DNA from: Octopus bimaculoides
Taxonomy: Eukaryota
Direction: 5' to 3'
Length of the DNA stretch: 39,566 nt
NCBI RefSeq assembly: GCF_001194135.2
Contig: NC_068982.1
Coordinates: 91,789,114-91,828,679 of the forward strand
The translations under genes and the position numbers were made by a program. Shown here one piece after another: positions 1 through 39,566 of this stretch (its first letter is position 1; every line of letters starts with the position of its first letter). Below the pieces are notes generated by a model. It did not search any database. It saw only the letters and a list, made by a program, of their open reading frames with translations, and was not told where the DNA came from.

Positions 1-164
1 TATATACGACGGGCTTCTTTCAGTTTCTGTTAACCAAATCCACTCACAAGGCTCTTTGGTCGGCCCGAGGCTATAGTAGTAGAAGACACTTACCCAAAGT
101 GCCACGCAGTGGGACTGAACCCGGAACCATGTGGTTGGTAAGCAAGCTACTTACCACACACCCA
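1..164 (-). mobile_element. tRNA-derived SINE family A, 5' half (truncated by window start)
   Basis: Reverse complement reads GTGTGGTAAGTAGCTTGCTTACCAACCACATGGTTCCGGGTTCAGTCCCACT (A/B-box-like tRNA head). Homologous to 1874-2000 and 37955-38075. Confidence 0.8.
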
Positions 165-170
165 CTTCTG

Positions 171-172
<2 letters not shown>

Positions 173-224
<52 letters not shown>
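173..224. repeat. (CA)n microsatellite
   Basis: Perfect CA run. Confidence 0.95.
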
Positions 225-226
<2 letters not shown>

Positions 227-857
227 AATTTTTTTGTATCTATGTACACACAAACATACACATAAATATATACATACAAATAAGTGTGCGCGCGCACGTG
301 TATATGTGCACACTCAGACACACACACACACACACACATACGTATGTGGTATGTGAGCACGAGTGTATAAAAAGAGAGAGACGGGGAATATGAAATAGAA
401 AGAAAAAGGGTGAGAAATTCAAGTACACATATTTACATACATGCTAAGACATGAGTGGATACATGCAAGCATCTCCTGATACTTATAATCTCTAGAGGAA
501 CCAGATTTATCACTTTTCTGTTCATTCAATCATACCTTCACCACTCCCAGCCATCAATTCAAACATTTGTAGAGAGAATCCAGAGACTTTTTATATGCAT
601 AGTGGCACACGTATCCCATGGTTTATATATTCTTTATATCAAAAGCTAATTCCACCTCAGCCCCATCCCATTGTATTGCACACATGCTCCTGGCAATAGC
701 ATGCTATCATTTTACAGTCGTGAGTTTTAATAACTGACATAAATCGATATGAGTTTATTCGGATATGTCAGCCATATTACAGTTTAGGCGATAGGAAAAT
801 AGTTTGTTGACACGCGTCTATTGTGATGACTTCCTCCCTGATTTCTAACCGTTGTGA

Positions 858-1005
858 TCCCACTTGGTGATATTTTTATTGTTGTTGTTGTTGTTGTTAC
901 TGCTGCTGCTACGTCTGTGGTTGTGGTGGTTGTTCGTGTTGCTACTATGTTTATGGTTGTAGTAGTAGTAGTAGTAGTAGTTGTTGTTGCTATCGTGGTT
1001 GTCGC
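858..1005. repeat. Compound (GTT)n/(GTA)n/(GCT)n trinucleotide repeat
   Basis: Degenerate gtt/gta/gct runs. Confidence 0.85.
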
Positions 1006-1129
1006 TGCTCTTTTAGTCTCATGTCAACACTGATCGAGCAAAGGTATGATGATCAGACCTGTTGCAGCAGTGACAGCGCAGCATACAGTTTTCAGACGAA
1101 TCTAAATCTGAGAGAAAACACGTGTCCAA

Positions 1130-1330
1130 GTGATTTGGGTGTTGGGTTTACGATCGAAAGGCCGTGGGTACAATTTCTGGAGCGGGTAACGTTGCATGTC
1201 CTTGAGCAAGGCACTTCGTTTCACGTTATTTCAGACTACTCAGAAGAAAGCTGCCGAGAACTGGTGCATCCCTCTTTCGCTTCCAGATGTCACATACTCA
1301 ACACTTCTCTGGATTTAGTGTTGAAGGGAC
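1130..1330 (+). mobile_element. Old SINE remnant (family D) with tccttgagcaaggcactt core
   Basis: tgtccttgagcaaggcacttcgtttcacgtt...ctactcag matches the reverse complement of 8400-8460. Confidence 0.5.
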
Positions 1331-1621
1331 AAGAAGATATCTATGTCTGCTCATGAGTACACAGGCACTTGAAAGCATGGTACATGCTATCAAATCATAC
1401 TCGCTTGTAATGTGATGAATATGGTTTGGTTGGATGATATCTAGTTTTACATTATTTTATGTGCGCTTCCTTTTTCTAACATCATTAAACTGAAGTACGT
1501 TCTGAGCTTTGTTGGTTTCTGGTTTTGTGTTTATGAGATTTTTCAGTCTCATACTTTTGTAATATACTCAAACAGAAAGATTGTGGTTTGTGTTCCGTGT
1601 TATTTTTATCTTTTATGTTTT

Positions 1622-1813
1622 TTTACTTCAGTCACTGAACTGCGGCCATGCTGGAGCACCACATTGAAGGGTTTAGTCAGACAAATCGACCTCAGTACTT
1701 AATTTTAAGTTTAGTACTTATTCTGTCAGGCTCTTTTGCCGAATCGCTAGGTTAAGGGAACGTAAACAAGCCAACATCGGTTGTGAAGTGGTGGAGGGGA
1801 ACACACACTCGCA

Positions 1814-1875
<62 letters not shown>

Positions 1876-2000
1876 AAATTCACTCTCAAATCATTGGTCG
1901 GCCTGGGACTATAGTAGGAGAGATTCGCTCAAGGTGCCACGCTGTGAGATTGAACTCGAGACTAAATCGCTGCAAAGCGAGCTTCTTGACCACACAGCCA
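1622..2000 (-). mobile_element. Near full-length composite SINE family A: tRNA head (1874-2000), internal (TG)n (1800-1874), 3' body and LINE-like tail (1622-1800)
   Basis: Head matches 1-164. The 3' body (ccatgctggagcacc...gacgtaaac) matches 21880-22090. A microsatellite separates the two halves. Confidence 0.8.
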
Positions 2001-2441
2001 TGTCTTATGAGCTTTACTACTTTTGTTTGTTTTTTTTTTTATTTTATGTCCATCCACTTTATAACTAAGGTGCATCTGTAGTTTACGATGCACATTGTAA
2101 CTGTACTTTTTTTAGAGGACCATTTGATTGCTTTGTTCTATTGTGAGGTATATTAATCTGTTAAAATACTAACGTTTCTTTAACACGGATAAGATTTTCA
2201 TATCTAGAGCTTCACGGTTAAGAAAATTTTTTTAAACTCGTCTCAGAAGAGATTTAACTATGAACAATCTATATCTATGTGGTCATTCATGGCATGCATG
2301 TAAAATCATTTAAATCATTTACTAAGATCACGGGCACTAGTGATCGTTAACCTTTCTTTTTCTTTTTTTTAGATAGATAGATAAACTTACTTGGAAATGG
2401 ATGCGTGACGTTCAATCATATAATAATATAAGTAATATATA

Positions 2442-3310
2442 TAGGGTGCGATGGGTAAATTGTCGCCTTTTCATATCTTATTTCGCACGTGCGCATTGTG
2501 TGTTTTTGATTTTGTCAACTACACAGTATAGTAGGGTCGGTTGGGCACCGCCTGTGACAAAAAAACAACATCATGATGCAATTCACTCAGCCGGACATTT
2601 GGAAACGACATGCTGTACTGCTTGACATTCGCACCGGAAGCTTCAATACGAACATTTCAGAGTGTTAGGATGTCAATCTGAGGACTGCAATTTGAGGACG
2701 TGTACCGAGAGTGATAAAAATGAAACATCCAGTCAACACCAGGTTATTTGACGTGATCACTAGTGATGGTGACGTTATACATCCTTTCATCTTCCCACAC
2801 AGGCTAAGACTCAACACGGAGGCCTACATCAAGTGCCTGGAGGAAGTAGTGCTACTCTGGGTCAAGAGGGTGGCTGCTGGAAGTCCCTATGCCTGGCAAC
2901 AGGACTCTGAACCATGTCACACAAGCAGGAGAACCCAGTCATTGTTGTCAGACAATTTCTGCGACCACATCACCCCTAGCATCTGACCACCTAACTCCCC
3001 ATACTTCAACCTCCTTGATTATTATGTGTGGGGCACAGTTGAGCGAGAGAGACCAACAAAACTCCTTGTAACACCAAAGATGAATCGAAGGCTAGGATTA
3101 TGGCAGCATTCACCAGCTTAAACAAGGAGACGGTCCAGAAGAATTGTAGGAGATTTCGAAGTCGTCTGGAGGCCATGACTGAAGCCAATGATGATTTTAT
3201 TGAGTAAATTTACTCTTTTGTACTTCAAGATATTTTTATGTAATTTTGGTGAATATATCTGTTAAAATGAGATGTCAGTGTTATTTTCATTTTTGCATAA
3301 TTCAGACGAC
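2442..3310 (+). mobile_element. Internally deleted Tc1/mariner element, maT (DD37D) type, with transposase pseudogene remnant (about 2700-3207)
   Basis: Starts TA-GGGTGCGATGGGTAAATTGTCG. Translation shows WQQDSEPCH...*PPNSPYFNLLDYYVWG with 37 residues between the 2nd and 3rd Asp. Premature TGA at the conserved Trp. First-Asp region is absent and the 3' TIR is truncated (gacgaca only). Confidence 0.8.
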
Positions 3311-3316
3311 ATATAT

Positions 3317-3578
3317 ATCCAAAATTTGGGAATGGAGTTGATAAAATCTAGGCTACATATGTTTCATGGCTAGTAGAAACTCGGAAGCAATAATTATCCA
3401 AACGAGGGGTGATCCGCTAGCCACTCGTCGAGTCAAAGAAACCTTAATCAAAAGAAGTTTATACTGTGTCAAGAGATGCCATGCTGACTCGCAGGAGATT
3501 CGATCGAAAATGTGAGATTCTGGTAGCTATCAAACATATGTAGCCTGGATTTTATCTACTCCATTCACTAATTTTGGA
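3317..3578. mobile_element. MITE-like foldback with about 60-bp imperfect terminal inverted repeats
   Basis: atccaaaatttgggaatggagttgataaaatctaggctacatatgttt (from 3317) is inverted relative to aaacatatgtagcctggatttatctactccattcactaattttggat (to 3578). Confidence 0.7.
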
Positions 3579-3783
3579 TTTCTATTCGCATACACAGCAA
3601 CCCCTGCTGCTAACTATAAGCTATAAAACAAGTTTTTCAGCTTATCGAACTTCGATTCAGGAAAAATTTACAACCGTCTACGTCAACAAACCACTATTGG
3701 TCCTGAAAGTTGTTTTTTTATACCTTATACGGACTGCTCGAAGCTTACTATCTCCTTATACTTTGATCCTTGGATCTTACCTT

Positions 3784-3819
<36 letters not shown>

Positions 3820-3822
<3 letters not shown>

Positions 3823-3992
3823 GAATTTACAAAAAAAAAAACAAAAGACGAAGACGGGTGTGTAAACAATAAACAAATGTATTAGTTTAACGCTCGGGAA
3901 GTGAGAAAGTCTTTTACGTTTCGAGCCTACGCTCATCAACAGAAAGGAACACAGAAATAAACAGAGAGAGAAAATAGAAAAAGGTTTAGTGG
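3820..3992 (-). mobile_element. Solo Penelope-like pseudo-LTR / 3' end fragment
   Basis: Contains a hammerhead-like motif (3911-3946) in a pyrimidine-rich tail, flanked by (TA)n on both sides, as is typical of PLE 3' ends. Confidence 0.6.
3911..3946 (-). ncRNA. Minimal type I hammerhead-ribozyme-like motif (variant core)
   Basis: Minus strand: CUUU-CUGUUGA-U-GAGC-GUAG-GCUC-GAAAC-GUA-AAAG, giving stem I CUUU/AAAG, stem II GAGC/GCUC, and palindromic AC-GU in place of a stem III hairpin. Core differs from CUGANGA at A6 (U). Confidence 0.55.
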
Positions 3993-4011
3993 CTATATAT
4001 ATATATACATA

Positions 4012-5334
4012 CTGGGGTTAGACAAAATAATGGAAACACCTAGCATCATAACATCATAATTTTGAAATATCTATAAAAACGTCAAAAGCTTGTTTATGTT
4101 TATGTTTATGTTTTTTGATTTATTGTTAGTATTGCTTAATACGTTTTGCTAAAATTGCTGTTTGTTTTCGGATATCATCAGAAAAAGGTAATTAAAATTC
4201 ATTAAAATGACAGATCTATCGAACTTTCAAAGAGGTCAAACTGTTGGTGTTCGTATGGCAGGCATTTGCGTAACAAAAAACAGCCGAAATATTTGGTGTC
4301 TTGAAAGTAATGACAGCCTTTGAGAAAGAGGAAAAAAAAACCCTCGTCGAAACAAAACTCCGCAAGAAAACCAAAACTTTCAGATAGGGACTGTCGGACT
4401 GTCGAATTGTAAGACAGGATCACAAAAGTACAGCTCCCAAAATTACTGCAGAGCTTACTGACCACGTCGAGAACCCAGTTTCCACAAAAACTGTTCGCCG
4501 GGAGCTGCACAAAGCCGGATTTAACGACAGGGCTGCAATCAGAAGACCACTACTTTCAAATACAAACGTTGCAAGTGTTTAAAGTGGAGTAAAATCCTAC
4601 AGAATTGGTCCCTAGAGCAGTGGAAGAATGTTATTTTCTCGGATGAGTCATCTTTTACCTTGTTTCCGACCACCGGCCGAATATACATGTGTAGACGGCC
4701 AAAAGAAGCATTTGACCCAGACTACCTTCTTCCAACTGTTAAACATGGAGGAGGATCTGTGATNNNNNNNNNNNNNNNNNNNNNNNNNNNNNNNNNNNNN
4801 NNNNNNNNNNNNNNNNNNNNNNNNNNNNNNNNNNNNNNNNNNNNNNNNNNNNNNNNNNNNNNNNNNNNNNNNNNNNNNNNNNNNNNNNNNNNNNNNNNNN
4901 NNNNNNNNNNNNNNNNNNNNNNNNNNCATCCTATGGTTGCGAAACTGTTTCCGGAGAGAAACGCAATCTTTCAGGATGATAATGCACCAATTCACACAGC
5001 TGAAGTTGTTACTGAATGGCACGAGGAACATTCTAGTGAAATTGAACATCATATCTGGCCACCACAGTCCCCAGATCTCAATATCATTGAACATTTATGG
5101 TGCATTTTAGATAAACAAGTAAAGAGTCGATATCCTCCACCATCATCAATACAAGAACTGGAGACTGTTTTAACTGAAGAATAGACAAAAATTCCTTTGG
5201 AAACAATTCCAACTTTGTACGAGTGCATACCTCGTAGAATTCAAGCTGTAATTACTGCCAAAGGCAGTCCTACCCCATATTAAAATAATTTTTTTGAAAT
5301 TTTAAGGTGTTTCCATTATTTTGTCCAACCCCAA
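4012..5334 (+). mobile_element. Full-length Tc1-like DNA transposon, DD36E (Incomer-like), 1323 bp
   Basis: 30-bp TIRs CTGGGGTTAGACAAAATAATGGAAACACCT (4012-4041) and AGGTGTTTCCATTATTTTGTCCAACCCCAA (5305-5334), 2 mismatches. TA on both sides (4010-4011, 5335-5336). Confidence 0.9.
4207..5283 (+). pseudogene. Tc1 transposase pseudogene, DD36E triad
   Basis: MTDLSNFQRGQ start. Motifs VIFSDES, FQDDNAPIH and WPPQSPDLNIIE, with 36 residues between D(N) and E. Frameshifts in the 5' part, premature TAG at 5182-5184, N-gap 4764-4926. Confidence 0.85.
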
Positions 5335-5479
5335 TATATACTAGGTTCAGGAAAAAGCTCGTGCGCCGTGTTAAAATAATGAACTGAATGAACACACACA
5401 CCACAAAAACATATCTTAAAAAGCATTATTTTAACACGGGGCACGAACTTTTTCCTCGACAATATCATCTCAGCCAAAC

Positions 5480-7410
5480 AATAACTAATGAGAAAAGAGT
5501 TTGTATGTGGGATACGATATCTTGGAGAGGCATGCTGACCCAATTTTAATCAAAGAAAACGTGGATGTTGCTGACCCAACAGCAAAGATGGAATTTAGAT
5601 TACAAGAAAGCATTCAAATCTATTTCCCACATAGAGGTCCTTAAACTTGCTGAAATTCAAACAACCGTAATCAAGGCTACAGACAACCAATCTCGTTTTA
5701 TCCTGCGTCACCATTCTGAGGGTTAAATACAGGAACTCGTTTTATTGTCTTTGGCAGGCTAAAGTGACGCGAAGGTGTATTTCAGCGAGACATTTTCTGT
5801 TCGTTATTGTTTATACTTGTAGTGAACCACTTATACTTCCTGTAGTAGAAATCCATGTGTAAGGAACTATCTATATTGTTAAAGAACTATATGTCATTGA
5901 TTCATAGGAGACTAGAAATACCAACCTGATACACAGATTCTTTGTGGACGATCTGTAGCTATTCGCCATAAACTAAAAGTTTTATTAAAAAGAGCGTTAT
6001 CAAAAGACATAGTGATAGACTTGGACCAAAATGGATGCTCCAGCTTGATTATAAAACGAGGGAAAATATCTATAGACCATTCCGGCGACCTTTCTGTCAA
6101 TGTCCTGAAAATTTCTCCTGTACCTACTAAGACAAAGAACGCAGCGGGATACTAAAGGTATAACGGCATTTGTAATAAGGAACGCATAACCGGGGAATAT
6201 TGCACCCAGATGAAATGAAGTATAGTCCACGAATTTCTGTGCATAATAAATCAATCAAGATATTTTTCTGTATTAATTCTCTTACAAGCATGTGGGTTGC
6301 TTCAGATTCGAGTTATTCATGTTAGAAACCGAAACTTACCAGGAGAAATTTCCACTTTAATAATGATATTGACTATCTCTATCTATAATAAAAACATGAA
6401 TGAAGAGGCATAACATCAACCTAAACATTCTTTGAATGTCGTATAATATACATTCGACAGCATCTACAAAACAGCAAGCGCTGAAGTGCATCCCTCGATT
6501 AAGTTTATATTCACGAGTATCATGGGTGTTGTAAAGGAACTTCACACTAAGTATTTCCTGTCTGATGACCAAGAATACATACCCACGAAAAGCTGCGCGT
6601 TTTTACAGCGACAGAACATCAAATAAATGTTTTATCGCCTTATCAGCAAGTCATGCACGAATTGTTAGAAAGCTTTAAAGAGAAAACATGAATAACCAGA
6701 GTAGTCTACCTTGGATCAATAACCAGTACATCAGCGGTCGCTTCGAGAAATATGCTTTTGCAATCCAAGAACAAGAAATAACAAGAAAATACCTGATTCA
6801 CACAAAGGATAGGGATGCTGGTAGGGCGCTGAAATGTGAAAACCAATCCAGACTGTTAAATTAGTGCCAAAAGTGAGGCCAACATCATAAGCAACTCTTT
6901 GTAAAATGTTAATCATGATGCTATCTACTTTTAAGAGGCAAAAATCACTGTACAATGCAATTCGTTGCTTGGTAAATCCTGAACATAAAAAATATAAAGA
7001 GAATGCAGTAATGTGGAAGGCAGCCACGTTTATAATAAGAAAGAAACTAGTAAAATGTTCCTGTCAAAAACTTCCGTAAATAAACGAACACTCAGCAAAG
7101 CAGAACTAATTATCTGGGACTGAGAAAAGAAAGCGTGCGCAGTAGTAGGAATTGGTTGTTCAACTAGCATTAACATAAATGATAAAATAAAAAATAAAAG
7201 AAAACATCTGTGTTGGATAAATGAGAAACTGGACTATAACTTCAAATTTATACCTGCGGTTATTGGGGTAGATGGTCATGTAATTAATCGTCACTGCACC
7301 AACCTTGAAACGCTGGGTCTTCCAAGGCCGGCGGGACACCGCTAGTTAAGAAATTACAATTACAAACTAATAATGGAATTGTGAAAATATGTAAAATATT
7401 TCTGGAGTGG
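5480..7410 (+). mobile_element. Decayed non-LTR retrotransposon with restriction-like endonuclease (R4/Dong-like, R2 group)
   Basis: DYKKAFKSISH (about 5597), RT core FFVDDL (5938-5955), FEKYAFAIQEQEITRKYL (about 6742), and a C-terminal segment resembling the PD-(D/E)xK domain ending FKFIPAVIGVDG...LVKKLQ. Many stops and frameshifts. Confidence 0.7.
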
Positions 7411-8142
7411 CCTGGTGAAGATATACACATATACAGACATAATAACGTTTGTACTTGTAGACATACATATAAGCCAAAACATACAGATCACTACATTCAG
7501 TGACATGCTTACATATATATTTCACGGTTGCAGTTGCGTTGATGGATTCAGCAGGTTTGTGTTCCAGTAGACGTGTGTATGTAGATAAAGGAAAAAACAG
7601 AAAACCAGGAGGATTAGATGCGATGCTTTATTCAACTCGTTAAAAAGCAAAGTTGATGGAATACACCTTGAAAGATACTGTCAGAAAATATACATACGGT
7701 TTCGCATGCATTTGGTGCATGGTGATATATGCGATATAGAAAATGAAAACAAATACATGACATGGTTTCTGCTGGAAGAAGAAACAGGGGTACGCGTCGA
7801 AGGCTACCTCCGACTGCCTACGAAACACACTTTCTCTTTGCCGAGATCCGAAGTCGACCTCGTTAACCCACCTCACTGAAGAAATAGTGAGAAAATTTCT
7901 CTTTGTATAGCCGACGGTGGGTTCCAGCGAATAGACATAAATTTCCCGCGCTCGGCTGGTCTGTCATGTAATGGGATGAGAGCTAGCGTAAAGCTAGAAG
8001 GGTTAGATCGATGTATAACCCCTAGCGTGACCAGGTCATGTGACCACTTGTAGAAAACAAGTGTATGCAGTGATATGCACCTATTTAAAGGTAAACATGC
8101 AAACTGTGAACTTGCTACACATATATAAGTATACAGGTAAAT

Positions 8143-8215
8143 ACATACATACATACATACATACATACATACATACATACATACATACATACATACATAC
8201 ATGCATGCATGCATG
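8143..8215. repeat. (TACA)n microsatellite
   Basis: Perfect tetranucleotide run. Confidence 0.95.
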
Positions 8216-8289
8216 AATTTGTTTAGCTAGCTGTCACCTGGGAATGAGTATGGCAAGCTAACTCTACGATGCTTTCGCTAATTGCTTTA

Positions 8290-8462
8290 GGTGACTATGT
8301 AGCCGCGAGCAGACACAGAAACCCTCTTGACTATCCCTTTAATCCAGCGATGCATCCAGGATATGACAGCTGGAGGAAGAAAGAGCACTCAAGTGATGCT
8401 CATTTTCAGCTGAGTAGATTAGAACAACGTGAAATGAATTGTTTTGCTCAAGGACACAACAG
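8290..8462 (-). mobile_element. Old SINE remnant (family D)
   Basis: Reverse complement gttgtgtccttgagcaaaacaattcatttcacgttgttctaatctactcagctg is homologous to 1190-1245. Confidence 0.5.
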
Positions 8463-9598
8463 TGGTAGCGTCAGCGTCTGTTGCTTTGATGCGGAGGAAG
8501 TATTTTTCATAGCTTCTGAAGGCACTGTATTCTATGCGCCAGTGTATACTTGTTGCTGAAGTGTGATGCAGACCAGCTGATATAAAAGTTGTCAATATTG
8601 TAGTCTTTCAAGTAGTGTTTATGGCTTCAAAATGCATTGTTTTTCTTGTCTGCATATTTTAATTTAAACTTATAGATGAACTACTTACTATAAATCTACC
8701 TCTAAACATTTCGATACGTGTTGTATGTTTCCAGTGACTAACACCGTAGCTCGATAAATCGTAGAATCATCTTTGCACAAATTCCCGAGGAGACATAACT
8801 CTTTATTTTGACAGTTTCAACTATCCACCAAGGTTAGCAAGATTATTCAAAGCACTTCCTACAGAATTAGTTACCGAGTTTTATGGTTTATTCCGTGGTT
8901 TGGTATGCCTATTAGGTGATTTGGAGCGCATAGTTCCTGAGATAATGTTCCCCTTCTCTATTATGCAACTATAGTTAGCCTTGAAATTTTACCAGTTAAA
9001 AGACTGGAATATTGTGTACTATGGAAAAATTTCTGGATCGAGTTAAGCAAATTTTGGCAATATTGGATTTCACATTAAAGTTATTTGGAGGGTTGAACCA
9101 ACGTGAAACAGGGAGAGAGAGAAAAAATGAGAAACAAAAGTCTGAGCAGTTCTGTTAGAGACCTGGGTTGCCTGTGCGTCATGTCCTCCCACACGACTTC
9201 GACCTTGCCGATATTGGAAAAGAAATGCAGTACATCCGTACATTATTACTTAAATCAATTCTTTTTTTTCTTTTTAATTCAGTTTCATAGACATGTTCAA
9301 ACTCATCAGCTATTCGCCAACTGCAATGAAAAAGTGTAATGTTGATGATTTAGCTTTATTTAAATAAACAGCAATCGAATATTGATGATCAATATACTTC
9401 ATACATTTTATTTCGTCGATATCCAGATACAAGTCTTTGTCTGCTGTTATGTTAGTAACTTGGCTAAATAATATTTCAACTCTTCAAAGATGAAGGGCTA
9501 ATTTCAGATGTAAACCCTTTGCAATCATACAATTGGTAGTGAAACAGATGAGCTGTTGTATTTACTTAATCTTTGTGATAATATTTATATACTTTGAT

Positions 9599-9786
9599 AA
9601 GGCGACGAGCTGGCAGAATCGTTAGTGCGCCGGACAAAATACTTAGCGACATTCTATCCGTCTTTGGATTCTGGGTTCAAATTCCGCTGAGATCACCTTT
9701 GCTTTTCATCTTATCATGGTCGATAAAATAAGTACCATTTAAGCACGGGAGTCGATGTAATCGACTTACCCCCTCCCAATTTCAGG
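9599..9786 (+). mobile_element. tRNA-derived SINE family B (Nin/Deu-domain-like body)
   Basis: GGCGACGAGCTGGCAGAATCG head, GGTTCAAATTCC B-box, body tttcatc..ggtcgataaaataagtacc. Homologous to 10064-10243 and 13670-13900. Confidence 0.8.
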
Positions 9787-10063
9787 TATATATATTTATA
9801 TACTTCAATTTGTCGATAAATTTTGTGGAAGAATTGGTCTTTTGAGATGCAGAAGACTAACATCAGTGACCTGGTCGTAAACGAGCGACAAAATTTTTAG
9901 GTATTTTATAGTATTATACAATTCTATACGAAAACAAAACTTGAGTGTTACAGTATATATGTGTGTTTTAAAAGGCCACGATGTAATTGTTTCGCCTCTA
10001 AATCACAGCATACCGTTCTTCTGAAAGCAAGAGGAGATTTCTTTTTTCTCCCTTTGCAATATT

Positions 10064-10243
10064 GGTTTCAGTTTTTGACACAAGGCCAACAATTTCGGGG
10101 GAGGGGCTTAGTCGATTATATCGACTCCAGTACTCAATTGGTACATATTTTATTGACTCCTAAAGGATGAAAGGCAAAGTCGACCTCGGCGGAATTTGAA
10201 CTCAGATGGACAAAATGCCGCTAAGCGTTTTTCCTGGTGTTTA
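10064..10243 (-). mobile_element. tRNA-derived SINE family B, inverted relative to 9599-9786
   Basis: Reverse complement gagttcaaattccgccgaggtcgactttgcctttcatcc...gtcgatataatcgact. Confidence 0.8.
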
Positions 10244-10314
10244 CATACATACAAAAATACCCTGTTAATGTCAAATTGCAATGAAGGAGTCTTTGATGTA
10301 GGTTAGAAACCGGC

Positions 10315-10330
10315 TCTCTCTCTCTCTCTA

Positions 10331-10375
<45 letters not shown>

Positions 10376-10376
10376 T

Positions 10377-10428
<52 letters not shown>

Positions 10429-10569
10429 CTTCTATCTCTCTCTTTTGGCTAGAAATCTTTAAATAAAACTGAATGATCACACACACACACACACACACAT
10501 AATACATACATAAACACATACATGTATATACATACATAAACACATACATGTATATACATACATAATACA

Positions 10570-10621
<52 letters not shown>
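10315..10621. repeat. Compound (CT)n, (CA/CATA)n and (TG)n microsatellite cluster
   Basis: Direct inspection. Confidence 0.9.
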
Positions 10622-10623
<2 letters not shown>

Positions 10624-10664
10624 GCCTTCTTCTGCAATATTATTACAGCTAAGGCTTTATATAC

Positions 10665-10950
10665 TCCTTGCAAGCCGATAATAGGTTTCTTCTTGTAGGA
10701 GTTTGCTGCTTCTTTGGTCTTGCAGATTATGATGATTCCTCCTCATGTTTCTGGTTCTCTCAGTAAATTATTAAATATGTCTGTTAATACCTTCCCTCTA
10801 TCTATTAGATATTTCCACCAAAATTTCTGAATTCTTTAAGGTGTCTTGCAGTTGTTCAGTGTTTGTAGCGTCTGAACTCCTTCTTGAGTTGTTATTGCTT
10901 ACAGCTGTCCGCCAATATTGACGACAACATTGTGTTCTAGGTGTCTTATC
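10665..10950 (-). mobile_element. R4/Dong-like LINE RT N-terminal remnant
   Basis: Minus-strand translation FWWKYLIDRGKVLTDIFNNLLREPET...KTKEAANSYKKKPIIGL resembles FWxKxL...NYRPITCL of this group. Confidence 0.4.
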
Positions 10951-11186
10951 TTACATTTTGTAAGTTGATAGATAGGAAAACAATCCGGTCCTGGAATGGC
11001 ATGTCCTTGAACACAGATGACAAGGGAAGTTGCCCATTATGCTGATGGTGAGTCTGAGATGATGTTAACGTCTCTTTTCCTCAAGTTTCTTACGTCGGAT
11101 TAGTTCAAAGTGTACAGTTCCTTCCCAACATTGTTCAAGCGCTACATTTGTTGTTTTAAACATTCTCATTAATGGTAATCCCTGCC

Positions 11187-11353
11187 CACTAGCGTAGCGA
11201 CAGTGTGTGCCGCCCGGGGTGGATCTTCCGTTTGCGCCTCCAGACCCCACAAAAAAACACATTTCCTACAGCAGACCCAAATGTAGTGCCCCTTTAAAAG
11301 TGCCGCTCGGAGGGGGGGTCTACCCCTACCACCCCCACCTAGCTATGCTAGTG
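11187..11353. mobile_element. hAT-type MITE, 167 bp
   Basis: 12-bp TIR CACTAGCGTAGC / GCTATGCTAGTG (1 mismatch). 8-bp TSD tccctgcc (11179-11186) / tccctacc (11354-11361). Confidence 0.85.
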
Positions 11354-11395
11354 TCCCTACCTTCCAATTTTTTTCTACTTGTCTTAGTGCTGGAA

Positions 11396-11783
11396 AGGTG
11401 GAGCTGCAGTGACCCAATGGTTAGGGCAGCGGACTTGCGGTCATAGGATCGCGGTTTCGATTCCCAGACCGGGCGTTTTGAGTGTTTATTGAGCGAAAAC
11501 ACCTAAAGCTCCACGAGGCTCTGGCAGGGGATGGTGGCGAACCCTGCTGTACTCTTTCACCACAACTTTCTATCACTCTTACTTCCTGTTTTTGTTGTGC
11601 CTGTAATTCAAAGGGTCAGCCTTGTCACACTGTGTCACGCTGAATATCCCCGAGAACTGCGTTAAGGGTACACGTGTCTGTGGAGTGCTCAGCCACTTGC
11701 ACGTTAATTTCACGAGCAGGCTGTTCCGTTGATCGGATCAACTGGAACCCTCGACGTCGTAAGCGACGGAGTGCCAACAACAA
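11396..11783 (+). mobile_element. Full-length tRNA(Arg)-like-headed SINE family C with 11-bp TSD
   Basis: Head GACCCAATGGTTAGGGCAGCGGACT...GGTTTCGATTCC, (AAC)n tail, perfect TSD TAGTGCTGGAA at 11385-11395 and 11784-11794. Confidence 0.9.
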
Positions 11784-12267
11784 TAGTGCTGGAACCAGTA
11801 CTGTATTGATGTTACTTTTCATCATAAATTCTTTACCATTTAAAGAATATCTCTCGTCTTAGTCGTTCTTTGATTTAAGCTGGATATTTGGTTTCCTAAA
11901 GTTATATTTCTGTAATTTCTCTCTTAACCCTTTATTCATTTGTATCTTTTCATTGACGATTACATTAATGTTTGAGAGATAAAAGATTTTATTTTCTATT
12001 TTCATGTATTTTCCTATGTTATGTAACTGGGCGTAGATGTTCTTGTCTTAGCAGTTCTGAGAAAACAGACTTTTCTTTATGACAAATGTTACTGCTATAT
12101 TGATTATTTGCTTCACCCGGATTATGATATTGATATTTACAAGTTTTTACTAAGATGACTAGGTTTGCGTTTCATATTGTTGTTAGTCCAGGTTGTTGGG
12201 TTTTTCTTTGGGTGGGGGGTTCTTTTTCAAATATAGTACTGCATTATCTCTTTTGTAAGCCAGTTAC

Positions 12268-12392
12268 ATACATACACACATGCATACATACATACATATA
12301 CGCGCGCGTACGCACTCTCATACACACACACACACACACACACACCTATGTATGTATTGTGTATATATATATGTTTGTGTGTGTATGTATGT

Positions 12393-12431
<39 letters not shown>

Positions 12432-12625
12432 TTATTCAGTTTTATTTCAAGATTTCTTACCAATAGAGAAAGAGCCGATTTCTAACCCAGATCCAAGGCT
12501 TCTTCATTGGAATACCAACATCAACAAGGCATTTTTGTATGCATGTGTGTGTATGTATGTATGTATGTATGTAGGTAGGTAGGTAGGTAGGTAGGTAGGT
12601 AGGTAGGTAGGTAGGTAGATAGGTA
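12268..12625. repeat. Microsatellite cluster: (TACA)n/(CA)n/(TG)n at 12268-12430 and (TATG)n-(TAGG)n at 12545-12625
   Basis: Direct inspection. Confidence 0.85.
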
Positions 12626-12777
12626 GTGTTTGCGTTTTAATATTCCACCAACTTCATCATCATCATCATCAATATTTTTAAAACCATGATGAAGGTGGAT
12701 ATCCATTGTCAACGCTGCTATAATATCGAACAGAACATTATTGTCGGACTTGACGTCCTAATGTTTGCGACCTAAAA

Positions 12778-12840
12778 CAGTGGTTCTCAACCATCGTCCA
12801 TATGGCCTTTGGGAATCCATATAAAATTCGGAGGTTTAGT
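12778..12840 (+). mobile_element. hAT-Charlie-like terminus fragment
   Basis: CAGTGGTTCTCAACC is a typical Charlie/MER-type TIR start. No partner TIR found. Confidence 0.4.
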
Positions 12841-12940
12841 AACTGCTCAGCTCTATTTTGATGATCGTACAGTGATGCTCAACGTAGATTTTAATATGTA
12901 TATTTTCACCTAATGCAATCACAGGTCTTTTATAATGCTT

Positions 12941-12963
12941 CTTTTTCTTCTCCAATATTTCAG
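12941..12963 (+). promoter_or_regulatory. 3' splice acceptor (polypyrimidine tract + tttcag) ahead of the neuropeptide coding exon
   Basis: cttctttttcttctccaatatttcag ends at 12963, 17 nt before the ATG, implying a separate upstream 5'UTR exon. Confidence 0.65.
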
Positions 12964-12980
12964 ATCCACCGTTTGTGATC

Positions 12981-13373
12981 ATGCCTAGAATTACGGTATT
13001 AACACTACTTTCGATAACGTCCTCAATGCTAGTATTTTACTGCCTTGCATCGGAGTTGAAGCCCGAACAGATCAACCGACCACAATCTATTGCAGCTCCT
13101 CGCACAGAGCGAGACACAACCAGAGCATCGAAAGATGTTCTGGCTAATATCTTATTAAACATCTTACGAGAAAGGAATATGGCAAATGGATATATAAACT
13201 ATCCATCGGCTTCCAGTTTGGATAACCAGCTTGATTCATCGTCTCAGCTACAGAAGAAGAATACATATTACGGTTACCGTCGAAGCAATGGACGTGTGCC
13301 ATCGTTCGGAAGTAAGATTTTCCCTTCTTCATCAGAAGAAGATAGCGGTCCTTCAGTTTTTAGGTATGGTTAA
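12981..13373 (+). CDS. NKY: Neuropeptide precursor, 130 aa, NKY (neuropeptide KY)-like RYamide prepropeptide
   Basis: ATG at 12981 in an atcATG context. Hydrophobic signal peptide MPRITVLTLLSITSSMLVFYCLA. KK at aa 92-93, RR at aa 100-101. Ends VFRY-G-stop (amidation donor Gly). The predicted peptide KNTYYGYRRSNGRVPSFGSKIFPSSSEEDSGPSVFRYamide starts with K, ends in RYamide and carries an SFGS motif as recalled for annelid/mollusc NKY peptides. Intact non-repetitive ORF among decayed TEs. Family call is from memory and needs BLAST. Confidence 0.8.
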   Translation: MPRITVLTLLSITSSMLVFYCLASELKPEQINRPQSIAAPRTERDTTRASKDVLANILLNILRERNMANGYINYPSASSLDNQLDSSSQLQKKNTYYGYRRSNGRVPSFGSKIFPSSSEEDSGPSVFRYG

Positions 13374-13380
13374 TTTAAAA

Positions 13381-13530
13381 AACAACAACAAAATGGAACT
13401 ATTCACTGACACGCCTAATTTTAACTACAACTGTAGAAATTACAACTTCAACAACAACAACATCAACAGCAGCAGCAATAATATTAACAAGAACACCAAC
13501 AACAACAGCAGCAGCAGCAGAAATAAGCAG
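13381..13530 (+). repeat. Compound (AAC)n/(AGC)n trinucleotide repeat in the putative 3'UTR
   Basis: aacaacaac...agcagcagc runs directly after the stop codon. Confidence 0.8.
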
Positions 13531-13573
13531 AAGCAACATCAATTTAAATAACAAATAATTTAGTAAAATACGA

Positions 13574-13579
13574 AATAAA
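13574..13579 (+). promoter_or_regulatory. Candidate polyadenylation signal AATAAA for the neuropeptide gene
   Basis: AATAAA about 200 nt after the stop codon, followed by A/T-rich sequence. AT-rich DNA yields such hexamers by chance. Confidence 0.35.
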
Positions 13580-13669
13580 GTTATTCAGAAACCATGAAAA
13601 AAATTACTGTTTCATCTATTTATTTACTTTGTTTAAATTAATTACGAACTTTCAACAAATAAAGAAGGG

Positions 13670-13985
13670 CAGAGAGCAGGGAATGGGAGAACCCGTAGAG
13701 TGCCGGACAAGGTGCCTTGCGGTATTTGTTACAGCCCTTTATGTTCTGGGTTTGAATCCTGCTGAGTTCAACTTTGTCTTTCATCCCTCTGGGATTGGTA
13801 AGGTGCCAGTCAAGAACTGGGGTAGATTTAATCGACGAATACCCTCTACTATCTCCCAAATTGTTGACCTTGTGTTTACATCAGAAACAACTATTTTAAA
13901 CAGGTCCCTTATGTCCTAAATTGAAATCCTCATCGAGGTCGACTTTACCTTTTGTTCTTCCTGGGCCGATAAAGCAAAGTCAAGG
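13670..13985 (+). mobile_element. Diverged SINE family B plus partial second copy (13920-13985)
   Basis: gggtttgaatcctgctgagttcaactttgtctttcatccctctggg...ctggggtagatttaatcgac, then gaggtcgactttacctttt...gggccgataaa. Confidence 0.65.
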
Positions 13986-15834
13986 TCTTCAAGTAAGGTA
14001 AGGCCTTGAAGTGGCAGAAACAGTGGCATGTGGGATTATATACACCGTGGTTGATTCAGTCGCCTCTGTCTTTCCTCTACAAACGTGTGGCCCTCATTTG
14101 TTATTCTTATGGGTTAAACAGAAGAGGAGAGGTAACTCCAGTTACCTTTTACAGGGCCTCTAGATTGATGAGAGGGGAAGGCAGTTCAGGAACCTTGTTG
14201 AAATGCTAATCATTAACAGTTAATTTCAAGATTTATTCAAAACTCAATAAAATCTATTTGATCCAACAAAATACTTAATTTGATTTCTGAAAATATAATT
14301 TTGATGAACTTGGTCCAGCGATGTTAGATTCTTAATATTTGAAGGTCATTTAGCAATAAATAATTTTAGCTGTAACGTTAAAACTCAACAACTGATGGAA
14401 CTTCTTTGAGGTTCATCTGCCTGCTGGAAATGATGGCCAAGTCTCTCATATCACATCCTACTGTCTTCAGAAAAAAAAAGGGGGGACACATTGGTTTATG
14501 CAGTGTTGTCATTTGAATCACACCATTTAATTGGCGTTTATTTTATCAACACTGGAGGGGGTGATGGGAGAGGTTGGTTCTAGTGGGATTCAAACATAGG
14601 ATATAATAATATATAAGTACAGTCTTCTAATAATTAAAGCGTAGTCAGGGATGCGTCAGAATAAAAGAAGGGGTGATCAGAATCGAACTTCGGTCTGAGC
14701 AAGAAAAAGAAGAAAAAACGTAATTTTGTCGTATGATGTCAGATAAGCCATGTTTGAGAAAGTCTTTCTGATATGACCATTCCATCTGTTTAGAAGCGTC
14801 TAGCTCTCTATTATCCAATGTTTTATTACTTTGCTTAAGATGGTAGGGTTTAAGGTGATTGAGATTTAGTTGCTATTTCTAACAGCTCGCGTGACCATGA
14901 CCACAGAAGTTTCTCCCTCGCTCTATTAGTCGCATATTCTGACCGACTGACAGACAGACTGATAGATAATTAATGTTAATTATCTTAGTAAAGCATGGAC
15001 AGTGCATAATCTCATTTCTTCCTATAAATATGAACGCTTGTAGGTGTGGTGCATATGATGCGGGATGTTTGTCTCTCCGTGTTTCTTTACAGAAAATCAC
15101 CCGAAGCAATATCTGTATGCCACTTCTAGATAAAGAATAAAGGGGGAAGGAAAATGGTGTTAATGTCACAAAAACTTTATACATAAAATTTTAATTTAGC
15201 AGATAAAAGACGGTAATAAAATAATTGCTAAATGATTTAAACGGTATACAATGAGATGGTAATAAAAAAAAACTAATAAAAGAATAACTAACAATAAAAT
15301 AAGGTAACTGAAATGATACTAAAGGAGCTATTATAAGGAAATAAAATGAGACGGTGACAAAAGAAGAGATGAAAATATTGAAATGAAGGAAGCCTCCAAA
15401 ATTTGTCACCCTGTTTTAAAACTGTGAAGATCGTATTCTACCAGAAAACAATGAAGAGAAGGGTTTACTCTATAATCCCATTGTTCTTAAGAACATGGCT
15501 TGCGCATGGAACTTGCAGTATGTTCATGAATGTATGAGTGGCAGTGTGTTCATGTATGTATGAGTGATATACTGCGCATGCACTTGTGGTTATCATTGCT
15601 ATCTTCATTTGATATTTGACGTATAGCTGCTTTCTGTCCCTTCTTCTATATGTCTCCAATAAGTTGTAGTACACCTGAGCACTGTGTATAAGATCACTGA
15701 TTAGCGAATTCGTTTTACATGATTTTGATTTATACGTAGTCTCGTAGACGATCTATCGTGCAGACAGAGGGGCAACTGCACGCACGCACACACACACACG
15801 CTTATGACATTTCTGAAGTTTAGAAATTTATAAC

Positions 15835-15883
15835 ACAAGGGAAATAATTGAATATATATATTCAATAGAGTTATTTCCCTTGT
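15835..15883. repeat. Palindromic hairpin (nested inverted repeats)
   Basis: ACAAGGGAAATAA (15835-15847) / TTATTTCCCTTGT (15871-15883) is a perfect 13-bp IR around the perfect palindrome TTGAATATATATATTCAA. Confidence 0.85.
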
Positions 15884-16002
15884 ATTAAAAACTTTCCGCT
15901 TCAGTTCTACAAATCCAGTGATTCTAAAGATTATATAAACAGGACTTGTTTTTTTGAAGCATTTTGTGTGCTATTCAACCGATTCTGCATATGTGTGTGT
16001 GT

Positions 16003-16061
<59 letters not shown>

Positions 16062-16130
16062 NNNNNNNNNNNNNNNNNNNNNNNNNNNNNNNNNNNNNNN
16101 NNNNNNNNNNNNNNNNNNNTATGCATATAT

Positions 16131-16290
16131 ATCATCATCATCATCATCATCATTTAACGTCCGCTTTCCATGCTAGCATGGGTTGGACGATTTGACTGAG
16201 GGCTGGTGAAACCAGATGGCTACACCAGGCTCCAATCTGATTTGGCAGAGTTTCTACAGCTGGATGCCCTTTCTAACGCCAACCACTCAG
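16131..16290 (-). mobile_element. SINE 3' half with RTE-like tail and (ATG)n terminus
   Basis: Reverse complement gtggttggcgttagaaagggcatccagctgtagaaactctgcc...gcggacgttaaatgatgatgatg. Confidence 0.7.
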
Positions 16291-17046
16291 AGAATAAGGA
16301 AAACAAATGGAAAACAAGACAAGTAACATAAAGAACGACCCTTCATCAGTTGTCAGCTGTCTATTTACTCTTCATTTTGAGCATTGAATGACAATATGAG
16401 TATTCAAAGGACAGTGGAGACATACAAGGAAACCGAATGAAAACAAACATGTAGGGTCGTTAGACCAGAATGAGGGTAAAAATTGTGAATGCTGGAGAAA
16501 TATTTTCTTTGACAAGAGAAAAGATATAAGAGAGATAGGATACGTGTTGTCTTTACGACAGTCGTGAAATAAAAAAAAGATGATCATCTGAGGAACAGAA
16601 AGATGGATAATGGTCACGTGTGAACAACAAGAGAGAGAAATGAGGAGAGAGAGAGAGAGCAAGAGAGACAGACAGAGACAGAGACAGACAGACATATAGA
16701 AAATGGTGAAGGCGAGGAAAAAAGGGGATTAAAGGAAAGATGAGAGAGAAAACAGTATAGAGTAGAGTCACATCAAAAAGATGAAGATAAACTTACTTGG
16801 AAATGGATGCGGAGTATTCAATCAACTGTGAATCAATCTTGGAATATCACCTAATTAGCTGAATCACAAGACAAGATTCTTCAATAGTTGGCACGGCGTT
16901 GACTAATTATGAATATATACACATGCGAAAATTGTAATTCGCCATGTTACCTTACTATAGTATTTAAATTGTCTTTTTTACTAATTATCTCCCCCTTAAT
17001 ATTTATTTGCCTTTTTAATATCCCTAAACTGAACAATTACTATATA

Positions 17047-17113
<67 letters not shown>

Positions 17114-18272
17114 TTACATAATAATGAGCATAGTGCTTTTATGTATTTGTGTGTGTATATATATATATAAATATATATATGTCCAAAATCACAAAGTAGG
17201 AGTAGGACGGAGTTGGAGAAAGAGTAGTATAAGTGAAGAGAGAGGAAAGAAAATAGTAATTCAGTGAAGGAGAAGTAGTGAGAATAATAACCCTGACTGA
17301 AAGAGAGTGATAGAAAATAATAGCAATGAGAAAATTTACCTGCATGATGAATTTCCAGAAGTTAGGGGTGGATTATATAGAGATGGTGTACTTTTCCTCA
17401 TTAAAAAATGCATTTAATAGAAAATTAGAATTACTTAAGAAAAGATTTTACAAATGTTTCAAAAGGCATACACTTTCTATCTCTATTGAAAAAGATAATA
17501 ATTCAATTAGCTTTTTAGACCTTAACTTCAATCTAACAACCGGATTGCAAGAACCTTTCCGCAAATTAAATTCTAATTTAAGCTACATTGACTTCCAAAG
17601 TAACCATCCAAGGTCAATTAAAAATGCATTAGCCTCCAACATTGGTAAGAGACTAACCTGTTTATTTTCTAATGAAGAAATATTTAATAAACATGTGGAT
17701 AACACAGCTCTAGCACATGCTGGATATAGAGGTAAAATAAAATACCATCGACCAAACAACATTAATGAATATGACAAAACTAATTACAGGCAAAAAATAA
17801 AACTGAACAATTTTATAATCTCACCATAACTGGAAATATAACTTCTAGTAATCCACTTATTTATAAACCAATAATTGATAATGATAACAAATCCAAAATT
17901 AATTCAAATCAACCTCACAATAGCAAACATAATATAAGAAAAACCAATATTAAATTATAAACCCAAGATTAATAAAAGACAGTCGGTTCACAACTATAAT
18001 TATCCCCACAATGATAAAAGCACAATTAATAAACATAATGATATGAATAATCAAATTATTACCTCTAATAGAAACACCACTACTAATTCATATAATGCTC
18101 TGAATAATAATATTAAACCACATACTCATTTTATTAACTGTAACAAATCTAAAAGGGATTTCAACATACCTATAAATAACAATCAGCCTAAAAAATCTAA
18201 CAAAATACAAATTAAAAATAACATTGTTAAATCCATATTTAAGGTCATTCATAAATATTTTAACATTGATAA

Positions 18273-20714
18273 CACAATGTAACACAAGTTTTATTTATAT
18301 TTTTTGCCACTAAATTCAAAAATCACATTCGCTTTGATGCAACATCAATAGTTATTTATTTATTCCTAATTTCATATTTGCTCGTTATATTTGTAACTTT
18401 TCTCTACAGCATTTTGTTGGTTCAATCTATTCCAGTATTGTAAGGATAATTACACAACATTTAGACCTTTTTCATATATTGAAAGGTATTTAGGAAGTAT
18501 AATATTAGTTAGAACAAAAATAAACAATAAAACTCTGCACTGTAAATGCCTTGATAACTCTTTTCTTAAGATGAGAAGTGCTTTGACGATCGAGATTTTC
18601 TGGAGTGTATACCTTCATCTCTTCTGACTAGAGACCATATATAATCTTCCATCAAAGCAGTATTCCATTGTCCTTGGTATCTTCTTTCCATAGTTGCGGT
18701 GTCCTGATGAAATCTCTCACCATGCTCCTCACTGACATCACCCAAGTTTTCAGGGAAAAAATCTAGGTGAGAGTGCAAAAAATGAACCTTTAAGGACATA
18801 CGAGAACCCATTTTCAATAAACTTTGCTACCAGATGTTTGTAATTAGGATCCTTGTGATTTCCTAGGAATCCACGAACTACATCACGAAATACACACCAA
18901 GCTTCTTTTTCAACTTTTGTCATCGCTCTTTCCAATTTCTTTGACTTTAACATTGCATTTACTTGGGGCCCAACAAATATGCCACCCTTGATCTTAGCCT
19001 CAAATAGCTTTGGAAACATAAGACAAATTTCTTGAAAAGCTTCTCCTCTAAAATATAAGGCCTTCACAAACTGTTTTACNNNNNNNNNNNNNNNNNNNNN
19101 NNNNNNNNNNNNNNNNNNNNNNNNNNNNNNNNNNNNNNNNNNNNNNNNNNNNNNNNNNNNNNNNNNNNNNNNNNNNNNNNNNNNNNNNNNNNNNNNNNNN
19201 NNNNNNNNNNNNNNNNNNNNNNNNNNNNNNNNNNNNNNNNNNNNNNNNNNNNNNNNNNNNNNNNNNNNNNNNNNNNNNNNNNNNNNNNNNNNNNNNNNNN
19301 NNNNNNNNNNNNNNNNNNNNNNNNNNNNNNNNNNNNNNNNNNNNNNNNNNNNNNNNNNNNNNNNNNNNNNNNNNNNNNNNNNNNNNNNNNNNNNNNNNNN
19401 NNNNNNNNNNNNNNNNNNNNNNNNNNNNNNNNNNNNNNNNNNNNNNNNNNNNNNNNNNNNNNNNNNNNNNNNNNNNNNNNNNNNNNNNNNNNNNNNNNNN
19501 NNNNNNNNNNNNNNNNNNNNNNNNNNNNNNNNNNNNNNNNNNNNNNNNNNNNNNNNNNNNNNNNNNNNNNNNNNNNNNNNNNNNNNNNNNNNNNNNNNNN
19601 NNNNNNNNNNNNNNNNNNNNNNNNNNNNNNNNNNNNNNNNNNNNNNNNNNNNNNNNNNNNNNNNNNNNNNNNNNNNNNNNNNNNNNNNNNNNNNNNNNNN
19701 NNNNNNNNNNNNNNNNNNNNNNNNNNNNNNNNNNNNNNNNNNNNNNNNNNNNNNNNNNNNNNNNNNNNNNNNNNNNNNNNNNNNNNNNNNNNNNNNNNNN
19801 NNNNNNNNNNNNNNNNNNNNNNNNNNNNNNNNNNNNNNNNNNNNNNNNNNNNNNNNNNNNNNNNNNNNNNNNNNNNNNNNNNNNNNNNNNNNNNNNNNNN
19901 NNNNNNNNNNNNNNNNNNNNNNNNNNNNNNNNNNNNNNNNNACTTAGTAAGACCCAGATCCCTGATTAAATCATCTAGCTCACTCTGATTTGGAAAGTGA
20001 GGCTCCAAAGTCATTCTTGGTACGAAAGCTTCCTCCATTTCTTGGCTGCTGCTACTTGTTGACTCTTCAGATGAAATATTTTCTGGTGGTAGTGGTACTC
20101 GTAAACTGTCATCATGTGGGACAGGTGCTCTAGATGATGGTATGTCTGGATACTGAAGAGCTTGTCTTCCTTTCACTTTTCTGTACTTTGTCACATCAAT
20201 CATACAAAAGTAAGTCATCGTGATGGCTCTTTGGTTCCCTCCATACCCTTGGAATGGCAAAAGGCATTGACCTTCCTGTACCTCTTAACCATCCTTCTAG
20301 AGTAGATCGACAGCTTCCACATATCACATGTGGGGCCCATGGTTTGCCCTGGTCACCCATGGGCATTCTGAAATAGAGTCTGTACACTATCTTATGTAAT
20401 ACCTGCTTTTTTCCAATATAATAACCACACACATAGCAAAATGTAGCTGGAGAATTTTTACATACTCTAGTAGCCATCCTGAAAGTAGCAGAACTTAGTA
20501 ATTGGTCTCAAAGAGAAAATTAGACGTACATTTAGTAGCGGAACATTATAAACAATACTGAATATATAATAACATTGGAAGTCGACATATTTATTTAACT
20601 GTTGATGATACACAAAAAATAATTTCATTTTTGGAATCAGCAGGAAAAATGGATTGATAAACAAAACAAAAAAAATACAATAAACAATTTTTTTTTGAAA
20701 ATTGTTATGTTGTG
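18273..20714 (-). mobile_element. Chapaev3-like (CMC superfamily) DNA transposon, 2442 bp including N-gap
   Basis: Termini CACAATGTAACA (18273) / TGTTATGTTGTG (20714), similar subterminal tttttg..ct.aattcaaaaat blocks, 3-bp TSD TAA at 18270-18272 and 20715-20717. CAC ends with a TWA TSD are the recalled Chapaev3 signature. Confidence 0.75.
18566..20477 (-). pseudogene. Chapaev3-like transposase pseudogene
   Basis: N-terminal Cys-rich MATRVCKNSPATFCYVCG...WAPHVICGSC...WREPKSHHDD(C)YFC. C-terminal MSLKVHFLHSHLDFFPENLGDVSEEHGERFHQD...RYQG. Frameshifts near 20215 and 18817, gap 19080-19941. Confidence 0.8.
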
Positions 20715-21879
20715 TAATAGATATAATGAAATCATAAACTGCAAAACCATCAGGATTGGTTTTAGCCAAACTCCTAACTTATTTACTATTATATCATCAA
20801 TTAACAACAGAAAATTAAATGAATTCTACACCAATAGAAATACCCATGACAACAATTCTACTAATTCTCCTAAACTTAAACTACATATTCCAAACTCCAC
20901 CAACTCTAATAATAACAGCTACATAACTCTCAATGATGGAACCATAATAACCCATATTAACTCCATTAATACCAATTTTTCTAATAAATGCCACATAATA
21001 ACATTTATAGAAATTGTAACTGTAAAGTTAAAACTAATTGTAAATTTAAGAATTCGTGTAAGAGAAGAAATGTAGTCTATCAATGCACAGTTGTAGCTCT
21101 GGGTAAAAAAAACATTTTTGTATAGGTTCTACTGAAAATAAAGTTAAGATTCACATGGCTAACCATCTCCAATCTTTTAAAAATAAACAGAAAATCAACT
21201 CCACCGGATTAAGCAAATTTATATGGGAATTAAAAGATAATAACATTGAATTTGAAATTAAATGGGATATCATTGCTTCTGCAACGTCTTATAAAATCAA
21301 TAACAAGAAATATAATCTATGCATCACGGAAGCTTTCCATATTCTTACTTCTAGGAATGCCCTACTTAAGTTATGAAAAGAGAAAAATATTTCTTGTATT
21401 CATGTGGGAAAATATGTATTCTCTAAATTAAAGTAATTAATTAATATATGATTAAATTATTGAATTATATAACTATATTATATAATATAACACAACAATA
21501 ATATAAAAATATAGTATAATATACAACATTAATAACTATTTGACTTCTTTTTTTAAATGCTTCTCACTGAAAAAATTTGTATAACCCCTTTAATTCATTA
21601 ACTCCACAAATATAATTCTCTTCCTTCCAAACTTTTACTTAACTATACGACTACTAATAATAATGACTATGACCATTATCTAAAATTATTATTGCACCCA
21701 TTGCCTCACATGAATAACCACCTTTACATATTCTTAGTAACCATTTACTAACATTTGAACATTCACACTTGGTAAAATTAATAACTGCTTGACTATTGTT
21801 TCCCTTCTTGCCTTACATTAATAACCACATTTACACATCCTTAACAACATCTTAATATCATTTGAACACACATATACTC

Positions 21880-22090
21880 TTTACTCTTTTACTTGTTTCA
21901 GTCATTTGACTGTGGCCATGCTGGAGCGCCGCCTTTAGTCCAGCAAATCGACCCCAGGACTTATTCTTTGTAAGCCTAGTACTTATTCTATTGGTCTCTT
22001 TTGCCAAACCGCTAAGTTACAGGGACGTAAACACACCAGCATCGGTTGTCAAGTGATGTTGGGGGAACAAACACTGACACACAAACATAT
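21880..22090 (-). mobile_element. SINE family A, 3' half (remainder in N-gap)
   Basis: ttactcttttacttgtttcagtcatttgactgtggccatgctggagc...gacgtaaacacaccagcatcggttgtc is homologous to 1622-1800 and runs into the microsatellite/gap. Confidence 0.85.
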
Positions 22091-23099
22091 NNNNNNNNNN
22101 NNNNNNNNNNNNNNNNNNNNNNNNNNNNNNNNNNNNNNNNNNNNNNNNNNNNNNNNNNNNNNNNNNNNNNNNNNNNNNNNNNNNNNNNNNNNNNNNNNNN
22201 NNNNNNNNNNNNNNNNNNNNNNNNNNNNNNNNNNNNNNNNNNNNNNNNNNNNNNNNNNNNNNNNNNNNNNNNNNNNNNNNNNNNNNNNNNNNNNNNNNNN
22301 NNNNNNNNNNNNNNNNNNNNNNNNNNNNNNNNNNNNNNNNNNNNNNNNNNNNNNNNNNNNNNNNNNNNNNNNNNNNNNNNNNNNNNNNNNNNNNNNNNNN
22401 NNNNNNNNNNNNNNNNNNNNNNNNNNNNNNNNNNNNNNNNNNNNNNNNNNNNNNNNNNNNNNNNNNNNNNNNNNNNNNNNNNNNNNNNNNNNNNNNNNNN
22501 NNNNNNNNNNNNNNNNNNNNNNNNNNNNNNNNNNNNNNNNNNNNNNNNNNNNNNNNNNNNNNNNNNNNNNNNNNNNNNNNNNNNNNNNNNNNNNNNNNNN
22601 NNNNNNNNNNNNNNNNNNNNNNNNNNNNNNNNNNNNNNNNNNNNNNNNNNNNNNNNNNNNNNNNNNNNNNNNNNNNNNNNNNNNNNNNNNNNNNNNNNNN
22701 NNNNNNNNNNNNNNNNNNNNNNNNNNNNNNNNNNNNNNNNNNNNNNNNNNNNNNNNNNNNNNNNNNNNNNNNNNNNNNNNNNNNNNNNNNNNNNNNNNNN
22801 NNNNNNNNNNNNNNNNNNNNNNNNNNNNNNNNNNNNNNNNNNNNNNNNNNNNNNNNNNNNNNNNATGTATGTATGTATGTATTTACTATTCAAGTCAATA
22901 TGTGCCTATTTATTTATTTGTGTATTTATACTTGTGTATATATATATATATGCATATGCAATTTAAATTTATATGTGCCTATTTACTTATTTGTTTATTT
23001 AATTTTTATCTACAGACAACTTCTGTATACTTCAAAATTATTCTCAAACTTACATGGTTTTCTCCCCTTCTATTTTCAAACATAACTAAACAAAATTAA

Positions 23100-23151
23100 G
23101 CATACATAATTGTATATGTGAGTGTACAAGTAAATGCATATGTATGTGTGC

Positions 23152-23182
<31 letters not shown>

Positions 23183-23569
23183 TGTATGTATGTATATACG
23201 TGTGTATGTGTGTGTGTATTTATATGCACCCCTTTTGCATTCTTATACTTTATTTCCAGTAACATAATTCTCTCTCCCACCTTATAATAATTTTTACATA
23301 CAAATAAAATACTTCCCTTCTCCTTATGCTTATGTAGATATATGCGTACACATACATACGTAATTAATCATGAGTATACGAAGAAACATATTTAAACGTA
23401 TATGCATGTAGATGTATATCTATGTACACATATGTGTGTGTATAAATAGACAGATGCATGTCTGTGTATACGCGTATGAACGTATGTCTGTATATGTATG
23501 TGCATCTATGTATTTATGTGTATGAGCACATACATGTGAGTGTGCAGATATATGTGTGTGTTTATGCAG

Positions 23570-23619
<50 letters not shown>

Positions 23620-23885
23620 ACATATGCNNNNNNNNNNNNNNNNNNNNNNNNNNNNNNNNNNNNNNNNNNNNNNNNNNNNNNNNNNNNNNNNNNNNNNNNN
23701 NNNNNNNNNNNNNNNNNNNNNNNNNNNNNNNNNNNNNNNNNNNNNNNNNNNNNNNNNNNNNNNNNNNNNNNNNNNNNNNNNNNNNNNNNNNNNNNNNNNN
23801 NNNNNNNNNNNNNNNNNNNNNNNNNNNNNNNNNNNNNNNNNNNNNNNNNNNNNNNNNNNNNNNNNNNNNNNNNNNNTTTATGCAG

Positions 23886-23935
<50 letters not shown>

Positions 23936-24140
23936 ACATATGCGAGTATGTGTGTACGCATGTATGCTGAGATGTACATGTACATGGGTGTATATGCGTA
24001 CATATGTGTAGACATATCTATCTACATATATATTTCTGTATGTATCTGCATGCATGTATAGCCACATATATATGTTTAGGGGTGAATGTGTGCATATGTA
24101 TGCATGTATGTATGTATATATGTATGTATGTATGTATGCA
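23100..24140. repeat. Degenerate (TATG)n/(TG)n compound microsatellite field around gap 23628-23876
   Basis: Direct inspection. Confidence 0.85.
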
Positions 24141-24309
24141 CCATAAGGCAATGGCAAAAAGTGAGAAAGTAAAGCGTCAGCATCTAGTTGCTGTCAAGAT
24201 TGGAAAGAAAAATACCTATTCCAGCTTGCTGCTCAAAGGGAATGGCCTCCGAGTGACAGAAGGCTAAAACTGATGACCAAAGGTACAAATCAATGGAATC
24301 AGAGATGCA

Positions 24310-24940
24310 TGGATGTATCAGCAAAATTTTCAAGAATGCAAAAGCTGAAAAAGGAAAATGGAAATATATACACCAAAATTATAGGCACGCTTCCCCACAC
24401 ACATATAACAACATCAGCAGTAAAGCCAAAAAATTAGCTAACGAACTAGAAATAGCAGACAGGGTATAGATCCTAGCTAAAAGAAACGCTTTCATTATCA
24501 TAAAATATCATAAACCAAACTTTGCCTCAAACCTTAAATGTCAACTGATCAATCCGGCCAAAATGGAGAACGGTCTGGCGAGCAAGCACATTTTGAGAGA
24601 TATCATTAACGACATAAAGAGGGCTACCATCCTTTCCCTGTGGTGCAACACCAACAAAGTGACCGCATCGTTCAACACCAACAAGGGAAGAGGCAGAGCA
24701 AGATTCACCTAGTTTGATATAGTTGACTTTTACCCATCTATATCAAAAGGACTACTGGCCAAGGCACTTTCTTTCACTAGGGGCTTCACTAACATTAGCG
24801 ACAGAGATATAGAAGTCATTATGCATGCCAGAAAGACAGTGCTGTTCAACAAAGGTTCAGCATGGGTCAAGCAATCTGACCTCCCGGGCTCATCTGCCGT
24901 AGCGATGGGAGCATTCAACAGCACTGACGTATGAGTAGTG
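24310..24940 (+). mobile_element. Penelope-like (Naiad-like) RT N-terminal fragment
   Basis: AFIIIKYHKPNF...LINPAK...FDIVDFYPSISKGLLAKAL...IMHARKTVLF...AMGAFNSTDV. In-frame stops are present. Confidence 0.8.
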
Positions 24941-25184
24941 AGGCATTTCCCCCTTCCATATTTTTAAGAAGTCATGGACCTACGGGTTTTGAGGATCTGG
25001 ACAGGAAACCTAAGGTAATCCCATAAACCAGCCATCCCCATTTTTAATACACACATACACATATATGTATAGGTATATATACATACATATTATATACATG
25101 TAGCCTCATGCGACATATCGACATACGCATATATACACATACATCTGTGTGTGTATGTGTGTAGATAGCTAGACAGACATATGT

Positions 25185-25468
25185 TCCCCGCCTCCCTTTT
25201 CTCCGCACCTACCATCCCACCACCCTACCCCTCCAACGCACCATTCTCTGAGCTTTCCGGTGCCTCCAGTCCGACCCCTCCACCTCCCACATCTTCCCTA
25301 ATCGACCCCTCCCCTCCTTCAAACGAGCCCATAACCTACGAGACCTCTTGGTCCACAGCTTCTTCCCCAACCCAACCTTCCAACCTGGCTCGTTCCCTTG
25401 CTCCCGCCCACGCTGCTGCACTTGCCCTTACCTCTCCAACACCACCCTCCTCACCAGCACCCATCACC
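25185..25468 (+). mobile_element. Penelope-like (Neptune-like) linker fragment running into N-gap
   Basis: LQSDPSTSHIFPNRPLPSFKRAHNLRDLLVHS...PGSFPCSRPRCCTCP (Neptune-type Cys motif). Confidence 0.7.
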
Positions 25469-26412
25469 NNNNNNNNNNNNNNNNNNNNNNNNNNNNNNNN
25501 NNNNNNNNNNNNNNNNNNNNNNNNNNNNNNNNNNNNNNNNNNNNNNNNNNNNNNNNNNNNNNNNNNNNNNNNNNNNNNNNNNNNNNNNNNNNNNNNNNNN
25601 NNNNNNNNNNNNNNNNNNNNNNNNNNNNNNNNNNNNNNNNNNNNNNNNNNNNNNNNNNNNNNNNNNNNNNNNNNNNNNNNNNNNNNNNNNNNNNNNNNNN
25701 NNNNNNNNNNNNNNNNNNNNNNNNNNNNNNNNNNNNNNNNNNNNNNNNNNNNNNNNNNNNNNNNNNNNNNNNNNNNNNNNNNNNNNNNNNNNNNNNNNNN
25801 NNNNNNNNNNNNNNNNNNNNNNNNNNNNNNNNNNNNNNNNNNNNNNNNNNNNNNNNNNNNNNNNNNNNNNNNNNNNNNNNNNNNNNNNNNNNNNNNNNNN
25901 NNNNNNNNNNNNNNNNNNNNNNNNNNNNNNNNNNNNNNNNNNNNNNNNNNNNNNNNNNNNNNNNNNNNNNNNNNNNNNNNNNNNNNNNNNNNNNNNNNNN
26001 NNNNNNNNNNNNNNNNNNNNNNNNNNNNNNNNNNNNNNNNNNNNNNNNNNNNNNNNNNNNNNNNNNNNNNNNNNNNNNNNNNNNNNNNNNNNNNNNNNNN
26101 NNNNNNNNNNNNNNNNNNNNNNNNNNNNNNNNNNNNNNNNNNNNNNNNNNNNNNNNNNNNNNNNNNNNNNNNNNNNNNNNNNNNNNNNNNNNNNNNNNNN
26201 NNNNNNNNNNNNNNNNNNNNNNNNNNNNNNNNNNNNNNNNNNNNNNNNNNNNNNNNNNNNNNNNNNNNNNNNNNNNNNNNNNNNNNNNNNNNNNNNNNNN
26301 NNNNNNNNNNNNNNNNNNNNNNNNNNNNNNNNNNNNNNNNNNNNNNNNNNNNNNNNNNNNNNNNNNNNNNNNNNNNNNNNNNNNNNNNNNNNNNCCGCAT
26401 TAGTTGCTGATC

Positions 26413-26790
26413 GGGAAATAACTGATACAAATAGATCAGGGGATAATAATTTTTGTGAAAATGGGCTATTTTTGAATACGGGGAATTCCAGAAACATACA
26501 AATGTGCAGACGCATACGCACACACACAAACACACATGTATCCATACACACAAACATACACAGATACACATATATATATATATATATACACACACATCCA
26601 CATATACACGCACATACACACATATATATATATATATACACACACATGCATACACACACATACATATATACATACACACGTACTTGCATACGTGCATATG
26701 TACACGCACACACATGCACACTCACACAAATATACATATATTCGCATACTTACACACATGTATAGATGCACACACATACACACACAGATA
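26413..26790 (+). repeat. Dispersed repeat plus (CA/TA)n field, same family as 37155-37460 in opposite orientation
   Basis: gggaaataactgata...gggctatttttgaatacggggaattcc matches the reverse complement of gggaattccccgtattcagaaatagctc...tcagttatttcc. Confidence 0.65.
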
Positions 26791-27039
26791 AATATTAGCG
26801 AACATTAGCGACAGGTTTTGCTTTGAAATTGTTGTGCAAATTTTTATCGTAAATCATGTTTTCTTCAACAATTTCACTTATATACACACATAGTTAAATG
26901 TATATTACAGTCTTTTATTTTCAAAATATTGCTCTGGTAACATTTGTAAATACACACATACACACATAATAATACATGTATGCCAAAGAAACTACATCTG
27001 TGCGTTTCAATGTAGGGCCACTCCTGCAAAAAGATGGTT

Positions 27040-27690
27040 TCCTTACAGGAAACCTGGTGAAACACTGAATGAATAATTCAAAATTTTTAGAATTCTATAC
27101 CACTACACACTAGAAAGGGAGGCAATAACAATTGACTACATCAACATTAAAGAAGAGAATGTAATCTTGGTAATAGATGACGTAGACACAAACTCAGCTG
27201 CAGGCCCCGATGGATTCCCAGCAATCTTTTTCATGTCATGCAAACGAGCACTTGCAAAACCACTGCAGCTTCTTCTTCAGATCTTTCTTGCAAATGGTAA
27301 GCTCCCGGGAAAACTGAAAGCGGGAATAATCTGACCTATTCATAAAGGAGGAAGCAGAGCAGGTCTCTCTCCCTGACAACGCACATCAGCAAAGTTGTTG
27401 AACGAATAATCTGAAGGAAACTAATTGCACTCCTTGAAGAGAATAACTTAATGACTGACACCCAGCACGGTTTTTGACCAGGTAGAAGCTGCCTGACACA
27501 GCTCTTGCAGCACTACGACTGGGTGTTAAAGCAGCTGCACAACAACTCAAATGTAGACGTGATATATCTCGACTTGCAAAAGCCTTTGATAAAGTCGACC
27601 ATGGTATATGTCACAATCTGCATATTCTCGGCATAGACGGAAAACATAGAGAATGGCTACATGGTTTTTTAAAAGATAGAAGTTATGTAG
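27040..27690 (+). mobile_element. CR1-group LINE RT fragment
   Basis: SAAGPDGFP...PIHKGGSRA...QHGF*PGRSCLTQLLQHYD...VDVIYLD(F)AKAFDKVDHG. Stops and indels present. Confidence 0.8.
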
Positions 27691-27749
27691 TGGTGGTGTT
27701 GTGGCGAGAGTCATTGACATCCCTGGGGGATTGGAAAAATGGACTAACT

Positions 27750-28760
27750 GAACTCTTATAAAGAGTAGAGGTCGGTCGTAGTCGAGTAAAGAGCGTTTTG
27801 GTAGTCTCGCGAAGTACATCGTGTGGACACATTGATTTACTCTCTCTGCATAATTTATCTATATCAACCTGTGGCAGGATATAAAAGTGACGACGATAAT
27901 GGGCTTATGTATGCACAGAGGGTCTTAATGCCTACCTTACTACAAGGTCAGGTCGCTCTTGGGTGCTACTAATATTTGTGGCTGCCGTCGCTACCAATAT
28001 TGGGTGTGGGACTGGTAGTTTCACTGGTGCCACTGGTGTTGGCGTGATCATCATCTCTGGTCGTAGTGCGGGTGTTGGTGTTGCGGTCGTTACCGTCGGT
28101 GCTTGTATTTCTGCCGTTGCCATCAATGTTGTCGGATGAGCTGCTGCTGTTATTACTCTGGTAGCTAGGCCTAGGTACCACCACAACCTCACATACGACT
28201 CCCTCACCCTCACATTGCATCCCCCACCTCCACTGGGCAGTCATTGAACTCCCTACTTGAGCAACCAGCCTCTGTCCGCATTCTATGGGTGTTTGCCAAT
28301 ATTATTTTTATGTTGGGTGCGCAGCTAAAGGAAACCGTTAGGTTGTTCCTATTGAACAACCGTCCATACCTGTGTGTCTACGTGAAGACTTGTCTACTAA
28401 CCTGAGGAATATTCTCCCCACATAAGTCTTGATGTTGGGTGAGAAGGCGGGGAAAACCAAACAACGTTCCGGCAGCATTTCCTTTAGTGGGTGCTAGGGC
28501 CCGGCATATAGGAGATGCAGTCCTTAAACCCACTGGACCCCAGGGCCTCGTTGTAATAGTGAGCCGCGGCGTCAAAAATTTCTTGATTCAAGGACAAGCT
28601 CCAGATCTCTTGCTGACACGCTTCACTAGGTTCCTGAGTATAATAGGCGGGTGGTAGGAGGCTGCATTGATGTAGGACAACCTCTCATTTGGTTCAGGGT
28701 AGGGCCTATATGAACCAGAACACAAACCTAGAGTGACGTCTAGGAAGTGTACGATAGTGA
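27750..28760 (-). mobile_element. Penelope-like (Naiad-like) 3' fragment: thumb, linker, degenerate GIY-YIG
   Basis: IVHFLDVTL...PNERLSYINAASYHPPIILRNL, RNVVWFSPPFSPNIKTYVGRIFLRLVDK, LFNRNNLTVSFSCAPN, C..CP..C.EGVV. Confidence 0.75.
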
Positions 28761-29499
28761 GGGTGTGTCCCCTACTCCTCTCTCCCTCATATGGCAAGCA
28801 TTCCTTCTCCACTATGTATTGTACTATGTGGCTGCTGTACTCACCCGCTAGCAATATCACACATGTTGCATCCTGCAACCCTCCCAAACTATGCCTCCTT
28901 CCCCATTCAAATTATTTGTATTTCTTATTACTCCTACCCACACTATTTTAACCAATCACCTTTTTTCTGTGCCTTCAGCTACTACCCTTTCCCCCTCCGC
29001 TATACTACATTCTAAACACCTCTCTTATTGTGTTTTCATTCTCAATACCCTTCCATATCTATCATCATAACCTACTACTATAACTCCTTAAACATTATCG
29101 CACGACTTTCTGTTCTATTCTCCTTCCTGAGACGTGCCCATATCTCCCACCTCACCACACCTGCATACAAGTTTTTTCCATTATTTGTACCCTGCTCCTT
29201 GTTTTTCATTCACTACACACACCTCTACTTCCATTTGTTTCTTCCTTCCTCACACTCCCACGAAAGCATTCACTCTCATTGGATTCATTGTCCTTGTCCT
29301 CTTTTATGCTCACCTTCTTGCTCCTTGTTTCTTAAGAGTTTGATCTAGCACCCCATCACTACCTTCCTCTTATCTCCTTCGGTCATGTATTTCCTCTACA
29401 GCAACACACCTGAGCTTGTCTTCCTATCACACTTTATCCTTTCAACACTAAGCATAAAGCCACTCATCTCATCCTTTCTCTCTCAAATACTTCTTAGTA

Positions 29500-29570
29500 C
29501 AGTGCAACTTGGGTTACGAATGCCTCACATCATGAGCAAATTGGTTTACAAACTATTTTTGGGACATAAA
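29500..29570 (+). mobile_element. Tigger/pogo-like terminus fragment
   Basis: TA-CAGTGCAACTTGGGTTACGAATGCC...AATTGGTTTAC resembles pogo/Tigger TIR starts. No partner end seen. Confidence 0.4.
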
Positions 29571-29907
29571 ATGTGCTGGGTGACAAATGGTGAATGATGG
29601 ATACTGATATTTCACTGTTATTTCAATTCATCAATAATGTAGACTTGAGTTACCTTAAAATGAATTTGAATCACTGGTCTGAGACAGATAGTGTAAAATC
29701 TATCTTCTGATGTGCAACAGTGCTGCACAAGTGCTGTTGATGGTTTCTTTTCCTTCTTTGAACTTTTCTCTTTCTCTTTTCCAACGAAGAGCTATGCTTG
29801 AAATGTCAAATTCTCTCTTTATACCGAGCGTCAAGCTAATACATTCCTTGTGCACGTCCTCTTCTTGTCCGTTAATTTTACTTGTTTATTTGAATTGACT
29901 ATACCCA

Positions 29908-29996
29908 CACACGTGTGTGTGTGTGTGTGTGTGTATGTGTGTGTGTGTGTGTATGTGCATATTATATATATGTATATATATAAATGTATGTGTGTG

Positions 29997-30073
<77 letters not shown>
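29908..30073. repeat. (TG)n/(TA)n compound microsatellite
   Basis: Direct inspection. Confidence 0.95.
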
Positions 30074-30075
<2 letters not shown>

Positions 30076-31246
30076 GCGATGAAGTTTTAATTAGTGTAGT
30101 TACCAATTGTAACGGGTAAGTTTTATTGTTGTAGCGATGCGTGTTATGGTCGAACGTCGGGATCGCCAGTTTGTAACGATAAAGTTTTTAGTTGAAGTTG
30201 AGGGTCACCAATTGTTACGGTTAAGATTTGTTAGGTACACAATAATATGAAATGTCAGAGTCAGAAATTGTGACGATAAAAATTTGTTGTTATAGCGACA
30301 TGTTGCAGGATGGGAAAGATGGACAATGCATGAAGTTTTAAGGAAGCATTTATTTACCGTTGCATTACAATACCTTGCTTCGACGGACAGGTTATGATAA
30401 ATCCAAAAGCATGCGAAGTAAAGTTTGTGTTTGTGTCCTCTTCATTGTTTAGTAGTAATTACAGAGAGAGAAAGAACGATGTTGTAAGAGAATAGAATTA
30501 GAGCTAGTGAAAGTTGTAGGGTGTGGAGCGTTGTCTCACAGTTGCTGACAGTAAACTTCATATCTCCCTCTGACCAAGGTTCAAGCTGGTCAGCCAGACT
30601 TCGTTGTCACTGAGTCGTCACCATGTGACTGAACTCGTTGGGTCATCACCGACACATTTTTGCTTGGGGTGCTCTTGCTTTTATAACTATCCAGAAGGAC
30701 ATATCATTGAGAACAATAGATTTAGTTGGTGGTCTTGTTATCTCTATTCTAGCTTTTTGTGAAGTAGAAGAGGTTAGAAAGGGTCAAGTGGTGAAGACAT
30801 TATTTCGGCCTAAAGGCATCTGGAAAACGTAAAACTGCTGTCACAGAAAAACCATTGTTCCACCATGGGAAAAGTTCTGTTTCAGTGCTAATTTAATTTT
30901 GACTATGGTGGATCGAATCCACTTCATGCATGCAAGATCTATTACATATATATATATATATANNNNNNNNNNNNNNNNNNNNNNNNNNNNNNNNNNNNNN
31001 NNNNNNNNNNNNNNNNNNNNNNNNNNNNNNNNNNNNNNNNNNNNNNNNNNNNNNNNNNNNNNNNNNNNNNNNNNNNNNNNNNNNNNNNNNNNNNNNNNNN
31101 NNNNNNNNNNNNNNNNNNNNNNNNNNNNNNNNNNNNNNNNNNNNNNNNNNNNNNNNNNNNNNNNNNNNNNNNNNNNNNNNNNNNNNNNNNNNNNNNNNNN
31201 NNNNNNNNNNNNNNNNNNNNNNNNNNNNNNNNNNNNNNNNATATAT

Positions 31247-32050
31247 ACGAGGGTAATCCCAAAAGTAAGGTCTCCGAAGTGTTGGGGATGCAGGGAAACT
31301 GTGCGTGCAGCTATTGGCAACACTGTTGTGTTTGTTGTGCGTGTGCCTGCGCGCGCCTCGCTGTCATGCTCAGTTTTGGCTTGGCAGTTGTATCTGATGG
31401 AGCTACTGATTGACACTACTACCAAGTGTGAAGTTCGCGCAGTTATTTGGTTTTTGAACGCAAAAGGCATCAAACCGATTGAAATTCATCACCAGTTAAC
31501 AGATGTGAATGGCGAGTCGTGCATGGTTGTCAAAAACGTCCACAAGTGGTGTAGAGAGTTTGAAGCTGGTCGTACTGAAATTCATGATGATGAAAGAAGT
31601 GGACAACCATCAATTTCCGACGAAACAGTCACAATGGTTGAGTAAATCCTGCATGGAAATCACGCTGGATCATCTCCGCATTTTGGTTCCTGAGGTTTCC
31701 CGAAACACCATTCACAGGATTTTGAGTGAAAGGTTACAATATCGGAAGGTGTGCGCAAAATGGTTCCTGTGAATGCTCACAGAAGAACATAAACAGCAAC
31801 GAAGACCATAAATTGGACATCATCAGCCACCCACCTTATAGTCCAGACTTGGCACCCAGTTGAAAGAATATTTGGCCGGAATGAGCTTCAGCAACGACGA
31901 CGAGGTGAGAGATGAAGTTCAATGCTTCCTCAACGACATGGCGGTGAGCTGGTATGACATGGGCATACAAAAACTGCCACAGCGCCTACGAAAACGCCTT
32001 TGAAATGGCGATTATGTAGAAAAATAGATAAATGTTCAAACTTTAAAATG
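31247..32050 (+). mobile_element. Internally deleted mariner element (transposase about 31397-32027)
   Basis: Begins TA-CGAGGGTAATCCCAAAAGTAAGG. HTH region KCEVRAVIWFL...IEIH...KWCREF..GRTEIHDDERSG, RKVCAKW (WVP motif), YSPDLAPS, GIQKLPQR...GDYVEK. Most of the catalytic core is deleted and the 3' TIR is not found. Confidence 0.8.
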
Positions 32051-32059
32051 ATGTAAACA

Positions 32060-33620
32060 TCGCACTATCTCTGACACCTCTGCCTCTTTTCTTGACATTT
32101 CGGTCCGCATTCATCACTCCACTCTCACCACCTCCATCCACTACAAACACGCAGACTCACTCATACCTCAACTTCTCCTCCTCCCACCCTAAACACACCA
32201 AGCTTTCCATCCCCTATTTCCAATTCCTCCGTCTACGCAGGCTCTGTAGTGACGACCATGACTTTGAGACTCAGTCTCACTCAACTGGTGGCTCGCCACT
32301 TCATCCTACCTGGATATCCCCTCATCACTATCTACACCGCCCTTGCAAGAGCACGTTCCGTGGATCGTNNNNNNNNNNNNNNNNNNNNNNNNNNNNNNNN
32401 NNNNNNNNNNNNNNNNNNNNNNNNNNNNNNNNNNNNNNNNNNNNNNNNNNNNNNNNNNNNNNNNNNNNNNNNNNNNNNNNNNNNNNNNNNNNNNNNNNNN
32501 NNNNNNNNNNNNNNNNNNNNNNNNNNNNNNNNNNNNNNNNNNNNNNNNNNNNNNNNNNNNNNNNNNNNNNNNNNNNNNNNNNNNNNNNNNNNNNNNNNNN
32601 NNNNNNNNNNNNNNNNNNNNNNNNNNNNNNNNNNNNNNNNNNNNNNNNNNNNNNNNNNNNNNNNNNNNNNNNNNNNNNNNNNNNNNNNNNNNNNNNNNNN
32701 NNNNNNNNNNNNNNNNNNNNNNNNNNNNNNNNNNNNNNNNNNNNNNNNNNNNNNNNNNNNNNNNNNNNNNNNNNNNNNNNNNNNNNNNNNNNNNNNNNNN
32801 NNNNNNNNNNNNNNNNNNNNNNNNNNNNNNNNNNNNNNNNNNNNNNNNNNNNNNNNNNNNNNNNNNNNNNNNNNNNNNNNNNNNNNNNNNNNNNNNNNNN
32901 NNNNNNNNNNNNNNNNNNNNNNNNNNNNNNNNNNNNNNNNNNNNNNNNNNNNNNNNNNNNNNNNNNNNNNNNNNNNNNNNNNNNNNNNNNNNNNNNNNNN
33001 NNNNNNNNNNNNNNNNNNNNNNNNNNNNNNNNNNNNNNNNNNNNNNNNNNNNNNNNNNNNNNNNNNNNNNNNNNNNNNNNNNNNNNNNNNNNNNNNNNNN
33101 NNNNNNNNNNNNNNNNNNNNNNNNNNNNNNNNNNNNNNNNNNNNNNNNNNNNNNNNNNNNNNNNNNNNNNNNNNNNNNNNNNNNNNNNNNNNNNNNNNNN
33201 NNNNNNNNNNNNNNNNNNNNNNNNNNNNNNNNNNNNNNNNNNNNNNNNNNNNNNNNNNNNNNNNNNNNNNNNNNNNNNNNNNNNNNNNNNNNNNNNNNNN
33301 NNNNNNNNNNNNNNNNNNNNNNNNNNNNNCCCATGACCTGCGAAAACCGAAACACATACACAGCACGTTAAATAGTCTCCCATATCTCACCCCACCCCAT
33401 CCCTTACACCCACTCCCACATACCCCACCTCTATCCCCACTCTCAGCCCACCCACATACCCTCACCTCTATATATATATATAAAACACCTAAATACTGGA
33501 TATTATTTACTTCAGAATGACACGTGGAAGACGAGCGGGACTGTAATCCATTGTTCCTGGAATTGAAGTCCTCAACCGTGAATCAATCTTGAAGGAATCT
33601 TGGAATATCACCCAATTAGC
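32060..33620 (+). mobile_element. Penelope-like (Neptune-like) element spanning gap 32369-33329
   Basis: SFLDISVRI...TSIHYKHADSHSYLNFSSSHPKHTKLSIPYFQFLRLRRLCSDD. C-rich 3' region after the gap. Confidence 0.75.
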
Positions 33621-33689
33621 TGTGTTATGCGTGTATGTATGTATGTATGTATGTATGTATGTATGTATGTATGTTTATGCGTGTATGTA

Positions 33690-34140
33690 TGTTTGAAAGT
33701 TCGGATGGACTTAGTGCAGGCTCAACGGCTATCTAGCAATAGCACGGGTACGCAGAAATTCCGGGATGGTATCCGGCGTGCTGAAAGACCACTGGGAGTG
33801 AGGCCCCCTCTCAATTTTTGTTGAAGCATGTCTCTAGGAGAAGGTCACTTTGATATAAGATCAGATATGCAGGGAATGGCATTGGACATTTTGGGGATCT
33901 TTGGTTTGTGCTGGAGATCACGGCGCTCCCACATCCCTGAGCCTGCGACTTATATTGGCACCAGACATCTTGCTCCGGTTTGTCTCTGGATAATGTCAAT
34001 AAAGTGGAGAGGGTCTATGAGGTGTTGTGCAAGTCTTATTGGAACTAAAACTTTACACAGGCATTGCCGACCTCTGCCCGATATGTGCGTTCCGCCCCCT
34101 ATATATATTTATCTTATTTTTAGTATATATTTTCTTCATC
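33690..34140 (+). mobile_element. Possible L1/Tx1-like LINE 3' remnant
   Basis: Decayed coding-like sequence ending ...FW...LILAP followed by a T/A-rich tail. Weak motif support. Confidence 0.25.
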
Positions 34141-34159
34141 TTTAGTATATACATATATT

Positions 34160-37155
34160 TTTTTTTCGGAAGTCCTGCAGCGATGGGAAGGTGGTGAAGC
34201 ATGCAGACCTGACGGGTTGGAAGCATGTAGTCAGCGACCTGCACGTAGGCGGCCCATGCTTGATATAAAGTCGTCTCTTTGTCGCCCAAGACAGCGGTAG
34301 GATTCGGTTGCTGCATGGGTGTCTGAGCAGCTCCATTTGGAGAGGGCACTGCTCACCCGGAGACCGGGGATGTTCTAGAAAAGGTGAACCAAAAGTTGCC
34401 TGTCTTTCCATATTTGGTCAGTTTAGCGCGACTGATGGATGTCCATCCTGCGCTCGAAAAACAAAGAGTCTTTTATTTATAAAATCTGGACGGAACTTAA
34501 ACATTTCATGTTGGAATGTTCGCATTCTGTTGGACAACAAGAGTGATTGTAAGCCTGAAAGACGCACTGCACTTGTTGCTCGTGAGCTGAACCGTTATAA
34601 AATTGATATAACTGCACTCTCAGAGACTCGTATAGAAGGTGATGGTCAGCTTGAGGAAGTAGGAGATGGATACACCTTTTTTTGGAATGGAAGGCAGAAG
34701 GAGGAGCGCAGAGAGGCTGGTGTTGGTTTTGCAGTCCGATCTGATATCCTTAAGAAGTTGGAAGAGCTCCCTGTTCCTATAAATGAACGTATAATGACGC
34801 TACGGTTGCACTTGAAAGGTAAGCGATTTGTTACTCTAATAAGTGTCTATGCACCTACTTTGACTAGCTGTGATGAAGATAAAACAATCTTTTATACCCA
34901 GCTGAGAGCCATACTTAGAAAAATCTCCAATTCTGATAAAGTCATTCTACTGGGGGACTCTAATGCCAGGGTTGGAACAGACTGGCAAACATGGAACTCT
35001 CTAGGACGTTTTGGAGTAGGGAAAAAGGAATAGCAATGGTCTCATGCTACTGGAGCTTTGCAAAGAACGTGTACTTTACATCGCAAGCACTCATTTTGTG
35101 CACAAAGGTGATAACACAACAATATAGATGCATCCAAGGTTCAAAGTTTGGCACTTGCTGGATTATGTCATCATCCGCAAGCGCGACATTTATGACATTT
35201 GTAATGTCAAGTCCTTGCATGGATCAGAATGCTGGACAGACCACAGTCTGGTGCAAGCAAAGTTCCGAATGGTGATTAGGGTGAAAGAGAGAAGAAGACT
35301 AGTCAGCATTCCTCACCGTCTAAATGTCCACAAGGTATATGATGTTGTGGTTAGGAAAGAACTTCAGACTCGCTTGTCCAGCATTGAAACTGTTGCAGCA
35401 TGGGAGGATTTTCGAGACCAGGTTGTTCAATGTGCAGCCGAAACACTGGGGTATGTTACTGCCAGATACAGTGATTGGTTTGATGAGAATGATGCTGAAG
35501 TTCAGCGACTATTATAGGTAAAGTGCCATGCCCACAGTGTATTGCTACACAGAGAACTGTCTACTGTGCAGCAAAGTCTAGCACTTGCCCACAATAACAG
35601 TGTAAAATCACTACTGCAGCGATCTCTCAGGAAGATGCAGAACACTTGGTGGGAGGATCTTGCTCGTGATGTTCAGGCTGCTGCTGATGCAAATGACAGC
35701 AAGGAGCTTTACCATCTTATGGAGTGAGCTTATGGATCTAAGAGCTCCACATCAGCTTCTTTGCTTTCCAAGGAGTCTTCCACTCTGTTTACTAAATCAA
35801 CAGAAATCACAGGTCGCTGGATCGAACACTTCTTTGAACTCCTAAACTATGAGTCAGTTGTGGATGAAACAGTGATTGATACTATGCAACAAAGACCTAT
35901 CATTGGCTCTTTAGACTCCTCGCCCTCAATAGATGAAGTAATGACATCAATAAGTAAATTGAATCTTGGAAGGGCACCTGGAAAGGATGGAATTTGTGCT
36001 GAGGTCTAGCGATTTGGTGGTAATTACATCACACAGTCCCTTCATGAACTTATTAGTGCAGTCTGGAGGGATGGTGCAATCCCTAAGGACTAGAAGGATG
36101 CAATTATTCTTCCTCTATATAAAGGAAAAGGAGCCAGAACAATGTGTGGTAACAACAGAGGTATTGCTCTATCAGCTGCTGGCAAGGTTCTTCGCTGATT
36201 TGCTGCCAATTCAAAGGTTCTCCAGCCTATTATTCGTGACCTCCTTTATGCAAATGACTGTGACTTAGTCACTCATACAGTGGATGACATGCAAATACTC
36301 ATGAATTGCATTTCTGCTTCTTGCAAGGCATTTGGATTTAGCATTAGCCTGGACAAGACTGTTGTAATGTTCCAGCCTGCACCAGGAAATTCATATATGG
36401 AACCAGCTATCTTGGTTGAAGGAACAATTCTGAAGGTAGTAGACAAGTTTGTCTACCTGAGCAGCACACTCAGCCGTTCTTGCTCCCNNNNNNNNNNNNN
36501 NNNNNNNNNNNNNNNNNNNNNNNNNNNNNNNNNNNNNNNNNNNNNNNNNNNNNNNNNNNNNNNNNNNNNNNNNNNNNNNNNNNNNNNNNNNNNNNNNNNN
36601 NNNNNNNNNNNNNNNNNNNNNNNNNNNNNNNNNNNNNNNNNNNNNNNNNNNNNNNNNNNNNNNNNNNNNNNNNNNNNNNNNNNNNNNNNNNNNNNNNNNN
36701 NNNNNNNNNNNNNNNNNNNNNNNNNNNNNNNNNNNNNNNNNNNNNNNNNNNGCTCTATGGAGAACTTGTGAATGGAAGGAGACTCCGGCAGAAACCAAGG
36801 CTGCGATTTAAGGACTGTGTCAAGTCCTCATTAAAGGCCTGTGATATGCAGGACACTGACTGGGAGAACAATGCCTGTCAGATGGAGGAAGCAGGTTAAG
36901 GAGGGGATCGACACTTTTGAGAGAGCACATATCCAGCATGAAGAACTTAAGCGAGCTGCGCGAAAGCGCACGGCTCGTATAGTGAATGGGGGAAAGCTTG
37001 GTCTGCAATGTTTGCAGTCATGTATGCTTGTCAAGAGCAGCGCTCATTAGCCACCAACGGAGCCGCAAATGCAAAATATAAGTTAGTCCTAGCGCGCACA
37101 ATGTTCCTGAAGGTCGGCAATGGCCTTTCTCGGTCACGAGTGGACGGCCATCACG
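34160..37155 (+). mobile_element. Near full-length RTE-clade LINE (BovB/RTE-1-like), decayed, RT internally deleted
   Basis: APE motifs CWNVR, ALSETR, ISVYAPT, ILLGDSNARVG, LLDYVII, WTDHSLV. RT APGKDGI, GKVL, LLYANDC. Late LYGEL...PRLRFKD and a C-terminal Zn-knuckle-like end. 3'UTR runs into (TATG)n. Confidence 0.9.
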
Positions 37156-37954
37156 TATGTATGTGTATGTATGTATGCATGTGTGTATGTATGTGTGTAT
37201 ATTTGTGTGTACGTATGTGTGTATGAATATATGTGTATGTGTGTATATGTGTATGTATGTATGCATGCATGTGCGTATGTATATGTGGATATGCGCGTAT
37301 ATATGTGTATCAGTGGATGTTTGTGTGTGTGCGTATATGTGTGTTTGTAAGTGCGCATGTTTGCGTTTATAGTTGTGTCGGGAATTCCCCGTATTCAGAA
37401 ATAGCTCATTTTCCTAGAAACTAGTTATTATTATCTGACCTAAATATATCAGTTATTTCCTGGTTATTGGCCTTTGTGTATAAAATTCAATCGTTGTATC
37501 ANNNNNNNNNNNNNNNNNNNNNNNNNNNNNNNNNNNNNNNNNNNNNNNNNNNNNNNNNNNNNNNNNNNNNNNNNNNNNNNNNNNNNNNNNNNNNNNNNNN
37601 NNNNNNNNNNNNNNNNNNNNNNNNNNNNNNNNNNNNNNNNNNNNNNNNNNNNNNNNNNNNNNNNNNNNNNNNNNNNNNNNNNNNNNNNNNNNNNNNNNNN
37701 NNNNNNNNNNNNNNNNNNNNNNNNNNNNNNNNNNNNNNNNNNNNNNNNNNNNNNNNNNNNNNNNNNNNNNNNNNNNNNNNNNNNNNNNNNNNNNNNNNNN
37801 NNNNNNNNNNNNNNNNNNNNNNNNNNNNTCAGTTATTTCCTGGTTATTGGCCTTTGTGTATAAAATTCAATCGTTGTATCATGTGTTTGTGGCGTGTATG
37901 TAACGTGTATGTGTGGTGCGCGCGCGTGTGCTTGCGTGCGTGCGTGCGTGTGTG

Positions 37955-38075
37955 TTGCTTCCCAACCATATTGTCATGGTTTCAGTCTCACTACATGAAA
38001 TCTTGGGCAAGTTTCCTCTATTATAGCCTTGGGCTGATTGATGCCTTGTGAATGGATTTGGTAGACGGAAACTGA
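37955..38075 (+). mobile_element. SINE family A, 5' half, diverged
   Basis: tcttgggcaagtttcctctattatagcc...ccttgtgaatggatttggtagacggaaactga is homologous to the reverse complement of 1-164. Confidence 0.75.
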
Positions 38076-39106
38076 CAACGCGTATCCATACTTCTATCTA
38101 TCTATCTATCTGTCTGTCTGTCTAATAATGGAGAAAGCTGCTTATTAATTACGTATGTAACAGTTACTAAAAGATAGCAATTATTAAAGGCTAGAATACC
38201 TGGAAATTTTTTTTATAAATTCGTGTTCCAAGAAACTTCCTGTAATTTCGATTCCTGAAGTTTATTGAATATTTCAACTGAGTTCTTCACAAATTTAAAT
38301 ATTCCTTGCATTCACTGTGGAGTAGATTTAATGAACAATATTAATTCGTTGCTTGCGAAATTTTCCGGTTTCATTTGCATTTACTTTCTCACCTCTATTT
38401 TCATTAATGATAATTTAATATACATTCATTTTAATGTTTGCATTTTAAGTTTCAATTCGCTATTTCTATAACCCACATTTTATTCTACATATGTAATGTA
38501 AAAAATAATTTATTGAATAAATAAATGCTATTACACAAAATAGCTGTATAACTTTGAGGTTTATTTTTGATAAAAGGAAATTTTTTTAATATACCGGTAT
38601 AATTTTATAATAAAATAATTAAAAAAAAGTTATTTTGTTGGTATGGCTGTTTGAAACGTTATAAGCCTTACAATAATAATTATGTCATCGCTCCTATTTC
38701 TAGTATACTAAACGTATAAATCACTGAAAGAAATATTTACTAACGATAAATTATTGAAGAAATATTTACTAAGCAACTGAGATTTTTTATAAATTAAAGT
38801 TTTCAGGAAAATTTACTGCATGAACTTCCTGTTATTATTGAATATTTCAAGTTCACAAATTTAAATATTCGGTACAAGATAGTTTTTAACGAACTTTTAT
38901 TTATAAGACCTGTTCATTTCATTCATTGTTTGCAACGTTCGTTCTTTCTCTCTCTCTCATACATACACAGTCTCTGTAATATAAACGCACACACACTCCA
39001 GTTACGACAAGCAGAAAACCGCTCGGAAAGCGGTCTTTCTGCTAGTATATGATAATCATACATACGTATGTATGTATGTGTGTGTGTATGTATGTATGTA
39101 TACATA

Positions 39107-39235
39107 CAGTAGTCCCCTGGTATTCGCGGGGGTTACGTTCCTAGAGCACCCAGGAATACTGAAAAACCACGAATACTGGACGTGGTCCATAAAAATGCCT
39201 ATAAAGGTCAAAATATCATAACGTAAAATATCATA
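39107..39235 (+). mobile_element. Tigger/pogo (MER44-like) MITE 5' end
   Basis: TA-CAGTAGTCCCCTGGTATTCGCGGGGGTTACGTTCC resembles CAGTAGTCCCCCCTTATCCGCGGGGGATACGTTCC termini as recalled. 3' end not found. Confidence 0.6.
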
Positions 39236-39251
39236 AATATACATATGTGCG

Positions 39252-39255
<4 letters not shown>

Positions 39256-39309
<54 letters not shown>

Positions 39310-39566
39310 TAATTAATTCGTTTTATTGGCCACAAGGGCTAATATCAATTAAAGACATATAAGGACAAAGACAGGACGAAGGTTACAAAATGTTTTGTCC
39401 GAAAAGGTAGGAAAGTTCGTCTAAACAGAGGAAGAAAACGGAGAAAGATATAATAAATAAATAGATAAATAAATAGATAAATAAATAAGTAGAACTCCCA
39501 AAGGGGGAGGCGCTTCGAAAAAGGAAAGGTTACACGTGGAAAAACCCATAAAACCACGGGAGCCTG
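39256..39566 (-). mobile_element. LINE 3' end (possibly Tx1/L1-like) with AATAAA and (TTA)n tail
   Basis: Minus strand ...ccttgtggccAATAAAacgaattaattattattatt... with a T-rich 3'UTR. Continues beyond the window. Confidence 0.45.

What the first reader, a model, noticed from the sequence alone, without database searches (positions are those of the whole stretch)
12981..13373. Probable cephalopod NKY-type RYamide neuropeptide precursor hidden in a TE desert
Seen: an intact 130-aa ORF with a signal peptide, an amphipathic propeptide helix (VLANILLNILRER), KK and RR sites, and a terminal FRY-G-stop. Established: Gly before the stop is the amidation donor. NKY peptides of molluscs and annelids begin with Lys, end in RYamide and have been linked to sNPF/PrRP-type receptors. 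Inference: this is an NKY paralogue. It is the only host gene in about 40 kb and is short enough to be missed by annotation.
Basis: partly seen in the sequence, partly recalled or inferred. Interest (0 to 1): 0.75.

Follow-up and report, generated by a model that had tools for sequence, protein, structure and literature searches.

The report
Third NKY neuropeptide gene in octopus
The 130-codon reading frame is a real, conserved octopus gene for a secreted precursor of an NKY-type RYamide neuropeptide; it is a third, unnamed paralogue beside the two NKY genes already listed for octopus, so it is a useful annotation rather than a new kind of thing.

Summary
Window 12981-13373 (+) is an intact 130-codon ORF with an N-terminal hydrophobic leader, a Leu-rich propeptide helix, KK and RR sites, and FRY-Gly-stop. 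ORF length alone is not significant; about 0.23 such ORFs are expected per random window. Conservation is what supports it.

- **Octopus vulgaris:** the syntenic locus carries the same 130-aa ORF, with 8 of 393 nucleotide differences, no indels and dN/dS 0.18.
- **Sepia esculenta:** larval RNA-seq assemblies carry a 122-aa orthologue (43% identity) that also ends in VFRYG-stop.

Profiles built here from published NKY sets place the protein in the annelid-like NKY subgroup. That subgroup includes Platynereis NKY-1 and Lottia Lotgi1|173017, with the motif ...TRxaSFGSKLvP...RYG. It scores 41 bits (E 3e-11), against a best of 9.3 bits in 2000 shuffles. BLASTP against the Lottia protein gives E 2e-9. 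It does not fit the NKY-2 or NPY/NPF profiles.

O. bimaculoides already has a canonical NKY (Ocbimv22003823) and an NKY-2 (KOF94157.1), so this is a third paralogue. It is in UniRef, and in O. vulgaris it is "hypothetical predicted protein" CAI9718432.1.

Processing to a roughly 36-residue amidated peptide, and signalling through a GPCR, are inferred.

The parts
12981..13373 (+). Complete coding sequence of the NKY-type precursor (130 codons plus TAA), in one exon
   Evidence: The same ORF lies at the syntenic O. vulgaris site (L001 10001-10393), with dN/dS 0.18. HMM match to annelid-like NKY: 41.1 bits.
12981..13049 (+). Predicted signal peptide, residues 1-23 (MPRITVLTLLSITSSMLVFYCLA | SE); cleavage placed after C-L-A by the -3/-1 rule
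   Evidence: Hydropathy. Helix 3-25 in the model. C21, A23 and S24 are invariant between octopus and cuttlefish. No SignalP run was possible, so the cleavage site is inferred.
13107..13178 (+). Propeptide helix, residues 43-66, containing VLANILLNILRERN
   Evidence: AlphaFold2 helix 43-66; pLDDT is about 81 for residues 51-60. It aligns to the ..ILRDILAERNLE.. segment of Lottia Lotgi1|173017 and to the NKY HMM.
13254..13259 (+). Dibasic KK92-93 processing site in front of the peptide
   Evidence: Invariant in octopus and cuttlefish. It aligns to the KK/KR site of NKY precursors.
13260..13367 (+). Predicted mature peptide NTYYGYRRSNGRVPSFGSKIFPSSSEEDSGPSVFRY (36 residues; 37 if K93 is kept). 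It contains the family motif RVPSFGSKIFP (13293-13325) and an octopus-only RR (13278-13283).
   Evidence: Collinear alignment with NKY peptides. 100% identical in O. vulgaris; 18 of 36 residues identical in Sepia esculenta.
13368..13373 (+). Gly130 (amide donor) followed directly by the TAA stop
   Evidence: RYG-stop is also found in the O. vulgaris and Sepia orthologues and in many mollusc NKY precursors. The Arg128 codon is AGG here but AGA in O. vulgaris and Sepia, so the GT of the donor-like AG|GTATGG is not conserved.
13574..13579 (+). Candidate polyadenylation signal AATAAA, 200 nt after the stop
   Evidence: Sequence; conserved in O. vulgaris. No octopus transcript data were available, so this is inferred.
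12751..12963 (+). Conserved upstream block with candidate promoter elements: CRE-like TGACGTC (12751-12757), TATAAAA (12820-12826), TATAAT (12931-12936), and TTTCAG (12958-12963), which fits either a splice acceptor or an initiator
   Evidence: Sequence. 92-98% identity to O. vulgaris over 12684-12983. The function of these elements is untested.

Best explanation
This is a single-coding-exon Octopus gene, probably from O. bimaculoides. It encodes the precursor of an NKY-type neuropeptide of the annelid-like subgroup. That subgroup includes Platynereis NKY-1, Capitella and nemertean NKY, and, in molluscs, Lottia Lotgi1|173017, Solemya, Laevipilina and Gadila 70139. The gene is a paralogue of the two NKY genes already catalogued in octopus. 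The inferred mechanism is as follows. The leader (residues 1-23) takes the precursor into the secretory pathway. Prohormone convertases cut at KK92-93, and possibly also at RR100-101 or R105. Carboxypeptidase trims the basic residues. Peptidylglycine alpha-amidating monooxygenase uses Gly130 to make a C-terminal ...SVFRY-amide. The resulting 36-residue peptide (or a 28- or 24-residue fragment) is released and acts on a rhodopsin-type GPCR of the sNPF/NPY receptor group. What is shown: the ORF, its conservation under purifying selection, transcription of the cuttlefish orthologue, and family membership by profile. What is inferred: the processing sites, amidation, neuronal expression and the receptor.
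For: - ORF and motifs.
- O. vulgaris orthologue: 3 amino-acid changes, all in the spacer; peptide region identical; dN/dS 0.18; no indels, although the flanks are full of them.
- Sepia esculenta orthologue P0004: 43% identity over the full length, ends in VFRYG-stop, and is present in 30 Logan assemblies. The runs traced (SRR19578113, SRR23936174, SRR23936169) are cited in papers describing larval or juvenile transcriptomes. Several contigs start within about 15 nt of each other, and one is fused to an Illumina adapter.
- Family placement: HMM of annelid-like NKY 41.1 bits, E 3e-11, versus a shuffle maximum of 9.3. A mollusc-only version gives 37.2 bits. Sepia scores 27.4. The canonical FWQPLGY-type HMM gives 12.0 (shuffle maximum 10.8) and NKY-2 gives 5.4.
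- BLASTP: against Lottia Lotgi1|173017, 33% over 81 aa, E 2e-9; against Solemya, E 2e-6.
- The alignment is collinear: propeptide helix, KK, aromatic pair, R-x-x-SFGSK-hydrophobic-x-P, then RYG at the extreme C-terminus.
- AlphaFold: leader helix, propeptide helix, disordered peptide region, as expected for a prohormone.
- Literature: NKY definition and receptor data.
Against: - No transcript, peptide or expression-site data for the octopus gene itself. An exact-sequence look-up found no transcript contig.
- The N-terminal core motif of NKY-1, FW[RQ]P[LM]G[YG], is degenerate here: TYYGYRR in octopus and TWYRYRG in Sepia.
- The whole-database searches found only the cephalopod orthologues at significant E-values. 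Family placement therefore rests on profiles that I built from published supplementary sequences.
- The signal peptide was judged by hydropathy and the -3/-1 rule only.
- The cognate receptor of NKY peptides is itself disputed in the literature.
Confidence: 0.85

Rival explanations
1. The gene is of NKY ancestry, but its product is not a neuronal transmitter or hormone. It could be a secreted peptide used in another tissue, such as salivary or venom gland or skin, or one whose active part is the conserved propeptide rather than the RYamide peptide.
For: Conservation between octopus and cuttlefish runs along the whole precursor (43% overall versus 50% in the peptide), not only in the peptide. 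No tissue data are available for octopus. The cuttlefish runs traced come from larval or juvenile transcriptome studies, so they do not localise expression. Cephalopod salivary glands are known to express neuropeptide mimics.
Against: The family motif and the RYG-stop amidation signal are strictly kept in three species. The venom-gland survey, which used a neuropeptide KY model among its queries, lists only stanniocalcin, luqin, myosuppressin, tachykinin and neurotensin mimics among its confirmed hits.
Confidence: 0.1
2. It is a chance or decaying ORF with no function, for example a TE-derived or pseudogenised fragment in repeat-rich DNA.
For: A 130-codon ORF is not rare by chance here: 0.23 are expected per window. 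The surroundings are transposon fragments and microsatellites.
Against: dN/dS is 0.18, dS equals the flank divergence, and there are no indels. The region is single-copy in the window. An orthologue is retained and transcribed in a cuttlefish. The profile match is E 3e-11.
Confidence: 0.03
3. It belongs to another RF/RYamide family, either NPY/NPF or sNPF/LFRFamide, rather than NKY.
For: The C-terminal VFRY-amide is identical to peptides on the O. bimaculoides sNPF/LFRFamide precursor Ocbimv22002924 (GVFRYG, TVFRYG). In this window the Arg128 codon is followed by a donor-like GT at the position where NPY/NPF genes carry their conserved intron.
Against: The NPY/NPF HMM scores no better than shuffles. 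There is no proline-rich N-terminus, no RPRF/Y motif and no C-terminal extension. The Arg codon is uninterrupted, and the GT is absent from O. vulgaris and Sepia. sNPF precursors carry many short copies, whereas this one carries a single long peptide at the extreme C-terminus. The Smith-Waterman z-score against the octopus sNPF precursor is 2.6, versus 7-8 for NKY members.
Confidence: 0.02

Closest known systems
Annelid-like ('b-type') NKY precursors of molluscs: Lottia gigantea Lotgi1|173017, Solemya velum 35353, Laevipilina hyalina 80564, Gadila tolmiei 70139 (NKY query collection of Thiel et al. 2021, PMC8557429, supplementary file 27)
   Same: Same architecture and collinear motifs: leader; propeptide helix (..ILRDILAERNLE.. 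versus ..ILLNILRERNMA..); KK; an aromatic pair; R-x-x-[SA]FG[SQ]K-[LI]-x-P; and ..RYG at the very end of the precursor. BLASTP E 2e-9 to Lottia. Mollusc-only HMM 37.2 bits.
   Different: The cephalopod peptides lack the IPIQT/LPVET stretch before the Arg and are shorter there. Octopus has an extra RR. The peptide ends in VFRY rather than LLRY/MLRY.
Platynereis dumerilii NKY-1, and Capitella and nemertean NKY
   Same: The same SFGS[RQK]I motif, RYG end and single long C-terminal peptide. These sequences are part of the HMM that scores 41.1 bits. Partial NKY peptides were detected by mass spectrometry in Lineus.
   Different: These keep the KxFW[QP]xMGGPLPVETR core, which the cephalopod peptide has largely lost (TYYGYRRSNGR). 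They end in RYGRR/RYGK rather than RYG-stop.
Canonical mollusc NKY: O. bimaculoides Ocbimv22003823, Idiosepius DB914896.1, Aplysia, Deroceras 'neuropeptide KY'
   Same: Same species group, same C-terminal ..VFRYG-stop, and a single peptide at the precursor's end.
   Different: It is a different gene. The canonical form has KAFWRPMGYLP and no SFGSK motif. BLASTP similarity is limited to the last 9 residues (E 0.015). The HMM of that subgroup scores 12.0, about the shuffle maximum.
NKY-2: O. bimaculoides KOF94157.1, Platynereis NKY-2
   Same: A long peptide ending in RYG at the precursor's C-terminus.
   Different: The defining G[YF]WIWMPAQG motif is absent. The NKY-2 HMM scores 5.4 bits, equal to shuffles.
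NPY/NPF precursors (e.g. O. bimaculoides XP_014777727.1)
   Same: A roughly 36-residue amidated peptide with an Arg-aromatic end. NKY has been described as a paralogue of NPY-type peptides.
   Different: There is no PP-fold sequence signature, no RPRF/Y, no C-terminal flanking peptide and no intron in the Arg codon. The HMM does not match.

Membership tests
NKY (neuropeptide KY) precursors | Secretory precursor with an N-terminal signal peptide | tested here: met
   Hydrophobic stretch at residues 4-24, basic Arg3, and C-x-A|S fitting the -3/-1 rule, conserved in Sepia. Helix 3-25 in the model. This is a heuristic test only; SignalP was not available.
NKY (neuropeptide KY) precursors | One long peptide (about 35-43 residues) placed at the extreme C-terminus of the precursor, preceded by a dibasic site with Lys | tested here: met
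   KK92-93 is followed by 36 residues, then Gly and the stop. The layout is the same in the published NKY set. Whether the mature peptide keeps an N-terminal Lys is not known; in Lineus, mass spectrometry shows cleavage after KK.
NKY (neuropeptide KY) precursors | C-terminal Arg-Tyr-Gly amidation signal (RYamide) | tested here: met
   FRYG-TAA in the window. The same is seen in O. vulgaris (through a synonymous AGG/AGA change) and in Sepia. Amidation itself cannot be tested with these tools.
NKY-1 subgroup as defined by De Oliveira et al. 2019 | Central/N-terminal consensus FW[RQ]P[LM]G[YG] | tested here: not met
   Octopus has TYYGYRR and Sepia has TWYRYRG. Only the aromatic pair and one Arg line up.
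Annelid-like NKY subgroup (Platynereis NKY-1, nemertean NKY, Lottia 173017 and others) | Profile similarity, including TR-x-x-SFGS[KRQ]-[LI]-x-P and the ..IL..ERN.. propeptide helix | tested here: met
   HMM 41.1 bits, E 3e-11, shuffle maximum 9.3. Mollusc-only HMM 37.2 bits. Sepia 27.4 bits. BLASTP E 2e-9 to Lottia.
NKY-2 | G[YF]WIWMPAQG motif | tested here: not met
   The motif is absent and the HMM scores 5.4 bits, equal to shuffles.
NPY/NPF | Intron inside the codon of the Arg of the C-terminal RF/RYamide | tested here: not met
   R-Y-G-stop is contiguous in genomic DNA of two Octopus species. The GT after AG is not conserved.
NPY/NPF | Profile similarity (Pro-rich N-terminus, ..YYAIVGRPRF/Y) | tested here: not met
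   The NPY/NPF HMM gives no score above shuffles. Smith-Waterman z-scores are 2.0 (octopus) and -0.4 (Sepia).
NKY (neuropeptide KY) precursors | Peptide activates an sNPF/NKY-type GPCR | not testable with these tools
   Only literature data for Platynereis and Crassostrea are available, and those papers question whether that receptor is the physiological one.

The most novel reading that the evidence does not exclude
Coleoid cephalopods keep three NKY genes, and this one is the direct descendant of the ancestral spiralian (annelid-like) NKY. It has lost the FWxPMGG N-terminal core but kept the SFGSK...RYamide half. If the C-terminal half is the active part, and if it acts on a receptor other than the sNPF receptor, this peptide and its shorter 24-28-residue forms would be a clean probe for the still-unassigned physiological NKY receptor.
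Probability: 0.15. Interest if true: 0.5.

Novelty: new member of a known kind. Interest (0 to 1): 0.3.

Why it matters
It gives a functional name to a gene that public databases carry only as a hypothetical or uncharacterised protein, and it raises the octopus NKY count from two to three. It also shows that cephalopods, like Lottia, scaphopods and chitons, kept both the annelid-like and the mollusc-type NKY. That matters for reconstructing the NPY/NKY/sNPF peptide families and for choosing ligands in receptor deorphanisation. The gain is incremental: the family, its architecture and its presence in cephalopods were already published.

Tried and rejected
- **Splice donor at the Arg codon.** In this window the codon is followed by AG|GTATGG, at the position of the NPY-family intron, so the stop might have been intronic. 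Rejected: O. vulgaris and Sepia have AGA TAT GG., with no GT, and the Sepia contigs read RYG-stop.
- **Large protein searches.** The word-indexed search with the ORF, with the cephalopod alignment and with a 14-sequence NKY alignment returned only the cephalopod orthologues and one chiton-like protein. The exhaustive HMMER scan added only P0004 plus two repeat proteins, P0003 and P0005. I regard those two as spurious summed matches to the Leu-rich helix.
- **Pfam.** No family; the ExbD hit at E 0.2 is noise.
- **First NKY-1 HMM** (nemertean, phoronid, brachiopod and one chiton). It gave only 15 bits and hhalign probability 55%. This was too weak to decide, and one shuffle scored 18.6 bits against the NPY/NPF HMM, a reminder of the noise level. 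The question was resolved only after the full published NKY collection was found.
- **Literature searches.** No hits in main texts for the peptide strings. The stored supplements of De Oliveira et al. 2019 are truncated and did not show this protein.
- **Nucleotide comparison of Sepia transcripts with the window**, to locate a 5' exon. Only simple-repeat matches were found.
- **Rfam and tRNA scans of the window.** Nothing was found.
- **Exact-sequence look-up of the window's protein in assemblies.** Nothing on record.

Full report
**1. Observation**

Window 12981-13373 on the + strand is an intact reading frame of 130 codons ending in TAA.
- a basic-then-hydrophobic leader, MPRITVLTLLSITSSMLVFYCLA;
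- the segment VLANILLNILRER;
- KK at residues 92-93 and RR at 100-101;
- the C-terminus FRY-Gly-stop.

Hydropathy places the only strongly hydrophobic stretches at residues 4-24 and 53-62. An AlphaFold2 model from the three-sequence cephalopod alignment shows helices at 3-25 and 43-66 and an unstructured C-terminal half. This is the usual picture for a prohormone. The helix is better described as Leu-rich and hydrophobic than as clearly amphipathic.

ORF length alone proves nothing. First-order Markov simulations of the window give on average 0.23 ATG-initiated ORFs of at least 130 codons.

**2. Host and conservation**

The exact protein is already in UniRef and MetaClust. Its 90% cluster contains a second member, CAI9718432.1, 'hypothetical predicted protein' of Octopus vulgaris.

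The O. vulgaris locus (OX597815.1:157,993,050-158,013,442, locus L001) is collinear with the window over about 3.7-27 kb. Substitution identity is about 93-95%, with many indels. From this divergence and the 12% of Ns, I infer that the window comes from another Octopus species, most likely the O. bimaculoides draft assembly.

Inside the ORF there are 8 differences in 393 nt and no indel. Five are synonymous. The three non-synonymous ones (N66S, S79N, S88P) all lie in the spacer. The Nei-Gojobori estimates are dS 0.056, the same as the flanks, and dN 0.010, giving dN/dS 0.18. The gene region is single-copy within the window.

**3. Deeper orthologue and transcription**

The exhaustive HMMER scan of 1.8 billion representatives found one true relative. 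This is P0004, a 122-aa protein with 43% identity over its full length. Its C-terminal part reads ...QLKKKDTWYRYRGIDSRVPAFGSFFSPSPSDNSDTSKVFRYG-stop.

P0004 occurs in 30 Logan assemblies on contigs of about 0.9-1.1 kb. Runs SRR19578113, SRR23936174 and SRR23936169 are cited in papers describing larval or juvenile transcriptomes of Sepia esculenta. Several contigs begin within about 15 nt of one another, and one is fused to an Illumina adapter, as expected at a transcript's 5' end. The cuttlefish orthologue is therefore transcribed.

For the octopus gene I found no transcript record.

Positions invariant between octopus and cuttlefish include:
- the C-x-A-S leader cleavage region;
- the Leu-rich helix;
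- KK;
- T-x-Y-x-Y-R;
- RVP-x-FGS;
- VFRYG.

RR is not conserved; Sepia has R-G.

**4. Gene structure**

The whole coding sequence is one exon. In this window the Arg128 codon and what follows read AG|GTATGG. This looks like a splice donor, and it sits at the position where NPY/NPF genes carry their conserved intron. However, O. vulgaris and Sepia have AGA TAT GG., so the GT is lineage-specific and the stop after Gly is genuine.

An AATAAA lies 200 nt downstream (13574-13579) and is conserved in O. vulgaris.

Upstream, 12684-12983 is 92-98% identical to O. vulgaris. It holds a CRE-like TGACGTC, two TATA-like elements, and TTTCAG 17 nt before the ATG. Five upstream ATGs lie between the first TATA-like element and the start codon. 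This argues that this stretch is not in the mature 5' UTR. The alternatives are a 5' UTR exon further upstream or a start site right next to the ATG. I could not decide between them without octopus RNA data.

**5. Family**

Pfam and the large sequence searches give no family, as is normal for short neuropeptide precursors. I therefore took labelled sequences from published supplements.

A first HMM was built from nemertean, phoronid, brachiopod and chiton NKY. It scored the octopus protein at 15 bits, against a maximum of 4.7 in 2000 shuffles. NKY-2 and NPY/F HMMs gave nothing. This was suggestive but weak, and hhalign probability was only 55%.

The full NKY query collection of Thiel et al. 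2021 (PMC8557429, supplementary file 27) settled the question. It shows that O. bimaculoides already has two NKY genes:
- a canonical NKY, Ocbimv22003823 (...KRKAFWRPMGYLPFDNHGG...AVFRYG);
- an NKY-2, KOF94157.1 (...EPNWIWMPSHGYVPVP...ILRYG).

It also shows that mollusc NKY-1-like sequences fall into two kinds:
- the FWQPLGY kind;
- an annelid-like kind with ...IPIQTR-x-A-SFGSKL-x-P...LLRYG, seen in Lottia Lotgi1|173017, Solemya, Laevipilina and Gadila 70139, next to Platynereis NKY-1, Capitella and nemerteans.

HMM scores (bits):

| HMM | Octopus (window) | O. vulgaris | Sepia | Best of 2000 shuffles |
|---|---|---|---|---|
| Annelid-like NKY | 41.1 (E 3e-11) | 36.4 | 27.4 | 9.3 |
| Annelid-like, four mollusc members only | 37.2 | 33.3 | 18.9 | 7.3 |
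| FWQPLGY kind | 12.0 | 12.8 | 9.8 | 10.8 |
| NKY-2 | 5.4 | 5.5 | 6.6 | 5.3 |

The match covers the propeptide helix as well as the peptide.

BLASTP results for the window ORF:
- against Lottia Lotgi1|173017: 33% identity over 81 residues, E 2e-9;
- against Solemya: E 2e-6;
- against the octopus's own canonical NKY: only the last nine residues align, E 0.015.

The ORF is therefore a third NKY gene of coleoids, belonging to the annelid-like subgroup. The strict NKY-1 consensus FW[RQ]P[LM]G[YG] is not met; only the aromatic pair and an Arg remain.

**6. How it most likely works (inferred from the established prohormone pathway)**

- The leader is removed after Ala23.
- Convertases cut at KK92-93.
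- Carboxypeptidase trims the basic residues.
- Gly130 is used for amidation, giving NTYYGYRRSNGRVPSFGSKIFPSSSEEDSGPSVFRY-amide (36 residues, 4091.95 Da).

Shorter forms may arise after RR101 (28 residues, octopus only) or after R105 (24 residues). In the nemertean Lineus, mass spectrometry found partial NKY peptides that start after KK and after the equivalent monobasic Arg.

The C-terminal VFRY-amide is shared with the canonical octopus NKY and with two peptides of the octopus sNPF/LFRFamide precursor. NKY peptides activate the Platynereis and Crassostrea sNPF-type receptor only at high nanomolar to micromolar concentrations. The authors of those studies suspect cross-talk and an unidentified true receptor. 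The receptor of this peptide is therefore open.

**7. Context**

The rest of the window contains:
- transposon debris: a Tc1/mariner DDE_3 fragment at 4660-5184, a Mos1-type HTH around 31.4-31.6 kb, and a LINE endonuclease at 34308-35033 with adjacent ORFs;
- microsatellites;
- assembly gaps (12% N).

No Rfam family or tRNA was found. The O. vulgaris annotation has no other gene within 10 kb either side. 'Isolated small gene in repeat-rich DNA' is a fair description. 'Missed by annotation' is not, because the gene is predicted but unnamed.

**8. Verdict**

It is a new member of a known family. Its value lies in annotation and in clarifying NKY family history, not in a new kind of system. Interest 0.3.

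Noticed in passing
window 13362-13373: In this window the Arg128 codon is AGG followed by TATGG, giving a donor-like AG|GTATGG at the position where NPY/NPF genes have their conserved intron. O. vulgaris and Sepia have AGA here, so it appears to be a coincidence of one synonymous change.
   Followed up: yes
window 13356-13370; O. bimaculoides Ocbimv22002924 and Ocbimv22003823 (from the paper supplements): Three different octopus precursors (this one, the canonical NKY and the sNPF/LFRFamide precursor) all yield peptides ending in VFRY-amide. This could explain the receptor cross-activation reported for NKY and sNPF peptides in other spiralians.
   Followed up: partly
P0003 (1278 aa) and P0005 (1063 aa): Two long repeat proteins scored against the ORF only through many summed weak matches to the Leu-rich helix region (for example QDALASVLLGSLRTENL repeated 16 times). 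I treated them as spurious. Their origin is unknown.
   Followed up: partly
window 13442-13507 (3' UTR) and 12551-12626, 12372-12430 (upstream): A CAA/CAG-rich repeat in the putative 3' UTR, and (GTAG)n and (TG)n microsatellites upstream. All differ in length between this window and O. vulgaris.
   Followed up: partly
window 13690-13900: Directly after the putative poly(A) site there is a stretch with a tRNA B-box-like GGGTTTGAATCCTGC, which might be a tRNA-derived SINE. ARAGORN and Rfam found nothing, and there is no second copy in the window.
   Followed up: partly
window 4660-5184, about 31400-31645, 34308-35517, 36280-36899: Transposon remnants: a Tc1/mariner DDE_3 domain (E 4e-14), a Mos1-type HTH_48 (E 7e-5), and a LINE-type endonuclease (E 8e-9) followed by further ORFs without Pfam hits. 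All are interrupted by N runs.
   Followed up: partly
window 19076-20260 (-): An ORF fragment (…EPHFPNQSELDDLIRDLGLTK) next to an N gap has no Pfam hit. It looks to me like part of a transposase-associated protein; this is from memory and was not tested.
   Followed up: no
L004 1-25 and L003 1-80: The Logan contig L004 starts with an Illumina adapter remnant (GTTCAGACGTGTGCTCTTCCGATCT) fused to the 5' end of the cuttlefish transcript. L003 extends about 80 nt further upstream and contains TGACATCA and TTTATAAG motifs, which may be promoter sequence or a longer transcript.
   Followed up: partly
Acanthochitona crinita 91490 and 69823 (supplement of PMC6425005): Two further chiton precursors ending in RYG-stop also score against the annelid-like NKY HMM (23.1 and 12.5 bits). 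One carries RRLVSFGRKL, the other MTPFGRRLI. Chitons may therefore hold more NKY-like genes than the two named subgroups.
   Followed up: partly
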